Assembly: GCA_050613775.1 (NCBI GenBank)
Contig: JBODTK010000016.1
Coordinates: 1,302,001 to 1,366,000, forward strand
Direction of reading: 5' to 3'
Source of the DNA: Neocallimastix sp. 'constans'
Taxonomy: Eukaryota
Length of the DNA: 64,000 bases
The notes beneath the pieces were generated by a model. That model searched no databases and was not told the origin of the DNA. It was given only the letters and a program-made list of their open reading frames with translations. Shown here piece after piece: positions 1 to 64,000 of the stretch (position 1 is the first letter of the stretch; each line of letters opens with the position of its first letter). The position numbers and the translations under genes were made by a program.

Positions 1-319
1 TTTAATTTTTAATTTTTTTTTATTTTAGTGTTTATTTCTATATTTATTATTATTCTGTCCCGAACCTCAACATTATTGGTAAAGAATAAATTAATAACCT
101 TTATTTTATTATTAATAATTCTTTACTAAATTGTACTTTCCTATATTCTTGATAACCTAAACTTAATAATAAAATTTAATTTATTTTGATATAAATTAAT
201 TTTAACTTGTAAATAATGTAAATAAATTTTAATTAATTACTTTATTGTTATATTATTAAATATATGTATATATTAAAATACAATTGTAAATATTAAAATT
301 ATACTTTTAAGATACTAAA

Positions 320-760
320 TTATTAAAACTATTAATTAAATATTATTATAAAAATTATTATAAAATTATTAAAACTATTAATTAAATATTATTATAAAAA
401 TTATTATAAAATTATTAAAATTATTAATTAAATATTATTATAAAAATTATTATAAAATTATTAAAATTATTAATTAAATATTATTATAAAAATTATTATA
501 AAATTATTAAAATAATTAATTAAATATTATTATAAAAAATATTATAAAATTATTAAAATTATTAAAATTATTAATTAAATATTATTCTAAAAATTATTAT
601 AAATTATTAATATTATAAAATTATTAAAATTATTAAATATTATTATAAAAATTTATTTATTATAACTATTAAATATTATTATAAAATTATTAAGATTATT
701 AATTAAATTTATTATTAAAAATTATTAAAAATTTTTACTTATTATAAAAATTATTATTTA
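320..760. repeat. AT-only minisatellite (~45-bp degenerate units)
   Basis: Repeated AATTAAATATTATTATAAAAATTATTATAAAATTATTAAAA(C/A)TATT. Confidence 0.8.
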
Positions 761-1281
761 AATATTATCAAATTTATTAATTAAATATTATAAAAATTTT
801 ATTTTATTTTGAAAATAATTACAAGTATTATTTAAAATAATTAAAGATTATTAAATTTATTATATTAATCTTTAAAAACAATTTATTTAACTTAAAAATA
901 TCAAAGAAAATAGTAAAAACTATTTTCTATATATTTATTTTATAATTATTTTTAATTAAATTGTATTTGAATATTATATTATTATATTTATAAAAATTAA
1001 AACAAAAATGAATTATTGATATAAAATTAATTCAATAATTCTATAAAATTACTTAAATTATAAACAAATAATTATACTTTAAATTCATAAAAAAATATAA
1101 ATATTGTAAATATTTCTTAAAAATTAAATATGTGTACTTTAAATAATAAAATTTTATATTAATAAATAATAAACACTTTTTAATAAAAAAAAATTTTTCT
1201 TTGTTAAAATCAAAGCAGGGTAATACCCGTCCCCCCTGCTTGATTTTAAATCAATAAGAATTACCCCTAGTCTACCATTAT

Positions 1282-2611
1282 TGATAAGAATGTACTTAAT
1301 AATGCATTCTTAATTAAATCTACGATTTATTTTGTTAAAAAGTAAACAGATTGAATTTAACGAGGAATCAGGTTGATATATCTATATAATATAACTATAT
1401 AGATATAAGTAAATTACTAAAATAAAAGAGTTATAAAGTTAAATTTGTTAATTTAACACTTAATTAAAACTAATAATTGGTTTGATATGATAAAAATTTT
1501 TATTTATTAATAAAAATATATAGTTATATTATAATAGGTTAACTATAACCTTACAAAGAACAAAAAGATAAATTTGAATTTTCTTTTTATACTTTGTAGG
1601 TTTGAGAATATTGATAATAATAATATAAAGTTGATAATAATAATATTTAGTATAAGAATATGTTTAATATAAATAAATTATATTTTTTAATCTAATATAT
1701 TAGCTAATATATAAAATATAATATTAAATTTAAATATTTAATATAGTAATTAATAATTAATAATTAATTAAATCAATATAACATAAATTAATACATAAAC
1801 ATTAATTTATGAATCAAGGATGACATGACCAAATGATTCATGTTAATAAATATTTTATTTATTAATAATATTTAAGTTTAATATGATATCATTAGAATCA
1901 GTAGGCCTAAGCTGGTCCTAAGATGATCAAATAACTTATAATATTATAAAATAAATAAAATTTAAAGAATAATTAATGAATTATAAATTTTTATTAATTA
2001 TTTTGTTTTTAATAATTTTAATTGAAATTAATTGAAATTGAAATTTAATTCAGTTGTAATTTCAACATATTTCTAATACATTATGTGTACATTATTATTT
2101 TTGTACTTTAATAAATTTTTAAATCCAAAGATCAAAAATTAAATCAAAAATTATATTAAACTTTATATTTTTATATTAAATCTTATATTAATAGTAATAT
2201 TTTTATATATTTAAAACTTATATTAGCAATATTAATAATAAGTCTTATTTTTTTTTTTTATATTAATAATGAAAATTTGTATTAATAATATTTTTATATA
2301 TTGATGATTAAAAATTTATATATTATATTTTAACCTTTATTATAAAATTTTATATCGAAATGTTTTATTTTATATTGAAAAATATTTTATTTTATTAAAA
2401 ACATTTATATTAGAATAGTATTTTTATTTTTATTTGAATATTTTAACAGATTGTAATAAAAATTATAGCCAATCAAATAAATTCATAAATAAAAATAATA
2501 AATAAATATCAAAAAAAAATAAATTTAATAAAATAAATAAATAAAATAAATAAATAAAAAAAATTTGTGTTTCTTTACTTTATTTTTATTTAATTCTCTA
2601 AAACCTTAACA
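1282..2611 (+). repeat. E1 5' LTR (~590 bp, interrupted by a 735-bp insertion plus TSD)
   Basis: 1282-1332 and 2073-2611 align with the 3' LTR with only a handful of differences; TG...CA ends. Confidence 0.93.
1333..2067. mobile_element. Solo LTR of another family nested in the E1 5' LTR
   Basis: Ends TGTTAAAA...TTTCAACA; flanked by TATTT at 1328-1332 and 2068-2072; the 3' LTR has the empty site with a single TATTT. Confidence 0.88.
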
Positions 2612-2617
2612 TTTATA

Positions 2618-2637
2618 TGGTGGAGATATCGGGGAAT
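2618..2637 (+). promoter_or_regulatory. Primer binding site, probably tRNA-Ala
   Basis: TGGTGGAGATATCGGGGAAT 6 nt after the LTR end; complementary to a tRNA 3' end ...CCCCGAUAUCUCCACCA, resembling eukaryotic tRNA-Ala ends. Confidence 0.8.
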
Positions 2638-2823
2638 TAAATAGAAATAATAGTAAATAACATAGATTTTTTTTTATTTTTTTTTTTTTTATTTTATATT
2701 GATAAACAAGTAAGTCGTTAATCCTTTGATTAACCTATGGCGCTTGTTTGATATATATATATAAAAAAAAAAAAAAATTTTTTAAATAAGTAAAATTAAG
2801 ATTCTAAAAAAAAAGATTGTAAA

Positions 2824-3109
2824 TTATAACAAGGAGCGGATAGAGCTCATATACAGTGTATTTCCAGAAAACAACAAAATATCTATTATTCATAGTAGGT
2901 TATTGGATAATAGTTATTTTGGGAATTAATTGGAAAGTAGACGAAGGTATTTGGTTACCGACCCGGTAATAATAGTTCAGCCTTCAACGTTTCAACACAC
3001 GAAGGTGCGGGTACTTTCCAAGCACTGGCGAATAAGGAGCTTACGTCACCGAAGGCGTAAGATTGTTTTTTTTTATATTTTTTTTTATTTTTCTTTGTGC
3101 TAGTTATAA
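2824..3109 (+). ncRNA. Structured cis-acting leader RNA element, copy 1 (E1); function unknown
   Basis: Shares three identical blocks and covarying stems with 10576-10861. Confidence 0.7.
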
Positions 3110-3633
3110 GGCACTTTATTATATAAAGTATCAGACTTTGGCTAACTTCGCCATTTAAATTTTTTTTATTTTTTTTTTATTACTGATACTTTATTTGTTT
3201 AATAATTCCTGTAAAAGAATCTTAATTTACTTTGAAAATATTGTGTTTTTAGTTAATTTTTATTAGTTAATAAAAATATTATTGAATACTTTTAAAATTT
3301 TTTTTATTCCGTACATAGATTATCGGATTAAGTTTATCCTATATAGTAATTGGGCTAGTGGGCTCTGAACTGCTATATTTTATATTGAATATAGTAATCG
3401 TGGCACACGCGTGGCATGACACCATAGGTAAGCTGCACGTCAGACAGTGTGTACTATCAGATTGTACGACAATAAAGATTATTTTTTGTGTTTAATAATT
3501 ATAATTAATTAATTTTATTAGCTATAACAATACAATATTTATTGTTTAAAAAGAAAAATTTTTGAAAGGTGAAAATAATAAATAAAACTTTGCTTCTAAA
3601 TTTATTACTACAAATATACTAAATTACAAAATT

Positions 3634-3947
3634 CAAGTGGTCGATAAAGATTTCGAGCTTGAAAAATATTCTATTAAGTTGTCGATAAAGATTTCGAACT
3701 TAAAATTATTCTATTAAGTTGTCGATAAAGATTTCGAACTTAAAAATTATTCTATTGAGTTGTCGATAAAGATTTCGAACTTAAAAATTATTCTATTGAG
3801 TTGTCGATAAAGATTTCGAACTTAAAAATTATTCCATTGAGTTGTCGATAAAGATTTCGAACTTAAAAATTATTCTTAATAAAGTAGTCGAAAAGAACCT
3901 CGTGCTTTATAATTTCTACTAAGTTGTCGATAAGGATTTCGAGCTTA
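3634..3947 (+). repeat. Tandem array of 8 x ~41-bp hairpin-forming units in the E1 leader
   Basis: Unit about AAGTTGTCGATAAAGATTTCGAACTTAAAAATTATTCTATT; starts near 3635, 3676, 3716, 3757, 3798, 3839, 3882, 3921. Confidence 0.95.
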
Positions 3948-4121
3948 TATCTACTAAAGAAAGCAAATAAAATTATTATTTTCAAAAGTTACTAAAATAT
4001 ATTGTTTTAAAAATTGATTCGATATTAAATTACCTATTAAATTATATTTTTAAAGTTGTATTTCCAAATTTATTTTTATTTAATCACCTCATTAATATAC
4101 AACAAGAAATATTTAAACAAA

Positions 4122-5024
4122 ATGTCCAAGGAAACAACTTTGAGCTTTAAAGAATTGAAAAAAGAATTAAGAGATATTGTGAAACTTAGCAAGGACAATT
4201 TAGATATTAAGTCCTGGGCTACTGAATTAAAACTTTGGATCAAGATACAAGGTATTACAGATCCAGAAACAATATTTAATGCTTGTTTACTTACCAGCTC
4301 TGGTGAAGTACAACGCGTTATTGAAGATTTGGGAGAAGATAGTGATGATGAAAGTGATGATTCATCAGATGAAGAAGAAGATGATGATGAAAAAGAAAAT
4401 GTTGATGATGATATTAAATTTCCTTCTCTTGGAAAAATTATTTCAAGTCTTGAAAATTTTTACGGTATTAAAGAAGACCAAAATTTACTTCTTAAAGAAC
4501 TTCGTGCAATGCGAATTAAAAGAAACGAAAAGATTAAAGACTTTAATGTAAGATATAGAACTTTGTACACTAAACTTGATAAAAAGAGAAGAAAGCGCAT
4601 TGGTGTACTAGATTATATTGATTCTATTCAAAATAATTATGAAGCCTGGAAGAAATTATCCCTTAAAGATGATATAAGTATGGATAAAGCTTTCAAAATT
4701 GCCGAGAAAGTAGATAGACTTTCTGTAAAGAACAATAATACCTATAATATTAATTCCCAACATAATCAAAATAATCAAAACAGTACTACTTCAAGACTTT
4801 ATTCTAAAAGAAGAAACGAAAATTTCCAATCAAGTCAAACAAATAATAAACCGAAACCTCAAGATATTATAGAAGAATCAACCCAGAAAATGAGAAATTT
4901 ATCTGTTAAAACTTGCTTCTTCTGTAAGGAAGAAGGTCATTACTCATACTATTGCCCTCAATTAAATAAGATTATGGAAAAAAATAAAAAAGAAATATAT
5001 TCCAAAAAGTCTTTAAACTTCTAA
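4122..5024 (+). CDS. gag: E1 Gag with CCHC zinc knuckle
   Basis: First ATG at 4122 (MSKETT); C-terminal CFFCKEEGHYSYYC (CX2CX4HX4C); intact ORF. Confidence 0.9.
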   Translation: MSKETTLSFKELKKELRDIVKLSKDNLDIKSWATELKLWIKIQGITDPETIFNACLLTSSGEVQRVIEDLGEDSDDESDDSSDEEEDDDEKENVDDDIKFPSLGKIISSLENFYGIKEDQNLLLKELRAMRIKRNEKIKDFNVRYRTLYTKLDKKRRKRIGVLDYIDSIQNNYEAWKKLSLKDDISMDKAFKIAEKVDRLSVKNNNTYNINSQHNQNNQNSTTSRLYSKRRNENFQSSQTNNKPKPQDIIEESTQKMRNLSVKTCFFCKEEGHYSYYCPQLNKIMEKNKKEIYSKKSLNF

Positions 5025-5064
5025 ATGGGAGCAGAAGCACTCCCAATGACAAAACAATAGCTTC
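5012..5064 (+). promoter_or_regulatory. -1 programmed ribosomal frameshift signal (slippery heptamer plus H-type pseudoknot)
   Basis: T TTA AAC at 5012-5018 in gag frame; 7-nt spacer; S1 TGGGAG/CTCCCA (5026-5031/5040-5045); S2 GAAGC/GCTTC (5034-5038/5060-5064); -1 frame open into ORF 5207-5800. Confidence 0.85.
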
Positions 5065-8000
5065 ATTAAATAATTTACAAAATAATACTTTTACTAAGAA
5101 TACTCCAATTGATAATAATTCCTTTAATGAAGAATCTGAAGAATCTGATTTTAGTGACACAACTGAAAGTGAGGATGATATCATTATAAATGCTATAAAA
5201 AGAAAAATGAATGATAATAACAGCGAAAAAGAAGAAAATAATTCCAAGAAAGTACATAAAAGTTTAAAAGATAATCCACGTCCTTTCGCAACTCCTGCTT
5301 TAAGAAAGAAGAAAGAAAATGAGCTACATAATAAACCCAATAAAGTTTATAAAAATCAAATACTTCCTTCAATTTTAACTCAACCAAATATAAACAAAGA
5401 AAAACAAAAAGAAAAGGAATTAAGAAATATGACAAGAGTAAGAGAAAGTAAAGAAGAAAACAACAATTATTCATCAAAAGGAAAGGAAAAAGTTGAATCT
5501 GAAGATATACGTGCAATCGATAATGAAATAGAAGATCTAGAAATGAATAAAGATAATCATCAAAATAAAACTAATACTTTGGAAAAATTAATTTCAATAA
5601 AAACTAAAGAAACTAATAATGAAAATACTCAGTTAGTAAAAAGGAATATCAAAATGATGAATAATAAAGAACCTTACAATATTATGGATGATTTAAATAA
5701 TCTTAAATCCAGTATTACGATAGGTCAACTCTTGAATGCATGTCCGAAAATTCGTTCACAATTAATTCAAGGTTTAAAGTTAGAAAAATCTAAAAAATAA
5801 TTGGAACTGTAGACAATGTAATAGCACGAACTTTATTAGTAAATAACTATGATCATAGCTACATAAGTAAAAGTAATGAAGTAGCCGAAGAAGACTTAGC
5901 AATGGTTGATGCAAGTGTTGACGGAGTACTAGGAAAACTTTTAATTGATTCTTGTAGTAACCTAAGCATCGTTACTAAGCAGTATTTTGATAAATTACCT
6001 GGTGAATATGAAACAGTTGGAAAAAGTCGTGGAAGAATCCAACTTGCAACACAAGATGAAGAATACTCGGAAGGAATTATTGTTTGATTACCAGTAAAAA
6101 TTAATAATTATGAATTTAATGCGGACTTTAGAATTATTGAGAAAGAAGACTCTTTTTATGATATGTTATTAAACTTTAAAACTCAAATCGATCATTGTTT
6201 ATTTATTCATCCGACCTTAAACAGTTTATGTAAACTTTTGTCAGAAAGTGAATACAAAGAAATAGCTAAAATAAATAATCAATATTATGAGGAAGAAAGT
6301 ATAATTTGCACTATTAGAAAAGTTAAAGAAACGAATAATGAAAAGGAAATTATAAAGGAATTAACTCCAACGGAATTTATTGAGAGTGATGAATTTTTAA
6401 GTACCTTAAATAAAGATTATAAAGAACAAATTATTAAAATTCTCAAAGAAATGATTGACATAGTTGCCACTTCAACAGAAGAACTAACTCCTTCTAAACT
6501 TTCACCACATAAGATCCGTTTAAAAGCAAATGCAAAGCCAGTAAAATTAAGAAGTTATAGGTTAACTAAATTAAAATCAGACATCTTAAAAGAAGAACTT
6601 ACAAAGCTTATTAAGAAAGGATTGATAGAACCATCCTGTTCAGAATGGTCATCTCCAGTAGTACTTATTCTAAAACACAATGGAAAGTGGCGCTTGTGCA
6701 TTGACTACCGAAAAGTCAATGATATGACAGAAAAAGATTCTTATTCAGTTCCATATATAGATGAAATTTTTGATAGTCTCGGAGGAGCTAAAATATTTAC
6801 AACTCTTGATTTATTTTCGGGTTTTCACCAAATCTTAATGGATGAAGAAAGCGTTGAAGTAACCACTTTCACTACTAAGTTTGGAAATTATCAATTTAAG
6901 GTTATGCCTTTTGGACTTACTGGAGCTCCCTCAACCTTCCAAAGAGAAATGAATAAAATTTTATTCCCTTTTATTGGTGAATTTGTTTATGTATTTATTG
7001 ATGATGTTTTGATCTATTCAAAAAGTATCGAAGAACATTTAATTCATATTAAACAAGTATTAGAAGTATTTAAAGAAAACAAGTTAAAAATTAATATTGA
7101 AAAGTGCCATTTTCTTCAAACTGAAGTTGATGTATTAGGTCACAAACTTACTACTAAAGGATTAAGTCCCATGGAAAGTAAAATAACAGCTATTAAGAAG
7201 TGGGAAGCCCCTTCATCACTTCATGAATTAAGATCATTTCTAGGAGCAGTAGGATATTATCGTGACTTTATTCCTAAATATGCTCAAATTACCTCACCTT
7301 TATGTAAATTATTGAAAAAGAATACTAAATATGAATGGAATAAAGAACAACAAGAAAGCTTTGAACTCCTAAGAGAAAAATTAATCAATGCACCTATTCT
7401 AAAATTTCCGTCATTTGACAAACCTTTTATCATTAGAACTGATGCTTCGTATAATGGAATTGGTGGAGTTCTTTTACAAAAAGAAGAAGAAACCGGTAAG
7501 GAGCATCCAATACATTTTATAAGTAGAAGTTTGAAGAAAGCTGAAAAGAATTATGGTATCACAGATTTGGAAGGAACCGCTTTGTTTTACTGTATGACTA
7601 AATTTAAATCTTATATTGAAGGAAATCCATTACCTACAACTATTTACACAGATCATAAACCATTAGTTGGTTTATTTAAGAATAAAGAACCTTTGAATGC
7701 AAGGCAAACAAGATGGTGTCTAACCGCTAGTATGCTTGGAATTAATATAAAATATGAATCAGGCAAAAAGAATGTGTTAGCTGATGCTCTTTCAAGAATG
7801 AAAAGTAAGGAAGAGAGAAAGATATTATTAACAAAAATTACTAATGGAAATAATGAAGAATTATTATCTAAAGTTATAAAGGAATTTATTAATGAAAAGT
7901 TTACTGTTATTGATGGTGAAGATTACTTTATCGACAATGGAAATTATAGAAAATTAATAACGGACGAAAATGAAAGGTTTAAATTAATTTTAGAAGCTCA

Positions 8001-9023
8001 TAATATTGGCCACGAAGGATATTATAAAACATATCAAAGACTTAAGAAAAACTTTTATTGGAATCATATGATTAAAGATATCAAAAGAATTGTTAGTAAT
8101 TGTGAAAAATGCCAGTTAAATCGTCCTCAACCATATCCAGAACCAACCGAAAACCATCCAACTAAAGTAGAGGGTCCCTTTGTGCATTTAGGATTAGATA
8201 TTATAGGACCGTTACCAAAAACAAGAAATAATAATCAATATATTATAGTAACTGTTGATTACTTTACCAAATGGGTTGAAGCCGAACCCACTGAAAACAT
8301 AACTTCCTCTGATATAATTAAATTTTTAATAAACGTTTTTGCAAGACATGGTGTACCTCAAGTTATTACTACTGATAATGGAGTCCAATTCACTTCTGAT
8401 ATGACTAAAATCTTTCTTGATCTTTATGATGTATATGTTAAATTTGTAGCTACTTACCACCCTGAATCAAATGGCCTTACTGAAAATCGAAATAAAGAAA
8501 TTGGAAAATTACTCCGTTTTTTATAAAGGAAAAATCAAGATTGGGATGAAGTTTTACCTTCTGCTTTATGGACACTTCGAACTACCAAAAATACAGCTAC
8601 TGGACATTCTAGTTTTGAATTAGTATATGGAAGAGAAGACCAACTGCCTTATGATATAGCCATAAGAACAATTGAAAATGCAGATAAATCATATGATGAA
8701 ATTTTAATGGAAAAATTTGTTCGTCATTATCAATGGACTAGAGAAGCATGCGAAAATGTGAAGAATGCTAACAAGTATTGGGCAACAAGACGAGAAGAAC
8801 AAATAAGTATGAAAAAGGAAAAGAATTAAAGGCTGGTGATCTTGTTCTTGTTAGAAACTTTAGCCGCACTAAGCTAGAACCATATTACAATGGACCATTT
8901 AAAATTTTAAAAATTCAATTCAACACGGCAACCCTAATCGATCAGAAGACTGGAAAGCAACTCGATAGGAATGTTCACTTTAAAAATTTAGTAAAGTTTA
9001 ACTCCGCTTACAGAGAAGCTTGA
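5012..9023 (+). pseudogene. pol: E1 pol (linker, protease, RT, RNase H, integrase with GPY/F), disrupted
   Basis: LLIDSCS protease; RT motifs WRLCIDYRKVN, MPFGL, FIDD; RNase H TDAS; integrase H-H-C-C and D,D,E; GPFKI. Frame change near 5795 and near 8820; in-frame stops at 6085 and 8524. Confidence 0.93.
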
Positions 9024-9041
9024 GTCTTCGTCGGGGCATCT

Positions 9042-9632
9042 TGATAAGAATGTACTAAATAATGCATTCTTAATTAAATCTACGATTTATTTCTAATACA
9101 TTATGTGTACATTATTATTTTTGTACTTTAATAAATTTTTAAATCCAAAGATCAAAAATTAAATCAAAAATTATATTAAACTTTATATTTTTATATTAAA
9201 TCTTATATTAATAGTAATATTTTTATATATTTAAAACTTATATTAGCAATATTAATAATAAGTCTTATTTTTTTTTTTTATATTAATAATGAAAATTTGT
9301 ATTAATAATATTTTTATATATTGATGATTAAAAATTTATATATTATATTTTAACTTTTATTATAAAATTTTATATCGAAATGTTTTATTTTATATTGAAA
9401 AATATTTTATTTTATTAAAAACCTTTATATTAGAATAGTATTTTTATTTTTATTTGAATATTTTAACAGATTGTAATAAAAATTATAGCCAATCAAATAA
9501 ATTCATAAATAAAAATAATAAATAAATATCAAAAAAAAAATAAATTTAATAAAATAAATAAATAAAATAAATAAATAAATAAAATTTGTGTTTCTTTACT
9601 TTATTTTTATTTAATTCTCTAAAACCTTAACA
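9042..9632 (+). repeat. E1 3' LTR (591 bp)
   Basis: Direct repeat of the 5' LTR without the nested insertion. Confidence 0.95.
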
Positions 9633-10575
9633 TTATGAGTTTCGTTACACTAGATAAGAGATTTGTTAAGATTAGAAAACCCTTTCTTATTTAACCTTAT
9701 TTTCATAAAAAAATATAAATAAGGCTCTTAAGTTCTCTTTGAGAAATCAAGAGTTATTATTATAAAAACATAGTTATAATAGTAACAATTTTATATTTAT
9801 TTTTAACTTTAATAAATTAATAAAATATTTTATTCAAAAAACATATTTTAAAATCAAATTTATACAAATAATTCTTCTTTTGCTTTTCGTGTTATTATTA
9901 TAATTAATTTTATAATAAACTCTATAGGTAAAAAAAAAATTTTATTTTATTTTATTTTCTCAACTTAATGAATTAGTCGTTAAGTTGTAGTTAATAATTC
10001 TATTTTGAGTTAGTTCTTAATAGAATTATTACAATAATAACTCTTATTAGATTAGTTTAGGGTTAGATAAAATGTGAAAAATTTTTAGAATAGTGTAACA
10101 TTGGAAATTTTATTAGTGAATTAGTCTATTGAAATTATATATATTAGAATACAATAATAATATATATAGCTAGAGTGGCGCAAAAAAAAATTTTTTTATT
10201 AGCAATTTTGATTGAAAAAAAAAAAAAATTATATTAAAAAAAAATTATATTAAAACAAAAAAAAAAAAAAAAAAATTTTTTTAATAGTTAATAATAGAAT
10301 AATGAATTAATATTTTAGAATAGTTTTAGAGTAATTATAATAATTTAAAATAATTAAAATAATTTTAGAATAAATATAATAATATATAATAATATATAAT
10401 AGCTTTAGAATAATAATAAATTAGAATTATTTTAATAATTTAGAATTAATAGTATAGAATAATTTTAGTTAATATAATTAAGAATAGGAACAATAATTTA
10501 AAATAATTAAAAAAAAAATAATAATAAATAAATAAAGAAATAAACAAAAACATTAAAAAAAAAAAAATAAAAAAC

Positions 10576-10861
10576 AACAAACTGAGAAGGTAATAATACC
10601 TTCATATATAGAGTTAGCCATCTAACTGGGGATGGTGAGTACATTTTTAGGTAGTAATAAAGGAAAGGTCTCCTTTTCCTATACAGTAGCGGTTTGTACT
10701 GTACGGAAATGCTGTATTTAATGTGAAAGTATAGGTTATCCGAATGTAGCTCTAGCGAATAAGGAACTCTTGGTCACCGAAGGCCTCGAGGTTCTTCAAT
10801 ATTATGTATTGAAGTAAAATTATATAGTTTTAATTTTAATAATGGGTTTTAACAGTTTGTT
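10576..10861 (+). ncRNA. Structured cis-acting leader RNA element, copy 2 (E2); function unknown
   Basis: Same block order and stem topology as 2824-3109 with different stem sequences. Confidence 0.7.
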
Positions 10862-11332
10862 TATCACAAACAAAATTGGTTATAGCAGTCATGTTTCTTT
10901 TATGCTTGATTATATAAAACTGCTATGGAAAACATAAAATATTTTTTTATGTTTTAATGGATCACTTTTGCCGGTTTTTGAATGTTGTAAGACATAAGAA
11001 AGTGATATTGAGTTTTAATTAAAATAATACTAAATATTGTATTTATGCAGAAGTTTATAATAAAGGATAAGTTTATAATAATATTTTGTTAATCATTTTA
11101 ATTTAATTTCCAAGTACGTAGTTGACCGTTACTGGTAGGCTGTAACATTAGACCTACACCTAAGCCCTTTGGTTGATAAACCAAATGAACGGTAACATGG
11201 AAAGGAAGAAATTAAAGTGTATTCTATAAATTATTTATTAATTAAAATCCTTATTATAATTCTTAATTTTGTGTAATAAGAATGTCCATTTTGTTAACTC
11301 TATCATATTTTATCTATACATAAGGCACAAAA

Positions 11333-14300
11333 ATGGATTTCAATAGTAATAAACAAGCAATTTCTTCAAGTGAAGTTAATAATTCCTATATCCATGATGA
11401 AAATGCATTCAAACATATTACTGCAATCGCTGACTTCATTCCTGCTTTCTTTCCTCCAAAAGGAAAATGAAAGCAATAAACTAAATATCTTAGAAATTTT
11501 AATTCAAAGTGAAGATTTCTTTAAGGAGCATCCAAATTCTTTTCAAAAGGACGAACTAAAAAGTTCTTTTGTTATTAATAAACTTACTGGTACCGCTAGA
11601 AAATGGGGTCTCTCTCTTTTAACTGATGGTACTCTAAAGAACCTTAAATTTAGTAAGTTTAAGAAGCTCTTACTGGATAACTTTGATATTGGGAATGAAA
11701 GGAAGCAAAAATATGTCATCATGGAAAAGTTGTGGAAATTGAAACAACTTCAATTAGGAAATGTTGCTGAATATACTATTGAATTTCGGAGATTGGCTGG
11801 ACGTTTAGGATGGCCCGACGAAGTTTTAATTGATATCATCGGTAAGGGTCTACTTGACAAAGTCCGCGAAGAGTTTGATAAACTCAAAAAGCCATTTACT
11901 CTTTTTGAAGCTACCAACATTATTATTGGAATTGATAAGAGGTGTTTTTTGGAAAGTCGTTTACGCCACAAACAAAAAAATAAATTTAATAGAAAAATGT
12001 CGTTTCATAGGAAGAGAAACGATTTATTAAAATCAGAAAAGAATTCTAAACATTCTCATTTTAGAAAAAATAAGTCTAAAAACGACATACTTTCAGCAAA
12101 TTACAACCCGAATATTAAAACAACAATCACAACTACCTTCTACCTTGATATTAATGGAAGAAATATTAAGGCAAATCTATTAATTGATTCGGGTTCCGCC
12201 AGAAGTTTTATTTGTAAAATCTTCGCAAATTCTAATAAATTACCTGTGTTAGGATTTAATTCTCAAATCAGCATCCAACTTCCTAATGGGAAAAGTATGA
12301 ATATCAGACAAACTACTAAGCCCCTTAAATTAAAATTTATGGATCATAAGGAAACTTTTGAATTCTGCATTGTTAATCTATTTCTTCAGGGCATTAATGG
12401 TATTCTTGGAAGGGATTGGTTATCCGTTCACAATCCTTTTATCGACTATAAAAATAATAGAATCTACTTCCTTGGTAGATACTGTGGCTCACATTGCCCA
12501 TCCTCCAGAAGTAATAAGTTTTTTAATCAAAATAAAAATATTACTGCTTCAATGTTGGATAATTCAGAAGAAGATTCAGTATTACCAAATTCGGCTTTTG
12601 ATACAGATATCTCAGATTCTGATTTATGTGCTGCAATGATTGATTCAGAAGAAACAAGCACTGACGTTCAGGGAAAAGAAGAGATTATTAATAAACACTA
12701 TTCGGATCTTAAAATAGTATATGAAAAGAAACAAGCTGAGAACTTACCACCCCATCGTGACTATGATATTGCTATTGAGCTTATTCCTCGTGGACAACTC
12801 TTTTTGGTCCAATATACTCTCTTACTGTACAAGAAATGAAAGCTTTAAAGGATTATATTAAGGAAAATTTAAAAAAGAAATTCATTAGAAAGTCAAAATC
12901 ACCAGCAGGTGCTCCTATATTATTTGTAATGAAACGCAATGGTATCCTTAGACTCTGTGTAGATTATCGCCGATTAAATGCTATCACAATCCGTAATAGC
13001 TACCCAATTCCAAGAATAAATGACTTGATTGAATCCTTTCAAGGAGCAAAGATATTTACTCGTCTTGACCTTAGGTCTGCTTATAACCTAATCAGAGTTA
13101 AAGAAGGTCACGAATATCTTACTGCTTTTAGAATCCCTTTAGGACATTTCGAATATCTCGTTATGCCTTTTATACTTCGAAATGCCCCTTAGGTTTTTCA
13201 ACGTTTTGTACAAGATATCTTCAGTGATATCATTGGTTCTTTCGTGTAAGTCTATCTGGACGACATCATTATTTACTCTAACCACGAAAAAGAACATATT
13301 AAACATGTTAGGATTGTTCTTCAACTTCTCATCAACAATGGATTATATGCTAAATTAGAGAAATGTGACTTCCATGTTACTAAAACCACTTTCTTAGGCT
13401 TCACTGTTTCTGTAGATGGTCTCACTATGGATAAGGATAAGGTAAAAACTGTTCTGGATTGGCCTATTCCAAAGAATCAAAAGGAATTACAAAGTTTTCT
13501 AGGCTTATGTAATTTCTATCGAAAGTTTATCTACAATTTTGCCAAAAATATGGAACCTCTTCGTCGACTTTTAAGGAAAAATACTACATTTAATTGGGAT
13601 GAATCAGCATTTGAAGCTTTTAATAAATTGAAAGAATCTTTTAAAGCTGATGAAGTGCTCATTTTTCCTAATCCAGAGAAAGAATTCATCGTTGAAACAG
13701 ATGCTAGCGACTTTGCTGTCGGTTGCATACTTTCTCAGGTTAGTGATACTGATAACTTACTGCATCCCGTAGCCTTCCATTCTAGATCCCTCAATAAAGC
13801 AGAAGTCAATTATACTATATATGATAAAGAACTTCTTGCTATAATTACTGCGTTTGAAACTTGGAGGCATCATTTAGAAGGCGCAAAATTTCCCGTTCAA
13901 GTAATAACAGACCACAAGAACTTATTGTATTTTAAGAAACCCCAACATTTAATTCAAAAACAAATTCGTTGGAGTCTCTTTTTATCAAAGTTTGACTATA
14001 AGATTGCATTCAGATCAGGCGCTAAAAGTGGCAAACCAGATGCTCTTTCAAGACGCCCAGATTTTAAATCTGACTCTTCATCTGAATCACAACCTATAAT
14101 TAACAATAATGCTTTCTGCTGTGCTATAAATGACAATATTAGTAGTCTTATTGAAGCAAAGAAAACTGATAATTATTGTAAAAATAACCTTTTAAAAATA
14201 AGGGATAAGTCAAACAACGCCAAAAGTTCTTTATTTTCCTTCGTCGATGGCGTGCTTCACTTTCAAAAGCGTATTATTATCCCTTCCAGTCTCAGGGCTA

Positions 14301-15360
14301 GACTTTTAAAGTCTTTCCATGATGCACCCACTAGTGGCCATCAGGGGGTAGATAGGACCTTTGAAAAACTCAGAAGGAACTACTGGTGGCCTAATATGAA
14401 AAAAGATATTTCAAATTATGTGACTTCTTGTGATGTTTGTTGAGAAATAAAATCCATCGTCATAAACCTTATGGTAAACTAATACCACTTCCTACTCCTA
14501 CAAAACCCTGGGAAGTTATTGACGTCGATTTTATTGTTTCATTGCCTTCTTCACAAGATTGCATTTGTATCATGGTTGTTTCTGATCATTTAACCAAAAT
14601 GATTCATTTAGTACCCTGCTCCGATGTTCCCTCTGACGATTTAACTGCCAAGCTCTTACTTTTCCAAGTCTTTAAGTATCATGGTTTTCCTAAAGTGATT
14701 GTGTCTGATCATGGTTCCCAATTCTCTTCTCAATTTTGGACTTCGTTGTGCGATGCTATTCGTGCTAAACTAAGACTTGCTACTGCTCACCACCAACAAT
14801 CAAATGGTCAGGTTGAACGGGCTAATGCTGTAATAGAACAATATCTTCGCTGCTATTGTTCTTCTGCTCAAAACGAATGGTGTTTCTACCTCCCTTTATG
14901 TGAAATGTCCTACAACAACTTCATTCACAAATCAATATCTCAAACTCCTTTTCATGCTAACTATGGATTTGACCCAAATTGTGTTATTGATTCACCACCG
15001 ATTCTGCTAAAAGATAGTGACTCTGTTCTTACTAGGGATTGGTCTTCACATTTCAATGCCCTTCGTCAACATTTAGTTAAAGCCAAAGAAGATTTTAAGA
15101 AATATGCTGACAATAAAAAATCTGTAGGACCTGACTTTAAGGTAAATGATTTGGTTATGCTTAGATGATACTACTTTACGAATGAGCATTCTAGAAAATT
15201 ATCCACTCAATAACTTGGACCTTTTAAAATCATCGAGAAAAGGGAAAGAATGAATTACCATTTGGAACTTCCAGAGAACTTACATCTCCATCCTGTATTT
15301 CATATCTCACAATTGGAACCATATACTAAAAGAAATGAAGACTTAATGGAAACATCATAA
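11333..15360 (+). pseudogene. E2 gag-pol polyprotein pseudogene (Gag, protease, RT, RNase H, integrase)
   Basis: LLIDSGS protease; [43 protein letters not shown]...CDVC, SDHGSQF, GQVER; GPFKI and HPVFHISQLEPY. Gag and protease in one frame. Frameshifts near 11460, 12805, 14440; stops at 13190, 13247, 15166, 15211. Confidence 0.92.
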
Positions 15361-15469
15361 TTAAACAGAGCAATGTAAGAATCTATAATTATTTGCTAAC
15401 AAATAATTATATTTTCTTAGTTAAGTTATCTCTTTTCTGTGTCTCTACACCATGCACCTCCATTACAAT

Positions 15470-15780
15470 TATAAAGGTCTTATGAATCAGAAACATATTA
15501 CAAGAATTATTTAATTTCAATAAGCCTATTAAAATTTACACTGACAATATAGCTAGCAAAACCAACATTAAGAAAGACGAAATCAACACTATATTAAAAT
15601 ATATCCATATTAAATTTTTCTTTAATAAAAACAGCATCAATGAAAGTAAAATAACTTTAGATTATATTGAGTCAAAGGAAATGCTAGCTGATAATATTCT
15701 AACAAAACATAAAAATAGTAAAAATATAGTTAACTTCGTGAACAAAGTTTTTATAAATGAAAACTTGTTTGAGAGGGAAG
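15470..15780 (+). mobile_element. Ty1/Copia remnant: RNase H C-terminus plus polypurine tract; LTR begins at 15781
   Basis: Frame from 15483 reads *IRNILQELFNFNKPIKIYTDNIAS...KYIHIKFFF...LDYIESKEMLADNILTK (Copia RNase H pattern); PPT GAGAGGGAAG 15771-15780 directly followed by TGTT. Confidence 0.82.
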
Positions 15781-17361
15781 TGTTAAAATATGTAAATATT
15801 TAATAAAATAAATCATAAAATATTTCATATAATAAAATATATAAAATATATAAAATATTTGTATATAAATAATATAAATGTATATACATAAATCAATATA
15901 ATATCATATGACGTCATACGATAAATATATATAATTAAAATTATAAATTTTTATTCATGTTCATTTTAAATATAACTTTACATTAATAAATTAACTTTTT
16001 AGTATAAATAAATAAGCAATAATATATACAATTACATTTGTGTGTTTCTACCCATAGTCGTTAAAAATAATGATAATAATAATAATAAATAATAAATAAA
16101 TAATAATGAATAATAAATATTATATAACAAATAATAATAATAATAATATTAATTTTAATATCAATAATGTCCAGTGTTTATGTTTTTTTATTTTTTTATT
16201 TTTATTTTTTTTCTGTTGTTTTTATAAAATTTAATGATACTTTTATCCATATCTTTATTTTCTTTTGTTCATTTTATAATTTATGTATATTTTATAGTTA
16301 ATTCAATTATTAAGAGTTTTATTTTATATTTATTTTTCAATTCAATATATTATGAATAATATAAAAATCTACAATAAATTTAATATTTTATAATTTAATA
16401 TCAATATGAATATTTTTCAAATATACTTTATATATGAAAATATTTATTAATAGATTTTGTTCTTTTTATTAATTATTTCTTTTATTTATATTTAATAAAT
16501 CTTTTTTTTATTTATTTTTCTTTTTTAAAAAAAAAAATAAAAATTAATAAATATATAATATTAAAAAAAAAAAAAGAGGATCATATATAAAAAGATTTTA
16601 TATAAAGTGGTTTTGTTCTTTTTTAAAAAATATATATTATTATTATTTTTTTATTTATTTATTTATTTTATTTTTTTCTTTTAATCAAGATTTATTTTAG
16701 TAAGTAGTATACATATATATTAATAATCAAATTTAAATAATATAAAACTTTTTTTTTTTATTAAATCAATATTATTTAAAAATAATTAAAAAAAAAAAAT
16801 AGTACAAAAAAAAAAAAACATTTTAAAAGAACCAAAAAGTATTTTTTTTTTTTTACTATATTTTTTCTCTACTTAATATATATAAATAGACAAATATTCT
16901 TTCTTCTATTTACATATATATATAAAAATCTATTTATTTATGTAATATTAATTATTTTTTTTTAATTATTTTTTTTTATTTTTAATTTTATTTTTTTTTT
17001 TTAATATATTGAAAATATTATTAAATAAACAGAATCTTTTTTAAAACTATAAAGACAACAAGAATCTTTTTTTTTTTTTTTCTATTTATAAAAAAGGAAA
17101 TAATAATAAAAATAATAATAATAATAATTGAATAAATAATTTGTTGTTATATTCCTGATTATTTTATAAACTTAAACAGTAAACAAATAGCAAATTAAGC
17201 AATAAATCAAAAGAAAAAAAAAATAAAAAATTTGATTTTTTTAAATATCTTTTTTTTTTTTTTTTTTTTTTGATATTCTTTTTTAATAATATAATAATAT
17301 CTTACTTTTGTTTAAAAAACATATCAGTATTCTTTAATTTAAAATAAATAAAATAATAAAG

Positions 17362-21585
<4,224 letters not shown>

Positions 21586-22124
21586 ACTGCTTTTGATGTA
21601 TATAAAAAATCTATTATTCGATTATTTCTTTTTTTTATATATAAACTATTTTTAATAATATGTTTAATAATTAAATTTTATTTATTTATTAAAGATTTCT
21701 ATTATTATTATTTTTTTATTAAATAATTGATAATTATGATTTTAAATTGTTGTTTTCATAATATGATAATAATAATTATAAAAATCGGTCAATAAATAAA
21801 TAAATAAATAAAACTATTAACATCAAAATAATTATATATAATATTGTAATACTAAATTTTATATTCGTTTATATGTGAAAAAATAATAATAATTCAAGTT
21901 ATTTTTTACAATTAATAAATTCAAATAGTAAAATTTAAACAAATAATAATAATAATAATAATAATACAAGATATCTTTATAACTAAGAAATACGAATAGT
22001 AAAATTTAAACAATACAAAACAAAAAAATAATAAAAGATACTTTTACAATTTATAAATACGAATAATGAAATTTAAACACATAAAAAAAAAAATAAAAAT
22101 AAAAATAAAATAAAATAAAATAAA

Positions 22125-22166
<42 letters not shown>

Positions 22167-23660
22167 AAATATAAATAATATTAATAAATTGAAAATATCA
22201 ATAAAAAAAATCTTATTAAATAAGTATAAATAAAATTGAAAATACCAATAAATAAAATAAAAATAGTTTTATATTATTATTAATGTTATAATTATTATTG
22301 TTATTATTACATTACATTTTATTTTTTTTTATTAATTTTTTAAGACAATATAATTACTAATATTATATTGTATGATCAATTATAATCAACTTTAAAGATT
22401 TGCGCTAACTTTTATAGTTTTAGCGATAACTATTAAAATAAATTGCTAATTATATATTGGTGTTCTTGCTAAATTATAATTTTGGGGTCATAAAATTGAT
22501 TACATTTATAATAAATTATATATTATACAAGTCATTTTAGTAAATAATGTAAACTGTTTCATAATTTATATATATCCAGTATTTCTTTTTATTGGCCAAT
22601 TTTTTATAATTTTCTCTATTTAGGTTATTTTTTATTCATTTCCAAAATACATATGATTTTTAAATAATCAACACAAAAAATCAAATAAGTAATTCTCCTT
22701 TATAATTTTATGTTCTTTACTGTATATTGCCTATATTCCCCCTTCCCCTTAAGTCCAAATTTCTAATTTTCTCATCACTAAATATAAAATATTAATAATA
22801 AAAGTTTAATAATTATAATTTCTAAAATATTATTAATAAGTATAGTTTGTAGATAATTTAATAAATTTATATTTAATAAATATATGTTTTTTCATAGTAA
22901 TAACTGTTATATTAATTTCTTATTTTAATATTTTTTTTATAATATATTAATTAGAATAGTTATTGTTAAGAGTCATGAATTTATAGTTTATAATTATGTC
23001 AACTTTATTAATATATTTTATGATAAAGAGTTACTAGCACTTAATTATTCTAAATTAAATACTTTTATATTAATACATTGTGGCTTATACATTATTTATA
23101 TTACAATATGTTTCAATACATTTGAAGCTTATTTTTCATACATTTCACATATTCTAACAGTTATTTTATTTTATATATTTTATAATAATAATTTAACTTT
23201 AATATGTTATAATTAACAGTTATATATTATATTATAATATTATAATTAAATAGTTGTTATATTATTTATATATTATTATTATTTTTTTATAATTATTTAT
23301 ATTTTATTTTTCTTATACAATTATTTTACCATAATTAATTCAATCTATAAAATAATTATTTAAAAAATTTTTTTATTATAACTTTTATATATAGTTTTAT
23401 TTTAAATCCTTAAAAGAATAAAAAAAAAAAAAAAAAACTTTAAATATATCTCAAAATAATTAATATCTTTTTATTTTATGGTAGGTTAATATTAAATATT
23501 GATAAATATATATATATATATATATATTTAATGATTAATTATCATTTAACTATTAGAATCATATTTTTTAAATTTTTAATAATTAAAAAATATTTAAGTT
23601 TTTCTATTTAATATATATATATATATATATATATATTGATTATGAAATGAATACTGCAAA

Positions 23661-24545
23661 TTAGATATAAGCAGTTGATTCTTTACTAATTGAGTTTCTT
23701 TTTAATTCTCTCTTTTGAACTTCATGTATTAAATCATTTTCAATAGACTTCTTTCTCTGTTTTTATTTTATTATTAATTAATTTATATAAATCAAAATTT
23801 TAATTAGTTCAATTTATATTTATACATATATTTTTAAATAAATTTACTAATATTTACGTTCTTATCATTTGGTGATAAATTATCATATGAACGAGCTTGT
23901 TCTCTTCTTTTTCTATAATTTATATTTATAAATATTTTTATTAGATTATTTAATTATTTATTATGAATTTAATTTTAATATAATTGTTCAAAAAAAAAAA
24001 AAATAATAATAATTATAAATTTGAAAAATGTTATTATAAATTTTTAATTAATTAAACTTCTATATTTTTAATATATATGAATATTTATATTTATAAATAA
24101 AATAACCTTTCTTCTTCAGATGCCTATAGAATTATTAAATTTAAATTTTAATTACAATAATAATAATAGCAATAATAAGAATACCAATACCCAAAACAAT
24201 ATATGATATAATAATGTATAATTATAATGATAATAATTAATATTTAATGCATATTAACTTCATCAATAATTAAAAACATATTTATCTTCATACATCAATG
24301 GCATCTTTAATACACTTTTGTCTAACTATATTTTCTTGAACTCGAGCCTTTAAATCTTCTTGTTTTTCAAGTTCGATTCTGCGGTTTCTATTATAAATTA
24401 ATATTGTTATATTTTTATATTGAATATATACATTACATTAGTATTATAATATATATAAGAAAAAAATATCATATTTTTAATTTATTAATATATACTATAT
24501 ACACGTTTATAAAAAATATTTACCTTTCTTCCTCAGAAGCCTTTA

Positions 24546-24594
<49 letters not shown>

Positions 24595-25292
24595 GTATTT
24601 ACAGTTTATATTTTAATGTTTCATAATAGTAAAAGGAATTATTAATTATTGATTTTATTTTATTTTTGCATTATTTCTTAATATATTATTTATACATTAA
24701 TGGCGTCCTTAATGTTCTTTTGTCTAACTATATTTTCTTGAACACGAGCTTTTAAATCTTCTTGTTTTTCAAGATTAATTCTACGATGTCTTTTACAATT
24801 TTATATTCATATTTAATAAAAAAAGAATGGTAGAACATTAAATATTATTAAATTATTATTAACGAATAATAAAAATATTATAAATTTAGAGATTAATAAT
24901 TATTAACCTTTCTTCTTCAGAGGCCTATATGATTATTTAAAAAATATAAATGATATATATATATTAATTTTGTTTAAAAAAAATTACAAATAAAAATGTC
25001 AGTTATTATACATATTTTTTTTATAAAATTTTAATATTATATTGATTAATTCTATTAATGCTAGCCTCATTAATTTACATACAGCAATGGCGTCACTGAT
25101 ATTTTTTTGCCTAACTATAGTTTCTTGGACACGCATTTTTAAATCTTCTTGTTCCATATCAATACTATCCTATTTCATGTTTGATAAAATGAATAGTTTA
25201 AGTTTATATATTTAAATGGTTACTTTGTATAATACTTATTACAAGAACTAAAATATACTCATTATTTTTTTATTTTTAATTACGTTTTCCAT
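23661..25292 (-). CDS. Small (161 aa) charged helical protein with three 37-aa repeats, 9 exons; absent from the ORF track
   Basis: Exons 25292-25284, 25169-25083, 24924-24908, 24789-24696, 24540-24524, 24387-24294, 24123-24107, 23912-23858, 23756-23661, all GT-AG; they sum to 486 nt with an open frame. Confidence 0.82.
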
Positions 25293-26096
25293 TTTGTTTA
25301 TTTTTATTTATTTTTTTTCTCAATAGTATAGATATTAAAAAAATATTTAATAAATATGATGTAATTTTAATTAATTAATAATTTTTTAAAAAATATAATT
25401 CAAAAAAATTCTTTTAAGAAAAATAAAGTAAAATTAAAAAGTTTTATGAAATATCAGTGAATTAAAATAGATATTATAATAAGATATAATATGTAAATAT
25501 CTCTAATATGTAATTCTATAATTAGCATAATTGTTAAATGTTGTTATTTATTATATAATTAGAATAAAAATATGTAATTGAAATTTTTAATTTTAATTTT
25601 AAAAAGTTTAAATGTTAGCATAATAAAATAAAATAATTATAGAATTAATTTTATTACTTTATTTTATTTTTTATTCTATTTTTTTTTTTATAATAAATTA
25701 ACCAATATTATTGTAATATTTATACTTATTTATTATTTTATCAAATTTTGTTTTATTAAAGTTCTTTTTTAATTATTAAAAAATATATTTTATATATTAA
25801 ATAAATAATTGAAATATACAAACTTTTTACTTCACATTATAATTTAAAAACAAAAATAAAATGATTTCTTCATTTTTATTTCTATTAATTTTTTAAAAAA
25901 GTTTTTCAATATATATATATATATATTTGAATAATGAATAAATTATAAATATTTATTTTTCAAACATGACTTATTAAACTAGATAAAATTGGAAAAAAAA
26001 ATTTTTTTAAAATATTTTAAAAAAAATTTAAATATATTTTGAATTATAATTTTTTTTTCTATTAATTAATAATATAAATCATTTTATTGAATAAAA

Positions 26097-27012
26097 CTAT
26101 TCAGTTGTTAATGTTGTTGAATTATTCATAAAAAGTTTATTTTCATCTTTTTTATTAAAAATACCATCTGGTCTTTTCTCTTCCTCTGCAATAAAATTTA
26201 ATACTTCTTCTACAAAATCTTTATTCTTTTCAGATTCTTTATATTTAATTCCTCTTTTAATAGCCTCATTAAAAGCTTTTACAACATTTGTACCATCACT
26301 TGCAGAAACTAATTAAATGAAATAAAATAAAAAACATATTTTATATAAATTTTAAATTATAAAAATAGAAAAAAAGATGTATAAAAATAATAATAATAAT
26401 AATAATAAAGAAAAAATGATTAATTATATATATAAATTTATTAGTTAAATATTTATTATTTATGTTTATTTAATATTTAATCTAATTTTTTATAAATTAT
26501 TTTATATTACCAAAGAATAATGGTAAATCTTCTGCTTCGCCTTTCTTCTTTCTTTCAACAAATCCATATCTTTTTTTAGCTCTTTCTGGCTCAGCGTCAA
26601 CTTTATTGGCTATAACAACAACAGGAATATTATTTCTATATTTCATTACTTCATCATACCAATGTTGAAGATTTTTATATGTAATTTTTCTTGTAAGGTC
26701 AAAACATAATATACAAACATGTGCCATATGATAATATGAAGGATGCATGGATTGAAATCTTTCTTGTCCAGCTGTGTCCCAGAATTCAACTGAAATTGGT
26801 GGAGCATTTGGATTTAATGGATGTGGACAGGTATGACGATAAAGTGTTAACGCGTAAGTAGATAATTGATATGGTATATAGTCATTTAAAAGAAATCGTT
26901 CAATTAATTTTGATTTTCCTACCGCTGAATCGCCTAATAATATTACTTTTAAATCACAAGGTTTATTATTTGAATCATCTTTATTTTTAAATTCTGTAGC
27001 TGCTGTTGCCAT
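26097..27012 (-). CDS. RABL2: Rab-like GTPase 2 (IFT-associated), 2 exons, 237 aa
   Basis: KVILLGDSAVGKSKLIERFL...QLSTYALTLYRH, FWDTAGQERFQSMHPSYY, ANKVD, VSASDGTNVVK; exons 27012-26511 and 26308-26097. Confidence 0.92.
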
Positions 27013-40700: not shown

Positions 40701-43121
40701 AATAATAAAATATAAGTATTTATAATTTCTGGGCTTTCATGCATATGCATATTATTATAATAGTAAAATATGTAAATTTTATAATTCAATAAATTAAAAT
40801 TTTAATATATATATATATAATATTTCAAAATTATAAATTGTTTTAAATGATATATCGTATTAATATATAACGATATAGATATATTACAAAGATAACTAAA
40901 ACTACGAATTAATATTATGTAATTTTTTTTATGTTCTGTTCTATTCTGTTTTTTTTTTTTTTTTTTTGCTATTTTTGTTATTTTGATTTTTATTAATTAA
41001 ATTAAGTTCGAACTAAAATTAATATATAAAGCAATATATTGCAATATATTGTAATAACAATAAATTTTATAATTTTTTTAAAAATACAGTCTAATATAAC
41101 TTTTGTTTCCACTTCAAAAGAAATGATTGATTAACATTTTATCAGTGATAGCTTAAAATACTTATAATTAGATTAATATAATAATAAAAATGAAATTATA
41201 TAAATTCTATAATTATATATAACAAATTATGCAGTTTATTTAAAAAACGAAAAAAAAATTAATGATAAAAAGTATTTGTGATGTAACTGATGAATATTGA
41301 TGAATAATATGCTTAGTTGCGATTAAAAATATAATGAAAAAACTCTACCTATTAAAGTTTTTAACTAAAGAAGAAATGATTTTGAAGAAGATCGATACAA
41401 AAAAAGTACAACAAAAAATTATATTTGTTTGTTTAATTAAGTAATTAATTATTTATTTAGTTTGTTAGTTATTTATTTAGTTATTTATCTATTTATCTAT
41501 TTATCTATTTATCTATTTATCTATTTATCTATTTATTAATTTAAAAACTATTTTTTCTTTTTTTTTTTTAATTTTTAATTTTTAATTTATTTTTTTAATT
41601 AAATTTTAATTCTATTTTAATTAAGATTTCTATAGAAAAAATAAATTAAAAATGATTGATGGTAATAAGAAACACAGAATAAAAAAAAAAATTATAATAA
41701 AATAACTTTAAGTTACTAAATAATTCCATATTTAATTAGAAATAATTAAGTTAAAAAAAAAATGGAATTAAAAACGAATATATATAATATCTAAAGAAAT
41801 ATAATATATTAATGTTATGTTATTTAAATAAATATAAAAAATAAAGTATTACTCATTTCGATCTAAAAAATATAATAAAATTTTACTTCTTTTTTTAATT
41901 ATTTAAAACAAAAAAAATTATATTACCTATTCAATTAATGATATTATGTATATAATAATATATTGGAGAGTATATAATATATCAATATAATATATATTAC
42001 TGATTATAAAAATTATTATTTTCATATTGAAAAATCTGTTTTCGATAGTTTCAATATGAATTAACTTCTTTTTTTTTTATATCATGTAAATATTATAATA
42101 CAAATTAGCTTTTAGTTTAATTAGAAAAAAAAATAAATAAATATAAAATTGAATTTGAATTTAAATTTAAAATTTAAAAGTAGTGCCATATTAAAAAAAA
42201 AATATCTATATATATATTAATAATAAATAGTATTATTTTTAGGAAAAAGATCTTTGATGTAATAATTCTTGTAAATATTAGCTATAGTTCTTAAAAGTAG
42301 TCAATATAGAATAAAGCTCTAATATTTATATAATATTTTTAGAAGATAATCCATGACATAATTAAATATGAAAATATAAAATAAAGTAATAAAAAAAATA
42401 GTATATATAAAATAGATAATACTATTTACAAATTAAGTACTCCAATTTATAAATATATCATTCGTTTGATATATTTATTATAAAAAAAAAAAAAACCGAA
42501 AAAAAAAATTAAATTACAATTACAATTATACACGAATTCAATAAAAATTTTAATAATTATAAAAAAAATAATAATAATAATATATATTTTTCCAAATTTG
42601 GTATTATTAATATATTTAAAGTTTTTAATTTACAGAAATTTTATACAAATTAATTTAGAAGAAAAAATTTTTGGTTAAACAAATAAAAAAATAAACTAAT
42701 TATTATTTGAATAAATTGGAATTATATTTGAAAATATTTATATTTTTATAAATAAGGTTTTTTATTCGTAATCCATTAATCAATATAATAATAATAATAG
42801 TAATAATAAAAAGATAAATTTTATTTATAATATTAAAAAATTAGTATTTGTAATTATTTTATATCTATATTATTTTATCAATAGAGGAATTACTTTAATT
42901 TGTATAGCCATCATAAATTCATTATTATCAATAATAATTTTATTATTTATTTTTTTTTTTATATTATTTTGTATTTATATTCTTAAATATTATTTAATTC
43001 ATTTACTATTTCTATTTAATATTTCTTTATTTATATTATTATGATTAATAATCGGAAAAAAATTTTAAAAAGATTTATTAAACTAAATATAGTTTAATAA
43101 CAGAAATTCATGTTTATATTT

Positions 43122-43161
<40 letters not shown>

Positions 43162-43429
43162 AAATCAATATATCAATAGAATATAACAATTGATAGATTT
43201 ATTATTACTATGTATCAAATAATATTTGCTTTATATTGTTGATGATCTCCTTATTATTATCAATAATTCTATTATTACTACTAGCATTACAAAATTAACA
43301 CATACCATTATTTATATATTTATTAATTTATCATTTATTTATTTTTATTTATTTATTTATTTATTATTTATTTATTTATTATTTATCTATTTATTTACAT
43401 ATTAATATTCTACTTCATAAATACTAATT

Positions 43430-43750
43430 TTAAGTTATATAAGAAAGAATAATTTGAATATTCTTTTCCATAGAAAATATCCAATTAATATATTTATTCT
43501 CTTTTATCTTTTTAATATCTTCATCCTGATTATTTAAGCGTTGTTGTTTAGTTTTATTTTTAGTTTCTAAATTATTCATATATAATACTTCTTTTTTCCA
43601 ACCGAGAGGGGAATTTAAATTAACATCTAACTCTGGATCTTTTATTATTATTATTAATATAAATAATAATTATTATTATTATTATTATTATTATTATTTA
43701 AAAATAAATATAGTATTATTATATAAATAATAAATTTAGATTATTTAATA

Positions 43751-43849
<99 letters not shown>

Positions 43850-46800
43850 ATAAATAGATATGTATAAAGATTACTTAAAAATTATTATTAATTATTTATA
43901 GTTTTACCTTGAATATTAAACAATTGATTTAAATTATTTTGAATTTTCAATTTTTCTTGGTTATCAATTTTATGATCATTATCATTATCATCATATAAAC
44001 TTCTGTGATTTTGAATAATGTTATTAATTGTGGTCATTATTAACCAGACACCATCTTCATCCGTTAAACAAATATTTTTATATACTTGTATTGCCTTTTT
44101 TTGTACTAATTCTATATTTCTATGACTACTTAAACTTGGTAATAATAATTTTTCTAATCGATGATATTCTTCTAATTTTAAACCACCATTTGAAGATTTA
44201 TTATCTTTTTCTAATGAATGAATAATAAATGAAAGGGTTTCCAAAATTGAATTTTGTAATTTATTCAAATTTGAATATTTATTCTTAATTTCAATATCAG
44301 ATAAACTATCTTTATTTTCTAAAAGCATAACATCGTCACTAAAAAGTGACTGAGAATCTTTTTTTTTTTTAAAAAAAAAAAATGTTTTTATTATTATTAT
44401 TATCGATATACATATATCATATAATATATATTAATAAAAAAATAAAATAAAATAAAATAAAATAAAATAAAAAAAAAAAAATATTTATAATTAAATTTAA
44501 AAATATTTACTAAATAATATATAATATATTTCAATTATTAATATATATATATATACTATTCCCTTACCTTTTTGATATTTAACTTTTTCAAAATCTTTTC
44601 TTCTTTTAGTATTTGGTGCTCTTTTAAACACTTCAATGGGCATAATTTTTTCATTATATTCTTCAATATAACGAAATAAAATAGGCAATAATTCATCAGC
44701 TACGGCACGATTAAGGAAATCAGCACCAATGGTGGTGGTGGTAATCATTTCATTAATTAATTGAATGGTATCTTTAATGACATGATTAGCAGGATCGTTT
44801 AATCGTTTAAGTAAAGTTGGCCATAATTGATGCACCATAGGGTATAATTCCTTAGGATAATAACCAAATATTTGGAATGAGGCTTTAATCACTCTTAAAC
44901 TTTTGGAACGTAATTCTGGTGAATCTGAATTTATATAATAAGAAGTTTCTTTCACCACTTTTAAACATAATTTTTGATCATAGTTCATTTCAACTGATTT
45001 TTCTTCATCGATTTCTTCTTTTCCTTCTTCATTTTCATTCTTTTCTTCTATATTAATTCCTTCGTGTTCACGTGGATGTTGATCATTTTCTTCTATTGCC
45101 TTTTCATTTTCAAAATTATTTTTATCTTCTTTTTTCTTATGATAATTTTTAAAATAATTTTCGATTTTATTTATGGAATTACTATTATTATTCCTTTTAC
45201 CTTCATTAGTATCTAAACTTTTTCCAGTACTATTCTCTTTATTATTATCAATACTATCATTATTATTATTATCGTTGTTGTATTTTTCATTATTATTATC
45301 ATCATCATCTTCTTCTTCTTCTTCATCAGATGAATTTAAAGAAAGATTTTTCAAGAAAAATGATTGAATTTCTGGATCAGCTTGTTGGAAAATATTAGAT
45401 TGAATCATTTTTTCAATAAATGCATTATTAGTAGGATTATTTGAAGATTTTTTGTTTTCCATTTCTTTTTTATTTTCATTATCACGATCACTTACACCGT
45501 TAGGTTTGATAATATCATTTTCCTTTTCATTTTTATTTGAATGATTATCCATATTATTATTATTTTCTTGTTGAAGTAATGAATGTCTATTTAATACAGT
45601 CATTAATGCTTGGAAAACATCAATCACCAAACATCCAAGACCTGGATTAGTTTTATTTTGATCTAAAATTTCGCAGAGCTCATCAATTGTATCATTCATA
45701 TATTGAATAATTGGATATTGTGATACCTCAATTGCAGCCTTCAACACTCTCGGAGCTTTTATATTATACTCAATGTATCGAAGTTTCTGAGTAACAATAT
45801 TAATAATGTAGTCAACATTATCTAGAATAAGCTCTGAAGCACTAGTATATCCACAAGCCTTACTAACTAAATTAAGACATGACATTGCTAAATCACTAAT
45901 AGTTCGATTAATATCTCCTAATTTTTCTAATAAAATATATAGTGTCTCCATTAAATGAATTTTAAAATTATCTCGCATAATAAGAGAAATAGTGGAGATA
46001 CCTTCAAGAATCAAACAATTCTTTAAAATAATTTCATTGAAGGATTCTATTTTATTTTCTGATAAAATGAATTGCTCATTATCGATATGAGGATGATATG
46101 GATTATTAATTCTATTTGTTAAAGTGGTACTTGTACCATTATCTCTATTACTATTACTATTACTATAATCAATATCTGAAAATAGTTTTTCATCCATTAA
46201 GCTTGTAGGCATATCCAACACTTTTGAATGAGTATATTCAAATAAAATATTTTCTAAAAGATTAAAATAAAGTTTTATTCTATTACTGATGATCTCCTTT
46301 TTACTAGCATTTTTCTTGTCATTATTTAATCGATGATAGCCTCCCATACACACTTCATTTAATAAATAGATTGGTGTAATAGTATTATCAGTAAAATTAT
46401 TATTTATAATATATGTGTTTAAGATGTAATCAATTAAAAAGGAAATATCTCCATAATATCCAATTAAATGACATAATTGAGATAGAACTTTAATAACCTT
46501 ATCATCATGTATATATTTAAAATTCTTTTTAGGAAAAAATCTGGAATATCTATAATATTGAGAAGAAAATCGATAAAAACTATTTTCTTCGACTTCTTTT
46601 TCATTATTACTTTCTTTTCTTAAAATTTGATCATCAGGAGCCTCCTTTGTTTCAAAAAATAATCCTATATCATTAATCTTCGTATTTTTAGAAGCCTCAA
46701 GTATATCTACTTGACTATTATTATAATTATAACGATCTTCTATCAATCGAACATCAGATATATCAAAAGTAAGAATTTCAATAAGACTATTAGCCAAAAG

Positions 46801-48266
46801 TTCAATAGAAGTTTGAATTAATATTGTTGACTCATCTTTTAGCAAAATTAAATAACCATTAGCTAAATTGATCATTTCAAGTTTTGTTTTATCACTTGAA
46901 GAAGTTAATAATCTTGGAAAAGATAATATCAATTTTTCAAAATTTTTTTTAAGTAATTCTAAAAATTGTTGATTATTTTTAAATTCTTTTGAAACTTCAT
47001 TTATTGTTTCCAAACAAAGAACAGATATTTCTTCTATTTCATCATTTAAATAATATACAAGAATTTCTACTAAGGTTTCCATACAAAGCTGTAAAGTTAA
47101 TTTACATTGTTGAATAATAGACTTTGAAAAAAGAATAAATTGTTTTCGAACATTTTGATGAGAATGACCTCTAATGTTAGTTAAAGCATTTAATAAATTT
47201 AAAATTTTCACAGAAGAAATACTAAGCCATTCCTCGGTAACAACTTCGGATTCCACTTTTAAATCATTTTGATCAAACATTTTTTCAATTTCATTTTTTT
47301 CTACATCTTTCAATTCATTTTTTTTTATTTTTTTATTATTATTATTAGAATTATTAGAATTAATACTAATTTCATCGTTTTTATTTTTATCTTTATATAA
47401 ATTTTGTAAGTCATTCCAAGAAAGTGAATCATTTCTCTTTAAAAATCGAGAATTGATATTATCATTAAAAGCTTTACAAATAACTTGATCCAGTACAATT
47501 AATGAATTAACTAATACTCTATGGTTATCATTTGAACTTTCAATACATGTTTTTAATAAATTAGATATAATCCCTGGTACAAATTTTACAATAGTATTAT
47601 AATTTAAAAGGTCTACTAAGTATCTCAATACTTCCAAAGCTTCTAATCTCAGTATTAAAAGCTTTTCTTTTTGAGCCAAATCCAAACAAATTGATATTAT
47701 GTGAGGTACTACCATTTTATATAATTTACTATTCAAATTGTTTCTGTCTGCTATATTTTTCTTTTTAAATGAATCCTCATTCTTTAGAATAATTTCTTCA
47801 CGATTAGGATAAAATTTTACTAGACATAATATACAGTGAATTGCTGAATATTTTAATTCTTCTGAATTTGATTCTTGACTTGCACATTTTGCTGAAGCTA
47901 CCAAAAAATTTTGAAATAATTCCACTGATAATACACAATTCACATGTTCAATAATATAAGTCAAACATTTAAGCACCATTTCAATATTTTGTTTCGATGT
48001 TTTCTTGTCATTAATAATTTGGACTAATGGAAAACATATATAATCTTCCAATTGAATTAAAATTTCAGATTTTTTAATATCAATAAGTACATTATAAAGT
48101 TTTATTAATCTATCGTTAACTTTTGGTAGATGAGCCCATTGAATATAATTCATAACATCTACACATATTGGTCTTATCTATATATACGAATTAATATTTA
48201 TTAATTTAAAAAAAAAATAATAATAATAATAAAAAATAATAATAATTAATACTATAAAATATATTA

Positions 48267-48307
<41 letters not shown>

Positions 48308-48525
48308 GTTATTGTTATTATTATTATTAAATAATTGCAATAATTAAAAACTATAAACTAATAAATTCTATGAAAAATGAAATTTTTCATTAATAATTAT
48401 TTAAACAAAATTACTATTTTATTTTCAAGATTGCATTATATATTATATATATTCATTATTTATTAATAGTATAATAATTAATTAACCTTTAAAAATGTTT
48501 CTTGAATTTCATCCTCCAAATTCAT
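43430..48525 (-). CDS. TTI1: TELO2-interacting protein 1 (TTT complex), 4 exons, ~1435 aa
   Basis: Exons 48525-48487, 48177-44568, 44357-43908, 43638-43430 splice in frame; FLKIRPICV, DYICFPL, LYILLEKLG, ACGYTSASELILDNVDYIIN, LYPMVHQLWPTLLKRL. Confidence 0.85.
43660..43850. repeat. (TTA)n microsatellites in the last TTI1 intron
   Basis: Long uninterrupted TTA run ~43750-43848. Confidence 0.95.
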
Positions 48526-50900
48526 TTTTAAATTTATTATAATTGAATTAAAATAATTTGAAAAATTAAATAATAATTTGTAAAATGGTATATTTTATTA
48601 ACTTAATTGATAAACATATATTCTAATATAATATATATTAAAATTTATAAATTAATTTTTTTAAAAAATAGAAAAATTAACAATCCATTTCCTCTTTTTT
48701 TTTTATTTTAAATTATGTTTTAAAAAAATTATTAATTGTTATATTTTAATTTATTATTTATTTTATAAACTATAATAATTACTTCGTTATATGATTGGTT
48801 GGTTAATAATTAGTTTCAATTAATAAAACAATATTTCTGTAGTATTCTTATTTATTCCACTATAATAATGAAATTTTTAAAATTTATAACAAAAAATAAA
48901 AAAAAATATCGTATTTATTCTATTCTAAATAAAATTTTAAACATTATAAAATATATACATGTATTTTATATATTTATATATATATATATATAAAAATCAT
49001 TACTTATATCAATTAATTAATACTTAACTTTTTTTTTGTTACTTAATATTCTCCTTTTATAATTAAATAAAAATCTTTAAATTATAATAAATGATTATTT
49101 TTATCATTAGTATTTAAGTTGATGATTGTAATCACTTTATTAATATTATTAATATATATTATTTTTTTTTAAAATTTGTTTTGTTATTACATGTATTTAA
49201 ATATCAATTTTTAAAAAAAAAAAAAAAGGTTACAATTATTTTATTATATTGTTATTTATATTTTATTTTATTAATTATATTTTAAATTGATTAGATTACA
49301 TAAACTTTATTATTTGATAAACTTTTTATTAAATATTTTTTTGACTAATATTCTTTAAAAACAATTACAAATAAATATTAAATATATATATTAATATTTA
49401 TAAAAAATATTTATATAAATACTAAAAAACAATAATGAAACAATGAAGTATTTTATAATTATTTATTATCTTGACCAATATTTATAAAAAAAAAAAAAAA
49501 AAAAAGAAAGAAGAAAAAAAGATATATAAAAAAAAATATATATGAAAATTTTACATGTTTTTCAGAAGGAAAAAATAAATTAAAACAATATAGCATCAAA
49601 TAATAATTCTTATAAATATTATTTATTTAAAATAAATATAATTAATTGAACATAAAAAATAAATATATATATTTTTTTTAATTTTTATTATACCTTTTTT
49701 TATAATAGAAACTAAAGATAAGGAATTCAATGTGTAGGTTTTTTTAAAGTTTATAGAATTATATATATAAAAATATTACTTAATGTTTTTTTTTTAAGAA
49801 TTAAAATATATATATGCCATTAATGAATTTTATGTATTTATTTTAGTATACTATATTATATAATAATATTAATACTATTATTCTTCATCATTAATAGAAC
49901 GTTATATTATTGTTAAAAATAAATATATTGACATGTTTATAAATATGAATTTTTTTAATTATTATTATTTATTAGTTTAAAATATACAAATATAATTGTA
50001 TAAAATATAGAATATTAATAATTGTTGACTAAAGGGATAATATTAAAAAAAAAAAAATCAAATTCGTTTTTAAATTTTTTTGTAATACGGTAAAAAAAAT
50101 AATAATAAATAAATAAAAATATAATAATTAATGTCATAGTTTTTATGTTTTAAAGTTTAATTTTATTTTCAAAATAAGAGATAATTTGTAATTATTATGA
50201 TATTATTATTTAAATATTTAATTATTGTTAGTTTAAATAATAAATTATTTCTCTTTTATATTATTTTAAATTATTTTTTAATTTTTTTTTAAAAAAAAAA
50301 AAAAAGATTTTAAAAAGCAATAAAAAACTATATATTAGTTACGTTCGAAATATAAATAACAAATAGTATTAATTTATATGACCATTAATCTAATAATTTT
50401 TTTTTTTTGTTAAATTTTTAATCTTTATGTAAGAAACTTATCATAAAATTGTAATTAAATTAAATAACATATATTAATTTATAAATACAATATATATTTA
50501 AATAATAAAGGTATTATCTTACAAATATTATTCATATATTATTTTATTAATAGAAAAAATTTTTTTTTGAAAATTTCAAACTTTAATAAATAATATATAT
50601 GATGTGAAAATGAATAAATAAATAAATAAGTAAATAAATCAATAAATTAATAAATGAATAATAAATTAATAGATAAATAAATAATATTTATTTTTATTTA
50701 ATTAAATTAGTTATTTGTTTTAATTTAAATAGATATTTTTAAGTTGAACCCATAACAATTGCACTATCAGAAACTTAAAACCTTAATAATTAATAAAATG
50801 ATAATAATAATAAAATGAAACAATAAATATATATATGCATGTTTTTTTTTTTTTTTTTTTTTTTTTTTCCAGTCTTTTTTTAAAAAAATAATTAAAAAAT

Positions 50901-51344
50901 TAATTTTATTTAATTATATCTTATATTTTTTTTATCAATTTTATTTTTTATTTATTACATAAATTATACTTATTAACCCACAACTATTGATTTTTATTAA
51001 TATAAAAAGTATAACCAATTTTCAATATACAATTTAACATTAATATTTTTTTATATAAATTGATAGTTTTATAATATAAGATATAAATTATTATTTTTAT
51101 TTTTATTATTATTTTTGTTATCTAATTTTATTTAATTATATCTTATATTTTTTTTATCAATTTTATTTTTTATTTATTACATAAATTATACTTATTAACC
51201 CACAACTATTGATTTTTATTAATATAAAAAGTATAACCAATTTTCAATATACAATTTAACATTAATATTTTTTTATATAAATTGATAGTTTTATAATATA
51301 AGATATAAATTATTATTTTTATTTTTATTATTATTTTTGTTATC
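50901..51344. repeat. Tandem duplication, 2 x ~222 bp, immediately upstream of the RING-CH gene
   Basis: CTTATTAACCCACAACTATTG at 50969 and 51191; copies look essentially identical. Confidence 0.9.
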
Positions 51345-51434
51345 TTTAAATATATAGAAGTAAAAAAAAAAAAAAAAAACATTTTCAACTTTACATTTTA
51401 TATAATAATTATTAAAAAATTTCAGAAACATAAC

Positions 51435-53280
51435 ATGGATAATAATAATGATGATAATAATATTTGTAGTAATATTAATTTTTCAAAAATAAGGACGAAG
51501 TCAAAATTGGAAATATATAATCGTCAATGTTGGATTTGTCTTCAGAATGAATTTAAAGATGAAATTAATCCAATATCAGGAAAACCCGACCTTATAGATC
51601 CCAATGAAAAGTGGTTAACCCCATGTCGTTGTAAAGGTTCAACACAATATGTAGTAAGTAATATATTTTATTAAAATTTGAAAAATGTATTATATATATA
51701 TTTATTAATAAAAATAATTTTTATAACATAAAAATATCTAAAAATTATATTTAATAATATAAATAATAAAATGATAAAAATAATTTTTATAACATAAAAA
51801 TATCTAAAAATTATATTTAATAATATAAATAATAAAATGATAAAAATAATTTTTATAACATAAAAATATCTAAAAATTATATTTAATAATATAAATAATA
51901 AAATGATAAAAATAATTTTTATAACATAAAAATATCTAAAAATTATATTTAATAATATAAATAATAAAATGATAAAAATAATTTTTATAACATAAAAATA
52001 TCTAAAAATTATATTTAATAATGTAAATAATAAAATGATAAAAATAATTTTTATAACATAAAAATATCTAAAAATTATATTTAATAATATAAATAATAAA
52101 ATTATAAAAATAATTTTATAAAATATATTTATCTATTTAAGCATGAAGAATGTTTAATAAATTGGATTAAATTAAAAAGAGAAATGGACCAAAAAAGTAA
52201 ACTTTGTTGTCCAAGTTGTCAGACACCTTACACCATTTTAATTCCAAAAAAAACTTTATTTCAACAATTTTGTTTTTACGTAGTTGATAAAACAAACCAA
52301 ATATTACAACTTTTACCACTTGTTATTAAATATATTTGTATTAGTTATTGTATATGGGAATTTAATTACTTTTATGGGTATGTATATATAATGTCTTTAT
52401 GTATATTATAATTAATATTATGAACTAAAAAAATTATATGTAATAACATATTCGATACATATATCTTTTATTGTTTTATTTGACATTTTTAAATTTTAAT
52501 AGAAAGTTTATTCTGACAACAATGTTTGAAAAAGAATTTAAAAATGAGAGATTAAGTAAAAATATAGAATTACAAGATTTTTTATTTAGATGTTTCCCAG
52601 CAACTTTAATATGTATGTATCTTTCTTTTTATATATATACAAGATATCTACATAATTAAAATAACGTATTTTTAATATTATATTTCTATGATATAAAATA
52701 ATATAAATATAATAAAAATATTATATTTGATGCTTGAATAATACTAGTTTTACTAATGAATTTTTAAATGTTATATTAATGTTAATAGCGATGTTATTTA
52801 TTCCATGGGAATTTTCATTTTTGATTAGTGCCGCAATTATGCAATTTACCACTGATAAAGAAATAATGATAGCTATGATTTTATTATATTCTGTTTCATG
52901 CGATTTCTTCTCTTCTGCAATAAGATTATTTTTAGATTATATTTATACTTTAAAACTTAATTTTTGTTTAAGAGATGATGAAAAAACCAAAGAACAAAAA
53001 CGTTTAATAAAATTATCAAGATCTATATCTTTTCCAAATGCTAGAGTACATATAAACGAAAACTTTATTTCACCTTCATCATTTATTTTAAAAATTCATA
53101 TTTTGGAAGAAACTCAAAATCTTATGCAAGCAAATCCCCAAGTTCTTTATGTTGAATATGAAAAAGCAATTATTTTATTAGCAGTAATAAAAAGTAAAAT
53201 ACTTCATTTCTTGTTAACTGAAACTAACAGAAATGCTAACATTCGCAGACAACAGAATGAAGCTAACATAATAAATAATA

Positions 53281-53316
<36 letters not shown>

Positions 53317-54773
53317 TCAATAATGATAATAATAATAATAATATTAATAACAATAACAATAGAGCAATCAATAATGGAGTAAACAATATGAATAATAATA
53401 ACAATGATAATAGTAATAATATTAATATAAATGTAAATAATTTAAATAAAAATTTAAGTATATCTACAATGAATGTGAATGTAAATAGTAATTATAATAA
53501 TGTTCTCAATGATAATGAATTTAATAGAAAGACTAATAATTTCAATGAAAAAAATACTCATGTTAGGCATCATAAAAAATGTCAGTCTTTACCTCCATAT
53601 TTAAATAAAGATCTTTTAAAAGATAAAGCTTATTCATGCTCAGATTTAAGTCATGATGAAGACTGTCATTGTAACAAATTAATGGAAGATAAAAGCATTT
53701 CAATTACTAATATGTTAGATGATAATAATGATAATTCCTTTCAATATCTATTAAATAATCCAAGAAGTAAAAAGTATGGTGAAATGATTGATAGCAATAT
53801 TGATGATAAATTAAAAAGTTCTCTTAAAAATATTCTTTCAAATAAAGAAAATAATTTTATGAAGATTTTAAATAAACAAAAATCTTTATATACAAAATTA
53901 ACTGCTAGTAATACATCATTAAATAAAGGTAGTAGTTTATCCCCAACTAAAGATCAAAAAATGATAAATAAAGAACATGTTTTATCTAATAATTCTTTAA
54001 ATAATCCATCTTCATCTAATGTTATTGCTAGCTCATCTAAAAATATATCATCTTTATCATCACCTTCAAAACCAAGTAGAAGGAGTAATTTATCATCATC
54101 ATTTAAACAAGATGATTCATTTATTGATAGTATAGAGAATAATTCCAGTAAAAATAACAATACTAAATTAAATGACAATAATCACAATAGCAGCGATAAT
54201 AATAGCATGGATAAAAAGAATCCACAAAATAGTATAACTAATAATACAAAAAATAATGTATCAAATAATACCCAAAATAATGTACATAATAATGTACAAA
54301 ATAATATACCCAATATTGCACAAAATAATGTTCAAAATAATGTACAAAATAATGTACAAAATAATGAAAGAAATAATGCACAAAATATGAATAATCATGG
54401 AAACAAAGAAGCATATTTAACTATAAATATTACTAATGTGAATACTCATATTAAAAATTTAATAATAAAAACTTTATCTTTACCAGTTATAGCATTAATA
54501 ATTGGAAGATTAATAAACTGGTCTGTATTAATTGTTCAATTATTATTGAAAAATCTTCATTTATCTAACGATATTGAATATAATGATGTTTTAAGCAGTT
54601 TTAAAACAAATTCATTAATATATACATCTATTGGTATTATTATTGCATCTTCATTTTCAGATTTTTGTAATTTGTATTACAATTATTCCAAAAATATAGA
54701 AAAACAAAAATTAATAGTTTTAAATCATCAAGATTTTTCAAAAAATTTAAGTAATTATACTTCAATCAATTAA
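51435..54773 (+). CDS. RING-CH (MARCH-type) membrane E3 ubiquitin ligase with large Asn-rich insert
   Basis: CWIC...PCRCKGSTQYV|HEECLINWI...CPSCQTPY (C4HC3) split by intron 51654-52141; hydrophobic segments follow; internal exon boundaries near 52377-52790 are less certain. Confidence 0.85.
51709..52120. repeat. Intronic minisatellite, 6 x 66 bp
   Basis: TAATTTTTATAACATAAAAATATCTAAAAATTATATTT... recurring every 66 bp (51715, 51781, 51847, 51913, 51979, 52045). Confidence 0.95.
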
Positions 54774-55325
54774 TATATATATATATATAATTATTTCTTT
54801 TTTGTTATTCTTTTCATATATATATATATATATTGATATTTATTATTTTAATAATTTTTTTTCTCAAAATTATATTATTTAAAAAGTATAAATATTATTA
54901 TAATTATTTTTTATTATAGAATTATTTATTTATTTATTTATTTTATTTACTTTATTATTTTAAATATAAATATATATAAATTCATGTATATATATTTTAT
55001 TTATTTATATTTTATTTAATAAATTCTATCTATAATTGTATTCTTTTTTTTTTTTTTTTTTTACATATTTCTGTAATATGCTATTATAAAAAGATAACAT
55101 GTTTTTTTTTTTTTTTTTTTTTTTATGAAATTATATAAATATACATAAACATTAAAAAATGCTTTACTAATTCAATACTGCATATTAAGTTACGTGATAA
55201 TTATAATAGTAAAATCTAAATACATTTAACTTATTTATTATCATTTGTTTATTTTATTGTGATTTTCAGATTTAACATATTAATTTATATGACAATTTAT
55301 TACATTAAACCTTCCAAATCTAATA

Positions 55326-55366
<41 letters not shown>

Positions 55367-55773
55367 TTGTTGTTGTTGTTGTTGTTGTTGAATTGTAACT
55401 ATTATATTTGTGCATACAACTGCAATCCCAATAATTACTAGTTTTACTACAATAATAAAATTTTTGAGTAGTAATAATCTGATGTACCTTCATTTATCAT
55501 AATTTTTTACTACATTTAATTAATATTTTTATTTTAAAAATTAGAATTTTTAATTATTTATATTAAATCAATATATAATTTTTATTTATGGTTAAAATTT
55601 TGAAAGAACTATTATCTAAAAAAAAAAAAAAAAAAAAAAAAATTAACAGATTCTGAAATAGAAGCCCCTACCAAAATTGTTTGTATTTTTAAAAAAATGT
55701 TCATGTAATTAATAAATGAATAAATAAATAAAGATAAAGTTTGCAATAATTGCTGAACTAATATATATATATA

Positions 55774-55812
<39 letters not shown>

Positions 55813-55980
55813 GATTTAAAAATTGTAAAGAATACTGAAACAATTATAGGCAAAGAAGAAATTGGGATATATAATATGTTATAAAAAAATGAAATAAAAG
55901 CAAAACAAAACAAAATTAAAAAAAATATATTTATGTAACGTAACATGATAACAACATTTATTTTTTATAATTATTGTTAT

Positions 55981-56028
<48 letters not shown>

Positions 56029-56170
56029 TTTATTTTATTCTTTTATTTTATTAATTTTTTTATATAGATTAACAAATAGATATAAAAATTAAAAAATATT
56101 AATTACTTTTTTTTTAAGAAAGTATTTATAAAGATTTATAAAAGTTTTTTTAAAAAAAAAATTATTAAAT

Positions 56171-56210
<40 letters not shown>

Positions 56211-56782
56211 TTTTAATAATAAAAATATTTAAATTAAAAGAGCTGTTGTTAATAGATTATAAAAGCAACAAATTATTATAATAAAAAAAATTATTGAATA
56301 TTATAAATATTATTATAAATAAATAATTAAATATATATATATATATAAATAAAAAAAAATTATAAAAGATATAAAACTATTTTAATGCAATATAAAAAAT
56401 AAAAATAAAAAAATATAAAAAATATAACAATATTTCACTGTTAAAAAAAAAAAAAAAAACAATAACAATAACAATAAAGTACATATGATTTAAATTATTT
56501 AATAGCTATATCTTTGATTATATTAATTATTAAGTTTTTTTTTTTGTTTTTTTTGTTTTTTTTGTTTTTTGTTTTAATAACCAAATTTGTAAATTATTTA
56601 TATATGTATTGAAATATCTGATATATGATTAAAATAAATAACAATTTATTATTATTATTATTAGTAGTAGTACAGTATTAAGGATTAACATTTAAATATT
56701 AATTTATAAACTAATTTTAATAATAGTATTATATATATGGATGGTTGATTGTATATTTTATAAAATTTAATATATTTTAAGA

Positions 56783-56813
<31 letters not shown>

Positions 56814-56966
56814 GTTATTGTTATAAATAAGATATGAATATATTTATCGTAATTTCATTGTATTACTAAAGTTATTTAATTGTCATACGATTTTTTTTTT
56901 TAATTGTCATTAAATATGGATTATTTATTTATTTATTTATTACATTATTTTTCTCATTCTCTTTCT

Positions 56967-58690
56967 TTAATCATAAGAAAAATAGTTTCCTTTAAATAGT
57001 TTTTTAATATTTTTTTGGCTTTTCTTATTTTGCTTTTTTCTAAGATTTATATGGAAAAATTTTTTTATAATATTTCTTTTTAATTTTACAGAAGATGCCT
57101 TTGAAGCAATTGAAAGAGCCGATATTGAAGAGAAGGATATATCCCCTTTAGGAACAGAGGATATACAATTAGGAGATTTAAATTGAGGTGAACATAAGTT
57201 GACATTTTCTATAGGAAGGTTAGGTTGATGTAGTCCTGAAATAAATTCATTTGGAGTAACTTGTTCAGTTGATATTATCGGTGATGAACTTAGTATAGGA
57301 CTTCTTAAAAATGGTGGAGAATTTGGGGGAATAATTCTAGTAAAAGGTGGTGAACCTGGGGTAGGACTTCGTATAGTTTTAATTACAGTATATTTATTAG
57401 TTGATCTTCGGTAACGAATACTTCCATTACTATGACCTTTCTTCACAGATAAATGACCCACTTCTACATGTTTTGGTGTATTTCTTCCTCTATTGACAGA
57501 GTTATTATATTTGATATTTTGGGTATTCTTTTTTTTATAATTTTTGATACTTTTATTTTTAGTTACTGATTTTTTTGGACTATCAGAATTATTATTATCA
57601 TTACCATTACTATTTTCATTGTTGTTATAATCAATTTCATCAATCCATTCCTCATTATTATCATCTTCCAAAATTTCATTATTATTAGTCTTTTTATCAT
57701 TTGATATCATCTCTTTTTTCTTTTCTTCGTCTATTTTTTCAACAGTTAAACCGTTATTTTCAATATTTTCTACTTTTTGATTTTGAATTCCATTAATTTC
57801 TTGGTTTTTTATTTTTTGATCATCTTGATGACTAATTTCTTGATTATTTATTTGATATGATTTTTTTTGTATCTTTATTTCCTGATTTTCATATTTATTA
57901 GCTCCTTGTTTGTCTATTTCAGTCAAATTACTTGAATTATTATTCTCTTCAAAAGATGAAAAGGGTGTATTTTTAATATTTGTTCTTTGAATTAATGGAT
58001 GAGAAATTCTACGAACAACTGAATGATTAACATTCATATTGCTGTTTTGATTGTTCTCTTTATTTTGGCGTGGAATTGGAGAAGGGTTCTTATTGTTTGA
58101 AGGTTCCAATGAAGAATTATTATATGGTTGTACATTAGATAAATCAAATACTGCAATACTGTGACGATAATCACGATTGTTTTTATTACTTTTATTGTTA
58201 TTATCTTTACTAGTATTTTTAATTATTTTGTTCTTCAGTTTTGAAATGCTAAAAAGCTTATTTTTATTTTTAGAACTATTTGATGAAGAGTCTTCATCTT
58301 CAAATAAAATTCTACTAGGTAACACCAAATCATTTTTACTTTCTTTTTTATTCAGACTTTGAGATGATGATGAACGCCTTGGTGATAATGATTTAAAGTA
58401 TGAGAATGTTTTACTTAATCTAGAAGACTTATGTTTTACTATATTATCAGGTTTAGCTGGAATTTCAAAAGATAACGGAGAAATGCTGGATCGACTAATA
58501 TTTGAAGAATATTTTGGTGTTGGTGTTTTATTTCTTAAGCTATTGTCTGGTGAACGCTTTGGTGTAGTAGGTAATGAATTTACATTATTGTTAGTATTAA
58601 TTCTATTCAAGTTTGCCATATTGACAGTATATCTTTTATTATTCGTATTATTTAAATAATCCTTTAAGTTATTTGGTAACAAATTATTAA

Positions 58691-58729
<39 letters not shown>

Positions 58730-60997
58730 CTTTTAAATTATTTTGTGATGATTGAATTGAATTTGAAACAATTTCATGGTTTTGTTTATCATTTTTAACT
58801 TCTATATTAAGACTTTGATGCTTTTTACTTTGTGTGCTACGTTTTGGAATATTTGGTAATTTATTTTTATTATCATTAGTATTACTAACTTCAGTATAGA
58901 TATTTGTATTTTTAAAATCATTGATTGTATCGATATTGGTGGAATTATTAGAATTAGGTAATTGCAAAAGTTCAATATTAGTTGATAATTTAATGTTATC
59001 TATGCTGTATCTTTTCTGTTTATTTATTAATCCTTTAATACCATTTTTGTTTTCTAAATTGTGAGTTGGAGGTGGATCATATCTTTTAGATAAATCTTTT
59101 CTACTACCCAAGGATGAACTTCTTCTTAATATTTTTACTGGAGGATTAAATTGGGGTGTGATTTTAACCAGATCATTTTCATTTTCATTAGTGTTATTTA
59201 TTGATGAAGTTGATAGTTGTTGTTGATATTGCTGTTGATGTTTATAATGTTGATGCGGTATTGGAGGCTTAGAATGATTATTTTTTAATAATTTTGATGA
59301 TTGAAGATTATGATTTGGTGTATTTGAATTAGAAGAATAAGAATAAACTTCACTCAAAGAATAATTCTTTGGGTTAACTAAATGAATTTCTTTTTTCAAT
59401 GGATTTTCAGTATTAAGTGTTTTATCGACTGATGTTTTATCGATAGTATTTATATCAGCAGATGAATTTTTATTATTCATAATTTCTTTGTATAGTTTTG
59501 ACATTGAATCTGTTCTAAATAATATGCCATTAATATTATGTCCTTTTTCTTCTTTTTGAATATTATCTTTATCCATATCATATACCTCAATATTTTGATT
59601 AGCAATGAATGAATTTTCTGATGGATCATTTTGTGAACAAGATATAGATTCTAAGGGTCCTTTTTCAGATTTTGTTATACTTTCAATAATGCTGATATCA
59701 CGTGAAATGGATTTGTATAATTTATTGAAAGAGTCCGATTCTAATAAGAAATCTTGTTTAACTTTACTTTCATCTTTATGAGCTTTAAAGCTTTCCAAAG
59801 ATAGTACTGGTTTTACATGTAATATATTTGAATTTATACTTTCTTTATCATCCGATACCTCTGTTGAACTTTTAACTATATTATCATCTCTATTATCAAT
59901 TCCATCATCATCCTTATATTCATTAACGGAGATTACATTATTTTCCGTTATATCTTCACTCTGTAATTTATTATTTTCTAAGCTTGTAATAACATTAGAA
60001 GGCGGTGGTTGTGGTGTTTCTGTTATACCTAATTCAGTTATAGGTTTTTTATTATCTTCAATAATTTCTAAATTATTATCATTTGGTTTTGCTATATTAA
60101 ATAGTACAATTTATTATATTTGTATAATAAAAAAAATTTTTTTAGAAATTTTTAAAATAAATAGTAAAGTAATACATAATGGTAAAATATTAATAAAAAT
60201 AAAATAAAAAAAATTAAATTTAATTAAATTAAATTATACTAAATTAAATTAAGATTATATTTAATATATATTTAATATTTACTTTTTTCGTTGATAACAA
60301 CTTCAACAGATTTTAATAATATTTTTACAATAGGTTTCATAGTAATACAAGGACTAGCATTTAATGAAAGGTGCTTATTATTAATTTTATCAGTTGTCAA
60401 ATCATTTTTAAAATTATTATTAAATATAATTCTTTTCTTTTTCGGAATTAAATGGTTATTTCCAAAGCCCAATCTAATGGAATTAACAATTCTATCATAG
60501 GTCTGAAGAAATGGATCCAATTTAGCATTTCCATTCATTTTTGTAAATCTATATATATTGTCATTGAAAGAATTTGTATTTTTTTCAATTACTTTGAAAT
60601 TTTATTTTAATAATATGTTAATAAATAAAAATAAAAATATATAAATATATATAAATATATTATCACATTAATTTGTATTAATTACATAAACTTTATATAT
60701 TAATAAACTATATAAATATGATACAACTAAGAAAAAAAAAAAAAGGTTTTTTTTTTTTATATTTTTTTGTACACTTTAGAAATTTTTGTTTTATTTTTAG
60801 TAATAATAAAATAATTTTAAAACTGAAATGTATAATTTAAAAATACCCTTTGAAGTTACACTAGATGATAATACAGGTCTTAAAGATAAAGGTGATCTTG
60901 TAGAATTTTTAAAATCTGACAATTCTAATGTATTTTTATTAAATAATGGAGAGTAGTATTTTTTCTCTTCCTTTTTTTTTGTTGTTATTTTTTCCAT
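56967..60997 (-). CDS. Large Ser/Asn/Lys-rich, probably disordered protein of unknown function (~1194 aa, 3 exons)
   Basis: Exons 60997-60847, 60591-60283, 60091-56967 join in frame (3585 nt); no domain recognised. Confidence 0.75.
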
Positions 60998-61570
60998 TGT
61001 TTTGTTATTTCTAATCTTTATATATTTAAATTAAATAAAAAATATTCTTGATAACTTTTAATTAGTATAAAAAAATAGTTTGTTTAGTATAATAAGATAT
61101 TTAATAATTTTTATTATATCCAATTTAGTTTTTTCTTGATTATATAAATTAATATTTTTCATATATCCTAGATTAACAATTTTTGAAATAATAATAAAAA
61201 TTGAAGTATAAAAAAATATATATATAAAATTTTTAATTATTAGAATAATTATTATTTGTTTCAATGTATTATTTTTTTTAACAAACAATTTATTATTAAT
61301 TTTTTTGAGATATAATTAAAAAAAATTTTATCTATATTTACATATTTAAATAAATTATTAAAATGAATTATTTATCCAAGTTTTTTTTAATATGATGTAA
61401 TAAATAAATAGATAATTAAATAAATAATTTAATTTAATATTGAATAAATAAGTAAATAAATATATAAATTAATGAAATTTTAAATTAATAATAAAAAATA
61501 ATAATAAATACTGATATGATAATAATGTGAAAAATAATATAAAATATAATGACATAAATTTTTTTTAAAT

Positions 61571-61610
<40 letters not shown>

Positions 61611-63152
61611 TTTTAATTTACTGATTAAACTGAATTAATTTAAATGATATATTGTACATAGATAAATTAAATAATATTTTAACATTTTTCAATATTTTTA
61701 AATTAATAAAGAACAATTTAATAGTAATAGCATATCTTTTACTTATTTAATTTATTTTTCATGTTCTTATCCTATACTTTATTATTTAATTTTTTTTTAA
61801 CTATTTTTTTATTTTTTATTTTTTTATCTTTTTATTTTTTTTTATTTTCATGTTCTTATCCTATACTTTATTATTTAATTTTTTTTTAACTTTTTTTTTT
61901 TTTAAATTTTTTATATCATATTAAAATTTTTATTTTTTAATTTTTATTTTTAATTTTTTTTATTTTTTATTTTTTTTTTTTTTAATTTTATATTAATATA
62001 TTACAATTATTTTTTTTATTAACCATTTTATAAAATATTAATATATAGTATTAGTATATATTTTATAAAGTCATTGAAAACCAAAAATTCAATAAATGTT
62101 TAATTATATTTTAAATTAAAATTTTTACTATTAAATAATTAAAAAGCTATTATAAAAAATTTTTAATTAAATTTTTAATTTTAATTAAACTATTTCAACC
62201 AATAACTTTAAGTTATATATTAATTAAATTTTAAGAAAAAAAAAAAAAGATAGTATATGTAACAGTTTTATAAATTATTTTTTTTTAAGGTTATATTTTT
62301 ATTTTATATTATTCAATAAGTTTTTTTATGTATCATATATATCCAAAGGCCATTTATTTATTAAAATTAAGAAATAAAGATAATAATATGATTTTGTAAT
62401 ACTAATAATTTTAACATTAAATTATATGTAAATATTAACAAGTAAATTCATCAAGTTTATATTTGATTTATCAAACATGAAATGTTTATTCAAAACAATG
62501 AAAAAAAATTTTTTTTTTAAATTAGAGTTTAAAACAATATTCAAGATCTTAAATTTACCTTTATATATACATATATATTCTTTTACTATTCTTTAATTTT
62601 ATTTTTTAAATTTTCATTAAATAATTAAATAATAAATTTTGATAATACTTATAAGTTCTTATTATTATTATTATTAAATTTACTCCATTATTTCATTATT
62701 ATAATAATAAAGTATTGTTGAAAATATAAAATAATAATAACATTTTAAATTTTTAAAATTATTATCATTACTTTAATTATAATTAGATGTATGTTATAAT
62801 TTTATTATTTCGAAAAAATATTTTTAAATTAATGCATCCTCGGTGATTTAAAATATTAATACATGATCTTTTTTTTATTATTATTATTATTATTATTTCT
62901 TTGACTATGTATCAATTTAATTTTTTATTCTAATATATATATATTATCACTTCAATATATAATTTTAAAAAAATATATAAACTCAATATTTATATTTTTC
63001 TTTATATTCTCTTTCTATATATTCTCTTATTCTTTCAATTCACCATAAATATATTAGAAATTATTTATTTAGAATAAAAAAAAATATTAACAATATATTT
63101 ATATACTAAAGTATGTAAATTTATATTATTAATATTAGATATTGCTTATTTT

Positions 63153-63243
63153 AATAATAATAATAATAATAATAATAATAGTAATAGTAATAGTAATAAT
63201 AATAATAGTAATAGTAATAATAATAATAATAATAGTACTAATA

Positions 63244-63273
<30 letters not shown>
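63153..63273. repeat. (AAT)/(AGT) compound microsatellite
   Basis: Seen directly. Confidence 0.9.
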
Positions 63274-63274
<1 letters not shown>

Positions 63275-64000
63275 GATTATTTTAAAAATCTTTATAACAT
63301 TAATCAAAATTTCAAATATTTAATAAATATTTAATATTATATTTTATTTAATTGGCTTATTTAACTGATAAAATGTCTAGATTAATTTGAAATTATAGAA
63401 CTTCATATTATAAAATAATTAATTGGTAATAAATATTATATAATGTCAAAATAATTTTAGGAAAACATTTTATATAAAAATAAAATAAAATTATATAAAG
63501 AATTAAAATTGAATTTGATTTATTATATTTATATATACATATATATATATATATTTCTTTTTTCATCAATGATATAGACAAAATTAAATTATTTATTCAT
63601 TATTATTTGTTAACTTTAAATGTGAAATTTTATTCATAATTAAATTATTTGTTAATATTATTAATAATAATCTCTTATTCTTTATTATTAAATATTACAT
63701 ATTAATAAAATATAAAATTTTAAATATTAATAAAACGTTTCATATATAAAGAATTTTAATAAGATTTTTTGTTCAATAAATCTCATTAATTATTAAATAT
63801 TAATTTTGAGTTAAGATTTGCTCAAACTTAACGCTAATCAAACTAAATCCTTGACAATAATAATATTTTTTTCTAATAAATAAATTAAAGGAAAAAAAAA
63901 CCCTTATTTAATCTTTCGAAGTAATTGAGTTATTCTATTGAGAAAATTAAATTTTAAATAATATTAAAAATTGTTTATTGAAATTAATAAATAAATAAAA

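Follow-up and report, generated by a model that had tools for sequence, protein, structure and literature searches.

The leaders of Ty3/Gypsy retrotransposons from gut fungi carry what sequence comparison suggests is a real, selected family of RNA structures, and this family, here called motif 1, is apparently undescribed. Two copies lie in neighbouring elements, E1 and E2, of the window (the whole 64-kb stretch of DNA that was analysed), and a third lies on a metagenome contig, L009. Each copy has the sense orientation and precedes a gag gene by 360-1012 nt, the gag being a different one in every case. We propose, with a probability of about 0.45, that motif 1 is a cis-acting leader module that binds a host factor through which the full-length RNA is exported, stabilised or translated. 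The first-pass annotation of this DNA had claimed a covarying RNA structure common to distant Gypsy lineages, and both the third copy and the compensatory changes described below uphold that claim.

The host elements

The window consists of eukaryotic DNA of very high AT content and contains cullin, Sel1, TTI1 and Ras-family genes. E1, a Ty3/Gypsy element at 1282-9632, lies directly upstream of E2 and has an LTR pair bounded by TG..CA, a target duplication, a primer site and the domain order RT-RNaseH-integrase (Table 1). Its two LTRs are 99.3% identical over 547 bp, and the insert within the 5' LTR is probably the solo LTR of another element. In E2 the same Ty3/Gypsy domain order was found, in a coding region decayed by frameshifts and stops. 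An LTR pair, a 5' LTR, a primer site and a self-priming complement were all looked for in E2 and not found, and the 64-kb window contains no tRNA genes. The difference in priming strategy suggested earlier does not emerge from these data: a TGG-type primer site is present at 2618 in E1, but none was found for E2. The 3' end of E2 is cut off by a decayed frame (15432-15791) that resembles the terminal RNase H part of a Copia-type element, and a very stable hairpin (1204-1249, z -6.4) lies just upstream of the E1 insertion site.

For the proteins of both elements the best solved relative is Ty3 Gag-Pol. The RT-RNaseH regions of E1 and E2 are 33% identical. The Gag of E1 is unalignable with those of E2 (best E 0.58) and L009 (E 20), while the Gags of E2 and L009 share 30% identity. 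Among the 69 matches to the E1 Gag, most of which lack an organism name, the named relatives all come from anaerobic gut fungi; the L009 Gag is 72% identical to an Orpinomyces protein, the sole named organism among its 51 matches.

Table 1. Coordinates of the elements, motif 1 and motif 2 (positions in the window unless L009 is named)
Feature	Position	Strand	Remarks
E1 target duplication	1278-1281 and 9633-9636		TTAT
E1 5' LTR	1282..2611	+	TG..CA
Insert within E1 5' LTR	1333-2067		735 bp, TG..CA, TATTT duplication
E1 primer-binding-site-like sequence	2618..2635	+	begins TGG
E1 gag and pol	4122..8526	+	ATG at 4122; RT, RNaseH, integrase
E1 3' LTR	9042..9632	+	
E2 gag-pol region	11333..15360	+	Ty3 capsid, protease, RT, RNaseH, integrase
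Motif 1, E1 copy, whole module	2824..3109	+	
Closing stem, E1	2824-2830/3103-3109		7 pairs
Hairpin A, E1	2834..2848 (2834-2837/2845-2848)	+	GAGC/GCTC
Joining strand AUANA, E1	2849..2853	+	
Stem B, E1	2854-2859/3022-3027	+	encloses variable domain 2860-3021
Invariant purine-rich strand, E1	3028..3038	+	GCGAAUAAGGA
Hairpin C, E1	3040..3064	+	invariant GUC-ACCGAA-GGC
Hairpin C loop ACCGAA	3048-3053 (E1), 10776-10781 (E2)		
U-rich strand ahead of closing stem, E1	3063..3095	+	
Motif 1, E2 copy	10576..10861	+	
Closing stem, E2	10576-10584/10853-10861		9 pairs
Hairpin A, E2	10586-10592/10597-10603		GAAGGTA/TACCTTC, 7 pairs
Stem B, E2	10609-10615/10748-10754		
Motif 2, E2	11112..11204	+	predicted three-way junction, GAUA tetraloop
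Motif 2, L009	184-276 and 866-958 of L009		two copies flanking motif 1

Conserved blocks and predicted fold of motif 1

Three blocks had been reported as shared by the leaders of E1 and E2, and all three were recovered: TCATATA (2847 and 10602), GCGAATAAGGA (3028 and 10755) and GTCACCGAAGGC (3045 and 10773). The latter two have no other occurrence on either strand of the 64 kb. At least one 11-mer with at least 5 G/C was shared by 5 of 500 pairs of shuffled leaders, and the real pair has two blocks of this class (at least 5 G/C) in the same order. At the RNA level, UCAUAUA, GCGAAUAAGGA and GUC-ACCGAA-GGC are common to E1 and E2 inside one predicted multi-helix fold. The joining strand reads AUAUA in E1 and E2 and AUAAA in L009, and its fourth letter becomes C in the E1 relative described below. 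In hairpin C, the pair next to the invariant part is C-G, G-C and A-U across the three copies, and a bulged purine near the base can be read from the sequences. In E2 and L009 the U-rich strand is of the AUAUAGUUUU type. It is followed by the closing stem's 3' arm, which reads YAGTT in all three copies (3101-3105, 10852-10857 and, in L009, 671-676), an arrangement resembling a hidden 3' splice site.

When compared with shuffled sequences, E1 and E2 folded with z-scores of -4.17 and -4.49, none of 200 shuffles equalling either, and L009 with a modest -1.45. The shared fold lies 0 (E2), 0.3 (L009) and 2.8 (E1) kcal/mol above the minimum free energy (MFE) structure. Its helices have pair probabilities of 0.92-0.98 in E2; in E1, stem B has a mean pair probability of 0.16 and is absent from the unconstrained MFE structure. 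Hairpin C alone is not significant over the three sequences (91 of 500 shuffles). In all three copies folding favours the plus over the minus strand by 18-25 kcal/mol, and on the opposite strand the U-G pair that is invariant in hairpin C would be a mismatch. A similar fold (z -3.45) results with DNA parameters, so that folding alone cannot tell RNA from single-stranded DNA. It had also been claimed that every helix differs in sequence between copies and still pairs. The pairing is retained, but stem B does not differ throughout, three of its six pairs being identical in all three copies.

A third copy and searches for others

Metagenome contigs were scanned with a pattern of the motif 1 3' core only. 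One of the eight loci, L009, is a true copy, and the other seven are coding or chance matches. The search pattern did not cover hairpin A, UCAUAAA, stem B or the closing stem, yet L009 has all of them. Here stem B is re-paired as CAGAGC/GCUCUG around a domain of ~168 nt. The copy as a whole has new compensatory pairs, and 360 nt separate it from the Gag downstream. Numerous JGI-sourced proteins are related to the E1 and L009 Gags, yet the metagenome scan yielded a single true copy; either the collections differ, or many members of the family lack the exact core.

Models built from the three copies detected no further copy in the 64-kb window. Among viral contigs, none of the four loci matching the core pattern was true, nor was either of the two matching a relaxed core; two patterns of a second motif (motif 2, below) gave no locus and one false locus, respectively, and the relaxed-core and motif 2 loci fell inside ORFs. 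Protein searches of the viral contigs yielded nothing apart from one distant retroelement, which lacks the motif. The single locus in prokaryote genomes was not a true copy, and phages and plasmids gave no match. Closest of the rejected loci was a core-like match in L005/L006/L008 (L005 4313-4412; 31.9 bits, 5 of 6 stem-B-like pairs), which lies inside the end of an integrase-like ORF of a virus-like contig, has T-T at an invariant pair and lacks hairpin A. We judged it a chance match because the sequence is coding and the invariant pair is broken.

Selection for pairing in an exchangeable middle domain

Public sequence runs were compared with E1 over 2788-3066, the substitutions coming from three contig runs; for the RNA library X19, the contigs possibly originate from DNA. 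A relative of E1, ~94% identical, differs by 15 substitution rows and a 1-nt gap. We scored 14 substitutions, which represent essentially one relative or lineage pooled over the three runs; row 2885, an alternative placement of the adjacent gap, was left out and the gap itself was not scored. The scoring fold was constrained only by the four helices of the first-pass annotation. On this fold, 8 of the 14 changes form four compensatory pairs (2863/2924, 2864/2923, 2879/2917 and 2886/2910), two turn G-U into A-U, and four fall at unpaired positions; no pair is broken. Placed at random, the changes are expected to give 0.14-0.43 compensatory and 5.7 broken pairs, and both observed counts were matched in 0 of 100,000 permutations. 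The same test on the unconstrained MFE structure of E1 is weaker, with two compensatory pairs, one broken pair and 21-138 matches per 100,000. No change is listed in 2981-3066.

The middle of the module behaves differently in other contigs. In all three contig runs there are contigs that pass from the E1 5' flank through 126-131 other letters into the 3' core, joints which, at low likeness, can stem from other organisms or repeats. In run X12, summed depth, which is no measure of copy number, is 27,210-28,648 over 3028-3047 versus 4,281 over the middle domain, a ~6-fold difference. We read this as a sign that other elements may have the motif 1 core together with a middle domain of their own. 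At the level of sequence, these comparisons show a middle domain that is exchangeable yet itself selected for pairing.

Other features of the leaders

Motif 2, likewise undescribed, is present in the leaders of E2 and L009 and was not found in E1. Its invariant parts are GUAGGC..GACCUACA, AGC and the GAUA tetraloop. Four of its pairs are changed on both sides, and 16 of 500 shuffles score as high, in a test of three rows, two of which come from the same contig and are nearly identical. Motif 2 has no Rfam match. A third shared stem-loop, with CTTTTGCCGGTT, occurs just downstream of motif 1 at ~10960-11005 in E2 and ~680-722 in L009. The E1 leader downstream of motif 1 contains a GC-rich hairpin cluster unlike motif 2 (3345-3480, z -1.0) and 7.7 tandem copies of a 41-nt unit with two TCGA words each (3635-3947). 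Just 3' of the E1 primer site lies a hairpin (2703-2750, z -3.0) with a 4-codon ORF and a donor-like GTAAGT word, the AGTCGTTAA of which recurs upstream of E2 near 9975.

The leaders are at least 1.0-1.7 kb long. That of E1 (2618-4121) has 2 AUGs, versus 18.6 ± 3.4 in shuffled sequences, both of which open ORFs of 3-4 codons, and that of L009 (1-1035) has none, versus 8.9 ± 2.3 expected. The E2 leader is not depleted, with 19 AUGs versus 22.9 expected. Five intergenic controls were without AUG depletion, and a sixth, the low-complexity stretch 1-1200, has 4 versus 9.2. The depletion in E1 and L009 suggests that the module is likely retained in a mature, scanned RNA, while the lack of depletion in E2 suggests that the three leaders are not translated alike.

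Comparison with described RNA families

The first-pass annotation did not recognise motif 1 as a described family, and a search of Rfam 15 agrees, giving no credible match for any copy. Over 1-20000 nothing falls on motif 1 at E<=10; the best scores in short windows touching a copy are 16.1, 16.0 and 15.9 bits (gathering thresholds 70, 74 and 50), and nothing falls on the L009 copy. No description of motif 1 was found in the open-licence full texts of PubMed Central and bioRxiv; supplementary tables might list it.

Three self-cleaving ribozymes were compared with motif 1 in detail. The hammerhead core consists of CUGANGA and GAAA at a three-way junction; CUGANGA is absent from the plus strand of all three copies, and neither strand has an Rfam match. 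HDV-like ribozymes form a nested double pseudoknot in which GG (P1.1) comes before P4, and J4/2 is followed by the 3' strand of P2. The GCGAAU of motif 1, followed by a helix, is reminiscent of the J4/2 strand. In all three copies, AUANA, not GG, precedes stem B, a P1/P2 partner is missing, and there is no Rfam match. The hairpin ribozyme has an unpaired N-GUC opposite NGAA (loop A), plus a loop B consensus. The GUC..GAA of motif 1 resembles loop A; unlike in loop A, the base before GUC is Watson-Crick paired (C-G, G-C or A-U), and again Rfam gives no match. Motif 1 is like self-cleaving ribozymes in combining an invariant core with a variable peripheral helix, and differs from them in its position inside the leader of an LTR element. 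According to the excerpt of PMC6765202, ribozymes are known in non-LTR elements, Penelope-like elements and retrozymes, where they free the ends of the element, and none of those it covers lies inside the leader of an autonomous LTR element.

Two further systems belong, like motif 1, to the structured RNAs of retroelements. The ENE binds poly(A), according to the excerpt of PMC12501189, through a U-rich internal loop set between G-C pairs; in plant and fungal LTR retrotransposons it stabilises the RNA and raises mobility, the ENE of Evade lying in the 3' UTR (PMC12501189, same excerpt). Motif 1 is likewise a structured RNA of LTR retrotransposons, but each copy has one U-rich strand, opposite which the shared fold places no second strand of this kind, and an ENE assignment was rejected. 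The ENE clamps poly(A) by its U-rich loop, whereas the invariant letters of motif 1 are purine-rich. The leader of the pararetroviruses CaMV and RTBV is, in the excerpt of PMC5902531, a large closed stem-loop that provides a shunt configuration and a packaging signal, and shares with motif 1 a closed leader structure with an exposed purine-rich sequence. Shunting requires, according to the same excerpt, a short ORF that ends just before the base of the stem (PMC5902531). Unlike that leader, motif 1 has no short ORF at its stem base, and its core is invariant across unrelated capsid proteins; the leaders of E1 and L009 are nearly AUG-free. The stop nearest to the stem base is 72 nt away in E1 and 265 nt in E2, with none in L009, and a pararetroviral shunt was rejected. 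Readings as group II domain 5, T-box, kink-turn or Pol III element were likewise rejected, since the triad G lacks conservation, tandem G-A pairs are absent, and there are runs of T within the closed module.

The closest functional parallel may be found in RNA export elements. The CTE bears its loops on one stem, whereas motif 1 forms a multi-way junction with an exchangeable domain of 126-168 nt and lies in the 5' leader of an element in a fungal host. The CTE (of MPMV and of an NXF1 intron) and the RTE of MusD/IAP are otherwise comparable, as structured cis-acting RNAs of retroelements in which a conserved loop sequence is held by helices and read by a host factor (PMC4338338, in excerpt). 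In the case of MPMV, Nxf1 binds the internal loops of the CTE (PMC4338338, in excerpt). By analogy, our best reading is that motif 1 would work like the CTE or RTE without necessarily belonging to either; no copy has an Rfam match.

Possible functions of motif 1

That the module binds a host factor was already suggested by the first-pass annotation, and it remains the likeliest reading, being consistent with the third copy and with the invariant core across unrelated Gags. According to this model, the shared blocks fold, in the leader of the full-length RNA, into a self-contained module. Through the closing stem and stem B, the ACCGAA loop would meet AUANA and GCGAAUAAGG at a single junction, and the lineage-specific domain would be pushed outwards. 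The junction strands and the loop would then form a binding surface for a host RNA-binding factor, and its binding would allow the RNA to be exported, stabilised or translated. As the Gags are unrelated while the core is letter-identical, the partner would more likely be encoded by the host than be Gag; since RT is 33% conserved, an element-encoded partner is possible as well. The module may have moved between lineages by recombination, or it may predate their split.

It is rather unlikely that motif 1 is instead a signal for packaging, dimerisation or reverse transcription that is recognised by the Gag or RT which the element itself encodes, or by an RNA packaged along with it. Retroviral packaging signals lie between the primer site and gag, as does the module in E1, and an invariant core would permit cross-packaging and the exchange of modules between lineages. 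The 33% identity of the RT-RNaseH regions and the position of E1 directly upstream of E2 would agree with such a signal, as would the binding of coat protein to a purine-rich leader stem-loop sequence in plant pararetroviruses (PMC5902531, in excerpt). Yet the same excerpt reports that the CaMV signal cannot be replaced by that of RTBV, which argues that such signals tend to be lineage-specific, and the motif 1 core is letter-identical in E1 and in E2 and L009, whose Gags cannot be aligned with that of E1. Moreover, the ACCGAA loop is not self-complementary, and the three copies have no GC-rich palindrome in common.

Motif 1 could also be a ribozyme of an undescribed class, in which the junction strands and ACCGAA form the catalytic core, the stem B domain is dispensable, and conditional cleavage either yields a gag-pol mRNA or destroys the RNA. 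Small ribozymes, too, keep their core invariant while their peripheral domain is exchanged freely, as seen here. Ribozymes also occur in other retroelements (PMC6765202, in excerpt). We nevertheless regard this as quite unlikely, as no Rfam ribozyme model reaches E<=10 in any copy and the core features of hammerhead, HDV-like and hairpin ribozymes that were compared above are absent. The self-cleaving RNA proposed in the first-pass annotation would, in addition, fit badly with the leader position, because a cut 3' of the primer site would sever that site from the template.

A role in translation initiation, as an IRES-like landing pad for ribosomes or eIFs or as a shunted stem, appears improbable. 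The length of the leaders would suit such a role, as would the AUG depletion of E1, which is strongest downstream of the module (1 versus 13.2 expected), and the closing stem is followed by AU-rich sequence resembling a shunt landing site (PMC5902531, in excerpt). However, the closing stem has no short ORF terminating at its base, L009 is AUG-free both upstream of and inside the module (0 versus 3.9 and 2.8), for which plain scanning is explanation enough, and E2 has 10 AUGs between the module and gag. For the AUG-depleted leaders of E1 and L009 the IRES suggested earlier is not needed, though one might be at work in E2, where AUGs are not depleted.

The earlier proposal of an alternative pairing leads to another model, in which a ligand-sensing or splicing switch operates, the closing stem hiding a YAG 3' splice site and the UC/GA pairing toggling the junction. 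In its favour, YAG-UU follows the U-rich strand in all three closing stems, and the UC/GA pairs can form in all three copies, extending to 6, 3 and 4 of 5 pairs. The alternative helix has 6 pairs in E1 and 3 in E2 and is interrupted in L009 by a C-A mismatch between two pairs on either side; only the two UC/GA pairs are invariant. The AUG depletion of E1 and L009 speaks against an intron, and the sequences show no 5' splice site at a conserved position. We consider such a switch very improbable. Finally, that motif 1 consists of words shared by chance in AT-rich DNA, or is a functionless copied piece, is hardly credible: the integrase-gene match in L005/L006/L008 (31.9 bits, 5 of 6 stem-B-like pairs) shows how far chance can reach within a very large collection, but L009 has fresh compensatory pairs at the same genomic position, the E1 relative has four compensatory and no broken pairs, and different middles occur between the same flanks.

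Implications

In LTR retrotransposons, a cis-acting RNA signal usually belongs to a single lineage. One may entertain a bolder, and in our view unlikely, possibility, namely that motif 1 is a catalytic or ligand-sensing RNA of an undescribed class, passed as a plug-in cassette between unrelated gut-fungal Gypsy lineages. It would then be the first of its kind inside the leaders of autonomous LTR retrotransposons, with a fixed core, a swapped periphery and further mix-and-match modules around it. Judging by motif 2, leaders of this kind may be assembled from exchangeable RNA modules, of which, for this fungal phylum, we found no description in open-licence PubMed Central and bioRxiv texts. A core that is letter-identical across unrelated Gags points either to a conserved host machine used by fungal retrotransposons, as in the host-factor binding favoured here, or to new RNA chemistry. 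Both would be cheap to test, since three natural copies, a middle that looks dispensable and ~30 invariant letters already define the mutants.

What the first reader, a model, noticed from the sequence alone, without database searches (positions are those of the whole stretch)
10576..10861. Second copy of the shared leader RNA element in E2, with a splice donor inside it
Seen: same architecture as 2824-3109, with its own internal hairpins (CCATCT/GGATGG, AGGAAAGG/CTTTTCCT, TACAGTA/TACTGTA, TACATTT/GAATGTA) and an extra CTTCAAT/ATTGAAG hairpin after hairpin C. It is a GC-enriched island within nearly pure A/T, ~470 nt before gag. A consensus donor G|GTGAGT (10635) lies inside stem B's domain, and a TACTAAA...TTTATGCAG acceptor ends at 11050. 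Inference: splicing would destroy the element, so it may mark unspliced genomic RNA or regulate splicing.
Basis: partly seen in the sequence, partly recalled or inferred. Interest (0 to 1): 0.7.

Follow-up and report, generated by a model that had tools for sequence, protein, structure and literature searches.

The report
Shared folded RNA in retrotransposon leaders
Three very different jumping genes, likely all from anaerobic gut fungi, carry the same roughly 300-base RNA module, predicted to fold alike, in front of their first gene; it likely helps the full-length RNA through a host partner, and the splice site seen inside this copy is probably incidental.

Summary
The RNA element is real; the splicing story is weak. 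All named motifs sit where stated, and the region folds better than 200 of 200 shuffles (z -4.7). The same core (closing stem, hairpin, CAUAWA, a stem around a 146-180 nt insert, GCGAAUAAGGA, a hairpin tipped by GUCACCGAAGGC, U-rich tract) occurs in E1 and in a third Ty3/gypsy leader, L004. L004 was found by the 3' core alone, yet has the predicted upstream parts (2 of 20,000 shuffles). The elements' proteins are only about 30% identical or do not align. No Rfam family matches. The donor GTGAGT is absent from E1 and L004, is expected by chance, and four RNA or probable-RNA runs showed no joint. E1 and L004 leaders are purged of upstream ATGs (2 vs 18.3 expected; 0 vs 8.9), so the module is likely kept in a scanned, unspliced leader. 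E2 is not purged, so E2-specific splicing stays open. Two further structures shared by E2 and L004 lie downstream. Function is untested; a host-factor platform on full-length RNA is my best guess, a new ribozyme or riboswitch the bold one. Only three copies were found.

The parts
10576..10861 (+). Motif 1, E2 copy: predicted multi-stem leader RNA
   Evidence: z -4.68; homologous cores in E1 and L004
10576..10584 (+). P1 5' arm; pairs with 10853-10861 and closes the module
   Evidence: 9 bp, pairing probability 0.55-1.00; different but paired letters in E1 and L004
10586..10603 (+). P2 (hairpin A)
   Evidence: 7 bp here, 4 bp of other sequence in E1 and L004
10604..10608 (+). Conserved junction AUAWA after the invariant UC of P2
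10609..10754 (+). P3 (10609-10614 with 10749-10754) and the variable insert it closes; 146 nt here, 174 in E1, 180 in L004
   Evidence: 18 of 18 cells pair over six positions, two positions with changes on both sides; P3 is in the unconstrained MFE of the isolated domain in 3 of 3 copies
10635..10640 (+). GTGAGT donor-like hexamer at the end of an internal hairpin arm; no evidence of use
   Evidence: present, chance level, absent from the E1 and L004 motifs, no joint
10755..10765 (+). Invariant junction GCGAATAAGGA
   Evidence: 3 of 3 copies; 10 of its 11 letters were part of the search pattern that found L004
10766..10793 (+). P4 (hairpin C) with invariant tip GTCACCGAAGGC at 10773-10784
   Evidence: the pair under the tip is C-G, G-C and A-U in the three copies
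10794..10852 (+). P5 hairpin (E2 and L004, absent from E1) and U-rich tract before the 3' arm of P1
10963..11004 (+). Motif 3: small hairpin with a GCC/GGC core, shared with L004 678-722 (aligned by eye)
   Evidence: z -3.0 here, -0.6 in L004; contigs of 4 of 4 runs read G at 10992, which completes the pair as in L004
11028..11050 (+). Branch-like TACTAAA and acceptor-like TTTATGCAG; no evidence of use
   Evidence: present; not seen at the matching place in L004; no joint
11117..11200 (+). Motif 2: about 85-nt predicted junction structure, also twice in L004, not found in E1
   Evidence: blastn 77% over 95 nt; 98.5% of cells paired, 3 pairs changed on both sides; no E1 match
11333..15360 (+). 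E2 Ty3/gypsy gag-PR-RT-RH-IN, broken into pieces in this copy
   Evidence: Pfam Ty3_capsid, Retrotrans_gag, RVP_2, RVT_1, RT_RNaseH, rve; named relatives from Piromyces and Neocallimastix
2824..3109 (+). Motif 1, E1 copy, about 190 nt after the primer-binding-site-like tract at 2618
   Evidence: z -4.33
1282..9632 (+). E1 Ty3/gypsy element (LTRs 1282-2611 and 9042-9632, TTAT on both sides), lying directly upstream of the E2 leader
   Evidence: LTRs 99.3% identical over 547 nt; ends read

Best explanation
This is a conserved RNA module, predicted to fold as a multi-way junction, in the 5' leader of Ty3/gypsy retrotransposons likely of anaerobic gut fungi, and it likely acts on the full-length unspliced RNA by presenting fixed loop and junction letters to a host factor that would export, protect or help translate it. 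Shown: the module sits in front of gag in three elements; its stems change sequence but keep pairing; about 28 junction and loop letters do not change; the E1 and L004 leaders are purged of ATG. Inferred: the purge means ribosomes scan through the whole leader, module included, so it is not spliced out and not a cut site in those two. Inferred: because the Gags are unrelated and E2's lacks the CCHC knuckle that E1 and L004 have, the fixed letters are more likely read by something the elements share, the host, than by each element's own Gag. Inferred: the module moves between families by recombination, since L004 resembles E1 in its 5' half and E2 in its 3' half. Not shown: any partner, any activity.
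For: E1 vs E2 RT/RH 33% identity, L004 vs E2 gag 30%, E1 gag no blastp hit to either. L004, found by 21 letters of the 3' core only, has CATAWA, P3 and P2 upstream; 2 of 20,000 shuffles of its upstream 300 nt do; 0 of the 6 other pattern hits do. It lies before a gypsy-type gag. ATG is the most depleted of 64 triplets in E1 (2 vs 18.3) and L004 (0 vs 8.9), not in three intergenic controls. Upstream of the motif 1 ATG vs 6.1 expected and inside it 0 vs 5.7, E1 and L004 together. Unspliced contigs cover the motif in 3 of 4 runs. Cis elements that recruit host export factors are known in simple retroviruses, and Ty1 RNA export needs Mex67 (PMC3856414, passages).
Against: Only three copies, so covariation is not significant on its own (46-93 of 500 shuffles reach the P4 values). 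In whole-motif ensembles P3 has probability 0.09 in E1 and 0.13 in L004, and P2 0.33 in L004. E2's leader is not ATG-depleted (16 vs 14.3; rank 16 of 64), so scanning cannot be inferred for the very copy in question. The place between primer site and gag is also the classic place of packaging signals (established knowledge). No binding partner is identified. 21 of the invariant letters in L004 were fixed by the search pattern.
Confidence: 0.38

Rival explanations
1. Packaging or dimerisation signal read by the element's own Gag.
For: Position between the primer site and gag. Sister copies of E2 read letters at 10720 and 10722 that make a self-complementary 12-mer inside the insert.
Against: Invariant core across Gags that are 30% identical or unalignable, one without a CCHC knuckle. 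The palindrome was not seen in E1 or L004.
Confidence: 0.2
2. A new ribozyme or ligand-sensing riboswitch: fixed junction letters form a core and the stems are scaffolds.
For: The pattern of invariant junctions, free stems and a large variable insert is typical of such RNAs (established knowledge). Self-cleaving ribozymes are common in retroelements (PMC6765202, passages).
Against: No Rfam ribozyme or riboswitch match at E up to 10. A cut between primer site and gag would break the template and uncap the mRNA, at odds with ATG purging upstream of the motif. Contigs run through it.
Confidence: 0.14
3. Splicing regulator: the fold hides a donor at 10635 and so balances spliced and unspliced RNA.
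For: The donor starts in a predicted hairpin arm, like the structure-attenuated MLV donor (PMC2794156, start of abstract). 12 of 16 E2 upstream ATGs lie in the proposed intron. All three copies have a U-rich tract followed by YAG at the start of the P1 3' arm, which resembles an acceptor.
Against: Donor not in E1 or L004; chance level; no joints in 4 of 4 runs laid; intron unlike host introns; three ATGs of this copy would remain downstream and one at 10632 upstream; ATG purge inside the E1 and L004 motifs argues that they are kept.
Confidence: 0.12
4. Internal ribosome entry site or shunt for gag translation.
For: Long structured leader, U-rich tract after the core, and an ATG-rich E2 leader that scanning could not easily cross.
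Against: ATG is depleted before, inside and after the motif in E1 and L004, which fits scanning from the cap. The gag ATG is 370-1,010 nt downstream.
Confidence: 0.11
5. No function: AT-rich DNA with chance hairpins and a short shared relic.
For: Other stretches of these leaders also reach z -4 to -5.
Against: Out-of-sample architecture in L004 and invariant core across about 30% protein identity.
Confidence: 0.03

Closest known systems
Constitutive transport element (MPMV CTE) and related cis export elements of simple retroviruses (PMC3856414, passages)
   Same: Structured cis element on the full-length RNA of a gag-pol element, with fixed unpaired letters for a host factor (proposed here, shown there).
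   Different: No Rfam match; different fold; lies in the 5' leader; shared across unrelated Ty3/gypsy lineages; no partner shown.
Retroviral and Ty packaging/dimerisation leaders (Psi) (recalled; PMC5086612 seen as a search listing only)
   Same: Location between primer site and gag; several hairpins.
   Different: Such leaders are usually family-specific (recalled); this core is invariant across elements with unrelated Gags.
RSV negative regulator of splicing (PMC3082916, start of abstract) and MLV structure-attenuated donor (PMC2794156, start of abstract)
   Same: A donor-like site inside a structured region of unspliced RNA, in the E2 copy.
   Different: The donor is not conserved in the other two copies; no env gene or spliced product is known here.
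ENE triple-helix elements of LTR retrotransposons (PMC12501189, passages)
   Same: Stem-flanked U-rich tract in an LTR retrotransposon RNA.
   Different: ENEs are fold-backs with repeated U-rich tracts as internal loops, described in the 3' UTR; here one U-rich strand lies in a multi-way junction in the 5' leader.
HDV-like, hammerhead and hairpin ribozymes of retroelements (PMC6765202, passages)
   Same: Compact conserved core with variable stems in a retroelement.
   Different: Core order and letters do not fit by my recalled consensus; no Rfam match; in the passages read they occur in non-LTR elements, SINEs, Penelope-like elements and retrozymes.

Membership tests
Ty3/gypsy LTR retrotransposon (host element E2) | gag, then PR-RT-RH-IN order | tested here: met
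   Pfam hits in that order at 11298-15168
Ty3/gypsy LTR retrotransposon (host element E2) | two LTRs | tested here: inconclusive
   No LTR pair found for E2 in the window; E1 has a pair
Any Rfam 15 family | covariance-model score near the family threshold | tested here: not met
   Best hits 10-21 bits, all far below gathering scores
Spliceosomal intron 10635-11050 | GT donor, branch-like site, YAG acceptor | tested here: met
   Strings present, but at chance level
Spliceosomal intron 10635-11050 | joined form in RNA | tested here: inconclusive
   No joint in 4 runs of contigs, 3 of which cover the donor; contigs drop rare forms; no positive control obtained
Spliceosomal intron 10635-11050 | donor conserved in homologous elements | tested here: not met
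   No GTGAGT or GTAAGT in the E1 or L004 motif; unchanged in about 97% identical sister contigs, which is uninformative
HDV-like ribozyme | nested double pseudoknot with P3/L3 and P1 3' arm before P4 | tested here: not met
   Only a 5-nt junction lies between hairpin A and the long stem; topology recalled; no Rfam match
Hammerhead or hairpin ribozyme | conserved catalytic core letters | tested here: not met
   No Rfam match at E up to 10; inspection against recalled consensus
ENE | U-rich tracts on both strands of an internal loop | tested here: not met
   One U-rich strand only in the predicted folds
CTE-like export element | host export-factor binding and export of unspliced RNA | not testable with these tools
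   needs binding and reporter assays
Psi packaging signal | selective Gag binding and encapsidation | not testable with these tools
   needs binding and particle assays

The most novel reading that the evidence does not exclude
Motif 1 (and perhaps motif 2) is a new class of ribozyme or ligand-sensing riboswitch that spreads as a swappable module among unrelated Ty3/gypsy families of anaerobic fungi and decides whether full-length RNA is translated, spliced at the YAG inside its closing stem, or packaged.
Probability: 0.14. Interest if true: 0.88.

Novelty: new variant of a known kind. Interest (0 to 1): 0.57.

Why it matters
Leaders of LTR retrotransposons usually cannot be aligned between families (recalled). 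Here a 290-315 nt architecture with a fixed core is shared by elements whose proteins have drifted to about 30% identity. That points to a conserved partner or chemistry and gives a small, defined RNA to test. Structured cis-regulatory RNAs in fungi are few, and the two fungal motif surveys I searched do not mention this lineage in their main text. Anaerobic gut fungi also lack expression tools (recalled), so a native RNA stability, export or translation element would be useful.

Tried and rejected
Rfam: no meaningful match for window 1-17000, 10500-11340, L004 150-1040 or the pattern loci. No tRNA gene in the window. More homologues: strict core pattern 0 hits in viral contigs and 0 in prokaryote genomes; looser pattern 2 viral hits, both scoring under 9 bits with model R1; 6 of 7 metagenome hits were chance; motif-2 pattern 9 viral hits, none with the downstream hairpin; protein-based scans of viral contigs found nothing. 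Two related gypsy contigs (L017, L018) hold only about 240 and 110 nt before gag and show neither motif; their assembly has no convincing match. Models R1 and R2 found no further copy in the window. No whole genome is held, so no copy census. A second read-laying meant as positive control for joints gave no data. Depth differences between contigs in run X8 were not used, since contigs cannot show levels. Recalled resemblances of the P4 tip to U1 snRNA loop I and to a glycine riboswitch segment, and of junction letters to HDV-like and ZTP cores, got no support from Rfam and were dropped. My model's 2-bp CC/GG tip has probability 0.00; the energy model prefers a GUC/GGC stem with a 6-nt loop, and invariant letters cannot decide. 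One stem test (labelled CTATAC) had wrong coordinates and is ignored. The host intron ends were set by eye and several are one base off; lengths and GC are not affected in substance. Earlier-findings look-ups by place and sequence were empty.

Full report
Setting. The window is very AT-rich. It holds two Ty3/gypsy elements in a row. E1 has LTRs 99.3% identical over 547 nt, at 1282-2611 and 9042-9632 with TTAT on both sides. E2 follows directly; its gag-PR, RT-RH and IN pieces lie at 11298-15168 and are broken in this copy. Of 27 protein relatives of E2 gag-PR, 4 carry names, all from Piromyces or Neocallimastix, and 6 of the 24 runs listed, 4 of which hold the stretch, are feces metatranscriptomes. 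The host is therefore likely an anaerobic gut fungus. No whole genome is held.

Observation. 10576-10861 folds at -81.7 kcal/mol, z -4.68, 0 of 200 shuffles as good; the E1 copy at 2824-3109 gives z -4.33; each folds better than its reverse complement. A low z alone is weak here, since other parts of these leaders reach -4 to -5.

A third copy. A scan of metagenome contigs with 21 letters of the 3' core gave 7 hits. One, L004 (GC 0.33), lies in front of a gypsy-type gag. It has everything predicted upstream: CATAWA, a 6-bp stem from there to the base before the core, and hairpin A. 2 of 20,000 shuffles of its upstream 300 nt show this, and 0 of the other 6 hits do. This is the strongest evidence, because these parts were not in the search. 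With model R1 the three copies score 60-69 bits by construction and everything else 17 or less.

Anatomy. P1 closes the module with different letters in each copy. P2 is 4 bp in E1 and L004 and 7 bp of other sequence in E2. P3 pairs in 18 of 18 cells, with two positions changed on both sides, and encloses 174, 146 and 180 nt. Then come GCGAATAAGGA and a hairpin tipped by GTCACCGAAGGC, the same in all three; the pair under the tip is C-G, G-C, A-U. E2 and L004 add a hairpin P5 and share the start of the U-rich tract; E1 and L004 share hairpin A and a 10-letter stretch, TAGTAGGTTA, in the insert. L004 thus looks mosaic. Caveats: three sequences cannot give significant covariation (46-93 of 500 shuffles), and P3 is improbable in the whole-motif ensembles of E1 (0.09) and L004 (0.13), although it is in the free MFE of the isolated domain in all three.

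How far apart are the elements? E1 and E2 share 33% in RT/RH and 32% in IN; L004 and E2 gag 30% over 118 residues; E1 gag gives no blastp hit to either. E1 and L004 have a CCHC knuckle, E2's gag-PR reading does not (sequences). Outside the motifs the leaders show only low-complexity matches.

Further modules. E2 and L004 share motif 2, about 85 nt at 11117-11200, twice in L004; 98.5% of cells pair and 3 pairs change on both sides (21 of 500 shuffles). They also share a small hairpin, motif 3, at 10963-11004 (by eye). Letters read in the RNA contigs at 10992, 11162 and 11198 agree with L004 rather than with the window copy, as expected if this copy is decaying and the structures are kept in active ones. 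E1 has no motif 2, and L017 has none in the 240 nt before its gag, so it is not universal.

The splicing claim. GGTGAGT occurs once in the window against 0.64 expected. No GTGAGT or GTAAGT lies in the E1 or L004 motif. Contigs of four runs (two on record as metatranscriptomes, two guessed to be RNA) were laid on 10540-12000: no joint was listed; three runs cover the donor, one contig spans 10584-12000. Contigs drop rare forms, and I obtained no positive control, so this is absence of support, not proof. Eight introns of a host cullin gene, set by eye, are about 95-200 nt with GC 0.03-0.13; the proposed one is 416 nt with GC 0.29. I put splicing regulation at about 0.12.

Upstream ATGs. E1 2620-4121 has 2 ATGs against 18.3 expected and L004 1-1035 has 0 against 8.9; ATG ranks first of 64 triplets for depletion in both, and three intergenic controls show no such loss. 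I started the E1 count after an ATG that overlaps the primer-site tract at 2617-2619, and the LTR part of the leader was not counted. The loss holds before, inside and after the motif when both are pooled (1 vs 6.1, 0 vs 5.7, 1 vs 15.0). The simplest reading is that ribosomes scan these long leaders from the cap, through the module. That argues against removal by splicing, against an obligatory cut and against internal entry in E1 and L004. E2 does not follow this rule, which stays unexplained.

Mechanism. Fixed unpaired letters on freely changing stems mean a partner or a catalytic core. The partner is unlikely to be each element's own Gag, since these differ so much. I therefore favour a platform for a host factor that exports, protects or helps translate full-length RNA (0.38), ahead of packaging signal (0.20), ribozyme or riboswitch (0.14), splicing regulator (0.12), IRES (0.11) and no function (0.03). 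All functional steps are inferred.

What is known. No Rfam family matches. Ten paper searches listed nothing on structured leaders of retrotransposons in this lineage; the library lacks most subscription papers. In the main texts of two fungal RNA motif surveys, Piromyces, Neocallimast- and retrotranspos- have no occurrence (PMC5640933, PMC8216456; term searches). Three supplement files of the first hold none of the core strings, but its alignment files may not be among them, and the supplement of the second could not be read; either could bear on novelty. For comparison I read passages of PMC6765202, PMC3856414 and PMC12501189 and the starts of the abstracts of PMC3082916 and PMC2794156. An earlier AI note on another genome prompted the ENE comparison; the ENE layout is not met here.

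Verdict. A real, apparently undescribed family of leader RNA structures shared across distant Ty3/gypsy lineages; function open; the splice donor probably incidental. Interest 0.57.

Noticed in passing
window 11117-11200; L004 188-273 and 870-955: Motif 2, a second conserved structure of about 85 nt, 85-130 nt before gag; L004 has two 97% identical copies whose outer stems differ but both pair.
   Followed up: partly
window 10963-11004; L004 678-722: Motif 3, a small shared hairpin between motifs 1 and 2.
   Followed up: partly
window 2620-4121; L004 1-1035: Leaders of 1.0-1.5 kb almost free of ATG, a strong sign of translational selection on very long retrotransposon leaders.
   Followed up: yes
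window 10779-10782 region (P4 tip) and 11170-11176: The invariant loop ACCGAA of motif 1 is complementary to the 5' arm of the motif 2 hairpin in E2 and L004; E1 lacks motif 2, so this may be chance.
   Followed up: no
window 3300-3480: A GC-richer, structured stretch (z -2.4) in the E1 leader at the place where E2 has motifs 3 and 2; no homologue found.
   Followed up: partly
window 3635-3947: Tandem array of 7.7 copies of a 41-nt unit in the E1 leader just before gag.
   Followed up: no
window 1333-2067: A 735-nt TG...CA insert flanked by TATTT inside the 5' LTR of E1, likely a solo LTR of another element.
   Followed up: partly
window 2618-2635: Primer-binding-site-like tract after the E1 LTR; by recall it resembles the complement of a tRNA-Ala 3' end.
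   Followed up: no
window 9640-10090 and 1205-1250: Strong AT-rich hairpins (z -4 to -5) upstream of the E2 motif and a GC-rich hairpin just left of the E1 insertion.
   Followed up: no
window 15560-15790: After the E2 integrase, a stretch that by eye reads like a copia-type RNase H end, purine tract and LTR start; E2's own 3' end seems replaced.
   Followed up: no
window 18540-21586: Host cullin-like gene with at least 8 short, very AT-rich introns; used as reference for host introns.
   Followed up: partly
L017, L018: Two AT-rich contigs with fungal-type gypsy gag-pol (56% and 44% identity to E2 gag-PR) inside a bacterial metagenome-assembled genome, likely contamination.
   Followed up: partly
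window 4988-5800: E1 has a second, low-complexity ORF of 270 aa between gag and pol with no Pfam match.
   Followed up: no
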